Below, in pieces: positions 1-32,000 of a stretch of 32,000 nt of DNA (position 1 is the first letter of the stretch; each line of letters starts with the position of its first letter). The notes beneath the pieces are model-generated. The model did not search any database and was not told the origin of the DNA. It was given only the letters and a program-made list of their open reading frames with translations. The position numbers were made by a program, and so were the translations under genes. Source of the stretch: Phycisphaera mikurensis NBRC 102666 (lineage in GTDB: Bacteria > Planctomycetota > Phycisphaerae > Phycisphaerales > Phycisphaeraceae); NCBI RefSeq assembly GCF_000284115.1, contig NC_017080.1, forward strand, positions 2,310,001 to 2,342,000, in the 5' to 3' direction.

Positions 1-1221
1 AACCCGCCGACCGTCGATCGGATGAGGCGGATCTTCGGCGACCTCAACTCGCAGACGGAGCTGACCGCGGCGACCTTCGCGGTCTTCAACGAGCGGGGCC
101 ACCAGCAGCTGGTCGAGGGCTTCTTCCCCTCGGCCGCGGGCGACGCCTTCAACTACAAGAACCGGTACCGCGACGCGATCCAGACCCTGCTGGCGGGCCC
201 GGGCCCCGCGGCGGGCTTCGCGGAACAAAACGGCGTCCTGCTCCCCACGCTCAAGGCGGGGCTTCCCCCTCAGGCGCAGACGCTGCAGACGCGGCTGAAC
301 CGCATCGCCGAGGAGGGTGCCCGCGCCTTCGGGGACCGGCTGACCGAAGACCAGATCCGGCGGCTCGAGGACGAGCAGCGGGTGGAGTTGCTGGAGGCCC
401 TAACCGAGCGTGCCCGCGCGTTGGACGTCTACGCGATCAACGACATCGGCCCCACGACGGCGCTGAATCCCGAGTACCCGCTGCCCGTGCTCCGCTACGT
501 CTACGAGGGCTCCCAGCCGGAGCCGCGGCAGATGTGGGAGAGCCAGATGCAGACGTGGATCCTCCAGGACCTCATCGCATCGATCGGCTTGGCCAACGGC
601 GTGCCGGTCCCGGGTGTGGCCCCGCTGCCCGCCGCGGCACGCGGCGAAGGGGGCAGCGCCCAGGGCGTCCTCGGAGCCGTCGTGAAGCGACTGATCAGCG
701 CGGACGTCCTGCCGGGCTACGTCGGCATCCAGAGCTCCGGCGGCGTCGGCCAGCTCGACAGCGACACGAACACCGGCCGCAACGCCTCCGCGGGCTTGGC
801 CGCCGGTGCCGGGCCCGTGGAGGGCCTGGCGTCCGATGGTGCCGGCATCCCGGTGATCAAACCGAACTACTTCGTCAGCCCGACCGGGCGTACCAGCAAC
901 CCGGTCTTCGACGTCCGCCACACCCGCCTGCGGGTGCACGCCGATTACACCCGCCTCCCGCTGCTCTTCGAGGCGATGGCGAAGATCAACTTCATCTCCG
1001 TCGTCGACATGAAGCTCGCCTCGATCGACGAATACGACTACTCCACCAGCGGCCGCCTCGGCGGGCCCTTCGTCTACGGCGTCGGGGAGATCGTCGACGT
1101 GGAGATGATCGTCGAGAGCCTCTGGTTCAGGAGCTGGACCGTGCCGCTGATGCCTGACAGCGTCAAGACCACGCTGGGCATCGCCACGGTCGAGCCCGCC
1201 GTCGCCGACGACACCTTCTAG
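1..1221 (+). CDS. Hypothetical protein, probably 5'-truncated by the window edge
   Basis: The frame is open from nt 1, with no stop before the ATG at 22 and no obvious SD upstream of it. GC3 is high throughout. The stop is at 1219-1221. I recognise no family motif. Confidence 0.6.
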   Translation, partial: NPPTVDRMRRIFGDLNSQTELTAATFAVFNERGHQQLVEGFFPSAAGDAFNYKNRYRDAIQTLLAGPGPAAGFAEQNGVLLPTLKAGLPPQAQTLQTRLNRIAEEGARAFGDRLTEDQIRRLEDEQRVELLEALTERARALDVYAINDIGPTTALNPEYPLPVLRYVYEGSQPEPRQMWESQMQTWILQDLIASIGLANGVPVPGVAPLPAAARGEGGSAQGVLGAVVKRLISADVLPGYVGIQSSGGVGQLDSDTNTGRNASAGLAAGAGPVEGLASDGAGIPVIKPNYFVSPTGRTSNPVFDVRHTRLRVHADYTRLPLLFEAMAKINFISVVDMKLASIDEYDYSTSGRLGGPFVYGVGEIVDVEMIVESLWFRSWTVPLMPDSVKTTLGIATVEPAVADDTF

Positions 1222-1300
1222 ACGCGGGCCGGCCCCCACGCCCGCCCCCGAGCACCCCCGGCCTCGCGCCGCTTCCCGCCATCCTCCCTCTGGACCCTCC

Positions 1301-3319
1301 ATGGCCGCACGCCAAGCCGGCTTCTTCGTGAAGCACACGGAAAAGATCATCCTCGCGGTCGCCGCGGCCTTCGCCCTCCTCCTGGTCGCCATCGCGTGGC
1401 TCGGCGTGTTCGGGAGCCCCGCCAGCACGCGGATCAACGGCGTGGTGGTGACCCCCGAGAACGTGCAGGACATCGTCAACGCCGAGGCGGACCGCCTCCG
1501 ATCCAAGCTCGACGAGACCGAGCCCGGCGTGCCCGAGGTGCAGATCCCCAACTACGCCGAGGACTTCTCCAGCCGCATCGCCGCGCCGATCCTCGCGGGC
1601 GATCCGCGGTTGGTTAGCGGAGGCTTGGACCGAGCGGGCCTCACCGCGGCCACCTTCGTGCTGCAGCAGAACAGCTTCCCGGCCTACTTCCTGCCCACCC
1701 CGCCGGTCCCGACGGACGTGACGCTCAAGGCGGGCACCGCGGTGCTCGCCGACCCCGCGAGCGAGGGCGACGCCGCGGCGCGGGAGCGGCTGGTGGAGCT
1801 GCGGAACCGGCTGGACATCCGCGAGCCGGGCGACTTCCAGTTCGTCTCGGTGATGGGGCGCTTCCCGTTGCAGAGCTGGAGCGAGCGGCTGGAGGGGCAG
1901 GACCCCGAGGGTTCGCGGCAGCCGATCCCCGAGAACGTCTGGCGGCCGCGGCTGGGCCTGGCGGCGGTGTACCTCCTCCGCCAGCGGCAGGACGCCCGCA
2001 CCGGCGCCTGGGGCGAGCCCGAGCGGGTCGAGGTGCTCCCGGGCCAGCCGGGCTTCCTGCCGGGCGAGCCGACGGGGATCGAGGACCTCCCGCAGGCGCA
2101 GGCCGCCGTCGCCTTCCTCCAGGCCCAGCAATCCGACGTCGCGCAGGTCCCGTTCCCGGCCACCGCTCACCAGCCCTGGACCCCGCCATCGGGCCGCGAT
2201 CGGGTCTTCACCCCGGAGGAGCGGGAGCGGCTGGCGGAGCTCGAGGAGGACATCGAGCAGCTGAAGAGCTCGATCGCGCGTGAGCAGGGGCGGGATGAAC
2301 CCACCTCCCAGCCGGAGCGGCGGCGGCCGCAGCGTCCCGAGCGGAACCGTGGCGGCGGCGGCTTCGGCGGCGGCTTCGCGGGCGGCGGCTTCGACGGTGG
2401 TTTCGGCGGCGGCCCGGATTTCGGCGGGGGGCCGCCGCGCGGCGTCGACCGCGGGGGTCCGTCGGCGGGCAGCGATCCCGACCAGCGGCGGATCCAACGC
2501 TTCCAGGACGAGCTCGCGGAGAAGCAGGCGGAGCTCAACGACCTTCTGGGCGTCGATGAAGACCTCTCCGTGCCCGGCGGCGGCTTCCCCGGGAGCGGCG
2601 GCTTCCCCGGCGGCGGCGGGTTCGACGGCGGGTTCGGAGGCGGCTTCGACGGCGGCGGCTTCCCCGGGAACATGGACGGCTTCGCGGGCAGCCGAGGCGG
2701 TGCCGGCACGGGACTGGGCACCGCCGAGGCCGCCGGCCCCGAAGAGGTCGTGATCTGGGCGCACGACCTCACGGCACAGCCGGGCGAGACGTACCGCTAC
2801 AAGCTGCTCGCCGCGCCGATCAACCCGCTGTTCCGCTACAGCCGCGTCGCCGACGAGCAGCGGGAGGAGAACCGCGACCGCTTGGCGATCGCCCCCTCGG
2901 CGGAGGAGGTGGAGGGGCTTGAATGGACACCGCCGGTCACCTTGAACCCGCTCGCGGACTTCTTCTTCCTCAGCGGGAACGCGGAGCAGGACCGCGCCAA
3001 CATCGAGGTCTGGAAGGTCTACGACGGCCTCTGGCAGGTTGCCACCTTCGAGGAGAATCCCGGCAACGGCATCGGCGGGACCGAGACGCTCGACGTGCGG
3101 GGGCGGCGGCAGCGCGTCGATCTCTCCACCGGTGCCCTTCTGCTGGACATCGATGTGCTCCAGGCGATCGACCGCAACCCCGACACCCGCATGGTCTACG
3201 AGAACCCGGACGGCACCATCCGCAGCCGCATGCGGCAGGACGACCAGGAGAGCGAGCGTCGCAGGCTGCTGCAGGATCGGCTTCAGACGCAGCAGGAGCA
3301 GCTCGGGCTCGCCGGCTGA
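1301..3319 (+). CDS. Membrane-anchored hypothetical protein with two Gly/Phe-rich low-complexity blocks and coiled-coil segments
   Basis: ATG at 1301. An N-terminal hydrophobic helix (IILAVAAAFALLLVAIAWLGVF) follows a basic stretch. Charged heptad-like segments (EERERLAELEEDIEQLKSSIARE, RIQRFQDELAEKQAELNDLL) flank GGGFGGGFAGGGFDGGFGGG-type blocks. The C-terminal region is globular (VVIWAHDLTAQPGETYRYKLL...). Confidence 0.7.
   Translation: MAARQAGFFVKHTEKIILAVAAAFALLLVAIAWLGVFGSPASTRINGVVVTPENVQDIVNAEADRLRSKLDETEPGVPEVQIPNYAEDFSSRIAAPILAGDPRLVSGGLDRAGLTAATFVLQQNSFPAYFLPTPPVPTDVTLKAGTAVLADPASEGDAAARERLVELRNRLDIREPGDFQFVSVMGRFPLQSWSERLEGQDPEGSRQPIPENVWRPRLGLAAVYLLRQRQDARTGAWGEPERVEVLPGQPGFLPGEPTGIEDLPQAQAAVAFLQAQQSDVAQVPFPATAHQPWTPPSGRDRVFTPEERERLAELEEDIEQLKSSIAREQGRDEPTSQPERRRPQRPERNRGGGGFGGGFAGGGFDGGFGGGPDFGGGPPRGVDRGGPSAGSDPDQRRIQRFQDELAEKQAELNDLLGVDEDLSVPGGGFPGSGGFPGGGGFDGGFGGGFDGGGFPGNMDGFAGSRGGAGTGLGTAEAAGPEEVVIWAHDLTAQPGETYRYKLLAAPINPLFRYSRVADEQREENRDRLAIAPSAEEVEGLEWTPPVTLNPLADFFFLSGNAEQDRANIEVWKVYDGLWQVATFEENPGNGIGGTETLDVRGRRQRVDLSTGALLLDIDVLQAIDRNPDTRMVYENPDGTIRSRMRQDDQESERRRLLQDRLQTQQEQLGLAG
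2350..2433 (+). repeat. Low-complexity GGC/TTC-rich coding repeat (Gly/Phe block 1)
   Basis: The DNA reads ggcggcggcggcttcggcggcggcttcgcgggcggcggcttcgacggtggtttcggcggcggc, encoding GGGGFGGGFAGGGFDGGFGGGPDFGGGPP. Confidence 0.8.
2572..2710 (+). repeat. Low-complexity GGC/TTC-rich coding repeat (Gly/Phe block 2)
   Basis: Encodes PGGGFPGSGGFPGGGGFDGGFGGGFDGGGFPGNMDGFAGSRGGAG. Confidence 0.8.
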
Positions 3320-3729
3320 CGCTTCGCGGCGGATCCCGCGGCCGCCTGCACCGTTTCAGGACGTTGTCGATCCACCAGCTGCCGGGCGCGAGCCTCGGCG
3401 CAGGTGGCTCATCCACACCGTGGATGTGGCGGCGGATCCAAGCGGAGAAGCCCGACGCCCCAACAACGCGGTGCGTCGCGTGCGGGCTGTTTCGGCCGGA
3501 ACCGGCTTCTCCATCGACGGTGCCGTCGAGGCGCCTGCCGCGTTGTCCGAACGGTTCTTGCTTGAACGCGGACGACCGCGGCTTCGGGTCCGGCTCCTGC
3601 CTAGCGTCGAGCACCCGGGCAGCGTCTGCGGCTGACGCACCTGCTCGGGGTTGCAGCCGATCCTGGGAACGGCCGATGGCATGCCTTCCGGGTGCCGACT
3701 GCCACAAAGCACGACCGCCACTGTCACCC

Positions 3730-5364
3730 ATGCCCCCGCTCGCCACCCCGAAGCCCTCTCCGACCTCCGAAACCGCCGCACCCCACCGCCCGGCCGTGAA
3801 GACGCTGGTCGTGGGCGGCGGTCCGGCCGGTCTGACCGCCGCGTACGAGCTGCTGAAGCACGATCCCGATGCGGCGCCGCTGGTGCTCGAGGCCACCGAC
3901 CAGGTCGGCGGCATCGCCCGGACCGAGGTCTACAAGGGCTACCGCTTCGACATCGGCGGGCACCGCTTCTTCACCAAGGTGAAGGAGGTCGAGGAGATGT
4001 GGCACGAGGTGATGGGCGACGACTTCATCGACGTGCCCCGCCAGAGCCGGATCTACTACCAAGGCAAGTACTACGACTACCCGCTGTCGATCGGCAACAC
4101 GCTGTCGAACCTGGGCGTCTACGAATCGGCGCGGATCCTCCTGTCGTACCTCAAGTGGAAGGTGAAGCCCAGCGAGCAGGAGGAGAACTTCGAGCAGTGG
4201 GTGAGCAACCGCTTCGGCGGGCGGCTGTTCTGGCACTTCTTCCGCACGTACACGGAGAAGGTTTGGGGCATCCCGTGCACCGAGATCCGGGCGGACTGGG
4301 CCGCTCAGCGGATCAAGGACCTCTCGCTCAAGAAAGCCGTGCTCGACGCCCTGACCGGCAAGAGCGACACAACCTCGCTGATCAAGACCTTCAAGTACCC
4401 GCCGCTGGGACCCGGCCAGATGTGGGAGCGCTTCGCCGAGATCATCGAGGCCAAGGGCGGCGAGGTGCGGATGCAGACACGGGTCCACCGGTTCCACCGG
4501 GAGGGCAAGCGGATCGTGTCCGCCGAGGTGCGCAGCCACACCGACCACGCCGACCACCCCGGCGACCACGACGCCGAGGCGGACGCGATCGAGGGCAAGA
4601 CCTACCCGATCGAGGCGGATCAGGTCATCAGCACGATGCCGCTCACGACGCTCGTGCGGGCGATGGACCCGCCGGCGCCCGACGACGTGCTCGCGGCCGC
4701 GGACGGACTGAACTACCGTGACTTCTTGATCGTCACGCTGATCCTCGACCGCAAGGACCCGTTCCCGGACAACTGGATCTACATCCACAGCCCGGAGGTC
4801 AAGGTCGGGCGGATCCAGAACTTCCGCAGCTGGTCCGAGGCCATGGTGCCCGACCCGAATCACGCCAGCATCGGCATGGAATACTTCTGCCACCGCGGCG
4901 ACGGCCTCTGGACCTCGACCGACGAGGAGCTGATCGCGCTGGCAACCGAGGAGCTCGGCAAGCTGGGTCTTTCCAAAGCGGAGGCCGTGATCGACGGGAC
5001 GGTGATCCGGCAGCCCAAGGCCTACCCGGTCTACGACGCGGACTACAAGCGGCACGTCGAGACGATCGAGCAGTGGGTCAAGACGCTGGAGAACCTGCAC
5101 ACGGTCGGCCGCAACGGCATGCACCGGTACAACAACCAAGACCACTCGATGCTCTCGGCGATGCACGCGGCCCGCAACGTCCTCGGCGGCGCGTACGACC
5201 CGTGGAACATCAACGTCGAGCGCTCCTACCACGAGGAGTTCGTGGTGAAGCCGAAGGACGGCAAAGCCGCAAACAAAGACGCGACCAGCGGGCTCGAGGA
5301 GGCCGCCGTCGCCGTCGAGCGGATGCAGCCGCAGCCGGTGGGAAGCGACAAGGCCGCAAGCTGA
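3730..5364 (+). CDS. NAD(P)/FAD-dependent oxidoreductase (amine-oxidase / UDP-galactopyranose-mutase-like fold)
   Basis: Rossmann dinucleotide motif VVGGGPAGLTAAYEL shortly after the ATG at 3730. The conserved stretch YKGYRFDIGGHRFFTK...IYYQGKYYDYPL is typical of this family in glycan loci. The part of track ORF 2923..5364 upstream of 3730 is Arg/Pro/Ala-rich and looks non-coding. Confidence 0.85.
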   Translation: MPPLATPKPSPTSETAAPHRPAVKTLVVGGGPAGLTAAYELLKHDPDAAPLVLEATDQVGGIARTEVYKGYRFDIGGHRFFTKVKEVEEMWHEVMGDDFIDVPRQSRIYYQGKYYDYPLSIGNTLSNLGVYESARILLSYLKWKVKPSEQEENFEQWVSNRFGGRLFWHFFRTYTEKVWGIPCTEIRADWAAQRIKDLSLKKAVLDALTGKSDTTSLIKTFKYPPLGPGQMWERFAEIIEAKGGEVRMQTRVHRFHREGKRIVSAEVRSHTDHADHPGDHDAEADAIEGKTYPIEADQVISTMPLTTLVRAMDPPAPDDVLAAADGLNYRDFLIVTLILDRKDPFPDNWIYIHSPEVKVGRIQNFRSWSEAMVPDPNHASIGMEYFCHRGDGLWTSTDEELIALATEELGKLGLSKAEAVIDGTVIRQPKAYPVYDADYKRHVETIEQWVKTLENLHTVGRNGMHRYNNQDHSMLSAMHAARNVLGGAYDPWNINVERSYHEEFVVKPKDGKAANKDATSGLEEAAVAVERMQPQPVGSDKAAS

Positions 5365-8279
5365 GCGACCACGCGCCCACGGCCGCCGAAGAACAAGCCG
5401 CGGGTTCGGCGGAGCCGCAGACGGCGGCACGCCTCGGCTTCGTCGTCGTCGTGCCCGCCAGAGACGCGGAGGCGACGCTGCCAGCCTGCCTCGCGGCGGT
5501 CCGAGCTTCGCGCCGGAAGCCGGAACAAGTGGTCGTCGTCGACGACGGCTCGTTCGACGGCACGGCCGCGGCCGCGGAGGCGGCCGGGGCGTGGGTCCTG
5601 CGCCCCGAGGACGCCCCGATCGGGCCGGGCCGGGCCCGGGACCTCGCGGTCCGGCGGATCGGCCAGGCGGCGGGCGCCGCGCCGCCCGCCGCCGTGGTGG
5701 CGGTGGTGGACGCGGACGTCGTCGTCCACCCCGACGCGTTCGGGTTGCTGATCGATGAGCTGGAGCGGGATCCCGGCGTGGTCGCGGCGTTCGGCGCCTA
5801 CGACGAGCGGCCGCCCGCGCCGGCGGTCGCGTCCCGGTACGCGAACCTCCGCCACCACTTCACGCACCAGCAGGCCGGTGGCGAGGCCGTGACGTTCTGG
5901 GCCGGGCTGGGCGTCGTGCGGCGGGACGCGTGGGAGGGCGTCGGCGGCTTCGGAAGCCGCTACGAACGCCCCGCCATCGAGGACATCGATCTGGGGCGGA
6001 GGCTGGTGGCGGCCGGCGGCCGGATCCGCTGCGTGCCCGCCGCGCAGGCGACCCACCACAAGGCCTGGACGCTCCGGCAGCTGTGGCGGACCGACGTCTT
6101 CCAGCGGGCGCTGCCCTGGTCTCGTCTGATCGTGAACGAGCCCGCCGTGGTGCCGGTGCCGCCGCCGGCGGGCGGCGTCGGGGCCGCTCCCGCGAGGCTG
6201 AACACCGGGCGGGCGGACCAGCTCTCGGCGCTCGCCGTGCACGGGTTCTGGCTGAGCTTGCTCGCGGGCATGTTCATGGACCCGCTGCTGCTCGTCGTGC
6301 CGGCGCTGCTGCTCGGTGCCTGGATCGTGCTCAACGGCCGCTTCCTCGCGTTGCTCGCGCGGCGCGGCGGCGTGAAGCTGCTGCTCGGCGGCGGCCTGCT
6401 GCACGCGGCCTACCACGGCTACGCGAGCGTCGCCTTTGCCTGGGTGCTGCTGGAGAGCCGCTGGGCCGCCGCCGGGCCGCACCGCCGTGCCGGCTGGCCG
6501 TCCCGCGTCGCCACCGCCCTGCCGGCGATCGGCTTGCTCGGCGGCGGCGTCGGCCTGCTGCTGGTGGCGGCGCTGCCGACCCCCACGGTCGCCAACGCCT
6601 TTGCCTCCCTCGGCGACGGGGCGGGACTCTTCGACGACGCCGCGGCCGGCGCGGCGGGGATCCAGGCGCGGGGCGCCGCCCTGGGGCTCTGCCTGCTCGC
6701 GATGGCGGCGGCGCTGCTGGCCCTGGGCCCGCGGGCGGTCGGCCGCTCGCTGCGGGGGCTGCCGCGGACCGTCGGCAGTGTGGCGCTCCCGGCCCGGCGG
6801 TCCGCGGTCCTGGCCGTGCTCGGCCTCGCGACCGCGGCGCTGGCGCTGCGGATCTACCTCCACCTCGGCCACCCGATGCGGGCCGACGAGGCCCAGACGT
6901 TTCTGCGGTCCGCGGCCGCGTCGCCGCTGGTCACGGTGGCGGTCTGGGACTCGCCCAACAACCACATCTTGCACTCGGTGCTGATGCGGCTGTCGGTGAT
7001 GCTGTTCGGCGAGGCGGAGTGGGCGGTGCGGCTGCCGGCGGCGGCGATGGCTACGCTGGCGACGCCGCTGGTCTTCCTGGGGCTGCGTCCGCACCTGGGC
7101 GTGGCGGCCGCGCTGCTGGCCGCGGCGGCGTGGGCGGGCTCGGGCTACGCCCTGGAGGCGGGCACCAACGCGCGCGGCTACCCGATCGTAATCGCCATGA
7201 CGATGGTGCTGGCCGCCGTGGCTCCGCGGCTGGCGAGGGGCCGGGCCGGGGCGCTGCCGATCGCGGCCGCGGCCGCCGCGGTGGGAGCCTGGGCCGTCCC
7301 GGTGATGCTGCTGCCCTTCGGCGGGCTGGTCGCTTACGTCCTGCTCGCCGCCGCGACGCCGCTGCGCCGCCGGATTGCCCAGGCCGCCGGGCTCGTCGCG
7401 GCGACGGGTTCGCTCTGCCTGCTGCTGTACGCCCCGGCCCTGGTGATGCGTCCGCCGGGGGAGAGCGGCGCCGCCAGCGCGGTCGCCGACGCGGTGGCTC
7501 CGCTGGGCGTTCCCCAGCGGCTGCGCGTGATCGGCAACAACATCGCCTCCGCGTGGGAGCAGATGGCCTGGCCGGCGACGGGCGGCGCGGCGGTGGTGCT
7601 CGCCGTGCTGCTGGCCACCGGGCTGCTGCTCGGCCTCGCGCGGGGCGGCGGCGCCCGCCGCTTCCTGCTCGCGGCGGTGGCGGGTCAGCTGCTCGTGCTC
7701 GCGGGGCTGGGATTCCCGCCGCTGCCCTGGTGGAGCCTCGGCTTCGCCTTCCCCGTTGCGCTGGGCTGCTTGGTGCTCCCGGGCGCTGCGCTGCTGCGGG
7801 CGGGCCTCGGGGCCCGCGGGTGGCGCACCGCGTCGCCCTGGTTCGCCCTCGCGGTGCTCGGGCTGCTCTGGCCCGCGACGGCGCTGCGCGACTGGTCGCG
7901 AGACTTCCCCAATCGCCTCGGCTTCGCGGCCGGACCGGGTGCGGCGGGGATCATCCACGGCTTGCTGGCCGAGCCCGGAGCGGCGCCGCTGCGGGTGGAC
8001 ATCGGCCCGGGGCAGCTCTCCGCGCTGCGCTACAACGTGCAGCGACGCTGGGCGGGGAATGCGGACCGGGTGGAACCGCCGCGGCTGGGGGGGGCCGAGG
8101 GGGTTGGCCCCACCGAGCGGATCCTCGTGGTGACGGTGCACGACGACCCGCCGCCGACCGACCGCCGGGCCTCGTCGACCCACCGCCGGGCGCCGGAGCG
8201 GACGTGGCGCTTCGCCGACGCGACGCTCCGTCTCTACCTGCCCGCTTCTGAAGCCGCGACGCCCGCGGACCGCCGCTGA
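5361..8279 (+). CDS. Fusion protein: N-terminal family-2 glycosyltransferase plus C-terminal polytopic GT-C-like (ArnT/PMT-like) module. The start codon is unresolved.
   Basis: GT2 signatures are FVVVVPARDAEATL, VVVVDDGSFDGT and VVDADVVVHPDAF. More than 10 hydrophobic helices follow. After the first helix of the second module comes the acidic loop motif HPMRADEAQTF, then SPNNHILHSVLMRLSVMLFG, as in ArnT/PMT-type GT-C enzymes. There is no in-frame ATG, GTG or TTG between 5205 and the GT2 beta-1 strand. The options are CTG 5361 (CTGA overlap with the upstream stop), GTG 5202 or GTG 5073. Confidence 0.7.
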   Translation: MSDHAPTAAEEQAAGSAEPQTAARLGFVVVVPARDAEATLPACLAAVRASRRKPEQVVVVDDGSFDGTAAAAEAAGAWVLRPEDAPIGPGRARDLAVRRIGQAAGAAPPAAVVAVVDADVVVHPDAFGLLIDELERDPGVVAAFGAYDERPPAPAVASRYANLRHHFTHQQAGGEAVTFWAGLGVVRRDAWEGVGGFGSRYERPAIEDIDLGRRLVAAGGRIRCVPAAQATHHKAWTLRQLWRTDVFQRALPWSRLIVNEPAVVPVPPPAGGVGAAPARLNTGRADQLSALAVHGFWLSLLAGMFMDPLLLVVPALLLGAWIVLNGRFLALLARRGGVKLLLGGGLLHAAYHGYASVAFAWVLLESRWAAAGPHRRAGWPSRVATALPAIGLLGGGVGLLLVAALPTPTVANAFASLGDGAGLFDDAAAGAAGIQARGAALGLCLLAMAAALLALGPRAVGRSLRGLPRTVGSVALPARRSAVLAVLGLATAALALRIYLHLGHPMRADEAQTFLRSAAASPLVTVAVWDSPNNHILHSVLMRLSVMLFGEAEWAVRLPAAAMATLATPLVFLGLRPHLGVAAALLAAAAWAGSGYALEAGTNARGYPIVIAMTMVLAAVAPRLARGRAGALPIAAAAAAVGAWAVPVMLLPFGGLVAYVLLAAATPLRRRIAQAAGLVAATGSLCLLLYAPALVMRPPGESGAASAVADAVAPLGVPQRLRVIGNNIASAWEQMAWPATGGAAVVLAVLLATGLLLGLARGGGARRFLLAAVAGQLLVLAGLGFPPLPWWSLGFAFPVALGCLVLPGAALLRAGLGARGWRTASPWFALAVLGLLWPATALRDWSRDFPNRLGFAAGPGAAGIIHGLLAEPGAAPLRVDIGPGQLSALRYNVQRRWAGNADRVEPPRLGGAEGVGPTERILVVTVHDDPPPTDRRASSTHRRAPERTWRFADATLRLYLPASEAATPADRR

Positions 8280-8315
8280 GACGCGGCCGCCGCGGCCGCG
8301 GTCCGCGGATCCGCT

Positions 8316-9248
8316 TCAGGCAACGCGTCTTCCCGCCGCGGTGCCGCGGCGGAGCCGCCGGCTCTCCGCGAGCACGCCGGCGGCCGCGGCGACCTGGCTC
8401 AGCGCGATGTGCATCCCCTCCACGACGTGCCGGGGCCGGCGGACGCGGCCGATGGCGCGGCGCACCAGCTCCGCGTGGAAGCCGCCGAGCCCGGCCGTCG
8501 CGGCCGCCCCGCGCCGGGCGGAAGCCCGCACCCGGAACTGCAGGCTGCCACCGCCGTAGCCGCGGTGCTGCCGCCAGAACGCGGCGAGGCCCATCGGGTG
8601 GAAGTGGTCGACCGCCGCCTCGGGCGCGTAGGCCGCCGGGTGCCCGGCGTGCTGGAAGCGGTGGCAGAAGTCGAAGTCTTCGCCGGCCGGCAGCGGGAAA
8701 CGCTCGTCGAAACCGCCCACGGCCAGGAAGGCCTCACGCGGCACGCAGAGGTTCGCAGTGACGAACAGCCACGCGCCGTCCGGGCCGGAACCGCGGCCGG
8801 CGCGGACGCCGCGCTCGTAGAAGAGCTCCGTCACGAAGTGGCTCGCGACGGCGGCCGGGTTCTCCGGCGTGGCGTTCACGAAGGCGCCGCCGAGCATCGC
8901 CGCCGGTCGCTCGGCGAGCCGATCGGCGAAGCGGGCGAGCCAGTCCGGCCTCGGCTCGCAGTCGTCGTCGGTGAAGGCGAGGTGGGGGTGGATCGCCTCC
9001 GCCGCGCCGCGGTTGCGGGCGGCGGCCGGCCCGGCGTTCGCCTGCCGGATCACGCGCAGGCGGAGGCGCGGAGCCTCGCCCGCGAGCGCGGCGGCGTCGA
9101 GGGGCTCGACGCTCCCGTCGTCCACGACCACCGCCTCGAGCCGATCCGCGGGCCACTCCAGCCGCCCGAGCGCGGCGACGCAGCGGCGGATCCGCTCGGG
9201 GCGGTCGAACGCGGGCACGATCACGCTGAAGGCGGTCGCGGGGCTCAT
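8316..9248 (-). CDS. Family-2 glycosyltransferase
   Basis: FSVIVPAFDRPERIRRCVAAL, AVVVDDGS and the DDD-containing HLAFTDDDCEPRPDW are the classic GT2 layout. The ATG is at 9248. Confidence 0.85.
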   Translation of the reverse strand: MSPATAFSVIVPAFDRPERIRRCVAALGRLEWPADRLEAVVVDDGSVEPLDAAALAGEAPRLRLRVIRQANAGPAAARNRGAAEAIHPHLAFTDDDCEPRPDWLARFADRLAERPAAMLGGAFVNATPENPAAVASHFVTELFYERGVRAGRGSGPDGAWLFVTANLCVPREAFLAVGGFDERFPLPAGEDFDFCHRFQHAGHPAAYAPEAAVDHFHPMGLAAFWRQHRGYGGGSLQFRVRASARRGAAATAGLGGFHAELVRRAIGRVRRPRHVVEGMHIALSQVAAAAGVLAESRRLRRGTAAGRRVA

Positions 9249-9299
9249 CGCGGGCTCTTCCCGTCCGGCGGCGTGCGGCGGGTCGCAGGCGGCGGGTCT

Positions 9300-10832
9300 T
9301 CAGGCACGCGGAAGGGTATCTCCCGCGGGTCCCGCCGCGGGCCGCTCCCGCCGGGCGAGCAGGAGCCAGGCCGCCCCGCCGACGAGGGCGAAGACGGCGC
9401 CGGCGGCGCTCGCGCGGGCTGCCGCGGTCGAGGGGTCCTGGGGATCGCCCGGCAGCAGCGACAGCAGCCCCGCGGCGGCCAGCGCCGCGGCGACCGCGGC
9501 GGCGAGGGCGGGAGCCGCCGGTCCGAGCAGGTCGGCCAGCCGCACCTTCGAGCGGCGGGTGGCGTAGGCGGCGCCCGGCAGCCCCACGAGCAGCTGGGCG
9601 AGGGCGAAGCCTTGCGCGACGCCGACCGCCACGGCGGCGTCGCCGCCGGCGCGGGCGGCGCCCAGGAGCGCTCCGGCGGACACGCAGGCCGCGCCGGTGA
9701 CGGCCGAGCCGACCGACCAGAGGACCTGGCGCCGGGAGTCGCCCTCGATGAGGAACAGCCACTTGGTCGGGGCGGCGACGACGCCCACGACCGCGCCTGC
9801 GCAGAGCACCCGGACGACCGGGGTCGCCGCGTCCCACCGCGGGCCCAGCAGCAAGCGGACGAGCTCCCCGGGGACCACCACGCCCACCGCGGCCGGCATC
9901 ATCGACGCGAGGTACACCCGCGAGAGGGCGCGTCGGAAGGCGTGGCGGTACCGGCCCTCCTCGCCGTCGCGCAGCCGGCACGCGGCCGAGACCACCACCT
10001 GCTGCAGCGGCTGCTGGACGCCGCGGGCGACCATCGTCGACCACTCGAAGCTCTTCTGATAGAGCCCCAACGCGGCGTCCCCCGCGAGGCCGCCGATGAG
10101 GGGGCGGTCGAGGTTGTTGCCCACCGAGAGCACGACCCGCGACGCCGTGACGCCGCCGGAATACCGCTTCAGGCGATCGAGCGTCACCCGCAGCTCGCCG
10201 GCGGGCGCGACCGCGGGCTCCCGCAGCGGCCGCCAGCCCGAGAGCAGCCAGCAACCGGCGGCCGTCGCGACGCGCTGGCCCGCGAAGAGCACGGCGAGCG
10301 CCCACACGCCTGCGCCGGCGGCGGCGGCGGCGACCGCGGCGGCGACGGCAAGGCCCAGCGCCACGGTCTCGATCGCCGCGAGCGCCTCGAAGCGCATGCC
10401 GCGGCGCAGCACGGCCCGGTGCAGGTTGAGCAGCGTGGCGAAGCCGACGGCGCCGGCGCACACCAGCACGAGCGGCGTGATGACGGCGTGCCCGTAGAAC
10501 CACGCCGCCAGCGGGCCCGTGGCGGCGAGCACCGGCACCAGCAACAGCACGAGGCGGCGGTTGAGCCGGAACATCGCCGCGGCCAGCGGCGGATCGAAGC
10601 GGCTGTGGTGCACGAGCGCGTGCGGCAGGCCGAAGTCCGCCAGCGGCCCCAGGAAGGCGAAGGCCGTCGTCGCCATCGCCATCAGGCCGAAGGCCTCGGG
10701 CCCGAGCTGACGCGCGAGGATCGCCGTCGCGGCGACGCCCAGCAGCGTCTGCACGCCCCCGGAGCCGAGCGCCGCGACGGCGGAGCGGCGCGTGCGGACG
10801 CCGAGGCTCTGCTGGTCCCGCCCCCCGCTCAC
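9300..10832 (-). CDS. Wzx-like polysaccharide flippase (MOP/PST superfamily)
   Basis: The N-terminus reads ...TLLGVAATAILARQLGPEAFGLMAMATTAFAFLGPLADFGL, followed by about 12-14 hydrophobic helices. The GTG start at 10832 forms a GTGA overlap with the stop of the upstream gene. The remainder of track ORF 9300..12464 is an off-frame artefact. Confidence 0.8.
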   Translation of the reverse strand: MSGGRDQQSLGVRTRRSAVAALGSGGVQTLLGVAATAILARQLGPEAFGLMAMATTAFAFLGPLADFGLPHALVHHSRFDPPLAAAMFRLNRRLVLLLVPVLAATGPLAAWFYGHAVITPLVLVCAGAVGFATLLNLHRAVLRRGMRFEALAAIETVALGLAVAAAVAAAAAGAGVWALAVLFAGQRVATAAGCWLLSGWRPLREPAVAPAGELRVTLDRLKRYSGGVTASRVVLSVGNNLDRPLIGGLAGDAALGLYQKSFEWSTMVARGVQQPLQQVVVSAACRLRDGEEGRYRHAFRRALSRVYLASMMPAAVGVVVPGELVRLLLGPRWDAATPVVRVLCAGAVVGVVAAPTKWLFLIEGDSRRQVLWSVGSAVTGAACVSAGALLGAARAGGDAAVAVGVAQGFALAQLLVGLPGAAYATRRSKVRLADLLGPAAPALAAAVAAALAAAGLLSLLPGDPQDPSTAAARASAAGAVFALVGGAAWLLLARRERPAAGPAGDTLPRA

Positions 10833-12103
10833 GGCGTCCCGCCGCCGACGAGCCGCGCCACGGCCGCGACCGTCTTGGCCGCGTCGGCCCGCATCGCGTC
10901 CATGCCCTCCGCCAGCCGGCGGTCGGCGGCCTCGGGCCGCTCCGCCACGCGCCGCAGCCGCGACGCGATCTCGCTGGCGGTCGCCGCGTCCGCCGGCAGG
11001 CACGCCTCCGCCAGGCCCAGCCGCCGCATGAAGTCGTCGCACTTGCCGGTGTACGCGAGCATGACCGCGGGGGTCCCGCGGCCGGCCGCGAAGATGGCGG
11101 GGTGCAGCCGGCCGGCGAGCAGGACGCGGCACCGGCCGTAGAGCGCGGCGAGCACGGCGGGCCCGAGCTTCTCGGTGATCACCGCGGCCTCGCCGCCGCG
11201 GGCCATGCGGCCCCGCACGGCCTCCATGACCTCGAGGTCCGAGTCGCGCTCGCGTCCGGTGCGGTAGTCGGTCGAGCAGAACAGCACGCGGTCGAAGCGG
11301 TCGGCCGCCGCGTCGAGGGCTCCGGCGGCGGCCGCCAGCAGCCGGCCGTGGCCGGCATCGCCGAGGCCGTAGCGGCCGCGGAGGTCGCGGAGGCAGACCG
11401 CCAGCACGCGGCCGGAGGCGTCGACACCGGCCCGCTCCAGCGCCGCGCCGGCTGCGCGCTCGTCGGCTTCGCCCACGCGCAGCCGGCACGCCGCGTCCGC
11501 CGCCTCCACCAGGCGGCCGCCGCCCGCGGGCACGCCGAGCTTCCGGAGCGCCGGCGCCGATCGCGCGTCGCGCGTCGCAATCAGGTCGACGCGCCGGAAG
11601 ATCCGCCCCGCCCACCGGCGTTTCGCCGCGCCCCCCACCCCGGACCAGGCGAAGGGGCCGAAGCCCTGGCCCCAGAGCACGACCGGCGCGCCGGCGGCGT
11701 GGGCCGCCGCGACGCGGAGGTCCAGTTCCATCAGCTTCTCGCGGTGCAGGAAGACGTCGTTGCCCTGCGGCCCGCCCTGGAAGACGACGAGGCCGACGCC
11801 CTCGAACGCCCGGGCGGCCGCCGGCGGCGAAGACGCGCTGCCCCGGCGGCGGAGCGCCCGGAGCCGCCGCCACGAGGCGAGCGCGGCCAGGGGCCCCCCG
11901 GTCGAGCGGAGCCGCGGCTTGGGGCCCACGCCGACCGGGCCGGAGAGATCGAAAGCCTCGTAGTCCGCGGGCGTCTGCGTGGCGATCGCCAGCTCCGCCG
12001 CCGGGAAGAGCTCGCGCAGCTCCTGCAGGATCGCCAGGCCGATGCCCGCGTCGCCCACGGTGGGAGCCGAGCCGAAGAACAGGATGCGGTTCGGAGCGGG
12101 CAC
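10829..12103 (-). CDS. Polysaccharide pyruvyl transferase family protein
   Basis: RILFFGSAPTVGDAGIGLAILQEL at the N-terminus. DLIATRDARS and the C-terminal GRLHPAIFAAGRGTPAVMLAYTGKCDDFMRRLGL resemble the PS_pyruv_trans (CsaB/WcaK-type) layout. The start is GTG at 12103. Confidence 0.8.
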   Translation of the reverse strand: MPAPNRILFFGSAPTVGDAGIGLAILQELRELFPAAELAIATQTPADYEAFDLSGPVGVGPKPRLRSTGGPLAALASWRRLRALRRRGSASSPPAAARAFEGVGLVVFQGGPQGNDVFLHREKLMELDLRVAAAHAAGAPVVLWGQGFGPFAWSGVGGAAKRRWAGRIFRRVDLIATRDARSAPALRKLGVPAGGGRLVEAADAACRLRVGEADERAAGAALERAGVDASGRVLAVCLRDLRGRYGLGDAGHGRLLAAAAGALDAAADRFDRVLFCSTDYRTGRERDSDLEVMEAVRGRMARGGEAAVITEKLGPAVLAALYGRCRVLLAGRLHPAIFAAGRGTPAVMLAYTGKCDDFMRRLGLAEACLPADAATASEIASRLRRVAERPEAADRRLAEGMDAMRADAAKTVAAVARLVGGGTP

Positions 12104-12232
12104 GCGAGGAAGCTATCGGAGCGTCGGGCCTCCGCCGACAGCGCACCGGCCCGCCTCCACGCCGATACTCCCACTGTGGACCCCGCCGCTCCCCGAGACG
12201 GAAACGCCGCCGCCGGTCCGCTGGCGGAGCCC

Positions 12233-12700
12233 ATGCCGGCTTGGCGTCGGCGGGTGGTGGCCGCGGGCCTCGTGGGCTTCGTGCTCGTTTCCGCGGCGCA
12301 CGCGCTGACCGGGCGGGAGCACTGGCCGTTCTCCCCGTACGCGATGTACTCCACGCCGAAGGCGGACTACCAGAGCGACAAGCTGCTGCTCGTCGCCGTC
12401 GACGCCGCGGGGGAGGAGCGGTGGCTGCTCTCGGCGGCCGAGCTCGCGCCGCTGAACCGGGCAAAGGTGGACGCGGTGCTGGGGCGCGCCCGCCGGGCCG
12501 ACGGCCAAGGCCGGTCCGTGGCGCACGCCGGGCCCACGCTGCGGCGGGCCTTCGTCGACCTGGTCGGCGTCATCGAGCGCCACCACCCCGAAGCCGCCGC
12601 CTTCCGCCTCTACCACGCCGTGTGGGAGATGGATCCGGCCGCGGCGAACCTCCGCGACCCCGAGGTGTGGGACCTGCTCGCCGAGGAGCCCGCCCGGTGA
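12233..12700 (+). CDS. Small single-pass membrane protein that resembles the C-terminal domain of the downstream HTTM protein
   Basis: ATG at 12233, with an alternative GTG at 12176. One N-terminal helix (VVAAGLVGFVLVSAAHAL). The motif EHWPFSPYAMYS aligns with ESYPLTAMQMFA in the tail of the 13592-15160 product. Its stop overlaps the next gene's GTG (GTGA). Confidence 0.55.
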   Translation: MPAWRRRVVAAGLVGFVLVSAAHALTGREHWPFSPYAMYSTPKADYQSDKLLLVAVDAAGEERWLLSAAELAPLNRAKVDAVLGRARRADGQGRSVAHAGPTLRRAFVDLVGVIERHHPEAAAFRLYHAVWEMDPAAANLRDPEVWDLLAEEPAR

Positions 12701-13599
12701 GCCCCGTCGCCCGATGCCGCGGGTTCCTCTCCCGCTGGCTCTTCGCTCCCGCCGAGGCGGGGCCGCTGGGCCTCTGCCGCCTGGCGTTCTACGGCCTGCT
12801 GTTCCTGTACTTCGTGCGGCTGGACTTCGCGGCCTTCGGCGGCTTGCCGGACTCGGTGTTCCACCCGATCAGCGTCTTCCGGGTCTTCCGCATCCCGGTG
12901 GCGCCCCCGGCGGCGCTCGACGCGGCGCAGCTGGTCTGGAAGGCGTCGCTGCTGCTCGCCGCGATCGGCCTCGCCACCCGGCCCGCCTGCTGGATCGCCT
13001 TCCTCGTCGGCACCTACCTGCTCGCGGTGCCGCAGAACGCCGGCCGGGTCTTCCACGACGACGCGCTGCTGGTCTTCATCCTCGCGGCCCTTGCGTTCTC
13101 CCGCTGCGGGGCGGCGTGGAGCGTCGACGCGTGGCTCCGCCGGCGTCGCGGCGGCCAGCCCGCGGCCCCCAGCGGCGAGCACCGTTGGCCGCTGATCTTC
13201 GCGCAGGTCGTGCTTTCCTGCGTGTTCTTCGCGGCGGGCTGGGCGAAGCTGAGAAACGGCGGGCTCGCCTGGGTGTTCAGCGATCACATGAGCACGGTGC
13301 TCATCAAGCAGCAGTACAACAGCGACCCGTGGGTAAACTGGGGCCTGCACGTCGCGGCGCGGCCGTGGCTGGCGAGCGTGATGGCCGCCTCGACGCTGCT
13401 GATCGAGCTCGCTTACCCGCTTGCGCTCGCGAGCCGGCGGGTGCGGTGGATCGTCGTGCCGGGCATGGCCGCCGCGCAGGTGGGCATCCGGGCGCTGATG
13501 GGGCCGGCGTTCTGGCCCTTCCTCATCTGCAACGTGTTCTGGATCCCGATGATGGTCCCCGGCGGCGGGATCCGCGGACCGTGGAGGGAACGTGGCTGA
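12697..13599 (+). CDS. HTTM-domain (vitamin K-dependent gamma-carboxylase-like) integral membrane protein
   Basis: GTG at 12697. LGLCRLAFYGLLFLYF..., ...AIGLATRPACWIAFLVGTYLL..., FFAAGWAKLRNGGLAWV and LIELAYPLAL match the HTTM helix pattern as I remember it. Confidence 0.7.
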   Translation: MSPVARCRGFLSRWLFAPAEAGPLGLCRLAFYGLLFLYFVRLDFAAFGGLPDSVFHPISVFRVFRIPVAPPAALDAAQLVWKASLLLAAIGLATRPACWIAFLVGTYLLAVPQNAGRVFHDDALLVFILAALAFSRCGAAWSVDAWLRRRRGGQPAAPSGEHRWPLIFAQVVLSCVFFAAGWAKLRNGGLAWVFSDHMSTVLIKQQYNSDPWVNWGLHVAARPWLASVMAASTLLIELAYPLALASRRVRWIVVPGMAAAQVGIRALMGPAFWPFLICNVFWIPMMVPGGGIRGPWRERG

Positions 13600-15160
13600 A
13601 ACGGCCGCCGTCCGCGGTGCCACGCTACGGGCGATGCTCGTCGCGACGGCGGTGCTCACGCCCGCGGTCTTCCTGCTCTCCCTCGCCGGCGGGCAGCGGC
13701 ACTTCCACGGGCACGGGCTGCCCGGCCTGCGGGGCCTGGTGCTCGCGGCCTGCGTGGGGCTCGGCGTGGCGGTGGCGATCTTCGGCGTCCGCAGATCCTT
13801 CCTGCGGCGCTGCGTGCCGCCGGCGAGCCCTCTCGCCTTGGGCGTGATCCGCTGCTGGACCTGCCTGGTCGCCGCGTCGGTGGCGCTGGTGACGCCGGCC
13901 GCGAGCATCGTGCACGCGCCGACGGCGGAGCTGACGCCGATGGGCGTGATGGACCTCCTGTACGCGGCCCCCGCCGGCGTCGGACGCTTGAGCTTCTGGG
14001 TCGCGACCACGCCGGCGGCGACACACGCGTTCCAGGGCCTCACCGCGGCGCTGCTCCTGCTCGCCGCCGCCGGCTGGCGGACCCGCTGGACGCTGCCGCT
14101 GGCGGCAGTCGCCTACCTGGTGCTCGGCGGCATCCCCCGCAGCCACCTGAAGTTCTTCCACGCCGGGCTTCTGCCCTTCTTCGCGTTGGCGGTGCTCTCC
14201 TTCCTGCCGTGTGCCGACGCCTTCAGCCTCGACGCACGCCGGCGCCGACGGGCGGGCGGAACCCCGCCGCCGCCCGGCGTCCCGACCCCCCGGCACGGGC
14301 GCGCCCGCTTCCTGGTCTACCTCGCGATCGGCCTCCCCTACGCCGCGGCCGGGCTCTCGAAGTTCGCCGGCGGCGGGCTCTTCTGGGCGGGCCCGCACAA
14401 CCAGCGGGCGATGCTCTTCGACCAGAGCCTGAACCCCATGGGCGACGCCCCCTTCCTCCCGCTGCTGCGGATGACGCCGGGCTTCGTCTTCGGGTTCATG
14501 GGCGCTAGCGCGTTGCTCGCCGAGCTGGGCATGGCCTTCGCCGCGACCTCGCGGTGGGTGCGGCGGGTGATCCCGCCGACGATCGCGCTGATGCACGCGG
14601 GCACGTGGGCGTTCATGGGCATCTTCTTCTGGGAGAGCGCCCTCCTGATGGCGGTGTTCCTGAACTGGCGGCCGCTCGGGCGGGCGCTGCGGCTCCCGCT
14701 GCCCCCGCCTGGGAAGCCGGCGGAGCGTGAGGAGCGGGACCCCACCCGCTTCGCCGTCGCGGCGGCCCTGCTCGTCGTCGTGTCCGCCGTTCCCTGGGTC
14801 CTCCGCACCGAGTCGTACCCGCTGACGGCGATGCAGATGTTCGCCGGCTACCACGCCGCCGACGAGGTGGAGCACACCCGCCTGTTCGCGATCCGAGCGA
14901 GCGGGGCCGAGGAGCCCGCGCCCTTCCAGGACCTCGGCCTGCTCCGCCTTGGCCGCAACCTCTCGCTGCGAGCGTTCGAGGACACCCAGGAGCGGGCCCG
15001 GGTCGACCGCCTGCTCGCCGACGCCGCGGCCGGAGCGAACGCGATGCAGCCCGAGGATCCGATCGTGCGGCTCGAGCTGCGGCGCTACGCCTACCCGCTC
15101 GCGGGCACCGCCTCGGACGTCTACGCGGACCCGCTCGGCACCCTGGCCTTCGACCTCTGA
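13592..15160 (+). CDS. Polytopic membrane protein: extra N-terminal helices, a second HTTM-like domain and a soluble C-terminal domain
   Basis: GTG at 13592 overlaps the previous stop by 8 nt. The HTTM-like core reads GWRTRWTLPLAAVAYLVLG..., AAAGLSKFAGGGLFWAGPHN, LAELGMAFAA and MHAGTWAFMGIFFWE. The C-terminal ~130 aa begin ESYPLTAMQMFAGYH. Confidence 0.7.
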   Translation: MAETAAVRGATLRAMLVATAVLTPAVFLLSLAGGQRHFHGHGLPGLRGLVLAACVGLGVAVAIFGVRRSFLRRCVPPASPLALGVIRCWTCLVAASVALVTPAASIVHAPTAELTPMGVMDLLYAAPAGVGRLSFWVATTPAATHAFQGLTAALLLLAAAGWRTRWTLPLAAVAYLVLGGIPRSHLKFFHAGLLPFFALAVLSFLPCADAFSLDARRRRRAGGTPPPPGVPTPRHGRARFLVYLAIGLPYAAAGLSKFAGGGLFWAGPHNQRAMLFDQSLNPMGDAPFLPLLRMTPGFVFGFMGASALLAELGMAFAATSRWVRRVIPPTIALMHAGTWAFMGIFFWESALLMAVFLNWRPLGRALRLPLPPPGKPAEREERDPTRFAVAAALLVVVSAVPWVLRTESYPLTAMQMFAGYHAADEVEHTRLFAIRASGAEEPAPFQDLGLLRLGRNLSLRAFEDTQERARVDRLLADAAAGANAMQPEDPIVRLELRRYAYPLAGTASDVYADPLGTLAFDL

Positions 15161-15172
15161 GGCGTCGGATCC

Positions 15173-15201
15173 GCTCCGACCCGGAGCCATGCCCGCTCCG
15201 G
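15173..15201. terminator. Overlapping short GC hairpins in a convergent gap
   Basis: Two alternative stems are visible: gctccg-acc-cggagc and ccggagc-catgccc-gctccgg. They sit between the convergent stops at 15160 and 15282. There is no U-tract. Confidence 0.25.
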
Positions 15202-15281
15202 GGAACTCGCGGGCGAGCGAGGCCGACCGCCCCGCCGGTAGGCCGAGGACCGGGCGGCCCGCCGGCACTTGAGCACGCGGT

Positions 15282-15971
15282 TCAATTGCCGAGCTTCTGC
15301 TCGATCGTCCGCGTCGTCTTCTCCCCGAAGAAAGCCGCCTTGGTCACGTTGCTGACGAGGCGGCGGTAGACCGGCCCGTGCTCGCGGGAGAGGCCGAGGC
15401 TGAGCTGCAGGTCGACGCTGGCCCAGTCGGTGTCGATCTTCACCTCGTTGGCGACCTCGAAGGCCTCGCTCTTCCCCGAGGGCAGCTCGTACGTGGTCCG
15501 CGAGGGCGGCGGGACGGTCTGCTCATACGTGCCCGAGGTCTGCCGCTCGCCGCTGCCGGTCGCGAACACCTCGACCCGGCCCGAGCGCTGGAAGGTCTCC
15601 TCGGAAGACATCGTGCCGGGCACCAGCAGCGCCGGCGGATCAAACCTCAGCCGCTGATCCGACTCCTTGAGCTCGACCTCGGAAACCTCGAGGGTCCCGT
15701 CGTCGGCGGCGTGCAGGCGGAGCGCGTTGCGGTCGCCCAGCCGCATCGCCCAGCCGCCGCCGTCGATCGGTGCGAGCGTGAGCTCGGCAGAGCCACCCGC
15801 GCCCGGGCCGCTGGTGAGCTTCATGGGCCAGGACGCCTCCTCCAGCGGCAAAAGCTCGATCGCCCGCACCTCTTCCGCATCCGCGCGCGAGAAGGCGGAA
15901 GAGGCGGCGGAGGCGGCGATCGCCGGGGCGAGGGCGATCAGCGGCAGGAAGCGACGGCGTGGGCGGGGCAT
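15282..15971 (-). CDS. Secreted protein of unknown function
   Basis: An internal ATG at 15971 gives MPRPRRRFLPLIALAPAIAASAASSAFS/RADA, a basic-hydrophobic-AxA signal peptide. The rest is beta-rich. The upstream extension in the track ORF looks non-coding. Confidence 0.6.
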   Translation of the reverse strand: MPRPRRRFLPLIALAPAIAASAASSAFSRADAEEVRAIELLPLEEASWPMKLTSGPGAGGSAELTLAPIDGGGWAMRLGDRNALRLHAADDGTLEVSEVELKESDQRLRFDPPALLVPGTMSSEETFQRSGRVEVFATGSGERQTSGTYEQTVPPPSRTTYELPSGKSEAFEVANEVKIDTDWASVDLQLSLGLSREHGPVYRRLVSNVTKAAFFGEKTTRTIEQKLGN

Positions 15972-15999
15972 GGAAGGGCCTGGGAGAGGGAGTTGCGGG

Positions 16000-17178
16000 A
16001 TGGCGACACCGGCCGAAAAAACCCTAGCCCGCGGGGCGGCGGCTGCCCGGGGCGTAGCCTCGACGCCGCCCGCCCGACCGACCGATACGCCGACCGTGCC
16101 CGACCCCCGCCCCCTCCGAACCGCGCTTCTGGGCTGCGGCCGCATCGCCCGCGGCCGCCACCTGCCGATGCTCGTCCGAAGCGAACGCTTCCACGTCCTC
16201 GCGGTGGTGGACCCCGACCAGAGAAGCCGGGCCGCGGCGGAGAAGCTCGCCCCGGGAGCGAGCGGGCACGCCGATCCCGCCGCGCTCTACGCCGATGATC
16301 CCTCGGCGGAAGGCGCGGTCGAGGCGGTCGTGATCGCGACGCCCAGCCACCTCCACGGGGAGAACGCGCGGGCCGCGATCGCCGCCGGCCGGCACGTCTA
16401 CCTGGAGAAGCCGGTCGGCACGGATCTCGACGACGCCCGCGCAACGGTGGCCGCCTGGGACGCGGCGAACGCCGACCGCGGGGAGAAGCTCGTCGGCCGC
16501 ATCGGCTTCAACTACCGCTTCCACCCGATGCACCGGGCGGCCCGCGCCGCCATCGAGAGCGGCCGCTTGGGCCGGCTGGTCGCGGTCCGCAGCGTGTACA
16601 CGACGCCCGCGACCGAGCTGCCGGGCTGGAAGACCGCCCGCGCCAGCGGCGGCGGGGCGCTCCTGGACCTCGCGATCCACCACGTCGACAACCTCCGCTT
16701 CCTCACCGGGAGAGAGGTCACCTCCGTCCGCGGCCGGCTGCTCTCCCGCGCGAGCGAGCACGACACCGCGACGCTCGACCTGCTCTTCGGCGAGGGCGAG
16801 GACGCGGTGCCCGGGCAGATCACCGTCGCGATGAACGCCGTCGACGAGGACCGCACGGAGGTGATCGGCGACCGGGGCGCGGCCGTGCTCGACCGCGTGG
16901 CCGACGGCGTCGCGCGTTTCCGCGGCGCGAAGCGGGCGGGCCTGCGGCGGGCGCGGGCGCGGGCGGCGCTCGCGTCGCTAAGGCCGCAGCGGATCCCCGG
17001 CGTCGCGCCCAAGCCCGAGCCCTCGACCTCCGCCTCGCTGCACGCCTTCGCCGCCGCGGTCCGCGGGGAGGGCGCAGGCGAGCCCGATCTCCGCGACGGC
17101 CTCGCGGCGCTGGAGGTCGTGCTCGCCGCCGAAGCCGGCGCCCTCGCCCTCGCCCGGGGAGGCACGCCGGATGGCTGA
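16000..17178 (+). CDS. Gfo/Idh/MocA family NAD(P)-dependent oxidoreductase
   Basis: LRTALLGCGRIARGRHLPML is the Rossmann N-terminus. VVIATPSHLHGENARAAIAAGRHVYLEKP is the family signature EKP motif. The start is ambiguous between ATG 16000 and GTG 16096. The latter would leave a more plausible divergent promoter gap. Confidence 0.8.
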   Translation: MATPAEKTLARGAAAARGVASTPPARPTDTPTVPDPRPLRTALLGCGRIARGRHLPMLVRSERFHVLAVVDPDQRSRAAAEKLAPGASGHADPAALYADDPSAEGAVEAVVIATPSHLHGENARAAIAAGRHVYLEKPVGTDLDDARATVAAWDAANADRGEKLVGRIGFNYRFHPMHRAARAAIESGRLGRLVAVRSVYTTPATELPGWKTARASGGGALLDLAIHHVDNLRFLTGREVTSVRGRLLSRASEHDTATLDLLFGEGEDAVPGQITVAMNAVDEDRTEVIGDRGAAVLDRVADGVARFRGAKRAGLRRARARAALASLRPQRIPGVAPKPEPSTSASLHAFAAAVRGEGAGEPDLRDGLAALEVVLAAEAGALALARGGTPDG

Positions 17179-18118
17179 GCTCGCGGTGATCATGACCAGC
17201 CTGAACGCGGCGGGCACCATCGAGCGCTCCCTCGCCTCGGTGGAGCCGCAGCGGGAGCAGGTCGACCTGGAGCTGGTGCTCGTCGACAGCGGCACCGACG
17301 CGACGGCCGATCTCGTCCGCGAGCGCTTCCCGTGGGTGAAGGTGCTGCAGTTTGAGGAGCGAAAGTTCTGCGGCGACGGCCGCAACATCGGCTTCGCGAA
17401 CAGCAGCGCCCCGATCGTCGCCTTCCTCGACGCCGACTGCGAGGCGGCGCCGGACTGGGCCGCGAGCGTGCTGGCGGCGCACGCCGCCCGGCCCCAGGAC
17501 CAGGCTCCCGTCATCGGCGGCTCGGTCGGCAACGCCAACCCCGGCGCCTACTCCGGCTGGGCGTACTGGTTCACCGAGTTCGCCGGCTGGGGCCGCGGCC
17601 TGCCCGCCGGCGAGATCGCCGACGTGCCCGGCTGCAGCCTGACGATGAAGCGGTGGGCCTTCGAACGCTGGGGGCCGTTCATCGCCGGCACCTACTGCAG
17701 CGACTCGGCGTTCAACTGGCAGATGGCCGAGGCCGGCTTCAAGCCCCGCTTCGACCCCGCCATCCACGTCGCCCACATCAACCCCACCGGCCTGGCGGGC
17801 ATGGCCGCGCACGCTTACGACCACGGCCGCCAGTTCGGCAGCGTGCGACGGCAGGAGCAGCCGCCCTCGGCCGCGAAGCTGATGGCCTGGCGCCTCGGAG
17901 CGCCCGCCCTGCCCGCGGTGATGGCCTGGCGGACCGGGAGGAGCGTCTTCAAGGCGAGGGAGCACCGGACGCGTTTCCTCGCGGCGCTGCCCGCGGTGGC
18001 GCTGGTGCAGACCGGGTGGGCGCTGGGAGAGTGGCGGGCGTACTGGTCCGCAGCGGGGGCCGCAGCGGGGGCAAAGCGTGGAGGGCGAGAAGCCCAGGGG
18101 CAAGGGGATCCGCGGTGA
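17171..18118 (+). CDS. Family-2 glycosyltransferase
   Basis: The ATG at 17171 overlaps the upstream stop (ATGGCTGA). LAVIMTSLNAAGTIERSL, LVLVDSGTDAT and IVAFLDADCEAAPDW form the GT2 layout. Confidence 0.85.
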   Translation: MAELAVIMTSLNAAGTIERSLASVEPQREQVDLELVLVDSGTDATADLVRERFPWVKVLQFEERKFCGDGRNIGFANSSAPIVAFLDADCEAAPDWAASVLAAHAARPQDQAPVIGGSVGNANPGAYSGWAYWFTEFAGWGRGLPAGEIADVPGCSLTMKRWAFERWGPFIAGTYCSDSAFNWQMAEAGFKPRFDPAIHVAHINPTGLAGMAAHAYDHGRQFGSVRRQEQPPSAAKLMAWRLGAPALPAVMAWRTGRSVFKAREHRTRFLAALPAVALVQTGWALGEWRAYWSAAGAAAGAKRGGREAQGQGDPR

Positions 18119-18215
18119 GGCAACCCCACGGGTCGCAGCCCCGCGCCGAATCCACCTGACGCGTTCTCGGCGTCGTCGCCTCGCCCCGCCTCGAACCCCG
18201 CCGCAGCACGACCCC

Positions 18216-19436
18216 TTGCGCATCCTCCTCCTCAACGACCGCATCGACCCGACCGGCGGCTCGCAGCTGCTCACACGCGGGATCTCCGACGGCCTCGCCG
18301 CGCGCGGGCACGAGACGCGGATCCTCGCGAGCGACGCGGGGCTCGACCCCGCCGACCGCCCCGCCAACGCGAGCCTGTGCCGCGGCAGCCTCGAGGGGTC
18401 GAAGCAGACCCTGCTGCGCACCTGGAACCCCTCCGCCGCGGCGGCCCTGCGCCGGGAGATCGCGAGCTTCCGGCCCGACGTCGTCCACGTCCGGGCCTTC
18501 CTCACCCAGCTCTCGCCGTCGATCCTGCCCGAGCTCGCCGGCGTGCCCGCCCTCTACCACGCGGTGCACCACGCGGCCGTGTGCCCGACCGCCAAGAAGC
18601 TGCTGCCCGACGGCCGCATCTGCACCTTCCCCGCCGGATCCGCCTGCAAAGCGCACTGCCTGAGCGTGCCGGCCTTCGCCGCGCTGATGACGCAGCGGGC
18701 CCTCTTCCGCCGCTCCTGGCACCGCTTCGACGCCGTTCTCGCGAACTCCCGGTGCACCGCCGACCACCTCGTTCGCGACGGGCTCGGGCGGGGTCCCGGA
18801 GCCGACGAGGTCCGCGTCGTCTACAACGCGGTTCCCGCCACGCCCGCCCGCCCGCCGCTCTCGGATCCACCGCGAGCGGTTTTCGTCGGTCGGCTCTCAC
18901 GCGAGAAGGGGGTGGCGACGCTGCTGCACGCGTGGGCCCGCGTGCGGGAGGAGGTGCCCGCAGCCGTGCTCGACCTCGTGGGCACCGGCCCGCTCGAAGC
19001 CGAGCTCGAGGCGCTCGCCGCGGCGACCCTGGGTGCCGATGCGGCGGTCTTCCACGGCCGCCTCCCGCGGCCGGAAGCCGAGGCCGTCGCCACCCCGGCG
19101 TGGGTGCAGGCCGTGCCCTCCACCTGGGACGAGCCCTTCGGCCTGGTAGCCGCCGAGGCGATGATGCGGGGCACCGCCGTGGTGGTGCCCGGTCACGGCG
19201 GCCTCGCCGAGGTGCCGGAGGCGGGCGTGAGCGGCCTGCTCGCACCCGCCGGCGATCCCGAGGCCTGGGCCGATGCGCTCCTCACGCTCCTCGCCCGCCG
19301 TTCCCGCGCCGAAGCCATGGGCCGGGCCGCTCGCGAGCGGGCGACGTCGCGGTTCACGATGGACCGGCTGCTCGACGAGACCGAAGAGGTCTACAACTCC
19401 ATCCGCAGAACCGAAGCCGCCCACCGCCATGCCTGA
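18216..19436 (+). CDS. Family-4 (GT-B fold) glycosyltransferase
   Basis: The TTG at 18216 gives (M)RILLLNDRIDPTGGSQL, a typical GT4 N-terminus. The C-terminal EX7E-type region reads STWDEPFGLVAAEAMMRGTAVVV. An alternative GTG lies at 18078. Confidence 0.85.
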   Translation: MRILLLNDRIDPTGGSQLLTRGISDGLAARGHETRILASDAGLDPADRPANASLCRGSLEGSKQTLLRTWNPSAAAALRREIASFRPDVVHVRAFLTQLSPSILPELAGVPALYHAVHHAAVCPTAKKLLPDGRICTFPAGSACKAHCLSVPAFAALMTQRALFRRSWHRFDAVLANSRCTADHLVRDGLGRGPGADEVRVVYNAVPATPARPPLSDPPRAVFVGRLSREKGVATLLHAWARVREEVPAAVLDLVGTGPLEAELEALAAATLGADAAVFHGRLPRPEAEAVATPAWVQAVPSTWDEPFGLVAAEAMMRGTAVVVPGHGGLAEVPEAGVSGLLAPAGDPEAWADALLTLLARRSRAEAMGRAARERATSRFTMDRLLDETEEVYNSIRRTEAAHRHA

Positions 19437-20403
19437 CGCCACCGCCGAACCCCTCGCCTCCGTCGTCCTCGTCGTGCAGGACCGCTACCAGGCGATCGCC
19501 CGCACCATCGCGCACCTCGCCGAGCAGACCGTCGCCGGACGCATGGAGCTGGTGGTGGTCACGCCCGCCGGCTTCGGCGACCTGCCGCCCGACGGCGAGC
19601 GCGACCGCATCGGCCGCGTCACGAAGGTCGAGCTCGGCGGCGCCTCGCTCGGTTCGGCCCAGGCCGAGGGCGTCCGCGCCGCGTCGGGCCCGGTCGTGGT
19701 GCTCGGGGAGGACCACGCCTGGCCCGAACCCGGCTACGTCGAAGCGCTCGCCCAGCGGTGCAAGCCGCCCTACGCCGCCGTGGGACCCGTGATGACCAAC
19801 GCCAACCCGTGGTCGCTGGTCAGCTGGTCGAATCTGCTGCTCGCGTACGGCAAGTGGACGGACCCCGCCGAGGGCGGCCCGATCGACAGCCTGCCCGGCA
19901 CGAACACCGCGTACGACCGGTCGCTGCTGATGGCGCTCGGCGACGAGCTCGACGGGCTGATGGAGCGTGAAGGGGGCCTCCTCAAGCGCCTGCAGAAGGA
20001 CGGCCACCAGCTGTACCTCGAGCCGAAGGCCCGAACCGCCCACCAGAACGTCTCGGGCCCCACCTCCGGCGCCGCGCTACGCTTCCACGCCGGCCGGCTC
20101 TACGCCGATCGCCGGATGAAGAGCGAGAAGTGGGGCGTGGGCAAGCGAGCCATCTACTTCCTCGCGGCCCCGCTGATCCCCGGCGTCCGCGCCGTGCGGA
20201 TCCTCGGCGAGCTGAAGGGCAAGAAGATGCCCATGACGCCGCGGGTGATCGGCGGCGTCGGCCTGGGCGTCACCCTCGACGGCCTCGGCCAGATGGTCGG
20301 CTACGGGACCGGCGCCGGCAAGGCGCTCGCGCGCCTCGAGGACTTCGAGTTCAACCGCTACCGCTACCTCTCCAAGCGCGACCGGGCCGAAGCGGGACTC
20401 TGA
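19429..20403 (+). CDS. GT2-like glycosyltransferase-fold protein
   Basis: The ATG at 19429 overlaps the upstream stop (ATGCCTGA). SVVLVVQDRYQAIARTIAHL, ELVVVTP and VVVLGEDHAWPEPGYVEAL show GT-A-like spacing, but with ED in place of DxD. Confidence 0.55.
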   Translation: MPDATAEPLASVVLVVQDRYQAIARTIAHLAEQTVAGRMELVVVTPAGFGDLPPDGERDRIGRVTKVELGGASLGSAQAEGVRAASGPVVVLGEDHAWPEPGYVEALAQRCKPPYAAVGPVMTNANPWSLVSWSNLLLAYGKWTDPAEGGPIDSLPGTNTAYDRSLLMALGDELDGLMEREGGLLKRLQKDGHQLYLEPKARTAHQNVSGPTSGAALRFHAGRLYADRRMKSEKWGVGKRAIYFLAAPLIPGVRAVRILGELKGKKMPMTPRVIGGVGLGVTLDGLGQMVGYGTGAGKALARLEDFEFNRYRYLSKRDRAEAGL

Positions 20404-20423
20404 CGCGGGGGGGCACCCCCGCG
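20404..20423 (+). terminator. Perfect GC hairpin immediately after the stop codon
   Basis: cgcggggg-ggca-cccccgcg is an 8 bp stem with a 4 nt loop. It starts 1 nt after the TGA at 20401-20403. There is no U-tract. Confidence 0.4.
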
Positions 20424-20558
20424 ACCCCCGCGACGGGAGAACCCGCGCATCGACGCCGGAGAAGGAGGCACCGCACCCGGATTCTTCAGCTCCGGCCACC
20501 CCCGTGCGTCGAGCGTCCCGACCGCGTCGCCCGGCGGACGCTCTGCCTGCAAGCTTCC

Positions 20559-20592
20559 GGCAGCCACGGTTACGCCCGCATCCGTGGCTGCC
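20559..20592 (-). terminator. Perfect 11 bp hairpin downstream of the minus-strand operon
   Basis: ggcagccacgg-(12 nt)-ccgtggctgcc lies 15 nt beyond the stop of the 70-aa gene at 20607. There is no U-tract. Confidence 0.4.
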
Positions 20593-20606
20593 CGCGGCGA
20601 GCTCGC

Positions 20607-20819
20607 TCAGCCGCAGTCGCGGCGGGCTTGCGCCTCCTCGGTGGCGGCGGCGGTCATCGCCTCGGCGGCGCGACCAAGGTCCTGGAGCAGGGGCTCGATG
20701 ACGTCGTCGCCGAAGCGGCGGGCGACCTCGTCGTCCCAGCCCTCGCGGACCTGCCGCCAGCGGGCGAGCAGCACCTTCCTGGCCTCTTCGAGGCCGCCGG
20801 CTCCGGCTTGGAGGCTCAC
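20607..20819 (-). CDS. Small (70 aa) helical protein of unknown function
   Basis: The GTG at 20819 forms a GTGA overlap with the upstream stop. GC3 is high. The sequence LEEARKVLLARWRQVREGWDDEVARRFGDDVIEPLLQDLGRAAEAMTAAATEEAQ looks like a helix-turn-helix hairpin with a central W-x-x turn. It faintly resembles WXG100-type proteins, but this is not established. Confidence 0.5.
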   Translation of the reverse strand: MSLQAGAGGLEEARKVLLARWRQVREGWDDEVARRFGDDVIEPLLQDLGRAAEAMTAAATEEAQARRDCG

Positions 20820-21355
20820 GGGTTCCCCCCGCCGCCGGTGCCGGGGCCCTCGGCCGCGTCCCGCGTCGCCAGCAGCACGCGGCGGTAGCCGTCGAGGTGG
20901 CCGAGCAGGCCGTCGAGCCGCGCCCCCGCTTCGGCCACGCCGCCGGCGGCGGCGGCCCGGGCGGCGGAGGTGCCGGTGCGGTAGTCCTGCTCCACCTTCT
21001 CGAAGCGGCGGGACCACGTCCGTGTCAACGCGAGCTTCCGCTCGCACTCCTCCACGAGCTGCTTCGCGCGACGCAGCGCCTTCTGCTCCGCGGCGACCGA
21101 GGCGGGCTTGCCCGAGGGCGTGGGCGAGAGCTGCTTGCGGCGCAGCGTCGCCTGCGCGTCGTCCAGCGCCCTCACCGCTCTCGACCGCCGCTGCGCCCAG
21201 ACGCGCGGCTGCTCATCGGCGAGCCACCGCTGCGTCGAGCGGATCCCCGCGTCGGCGGAGCCGACGGAGGCACCGATCGCCTCCTCGATCTTCACGAGCA
21301 GGCGGCGGAAGTCCGCGAGCTGCTCGATCGAATGAACCTTGGCGGGTCCGGGCAT
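20816..21355 (-). CDS. Helical hypothetical protein (179 aa)
   Basis: ATG at 21355. The composition is coding-like, with long amphipathic or charged helices (IEQLADFRRLLVKIEEAIG, EQKALRRAKQLVEECERKLALTRTW) and a Gly-rich tail. Confidence 0.6.
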   Translation of the reverse strand: MPGPAKVHSIEQLADFRRLLVKIEEAIGASVGSADAGIRSTQRWLADEQPRVWAQRRSRAVRALDDAQATLRRKQLSPTPSGKPASVAAEQKALRRAKQLVEECERKLALTRTWSRRFEKVEQDYRTGTSAARAAAAGGVAEAGARLDGLLGHLDGYRRVLLATRDAAEGPGTGGGGNP

Positions 21356-21427
21356 GGCGACAGGCTAGGTCGCGCCCGGGCGGACCCCGCCCGCCGCGTC
21401 GGCGGGCGTCGGCGGCTCAAGACGCGG

Positions 21428-21442
21428 GAACCACGCGGGAAC
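21428..21442 (-). promoter_or_regulatory. GTTC-N7-GTTC direct repeat (candidate LexA operator) upstream of the 179-aa gene
   Basis: The plus strand reads GAACcacgcggGAAC and the minus strand reads GTTCccgcgtgGTTC. It lies 73 nt upstream of the ATG at 21355, inside the 140 nt lexA-downstream gap. Confidence 0.4.
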
Positions 21443-21495
21443 TACACGAGAGCCACGCATTGATTCGCCTCCCGGGTCGCTCCGCGGGGCTCGCG

Positions 21496-22134
21496 TCAGT
21501 ACGCCCGGACCACGCCGATGCAGACGCCCTGGAACCGCACGCGGTCGGCCTCGACGATCAGCGGCTCGTACTTCTCGTTGGCCGGCTCGAGCCGCACGCC
21601 GCCGCGTCGGTCCTTGAAGTAAAACTTCAGCGTGGCCTCGTCGCGGTCGACCAGGGCCACCACCATGTCGCCCTGCTTGGGAGGCCCGTCGATCTTGCGG
21701 CAGACGACGAAGTCGCCGTCGGCGACGTGGGCGTCGATCATCGAGTCGCCACGCACCTTCAGCACGAAGGTCGTCCCGCCGACGCTGCCCTTGCCGGAGG
21801 GAGCGAAGATCGTCTCGAGGTCGAGGTGCTCCCGCGTCTCGATGGCCTCGATGGGCGAACCGGCGGCGATTGAGCCCACCAGCGGCAGGCGCGTGTTGGT
21901 CTGCTCGTCAGGCAGCTCCAGATCGGGCGAGATCTCCAAAGAGCGCGCCTTGTTCTTCTGCCGCGTGAGGGCTCCTTTGCGGACGAGCGCGTCGATGTGC
22001 TCGAAGACCGTGACCTTGCTCACGTCGAGCTCGTCGGCCAGCTCCTGCATGGTCGGTGAGTAGCCACGGGTCAGCCGCGTCTCGCGGATGCGCTGCAGGA
22101 TGTGCAGCTGCTTGGGGGTCAGGTTCATGGCCAT
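21496..22134 (-). CDS. lexA: LexA repressor (SOS regulator, S24 self-cleaving peptidase)
   Basis: MAMNLTPKQLHILQRIRE...YSPTMQELADELDVSKVTVFEHIDALVRKGAL is the winged-HTH. The cleavage region is PLVGSIAAGSPIEA. The catalytic Ser is in VRGDSMIDA and the Lys is in EATLKFY. GGAG lies about 8 nt upstream of the ATG at 22134, and an alternative ATG is at 22128. Confidence 0.9.
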   Translation of the reverse strand: MAMNLTPKQLHILQRIRETRLTRGYSPTMQELADELDVSKVTVFEHIDALVRKGALTRQKNKARSLEISPDLELPDEQTNTRLPLVGSIAAGSPIEAIETREHLDLETIFAPSGKGSVGGTTFVLKVRGDSMIDAHVADGDFVVCRKIDGPPKQGDMVVALVDRDEATLKFYFKDRRGGVRLEPANEKYEPLIVEADRVRFQGVCIGVVRAY

Positions 22135-22436
22135 CAGGAGGCTCCGGAGGAGAGAAGATGCCCGCTCGCAGCGAAGCGTTGGCGGCGGGAGGGGCGGGGA
22201 CGTCGGCGACGGGCATCGCCACAAGGATCGGGTGGTGCGCCGCCCGCAGGCCCAGCAGCTGCGTCCACTGGCGGCGGAGCAGGAGGCCGGCCTCGGCCAG
22301 CGGGCTGCCGGGGGCTCCGGGACCGGCGGCCTCGGGGCCCGCCACCAGGCGGAGGAGGCGCGTGCCACGCCCGGCGAGGCCGGAGCGGAAGCTGCCGCCG
22401 GGGCCCAGCAGCACGATGGGTTCGGATGCGGTCATG
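21908..22436 (-). CDS. Questionable leader ORF upstream of and overlapping lexA
   Basis: After the ATG at 22436, about 80 codons have strong GC3 bias (MTASEPIVLLGPGGSFRSGL...HHPILVAMP). The frame has no stop until 21908, which is 227 nt inside lexA, and GC3 decays after about 22200. It may be a gene remnant or simply a 5' leader. Confidence 0.25.
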
Positions 22437-22478
22437 GCGGGCTCTTCCAATCCCGGCGACCCGCGGGGCGCGGATCGT

Positions 22479-22493
22479 GTTCGGGACGCGTTC
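22479..22493 (+). promoter_or_regulatory. GTTC-N7-GTTC direct repeat (candidate LexA operator) in the divergent lexA / hpnC gap
   Basis: GTTCgggacgcGTTC lies 43 nt from the ATG at 22436 (minus-strand leader ORF and lexA) and 92 nt from the hpnC GTG at 22585. Confidence 0.4.
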
Positions 22494-22584
22494 TAACCTA
22501 ACGAGCCGCGAACGTCAAGCCCGCGAGCCTCGCGGGTGTTCCGGCGGGCGTTTCTCGGCTGTCAGGAGGCGGTACGGTCCGCGG

Positions 22585-23529
22585 GTGCCCGACGCTCCGA
22601 CCGCCCAGACCGATGCGCGGACGCGGGGCCGGCGGGAGAACTTCCCGGTGCTCTCCTGGCTCGTCCCGCGTCGGCTCCAGCCGGCCTACGCCGCCGTCTA
22701 CCGCTTCTGCCGGGCGGCGGACGACGCGGCGGACCGGCCCGGCGACCCGGCGGAGAACCTCCAACGCCTCGCGGAGCTGCGGGCCGGCGTCGCGTCTCTC
22801 TACGGCGGCCTCCCGGGGCGTGCCGCGGACCGTGCGGTCTTCGGGCCGCTCGGGGCCGCGGTCCGCGGATTCGGGCTCCCACGCGCCGCGTTCGACGACC
22901 TGCTCGACGCCTTCGAGCAGGACCAGCGGCAGAGCCACTACGCCACCTGGGAGGACCTGCTGGGCTACTGCCGGCGGAGCGCCGACCCGGTCGGCCGGCT
23001 CGTGCTGAAGATCCACGGCGTCGAGGATGCCGAGCGGCTCGCCCTCTCCGACGCGACCTGCACCGCCCTCCAGCTCACCAATAACCTGCAGGACCTCCGC
23101 CCCGACCTGCTCACGCTCGGCCGCTCGTACCTGCCCGAGGACGTCGCCAACCGCCACGGCCTCGACCCACGCGCGCTGGCGGCGGCGATCCGCCGCGACG
23201 CCGGGAGCGACGCGGCCGCGTGCCGGGCGTGCCCGCCGGTGGCCGGAGCGGAGCTGCGGGCGCTGGCGGCGCCGCTGGCCGCGACCGTCGCCGACCTCGC
23301 CGCGCGTGCCCGGGCCCTCTTCGAGGCGGGCTCCGCCCTCCCCGCCCGGCTTCCCCCCCGGGCGGCCCGGCCGGTCGCCGCCTTCGGCCTCGCCGGCGCG
23401 GCGGTGCTCCGGCGGGTCGCCGAGGCGGGCCCGGGCCTCGCCCGACGGCGGCCGCCGCCGCCGCGCGGGGCGCTGGCGGTGGCGCTCCTGAAGGCCCGCT
23501 TCACGCCGCACGGGAAGGGTTCGCCTTGA
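22585..23529 (+). CDS. hpnC: Hydroxysqualene synthase HpnC (squalene/phytoene synthase family)
   Basis: ENFPVLSWLVPRRLQPAYAAVYRFCRAADDAAD is the HpnC-type N-terminus with the first Asp-rich motif. ALQLTNNLQDLRPD...YLP is the second motif region. The GTG at 22585 is the only in-frame start candidate I found between AGGAGG (22564-22569) and the conserved N-terminal motif. Confidence 0.85.
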   Translation: MPDAPTAQTDARTRGRRENFPVLSWLVPRRLQPAYAAVYRFCRAADDAADRPGDPAENLQRLAELRAGVASLYGGLPGRAADRAVFGPLGAAVRGFGLPRAAFDDLLDAFEQDQRQSHYATWEDLLGYCRRSADPVGRLVLKIHGVEDAERLALSDATCTALQLTNNLQDLRPDLLTLGRSYLPEDVANRHGLDPRALAAAIRRDAGSDAAACRACPPVAGAELRALAAPLAATVADLAARARALFEAGSALPARLPPRAARPVAAFGLAGAAVLRRVAEAGPGLARRRPPPPRGALAVALLKARFTPHGKGSP

Positions 23530-24482
23530 AGCCGGGGTACCTCGACGAGCCGGAGCGGTCCGCCGTCGCCGCCTGCCGCGAGCGGACGCGGCGGCTCGCC
23601 CGCAGCTTCCACGCGGGCATGCGGCTGACGCCCGAGCCGGGCTTCTCCGCCCTCTGCGTCGTCTACGTGTGGATGCACGCGGCCGATGAGATCGCCGACG
23701 GCCCGCCGCCGCTGGATGGGGACCGGGTGGCCGAGGCGGAGCGCTTCTGGAGCCGCACGACGAGGATCCTCGACGGCGGCGAGGCCGCTCATCCGGCCTC
23801 CGCCGCCACCCCCGCGCCCGGCCCGCCGCTCTGGCCCGCCCTCGCCTGGCTCGCCCGCGGCTTTGCGCTCCCCCGCGACGCGCTCCGCGGCGTGATCGAC
23901 GGCCAGCTCGCCGACCTCTCGTTCACGCAGCCGCCGTCGGAGGCGGCGTTGGACGCCTACTGCCGGCGTGTCGCCTCCACCGTGGGCCGCGTCTGCGTCG
24001 CCGTGTGGGGTGGCGACCCGGCGGCGACCGGCCACCTGGCGGACGCCCGCGGCGTGGCGCTGCAGCGGACCAACGTCCTCCGCGACGTCGCCGAGGACGC
24101 GGCCCGCGGGCGGGTCTACCTCCCCGCCGACGCCCTCGCCCGCCACGGCCTGGTGCCCGCCGACCTGGCCGCGCCGCCCCCCGACGACGCCACCGGCGAC
24201 CGCCTCCGGCGGCTCCTCGCCGAGCAGGTGGACCTCGCCCGCGCCTGGTACGACCGCTCGGCCGCCCTGGAGGTGCGCCTCCCGCGCCGCGGCCGCGCCT
24301 CCAGCGGCGCGATCGGCGGCGTCTACCGCGCCCTCTTGGAGGAGATCGCCCGCGATCCGCTGGCCGTCCTGTCGCGTCGGGTGCGGCCGACCCGGCCCAA
24401 GCGGCTCGCGGCGGTCGCCCGCGCGTGGGCGATGAGCCGCCTGCCGGCGCCGATCCTCCTGCGGTTAGCTTCTCGCCCATGA
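23526..24482 (+). CDS. hpnD: Presqualene diphosphate synthase HpnD (squalene/phytoene synthase family)
   Basis: The TTG at 23526 forms a TTGA overlap. The motifs are ARSFHAGMRLTPEP...VVYVWMHAADEIADG (DxxxD) and ALQRTNVLRDVAEDAARGRVYLP (DxxED). Confidence 0.85.
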   Translation: MKPGYLDEPERSAVAACRERTRRLARSFHAGMRLTPEPGFSALCVVYVWMHAADEIADGPPPLDGDRVAEAERFWSRTTRILDGGEAAHPASAATPAPGPPLWPALAWLARGFALPRDALRGVIDGQLADLSFTQPPSEAALDAYCRRVASTVGRVCVAVWGGDPAATGHLADARGVALQRTNVLRDVAEDAARGRVYLPADALARHGLVPADLAAPPPDDATGDRLRRLLAEQVDLARAWYDRSAALEVRLPRRGRASSGAIGGVYRALLEEIARDPLAVLSRRVRPTRPKRLAAVARAWAMSRLPAPILLRLASRP

Positions 24483-25927
24483 GCCACGCCGACGCCCAGG
24501 ATGAACCGATGACCAGCCCGCCCGGGGCGGCCGGGACCGCCGTCGTGGTCGGCGGAGGCGTCGCGGGCGTCGCCGCGGCGGTCGCTCTGGCCGACGCCGG
24601 CGTCCGCGTGACGCTGCTCGAGCAGCGTGGCCGCCTCGGCGGGCGTGCCACCTCCGTCGACGACGCCAAGGCCGGCGGCGCCCTGGACAACGGCCAGCAC
24701 GTGGTGATGCGGTCGTGCACGCAGCTGCTCGCGCTCTACCGCCGCCTCGGCACCGCCGGCGAGCTGCGCTGGGCCGAGACCCTGCACTTCGCCGACCCCG
24801 ACGACCCGAGCACGCTGCACCCGCTCAAGGGCGACGACCTGCCCGCCCCGCTGCACCTCGTGCGGCCGCTGCTGGGCTTCGGGCTGCTGACGCTCGGCGA
24901 GCGGCTCTCGGTCGCCCGCGCGTCCCTCGCCGCGCTGCAGACCGGCCGCTCCTCCTGGGCCGCCCGGGGCGAGGAAAGCTTCGCCGACTGGCTCGCGGAG
25001 CACAAGCAAGGCGAAGCGGAGATCCAGAAGTTCTGGCGGCCGATGATCGTGTCGGCGTGCAACGAGGAGCCCGCCGGCGTCGCCGCCGGCGTCGGCCTGC
25101 AGGTGCTCTGCGAGGGCGTGATGTCGCGTGACGACGGGCTGGAGCTCGGCGTCGCCGCGGTGCCGCTGGCGGACCTGCTCGCGCCGGCGATCCCGATCAT
25201 CGAGGCCGCCGGCGGCGAGGTGCGCACCGGCACCACCGCCACCGGCTTCGACCTCGAGAGCGGCCGCGTTGCCGGCGTCACGCTCAACAGCGGCGAGTCC
25301 CTCGCGGCCGACCACGTCGTCGCCGCCGTCCCGGCCGACCGCCTCGCCGCCCTGCTGCCCGGAGGCCTCGCCGGCGACGACCGGCTGACCGGCCTGGACG
25401 CCCTCGGTTACAGCCCCATCGTCAGCGTCCACCTGCTGCTGCACGCCTTCGACGGCGGCGTGGTGCTGCCGGCGGAGCGCGTCGCCCTGCCCGGCCGTCC
25501 GATCCACTGGATGTTCGAGACCGCCGCGCCCGAAGGCGCAGAGGACGCCCAGAACCTCCGGCACGTCCGCTGCGTGGTTTCCGCCGCCCGCAACCTCGTG
25601 GACCTGCCCGCGGGCGAGATCACGGAGATCGCGATGCGGGAAGTCCGCCGCCTGGTCCCCGGCAAGCGGGTGGAGGCTCGCCACAGCCGCGTGATCAAGG
25701 AGCGGCACGCGACTTTCTCCGTCGCCCCGGGCTCCGATGCGCACCGCCCCGCGGCCGCGGGCCCCTCCGGCCTGCTGCTCGCCGGCGACTGGACCGCCAC
25801 CGGCTGGCCCGCGACGATGGAGGGCGCCGCCCGCAGCGGAGCCGCGGCGGCCGCGGCGGCGCTGGGAGAGGACCACCGGCCCGCGGCCCCGGAGGCGTCG
25901 CTGCTCTACCGCGTCATCGCGGGCTGA
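24479..25927 (+). CDS. hpnE: FAD-dependent hydroxysqualene dehydroxylase HpnE (amine-oxidase fold)
   Basis: The ATG at 24479 forms an ATGA overlap. VVVGGGVAGVAAAVALADAGVRVTLLEQRGRLGGRA is the dinucleotide-binding motif. The C-terminal LLLAGDWTATGWPATMEGAARSG motif is present. Position after hpnC-hpnD supports the call. Confidence 0.85.
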   Translation: MSHADAQDEPMTSPPGAAGTAVVVGGGVAGVAAAVALADAGVRVTLLEQRGRLGGRATSVDDAKAGGALDNGQHVVMRSCTQLLALYRRLGTAGELRWAETLHFADPDDPSTLHPLKGDDLPAPLHLVRPLLGFGLLTLGERLSVARASLAALQTGRSSWAARGEESFADWLAEHKQGEAEIQKFWRPMIVSACNEEPAGVAAGVGLQVLCEGVMSRDDGLELGVAAVPLADLLAPAIPIIEAAGGEVRTGTTATGFDLESGRVAGVTLNSGESLAADHVVAAVPADRLAALLPGGLAGDDRLTGLDALGYSPIVSVHLLLHAFDGGVVLPAERVALPGRPIHWMFETAAPEGAEDAQNLRHVRCVVSAARNLVDLPAGEITEIAMREVRRLVPGKRVEARHSRVIKERHATFSVAPGSDAHRPAAAGPSGLLLAGDWTATGWPATMEGAARSGAAAAAAALGEDHRPAAPEASLLYRVIAG

Positions 25928-25975
25928 TCCGCGGCGGCTGCTGGCAGCCCGCGAGCGGACCCGCCCGCCACGGCT

Positions 25976-26740
25976 TCACTTCCGCGGCTTGGACCGCGGC
26001 CTGCCGGGGACCCCGCGTTCCGCAGGCGGGGCCGGCTCGAGCCCGAGGCTCGGCGGACGCAGCCCGGCCGCCGGGCCGAGCACCACGCCGTGGCCCAGCA
26101 GGCGGCCGGCGACGTCGAGGTGCTCGGGATCGAGGTAGTACGCGTAGCGGAGGTTCTGCCGGGCGGCCGGCCGGTTGTTGACCGACTCGTAGAAGTCCGC
26201 GAGCAGCACGTACGGCTCCGGGTCGGTCGGCTCGGAGAAGGCGGCCGACTTGCGGAGGGCGTCCTCGGCGTTGTCGAAGTCGCCGATCTTCATCAGGTAG
26301 AAGGCCTTGCGGTTGTAGTCCCGGGGGTCCTGCCCGCCGTTGGCGATCGCCTCGTCGAGCAGCGCGTAGAGCCGCTCGGGCTTGTCTTGGGCCTCGTACA
26401 CCGACGCCAGGCGGTCGAGGATCTTCGGGGTCCACTTCGGGTCGTCGGGGGCCAGCGTCAACGCCTGCTCCAGCGGGAACTGCGCGTCGTCGAAGCGTTT
26501 CACGTTGATCAGCGAGGTCGCCCACCAGTAGTGGCTCGCCACGTCGGCCCCGTTCTTCTGCGCCGCGGCCCGGAACTGGTCGGCCGCCGCCTCGTACCGC
26601 TTCGCCTGGTAGAGCGTGAAGCCCTGGTTCCGGTTGGCCGCGAACGTGCTCGCCGAGGGCGTGCCCACGCAGCCCAAGAGCGGGAGCGTGAGCCCGAGCG
26701 TGGCGGCGGCGAGGGCGAGGCGGCGGTTTCGAGGTCGCAT
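25976..26740 (-). CDS. TPR-repeat lipoprotein
   Basis: MRPRNRRLALAAATLGLTLPLLGC has a lipobox (LLGC). Several TPR-like units follow (YQAKRYEAAADQFRAAAQ, LINVKRFDDAQFPLEQALTLAPDD, YLMKIGDFDNAEDALRKS). Confidence 0.8.
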   Translation of the reverse strand: MRPRNRRLALAAATLGLTLPLLGCVGTPSASTFAANRNQGFTLYQAKRYEAAADQFRAAAQKNGADVASHYWWATSLINVKRFDDAQFPLEQALTLAPDDPKWTPKILDRLASVYEAQDKPERLYALLDEAIANGGQDPRDYNRKAFYLMKIGDFDNAEDALRKSAAFSEPTDPEPYVLLADFYESVNNRPAARQNLRYAYYLDPEHLDVAGRLLGHGVVLGPAAGLRPPSLGLEPAPPAERGVPGRPRSKPRK

Positions 26741-26823
26741 GAGCGCAAGCTACCCGAACGGCCGGCGGCGTCTCGCCCGCCGGAGCGCCCGGGAAGGAGG
26801 GGGCCACGCGCTAGCCTCGCCGC

Positions 26824-27288
26824 GTGAGCGTCGCCGCCGAGACCGTCCTGCTCCGGCACGCGCAGCGGGGCGACAGCCACCTCGACTGGATGATCGACCT
26901 GCCCGACGGCACCGACACGCTGCGGACCTTCCGCTGCGCCGCGGCCTGGAGCGACTTCGACCGGCTCGGCCGGGTCGGCCTGCTCGGGCTCGCCCCCCAC
27001 CGCCGCGCCTGGCTCACCCGGCAGGGCCGCCCCCGCGGCCCCCGCTCCGCCGGCCGCGGCCGGGTCCTCCGCCTCGCCCGCGGCACCGCCGAGGTCGAGC
27101 ACGCCGATTGCCACGGCTTCCACCTGCGCCTCGCCTGGCCGGCCGGTCCGGGCCACGCCGCCGGCGCCTTCCGCGGCCGCGTGGTCCGCCTGCACCGCGA
27201 GCGCTTCGAGTTCCTCCGCGACGACCACGAGCCACCCGCCCCGCACGCCGGCCGCTTCCTGCGGGCGACGCCCCCCGGCGGCCGATAA
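26824..27288 (+). CDS. Small protein resembling the LigD N-terminal 3'-phosphoesterase-like (LigD_N) domain
   Basis: GTG at 26824, with high GC3. LLRHAQRGDSHLDWMIDLPDG resembles the KH..S.LHYDFRLEL core. APHRRAWLTRQG and GRGRVLRLARGT are spaced like the DHPLEY.FEG and GGGTV.LWD.GT elements. The assignment rests on memory only. Confidence 0.5.
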   Translation: MSVAAETVLLRHAQRGDSHLDWMIDLPDGTDTLRTFRCAAAWSDFDRLGRVGLLGLAPHRRAWLTRQGRPRGPRSAGRGRVLRLARGTAEVEHADCHGFHLRLAWPAGPGHAAGAFRGRVVRLHRERFEFLRDDHEPPAPHAGRFLRATPPGGR

Positions 27289-27295
27289 CCCCGCC

Positions 27296-28321
27296 GTGTC
27301 CGACGTCCTCGATCAAAGCGAAGTCGACGCCCTGCTGGCGTCGGTCGAGTCGGTGGAGGACGAGAACGCCGGCTGGGAGGGCGGCACGACCCTGCTCCAC
27401 TCCCGCCGGCTCGGTGGCGTGGTCGAAGCGGACCTGGAGGTCCGCGGCTACGACTTCAAGCGGCCCGAGCGCGTCAGCAAAGAGCAGATGCGCTCGCTGG
27501 AACACCTCCACGAGGTCTTCGCCCGCGCCTTCGGCGCCCAGCTCTCCGGCTTCCTGCGCTCGATCGTCGAGTGCCGCGTCGCCCGGACCGAGCAGATGAC
27601 CTTCGCGGAGTTCACGCACGCGCTGCCCAACCCCACCTGCTTCAACCTGCTGGAGGCCGAGGCGCTCTCGGGCAGCTTCTGCCTCGAGGTCAGCCCGCTG
27701 GTCGTCTACCCGGTCATCGACCGGCTGCTCGGCGGCGGCGGCGGCTCCGACCTGTTCATCCCCCAGCGACCGCTCACCGCCATCGAGCAGCGGCTCGTCG
27801 GCAAGCTGCTCGACCGCGCGGTGCCGTGCCTCCGGGAGGCGTGGTCGGGCGTGGTCGACGCCGATTTCCGCATCTCCGAGGCCGACAGCAACCCCGCGCT
27901 CGTGCAGATCGTTCCGCCCAACGAGGTCGTCGTGGTGATCAGCTTCGAGCTGCGCCTCGGCGAGCGGACCGGGACCATGGCGATGTGCATCCCCTACGCG
28001 GCCATCGAGCCGGTCATCGGCAACCTCAGCCAGAGCACCTACGGCGCGTACCAGCGTCAGGACGACACCGGCGAGCCCCGCCGCCGCTTGAGCCAGCACC
28101 TCGACAACGCCCGCCTGCCGCTCTCGGCGGTCCTCGCCCGCACCACCATCACGCTCGGAGAGCTGTCCAACCTCGAGGTCGGCGACGTGATCCTGACCGA
28201 CCAGCCCGCGGCGGGGCTGCTGCGCCTGCACGTCGGCGGCCGCAAGAAGCTCGCGGGGCGTCTCGCCCAGCACGAGGGCAAGCGGGCTTTCGTCATCGCC
28301 GACGCGCCCGCCGGACGGTGA
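27296..28321 (+). CDS. fliM: Flagellar motor switch protein FliM
   Basis: The GTG at 27296 is 8 nt after the upstream stop. The N-terminal [10 protein letters not shown] is the CheY-P-binding LSQxEIDALL-type motif. The middle domain reads [26 protein letters not shown]...LPNPTCF...[17 protein letters not shown]. The C-terminal SpoA/FliN-like segment is [16 protein letters not shown]. Confidence 0.85.
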
Positions 28322-28479
28322 CCGGCGGCCGGGGTGCGGGCCTCGGCGGCGCCGCGTGGAGCGTTCGCCGCCCGGGCCGCTCTGCCACAACGGCAGAAGG
28401 CTCCGCGGCCCCGGCGGAGAGAAGGCAGACGGAGCCGGATCCCGCGGGCCGCGACCGCGGCGGGAGCCGCTCCGGCGAG

Positions 28480-28495
28480 TGGCACACGGCTTGCA
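28480..28495 (+). promoter_or_regulatory. Exact sigma-54 (-24/-12) consensus upstream of groEL1
   Basis: TGGCACacggcTTGCA matches TGGCAC-N5-TTGCA at all 11 specified positions. The -12 element ends 70 nt upstream of the groEL1 ATG at 28566. Confidence 0.5.
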
Positions 28496-28565
28496 ATCTT
28501 CGGGACCCGCGGGCTTGCCGTCCGCGGCCGAACCCGCACGCACCCTCCACCGGAGATCCACACCC

Positions 28566-30266
<1,701 letters not shown>

Positions 30267-30277
30267 CGCAGTCCAAC

Positions 30278-30323
30278 CCGCGGACCGTCGTCGCTGGCAA
30301 GCGAAAACGTCCACGGTCCGCGG
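30278..30323 (+). terminator. Perfect 11 bp stem-loop between groEL1 and groES (terminator, attenuator or processing site)
   Basis: ccgcggaccgt-(24 nt)-acggtccgcgg starts 12 nt after the groEL1 stop. Only a weak ttt follows it. Confidence 0.35.
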
Positions 30324-30388
30324 CGCTTTCCCGACCCGCTCCGGCGAATCCGACTTCAATCAGAACCAACTCCCACAGGAACGAACCC

Positions 30389-30709
30389 ATGGCCAAGAAG
30401 GCCCCCACCAAGACCAAGTCCACCACCCTCAACCCCCTCGACGACCGCGTGATCGTCCAGCCCCAAGAGGCCGAGGAGCGCACCGCCTCGGGCATCTACC
30501 TGCCCGAGGGCGCCAAGGAGAAGCCCCAGACCGGCACCATCCTCTCCGCCGGCCCCGGCAAGCGCGACGACGACGGCAAGCGCATCGCCATGAACGTCAA
30601 GAAGGGCGACACCGTCCTCTACGGCAAGTACAGCGGCACCGAGATCGAGATCGACGGCGACAAGCTGATGATCATGCGGGAGTCGGAGCTGCTCGGCGTG
30701 TACGAGTGA
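30389..30709 (+). CDS. groES: Co-chaperonin GroES
   Basis: LNPLDDRVIVQPQEAEERTASGIYLPEGAKEKPQTGTILSAGPG...KKGDTVLYGKYSGTEIEIDGDKLMIMRESELLGV is the canonical Cpn10. It carries a short Lys/Thr-rich N-terminal extension. Confidence 0.95.
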   Translation: MAKKAPTKTKSTTLNPLDDRVIVQPQEAEERTASGIYLPEGAKEKPQTGTILSAGPGKRDDDGKRIAMNVKKGDTVLYGKYSGTEIEIDGDKLMIMRESELLGVYE

Positions 30710-30711
30710 GC

Positions 30712-30833
30712 AAGAGCGAAGAAGCGAAGAAGCGAAGAAGGGAGGAAGTCAGACAGCGGGCGTCGCTCGATGGACTTCCAAGCCTCACCTGCTGACTTCT
30801 CCGCTTCCCAACTTCTTCGCTTCTTCGCTTGAG
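30712..30833 (+). repeat. Long imperfect inverted repeat containing 3x GCGAAGAA tandem units, in the groES-groEL2 spacer
   Basis: 30722-30740 (aagcgaagaagcgaagaag) pairs perfectly over 19 bp with 30812-30830 (cttcttcgcttcttcgctt). An upper 8-9 bp stem forms between 30744/45-30752 and 30792-30800. The apical loop is about 39 nt. Confidence 0.7.
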
Positions 30834-30879
30834 CGGCGCAGCCGCTGCCCCCCCACCACGAACCAAAGGAGCCAAAACC

Positions 30880-32000
30880 ATGGCAACCAAGCAAATGATC
30901 TTCGGCGCCGAAGCGCAGTCCGAACTCAGAAGCGGCCTCGAGAAGCTCGCCGCCGCCGTCAAGATCACGATGGGCCCCACCGGCCGCAACGTGATCCTCC
31001 AGAAGTCCTACGGCGGCCCCGCCGTCACCAAGGACGGCGTCTCCGTCGCCAAGGAAGTGGAGCTGGAGTCTCCCTTCGAGAACATGGGCGCGAAGATGGT
31101 CGTCGAGGTCGCCAAGAAGACCGGCGACAAGGCCGGCGACGGGACGACCACCTCGGTCGTCCTCGCCGAGGCGATCTACAAAGAGGGCCTGCGGCACGCG
31201 TCCGCGGGCGCGAACAGCGTCGCGCTGCAGCGCGGCATCAACGCCGCCGCCGAGGCCGCCAGCGAGGCGATCAAGGCGATGGCCACCAAGGTCTCCGGCC
31301 GCGACGACCTGGAGAAGGTCGCCACCGTCTCCGCCAACCACGACCGCCACATCGGCCGGCTGCTCGCCGAGGCGATCGACAAGGTCGGCCACGACGGCGT
31401 CGTCGAGATCGAGGAGGGCAAGACCGCCGAGACCGAGCTGGAGTACGTCGAGGGCATGCAGTTCGACAAGGGCTACCTGTCGCCCTACTTCATGACCGAC
31501 CCCAACCACGCCGAGGCGGTCCTGGAGGACACGCTGATCCTCGTCCACGAGAAGAAGATCAGCAACCTGCCCGACCTCCTGCCGCTGCTCAACAAGGTGG
31601 CGATGGCGCAGAAGCCCCTGCTCATCATCGCCGAGGACGTGGAGAACGAGGCCCTCGCGGCCCTGGTCGTCAACCGCCTCCGCGGCGTGCTCAAGGTCGC
31701 GGCCGTCAAGGCCCCCGGCTTCGGCGACCGCCGCAAGGCCATGCTCGGCGACATCGCCGCGCTCACCGGCGCGACCTTCATCTCCGAGGATCTGGGGATC
31801 CAGCTGGACAGCCTCGAGCTGGATCAGCTCGGCACCGCCCGCAAGGTGACCGTCGGCAAGGACAACACGACGATCATCGAGGGCGGCGGCAAGAAAGCCG
31901 ACGTCGACGGCCGCGTCAAGCAGATCCAGAAGCAGATCGAGACCACCACCAGCGACTACGACCGCGAGAAGCTCCAGGAGCGTCTCGCGAAGCTGACCGG
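30880..32000 (+). CDS. groEL: Chaperonin GroEL (copy 2), 3'-truncated by the window edge
   Basis: This gene is missing from the ORF track because no stop lies in the window. My own translation from the ATG at 30880 gives [62 protein letters not shown]...[12 protein letters not shown]...[17 protein letters not shown]...[24 protein letters not shown] lies 8 nt upstream. Confidence 0.95.

Follow-up and report, generated by a model that had tools for sequence, protein, structure and literature searches.

The window analysed here is a 32 kb stretch (32,000 nucleotides) of the Phycisphaera mikurensis genome, in which lexA is preceded on the minus strand by an open reading frame, ORF-X, and followed by two small genes, X (179 aa) and Y (70 aa). 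The features of the locus are listed in Table 1. As described in the initial annotation, the 179-aa and 70-aa ORFs are coupled through a GTGA overlap, and a perfect hairpin is found on either side of the pair. No repair gene besides lexA was found within the 32 kb.

Table 1. Features of the lexA locus of P. mikurensis, with positions counted from the first nucleotide of the window
Feature	Position	Strand	Remarks
-35 hexamer TTGACG of the ORF-X/lexA promoter	22513-22518	-	Read directly from the sequence; unchanged across the four clade genomes
Spacer direct repeat GTTCG-N6-GTTAG (GTTC-N7-GTTA)	22498-22513	-	Occupies the stretch from -35 to -10; top LexA box candidate
-10 hexamer TAGAAC	22490-22495	-	17 nt from the -35 hexamer; invariant in four clade genomes
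Site 1, GTTCgggacgcGTTC	22479-22493	+	GAAC-N7-GAAC on the gene strand; overlaps -10/+1
ORF-X, MTASEPIVLLGPGGSF...	22135-22435	-	Frame without stop before lexA; continues to 21908 in another frame
lexA, 212 aa, MAMNLTPKQ...	21496-22134	-	PF01726, 1.4e-11; PF00717, 4.8e-24
11-bp-period tandem array, 3.4 copies of ACGCGGGAACC	21422-21458		Tandem Repeats Finder; contains site 2 (21428-21442)
Perfect 9-bp GC hairpin, 3-nt loop	21388-21408		Located between site 2 and the start of X; not followed by a T-run
X family gene, 179-aa two-helix protein	20816-21355	-	Same sequence (100% identity) as a hypothetical protein of P. mikurensis
Y family gene, 70-aa helical hairpin	20607-20819	-	WXG100-like; W-x-D in the turn
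Perfect 11-bp hairpin, 12-nt loop	20559-20592		Arms 20559-20569 and 20582-20592; 15 nt past the 70-aa stop

The LexA protein has the canonical organisation, an N-terminal LexA_DNA_bind winged helix followed by a C-terminal Peptidase_S24 domain. LexA structures were matched over its full length, the closest solved one being that of Thermotoga LexA (3k2z). The Ala-Gly cleavage site and the Ser/Lys dyad are present (VGSIAAGSP, RGDSM and EATLKFY, assigned by motif position in the translation), and all Phycisphaerae LexA proteins compared have the same recognition helix, SKVTVFEH. All of the 80 closest genomic LexA loci listed belong to Planctomycetota. ORF-X is a conserved coding ORF between site 1 and lexA; its G + C content at the three codon positions is 0.82, 0.63 and 0.88, and its N-terminal LLGPGGSF motif is common to the ORF-X of L001, L086 and the main group. 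It matched no family in Pfam, PADLOC or PHROGs.

An exact search of the window for GTTCNNNNNNNGTTC, i.e. two GTTC tetramers in direct orientation and 7 nt apart, found exactly two matches, site 1 at 22479-22493 on the plus strand and site 2 at 21428-21442 on the minus strand, in agreement with the initial annotation. Dinucleotide shuffles of the window contained 0.68 matches on average, and two or more were reached in 13 of 100 shuffles; therefore the count of two is not significant by itself and any significance lies in the placement. Both motifs had been placed in the gaps next to lexA, which holds for site 2, whereas site 1 is separated from the downstream lexA start by 345 nt. A third repeat, GTTCG-N6-GTTAG at 22498-22513 on the minus strand, is one mismatch off the motif (GTTC-N7-GTTA) and had been overlooked.

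Site 1 and this third repeat coincide with the promoter of the ORF-X/lexA unit. TTGAC was found at the position equivalent to the P. mikurensis -35 hexamer in about 56 Phycisphaerae lexA-operon promoters, and the -10 hexamer TAGAAC stands where main-group promoters have TATTAT; a generic promoter scan missed TAGAAC because its sixth position is not T. Alignment of the four clade genomes (P. mikurensis, L001, L003 and L086) revealed a conserved island, TTGACGTT.GC.....GTT.GG.TAGAACG....CCGAACA, between flanks that could not be aligned. At site 1, TAGAACG-N4-CCGAACA is invariant in all four genomes while four of the seven spacer bases vary, and counterparts were recognised in deeper relatives, as TAAC-N7-[GA]AAC in L005, L006 and L017 and as GAAT-N7-KAAC in main-group promoters. 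With a matrix derived from the boxes of the family, the spacer repeat was the sole match in the window above 12 bits (15.6 bits). Thus site 1 and the spacer repeat both lie over the lexA core promoter and are conserved in relatives, and neither is true of site 2.

A direct period of 11 is prominent across the promoter set, and the reading of the half-sites as direct repeats contacted by a LexA dimer is our candidate register. The half-sites also combine as palindromes (GTTC-N5-GAAC and GTTCG-N14-CGAAC, with CGAAC-N4-GTTAG in a few main-group promoters); the palindromic models GAAC-N4-GTTC, TGTT..AACA and CTGT..ACAG showed no enrichment. GAAC-N7-GAAC was present within 450 nt of lexA in none of 80 relatives, a result which does not refute the operator since the upstream ORF intervenes and the true promoter is about 420 nt away.

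The genes lexA, recA and dnaE2 are the three most canonical of the SOS response. Promoters with TTGAC, GTTMG-N6-GTTKG and a -10 hexamer were found at five recA loci (L031, L062, L089, L091 and L093), where they read TTGAC[AT]-GTTAG-N6-GTT[TG][GA]-TAnAAT, the N6 being variable. The lexA operons of L001, L043-45, L074, L076 and L077 share this layout, and in all at least 10 lexA-operon promoters of Phycisphaerae other than P. mikurensis have it, although those of the main group are not independent observations because most are mutually homologous. The dnaE2 case is a single locus, L010, with the promoter TTGTAT-GTTCG-N6-GTTAG-G-TATACT (TTGTAT being a weaker, -35-like element) located 75 nt before a disrupted ORF with a match to error-prone DNA polymerase (NF004225, 1.7e-38). 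Over some 700 kb of DNA from Phycisphaerae, all repeats directly after TTGAC sit at lexA-operon or recA promoters. The strict motif was counted 27 times against 8.6 ± 2.7 in shuffles (maximum 16), an approximately 3-fold enrichment; exact motif matches were also seen inside coding DNA of related contigs. The majority of the 80 metagenome recA loci are from other phyla, and the P. mikurensis RecA was absent among the 120 matches listed for the L062 RecA; the evidence from recA and dnaE2 is that of other Phycisphaerae, with P. mikurensis represented by its 32 kb. A direct-repeat LexA box of the alphaproteobacterial kind is a well supported prediction for Phycisphaerae. The proposal of the initial annotation that this operator type is used in a non-alphaproteobacterial lineage is very probably correct, given the conserved island and the repeat shared by recA, dnaE2 and lexA promoters.

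Site 2 presents a different picture. Its two GTTC tetramers are not independent, as they form part of the 11-bp tandem array, one of five period-11 arrays in the window. No counterpart of the array or of site 2 was found in L001, L002, L003, L004 or L086. Against the family matrix site 2 scored -3.4 bits, and both of its half-sites are GTTCC, whereas in the training set the first and the second half-site each end in G in 15 of 16 cases. Neither the promoter scan nor direct reading found a recognisable -35 or -10 hexamer around it, and the only upstream feature common to the pairs of the clade is a TAnnnT that precedes the ATG by 6-7 nt and is remote from site 2. These data speak against site 2 as a conserved operator controlling the pair, as had been suggested; it is probably a species-specific 11-bp tandem duplication. 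As for the two hairpins, the 9-bp one is not conserved in relatives, and the lexA-to-pair gap folded no better as RNA than its shuffles (z = -0.39), with this hairpin in the centroid; the 11-bp one is followed by no T-run and was neither called by the terminator scan nor listed in the repeat search.

The pair had been described as belonging to no nameable family. Profile search with X found 1004 relatives, and the pair can be placed in a family with some 1000 members associated with WXG100 and FtsK/SpoIIIE clusters. In all six other contexts, which are those of distant homologues, X and Y lie between a WXG100 (PF06013) gene and an FtsK/SpoIIIE ATPase gene; the gene order is WXG100-X-Y-ATPase, the ATPase has 1220-1360 aa, and four of the six have 4-nt overlaps between neighbouring genes. 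No WXG100 or ATPase gene was found in the P. mikurensis window or the clade contigs, and no LexA box was found upstream of the canonical WXG100 clusters. By phmmer against six-frame ORFs of 80 lexA loci, the pair was found beside lexA only in the mikurensis clade. Synteny in relatives is thus kept within this clade, where the block of ORF-X, lexA, X and Y is intact in all four complete contigs while P. mikurensis and its relatives differ on both sides of it, but it is absent elsewhere among the 80 loci.

The AlphaFold2 model of X has two helices, 8-76 and 88-168 (pLDDT 73.6), and its N-terminus aligned weakly with the WXG100 profile of the clusters (P = 0.0019). X had no match among PDB sequences by profile and only generic coiled coils in a fold search, and a Pfam scan of 44 family members found an Imm33-like C-terminal domain, carried by long relatives, in seven and otherwise noise. 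Y was modelled from a shallow clade alignment with helices 3-25 and 30-69 (pLDDT 94.5). It aligns with 70-74-aa proteins of the clusters, with W21, W28, D30, M55 and C69 invariant, and hhalign against the WXG100 profile of the clusters gave a weak match (P = 0.011) with W-x-D in register; genuine WXG100 proteins of distant clusters also carry W-x-D. Y itself matched neither PF06013 nor PF25547, a Y relative reached only E = 0.068 to WXG100_2, and Foldseek with the Y model found nothing significant, Esx proteins appearing only at E > 1. The homologue context, the model and the profile comparison lend some support to the earlier guess of a WXG100-like hairpin for the 70-aa protein. Searches of the pair for toxin, antitoxin, defence and SulA-type families in Pfam, NCBIfam, PADLOC and PHROGs returned only coiled-coil noise.

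We favour, with a probability of roughly 0.6, a joint reading in which the lexA promoter of P. mikurensis carries a conserved direct-repeat operator bound by LexA, site 2 is a duplication, and the pair consists of stray copies from a secretion-type cluster. lexA would be the second gene of an ORF-X-lexA operon with the sigma-70-type promoter TTGACG-N17-TAGAAC (minus strand, 22518-22490), and this promoter would carry two head-to-head direct repeats of 11-bp period with the half-site GTT(C/A)G. Both repeats are most likely LexA operator, in which case LexA would occlude RNA polymerase and regulate its own synthesis. Half-site and spacing match the alphaproteobacterial GTTC-N7-GTTC box, and the presumed reader is a planctomycete LexA with a recognition helix conserved class-wide. 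Site 2 would be the product of a tandem duplication of 11 bp, specific to this species, within the 140 nt that follow lexA. X and Y would have diverged from copies of the second and third genes in a four-gene operon (WXG100, X, Y and FtsK/SpoIIIE ATPase) that other Phycisphaerae possess and that resembles a type VII secretion system (T7SS). Both would be WXG100-like hairpins. The two proteins probably assemble into a helical-bundle complex handled, possibly for secretion, by such an ATPase. SOS control of the pair, if it occurs, may most simply come from read-through of the lexA operon.

An alternative that we regard as unlikely takes both exact sites as LexA operators, site 2 providing the pair with its own LexA-repressed promoter or a roadblock and the pair acting as a lineage-specific SOS effector. 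Site 2 is an exact match, shares its 11-bp register with the supported box and falls in the sole gap between lexA and the pair, about 140 of 32,000 nt, for which chance expectation is about 0.003; duplicating one half-site in tandem at a period of 11 bp would be a one-step route to a direct-repeat operator, and the linkage of the pair to lexA was retained in the clade despite changed flanks. Its absence from five relatives, its GTTCC half-sites with a negative score, the lack of promoter hexamers, the distance to the clade-shared TAnnnT, the other period-11 arrays and the box-free canonical WXG100 clusters count against it, and the new SOS effector beside lexA proposed by the initial annotation does not currently stand. 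Nevertheless site 2 may be a young operator, because its position beside lexA is a coincidence of about 0.3-1% under a uniform model. Two claims could also be linked, with LexA of Phycisphaerae reading GTT(C/A)G-N6-GTTKG and a newly made site 2 placing the pair under direct SOS control, but we think it unlikely that both hold together; in that case the Phycisphaerae box may be independent of the alphaproteobacterial one or anciently shared with it.

The GTTMG repeats might instead be a promoter-architecture element or the site of another regulator, with the alphaproteobacterial likeness coincidental. GTTAGG is fixed just upstream of the -10 hexamer in about 56 promoters and could be a polymerase or sigma contact, several half-site arrangements coexist, and LexA binding is itself a prediction from sequence. 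This explanation is very unlikely, since in about 700 kb the element is limited to lexA-operon, recA and dnaE2 promoters and occurs in 0-1 of 80 control regions. Operators bound by dimers typically have invariant tetramers and variable spacers, and variable spacers between invariant tetramers are found here. Most improbable is that both sites arose at random, the 8-base motif carrying little information and the 32 kb window being GC-rich: the shuffles and the matches in coding DNA show how readily the motif arises, but conservation of site 1 in four genomes, with counterparts in deeper relatives, refutes chance for that site, and the motif family is concentrated at SOS promoters. For site 2 chance still stands.

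If our preferred reading of the lexA promoter is correct, GTT(C/A)G-N6-GTTKG in the -35/-10 spacer would permit reconstruction of the Phycisphaerae SOS regulon and provide a phylum still lacking a LexA box with a candidate that can be tested. The case would also contribute to the discussion of how LexA recognition shifts between palindromes and direct repeats, and it prompts one to ask if the alphaproteobacterial box type is older or more widely spread than thought. Site 2, were it functional, would be a direct-repeat operator caught in the act of recruiting new regulon members. Two by-products are the four-gene WXG100-X-Y-FtsK/SpoIIIE cluster, widespread in Phycisphaerae and including two uncharacterised WXG100-like families, and a conserved small ORF overlapping lexA and probably co-transcribed with it.

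As small same-strand genes of unknown function directly downstream of lexA, X and Y recall SulA-type proteins and SOS toxin pairs, but they have no sequence or fold match to these, and their family context is secretion-type and free of LexA boxes. Planctomycetes are diderm-like. Shared components of T7SS have been described (PMC11217815), and WXG/LXG domains serve as signals for YueA-like pumps (PMC3113570). The position of the X/Y homologues between WXG100 and FtsK/SpoIIIE ATPase genes parallels the EsxA-type hairpin and EssC/EccC ATPase of T7SS, and by analogy the pair may resemble an LXG domain with its small helical partner. It differs in that the turn of Y is W-x-D and not W-x-G, Y has 70 aa against about 100 aa for WXG100 proteins, no other T7SS membrane components were seen, and in the mikurensis clade the pair is without an adjacent WXG100 or ATPase gene.

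The E. coli box is not the one that planctomycete LexA uses (PMC3108266), and the literature searched contained no description of a LexA box for planctomycetes. Direct-repeat recognition by LexA is said to have evolved independently several times (PMC7739468, citing papers on Verrucomicrobia, Patescibacteria and Acidobacterium), and a direct-repeat motif, TTACACATATTTTWTACATA, is given for Balneolaeota (PMC7739468). Phycisphaerae resemble these groups in that a LexA from outside Proteobacteria apparently recognises tandem and not palindromic sites, although the Balneolaeota motif differs in sequence from the Phycisphaerae box. Verrucomicrobia are in the same PVC superphylum as planctomycetes, and the Acidobacterium LexA has reportedly been proposed to descend from an alphaproteobacterial LexA. 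The initial annotation considered the operator type unreported in another lineage, but GTTC-N7-GTTC in Acidobacterium capsulatum, as named in the title of a reference cited in PMC3323433 and PMC7739468, is a precedent outside Alphaproteobacteria; the novelty would be confined to planctomycetes. The GTTC-N7-GTTC direct repeat is the LexA box of Alphaproteobacteria (PMC8565304, PMC3323433). The candidate box of Phycisphaerae shares with it the tetramer, the direct orientation, the 11-bp period and the location at the lexA promoter and, in relatives, at recA and dnaE2 promoters, but its host is a planctomycete, its half-site is GTT(C/A)G, with GTTAG the commonest form, and it comprises two head-to-head repeats around the -10 hexamer.

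The motif GTTC-N7-GTTC was found exactly twice in the window (G + C content about 73%), at the two positions, site 1 and site 2, which the initial annotation had proposed as LexA operators. The count alone is not significant, with 0.68 matches expected per window and 13 of 100 shuffles reaching two. Site 1 had been assigned to the gap next to lexA; in fact it lies 345 nt upstream of lexA, beyond a small conserved ORF (ORF-X). The remaining genes of the window code for enzymes of polysaccharide synthesis, FliM and two chaperonins, or are of hopanoid type, and no DNA-repair gene besides lexA was found in the 32 kb. The adjacent chaperonin genes are of the Cpn60/TCP-1 family, and the first has a C-terminal Gly-Gly-Met repeat tail (tandem repeats 30171-30260).

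Coordinates of the features in the window and of related features in comparison loci (L-numbers)
Feature	Position	Strand	Remark
ORF-X	start 22435; full frame 21908-22435	-	small conserved ORF, first in minus-strand order
lexA	22134-21496	-	after ORF-X
179-aa gene	21355-20816	-	after lexA
70-aa gene	20819-20607	-	after 179-aa gene
Squalene/phytoene-synthase gene	from ~22573	+	divergent from ORF-X/lexA
Site 1	22479-22493	+	GTTC-N7-GTTC
Spacer repeat	22513-22498	-	GTTCG-N6-GTTAG
Site 2	21428-21442	-	GTTC-N7-GTTC
Chaperonin genes	28356-30263; 30796-32000	+	adjacent
ORF-X in relatives (L008, L010, L020, L026, L034, L047, L064, L065, L079, L083)	~3610-4200		
Four-gene operon	L085 5514-10834; L087 6684-12352; L088 6602-11904; L169; L170 3427-8660; L171		

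The region upstream of the lexA operon was aligned for four genomes of the P. mikurensis clade, the window and the relatives L001, L003 and L086, whose 179-aa proteins are 68-75% identical. A sharp conserved island, TTGACGTT.GC.....GTT.GG.TAGAACG....CCGAACA, stood out amid unalignable DNA and reads as a promoter in which 17 nt separate a -35 of TTGACG from a -10 of TAGAAC. In these genomes the -35/-10 spacer is occupied by GTTCG-N6-GTT(A/C)G (the spacer repeat), and site 1, on the opposite strand, spans -10/+1 with four of its seven spacer bases variable. Site 1 is one of two such direct repeats at the lexA-operon promoter of P. mikurensis, and part of a putative operator. The proposal of a LexA operator holds for site 1 and better still for the neighbouring spacer repeat, which the initial annotation had overlooked; direct LexA control of the pair of genes by way of site 2 is not supported. 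The distance from the candidate LexA boxes (22479-22518) to the divergent squalene/phytoene-synthase (hpnC-like) gene, which they precede, is only about 60-95 nt, so the hopanoid-type cluster (22573-25927) could share the regulatory region; relatives have a tRNA-Glu gene (L086 7623-7695) or its remnant in place of the hpnC-like gene.

Comparison with 80 lexA loci from Phycisphaerae and Planctomycetota gave a first impression that the motif was missing there, which was overturned when ORF-X was found to precede lexA in these loci too, with the promoter about 420 nt upstream. About 56 loci (the main group) have in common TTGACA-N11-GTTAGGT-TATTAT-TCG...C(G/T)AACA, a layout in which GTTAG to ATTCG measures 11 bp and an inverted copy, GAAT-N7-KAAC, follows. 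L043-45, L071, L074, L076 and L077 share the layout of the window exactly, with TTGAC-GTTCG-N6-GTTAG ahead of the -10, and in the closest GTDB relatives (L005, L006 and L017) the place of site 1 is taken by TAAC-N7-(G/A)AAC. When half-sites in the promoter set were paired, direct periods of 5 and 11 were prominent.

The same repeat was found at other SOS genes. Five recA promoters were compared, two from lexA loci also holding recA and three from metagenome contigs with closely related RecA; all five have TTGAC(A/T)-GTTAG-N6-GTT(T/G)(G/A)-TAnAAT, in which the tetramers are invariant and the N6 and flanks variable. Locus L010 carries the repeat and a -10 to go with it 75 nt ahead of an ORF with an N-terminal match to error-prone DNA polymerase DnaE2 (NF004225, 1.7e-38). 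In about 700 kb scanned, every repeat directly after TTGAC was at a lexA-operon or recA promoter, and the strict motif occurred 27 times, versus 8.6 +/- 2.7 in shuffles. P. mikurensis and these genomes have an identical LexA recognition helix, SKVTVFEH, and therefore one specificity is expected. We conclude from these data that the SOS box of Phycisphaerae is very probably a direct repeat of GTT(C/A)G with an 11-bp period, and the candidate register read by LexA would be either the direct one or one of the co-occurring palindromic half-site combinations. About 130 codons into the dnaE2-like ORF of L010 (4927-5650), which is downstream of lexA, the sequence is interrupted by tandemly repeated (S/P)RDQGTKG units; either the gene is disrupted or the assembly is at fault.

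ORF-X looks coding (codon-position GC of 0.82/0.63/0.88), keeps its N-terminal LLGPGGSF motif in relatives and is conserved before lexA across Phycisphaerae, with the consensus ...LLCVLGPGGdy...RPLPPVVFGSLSAYLAEEY; no family was found for it in Pfam, PADLOC or PHROGs. Its frame has no stop before the lexA start and extends past it, out of frame with lexA, for about 65 codons, a putative overlap; the codons GCG GAG GAA, the last conserved ones of ORF-X, also serve as the lexA ribosome-binding site. Immediately before the ORF-X start is a nearly invariant CGCAAAGGAGTGCG (about 47-49 of the 80 loci), located in main-group loci L010-L084 about 80 nt downstream of the promoter, and upstream of it a conserved leader segment, C(G/T)AACACGGGTGC, capable of local pairing. 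This stretch could serve as more than a ribosome-binding site.

Site 2 had been taken to place the gene pair for the 179-aa and 70-aa proteins under direct LexA control. No counterpart was found in any relative, though all have the lexA-pair gap (140-660 nt), and neither a promoter scan nor direct reading found a -35/-10 near it. The final base of both its half-sites is C, against a nearly constant G in the family, and it scored -3.4 bits, against 15.6 for the spacer repeat and 9.1 for site 1, with a small matrix built from spacer repeats and skewed towards spacers rich in AT. Site 2 belongs to a tandem array with a period of 11 bp (21422-21458, 3.4 copies), in which ACGCGGGAAC(C/T) is duplicated almost perfectly and a third, degenerate copy comes next; the window has five period-11 arrays. 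We consider a function for site 2 unlikely, but keep some room for it since a position beside lexA is an improbable coincidence and an 11-bp duplication is an obvious route to a new direct-repeat operator. Upstream of the 179-aa gene, the six clade members share only TAnnnT, located 6-7 nt ahead of the ATG, and none of the six has a Shine-Dalgarno sequence there; TAnnnT could be the -10 of a promoter for a leaderless mRNA. Its variants are TAGCCT, TACGCT, TACCGT, TACGGT and TAAGCT (window copy 21362-21367, minus strand; also L001-L004 and L086).

The GTGA overlap of the two genes and the 9-bp and 11-bp hairpins described for the pair are all present. A P. mikurensis hypothetical protein matches the 179-aa protein with 100% identity; the latter had been described, with its partner, as a helical module of no nameable family. 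A word-indexed search found five relatives and a full profile search 1004 (363 with E <= 1e-10), named members being from Phycisphaeraceae and Tepidisphaeraceae; many have a length of 340-360 aa and end in an Imm33-like domain. In all six contexts the gene is preceded by a 90-aa PF06013 WXG100 gene and followed by a 70-74-aa gene and then a 1220-1360-aa FtsK/SpoIIIE ATPase gene, with 4-nt overlaps in four of the six. The 70-aa protein of the window is alignable with the 70-74-aa proteins (W21, W28, D30, M55 and C69 invariant) and is predicted to be a helical hairpin (pLDDT 94.5); two long helices are predicted for the 179-aa protein. The 70-aa family aligned at P = 0.011 with the cluster WXG100 proteins, whose own turn is W-x-D, and the 179-aa family did so through its N-terminus at P = 0.0019 ('RWLADEQ' against 'DWQDQEQ').

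This compact four-gene operon is widespread in Phycisphaerae and codes for a WXG100 protein of the W-x-D variant, a helical protein of 180-345 aa in which an Imm33-like C-terminus may be present or absent, a hairpin of 70 aa and the FtsK/SpoIIIE ATPase; no published description was found in the literature searched. Based on family contexts, alignments and WXG100 likeness, we conclude from sequence that the pair derives, by displacement or duplication, from the two middle genes of this T7SS-like operon, whose flanking WXG100 and ATPase genes are absent near the pair in the mikurensis clade. The two proteins would most plausibly form a WXG100-like helical complex. The suggestion of a toxin-like or division-inhibitor module found no backing, as no recognisable toxin, defence or division-inhibitor module was detected in NCBIfam, PADLOC or PHROGs. 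In relatives the gaps around the pair are enlarged (L086 8828-9485; L001 3400-3640) and hold short repeats and palindromes, among them CACGACCCTTCAGGGTCGTG twice and GCAGATGAACGCAGATGG, which resemble REP or miniature mobile elements.

Conservation of the pair beside lexA was found in the clade: the block of ORF-X, lexA and the two genes is intact in four of four complete contigs, while both flanks differ, with tRNA-Glu and ABC-transporter genes in relatives versus hopanoid and glycosyltransferase genes in P. mikurensis. Retention of the block amid changed flanks hints that the pair is co-expressed with lexA. Only a GC hairpin and no T-tract terminator was found between lexA and the pair, and so read-through from the lexA promoter is the simplest route by which the pair would come under SOS control. 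No LexA-type repeat was found at the canonical WXG100 clusters.

The E. coli motif is not used by planctomycete LexA (PMC3108266), and no planctomycete LexA box was found in the literature searched. GTTC-N7-GTTC has been described for Alphaproteobacteria (PMC8565304, PMC3323433) and, going by the title of a cited paper, for Acidobacterium capsulatum, with lateral acquisition of lexA; direct-repeat recognition by LexA is said to have arisen repeatedly (PMC7739468). The putative operator of P. mikurensis and other Phycisphaerae therefore extends a known operator type, in variant form, to a new lineage and adds no new principle.
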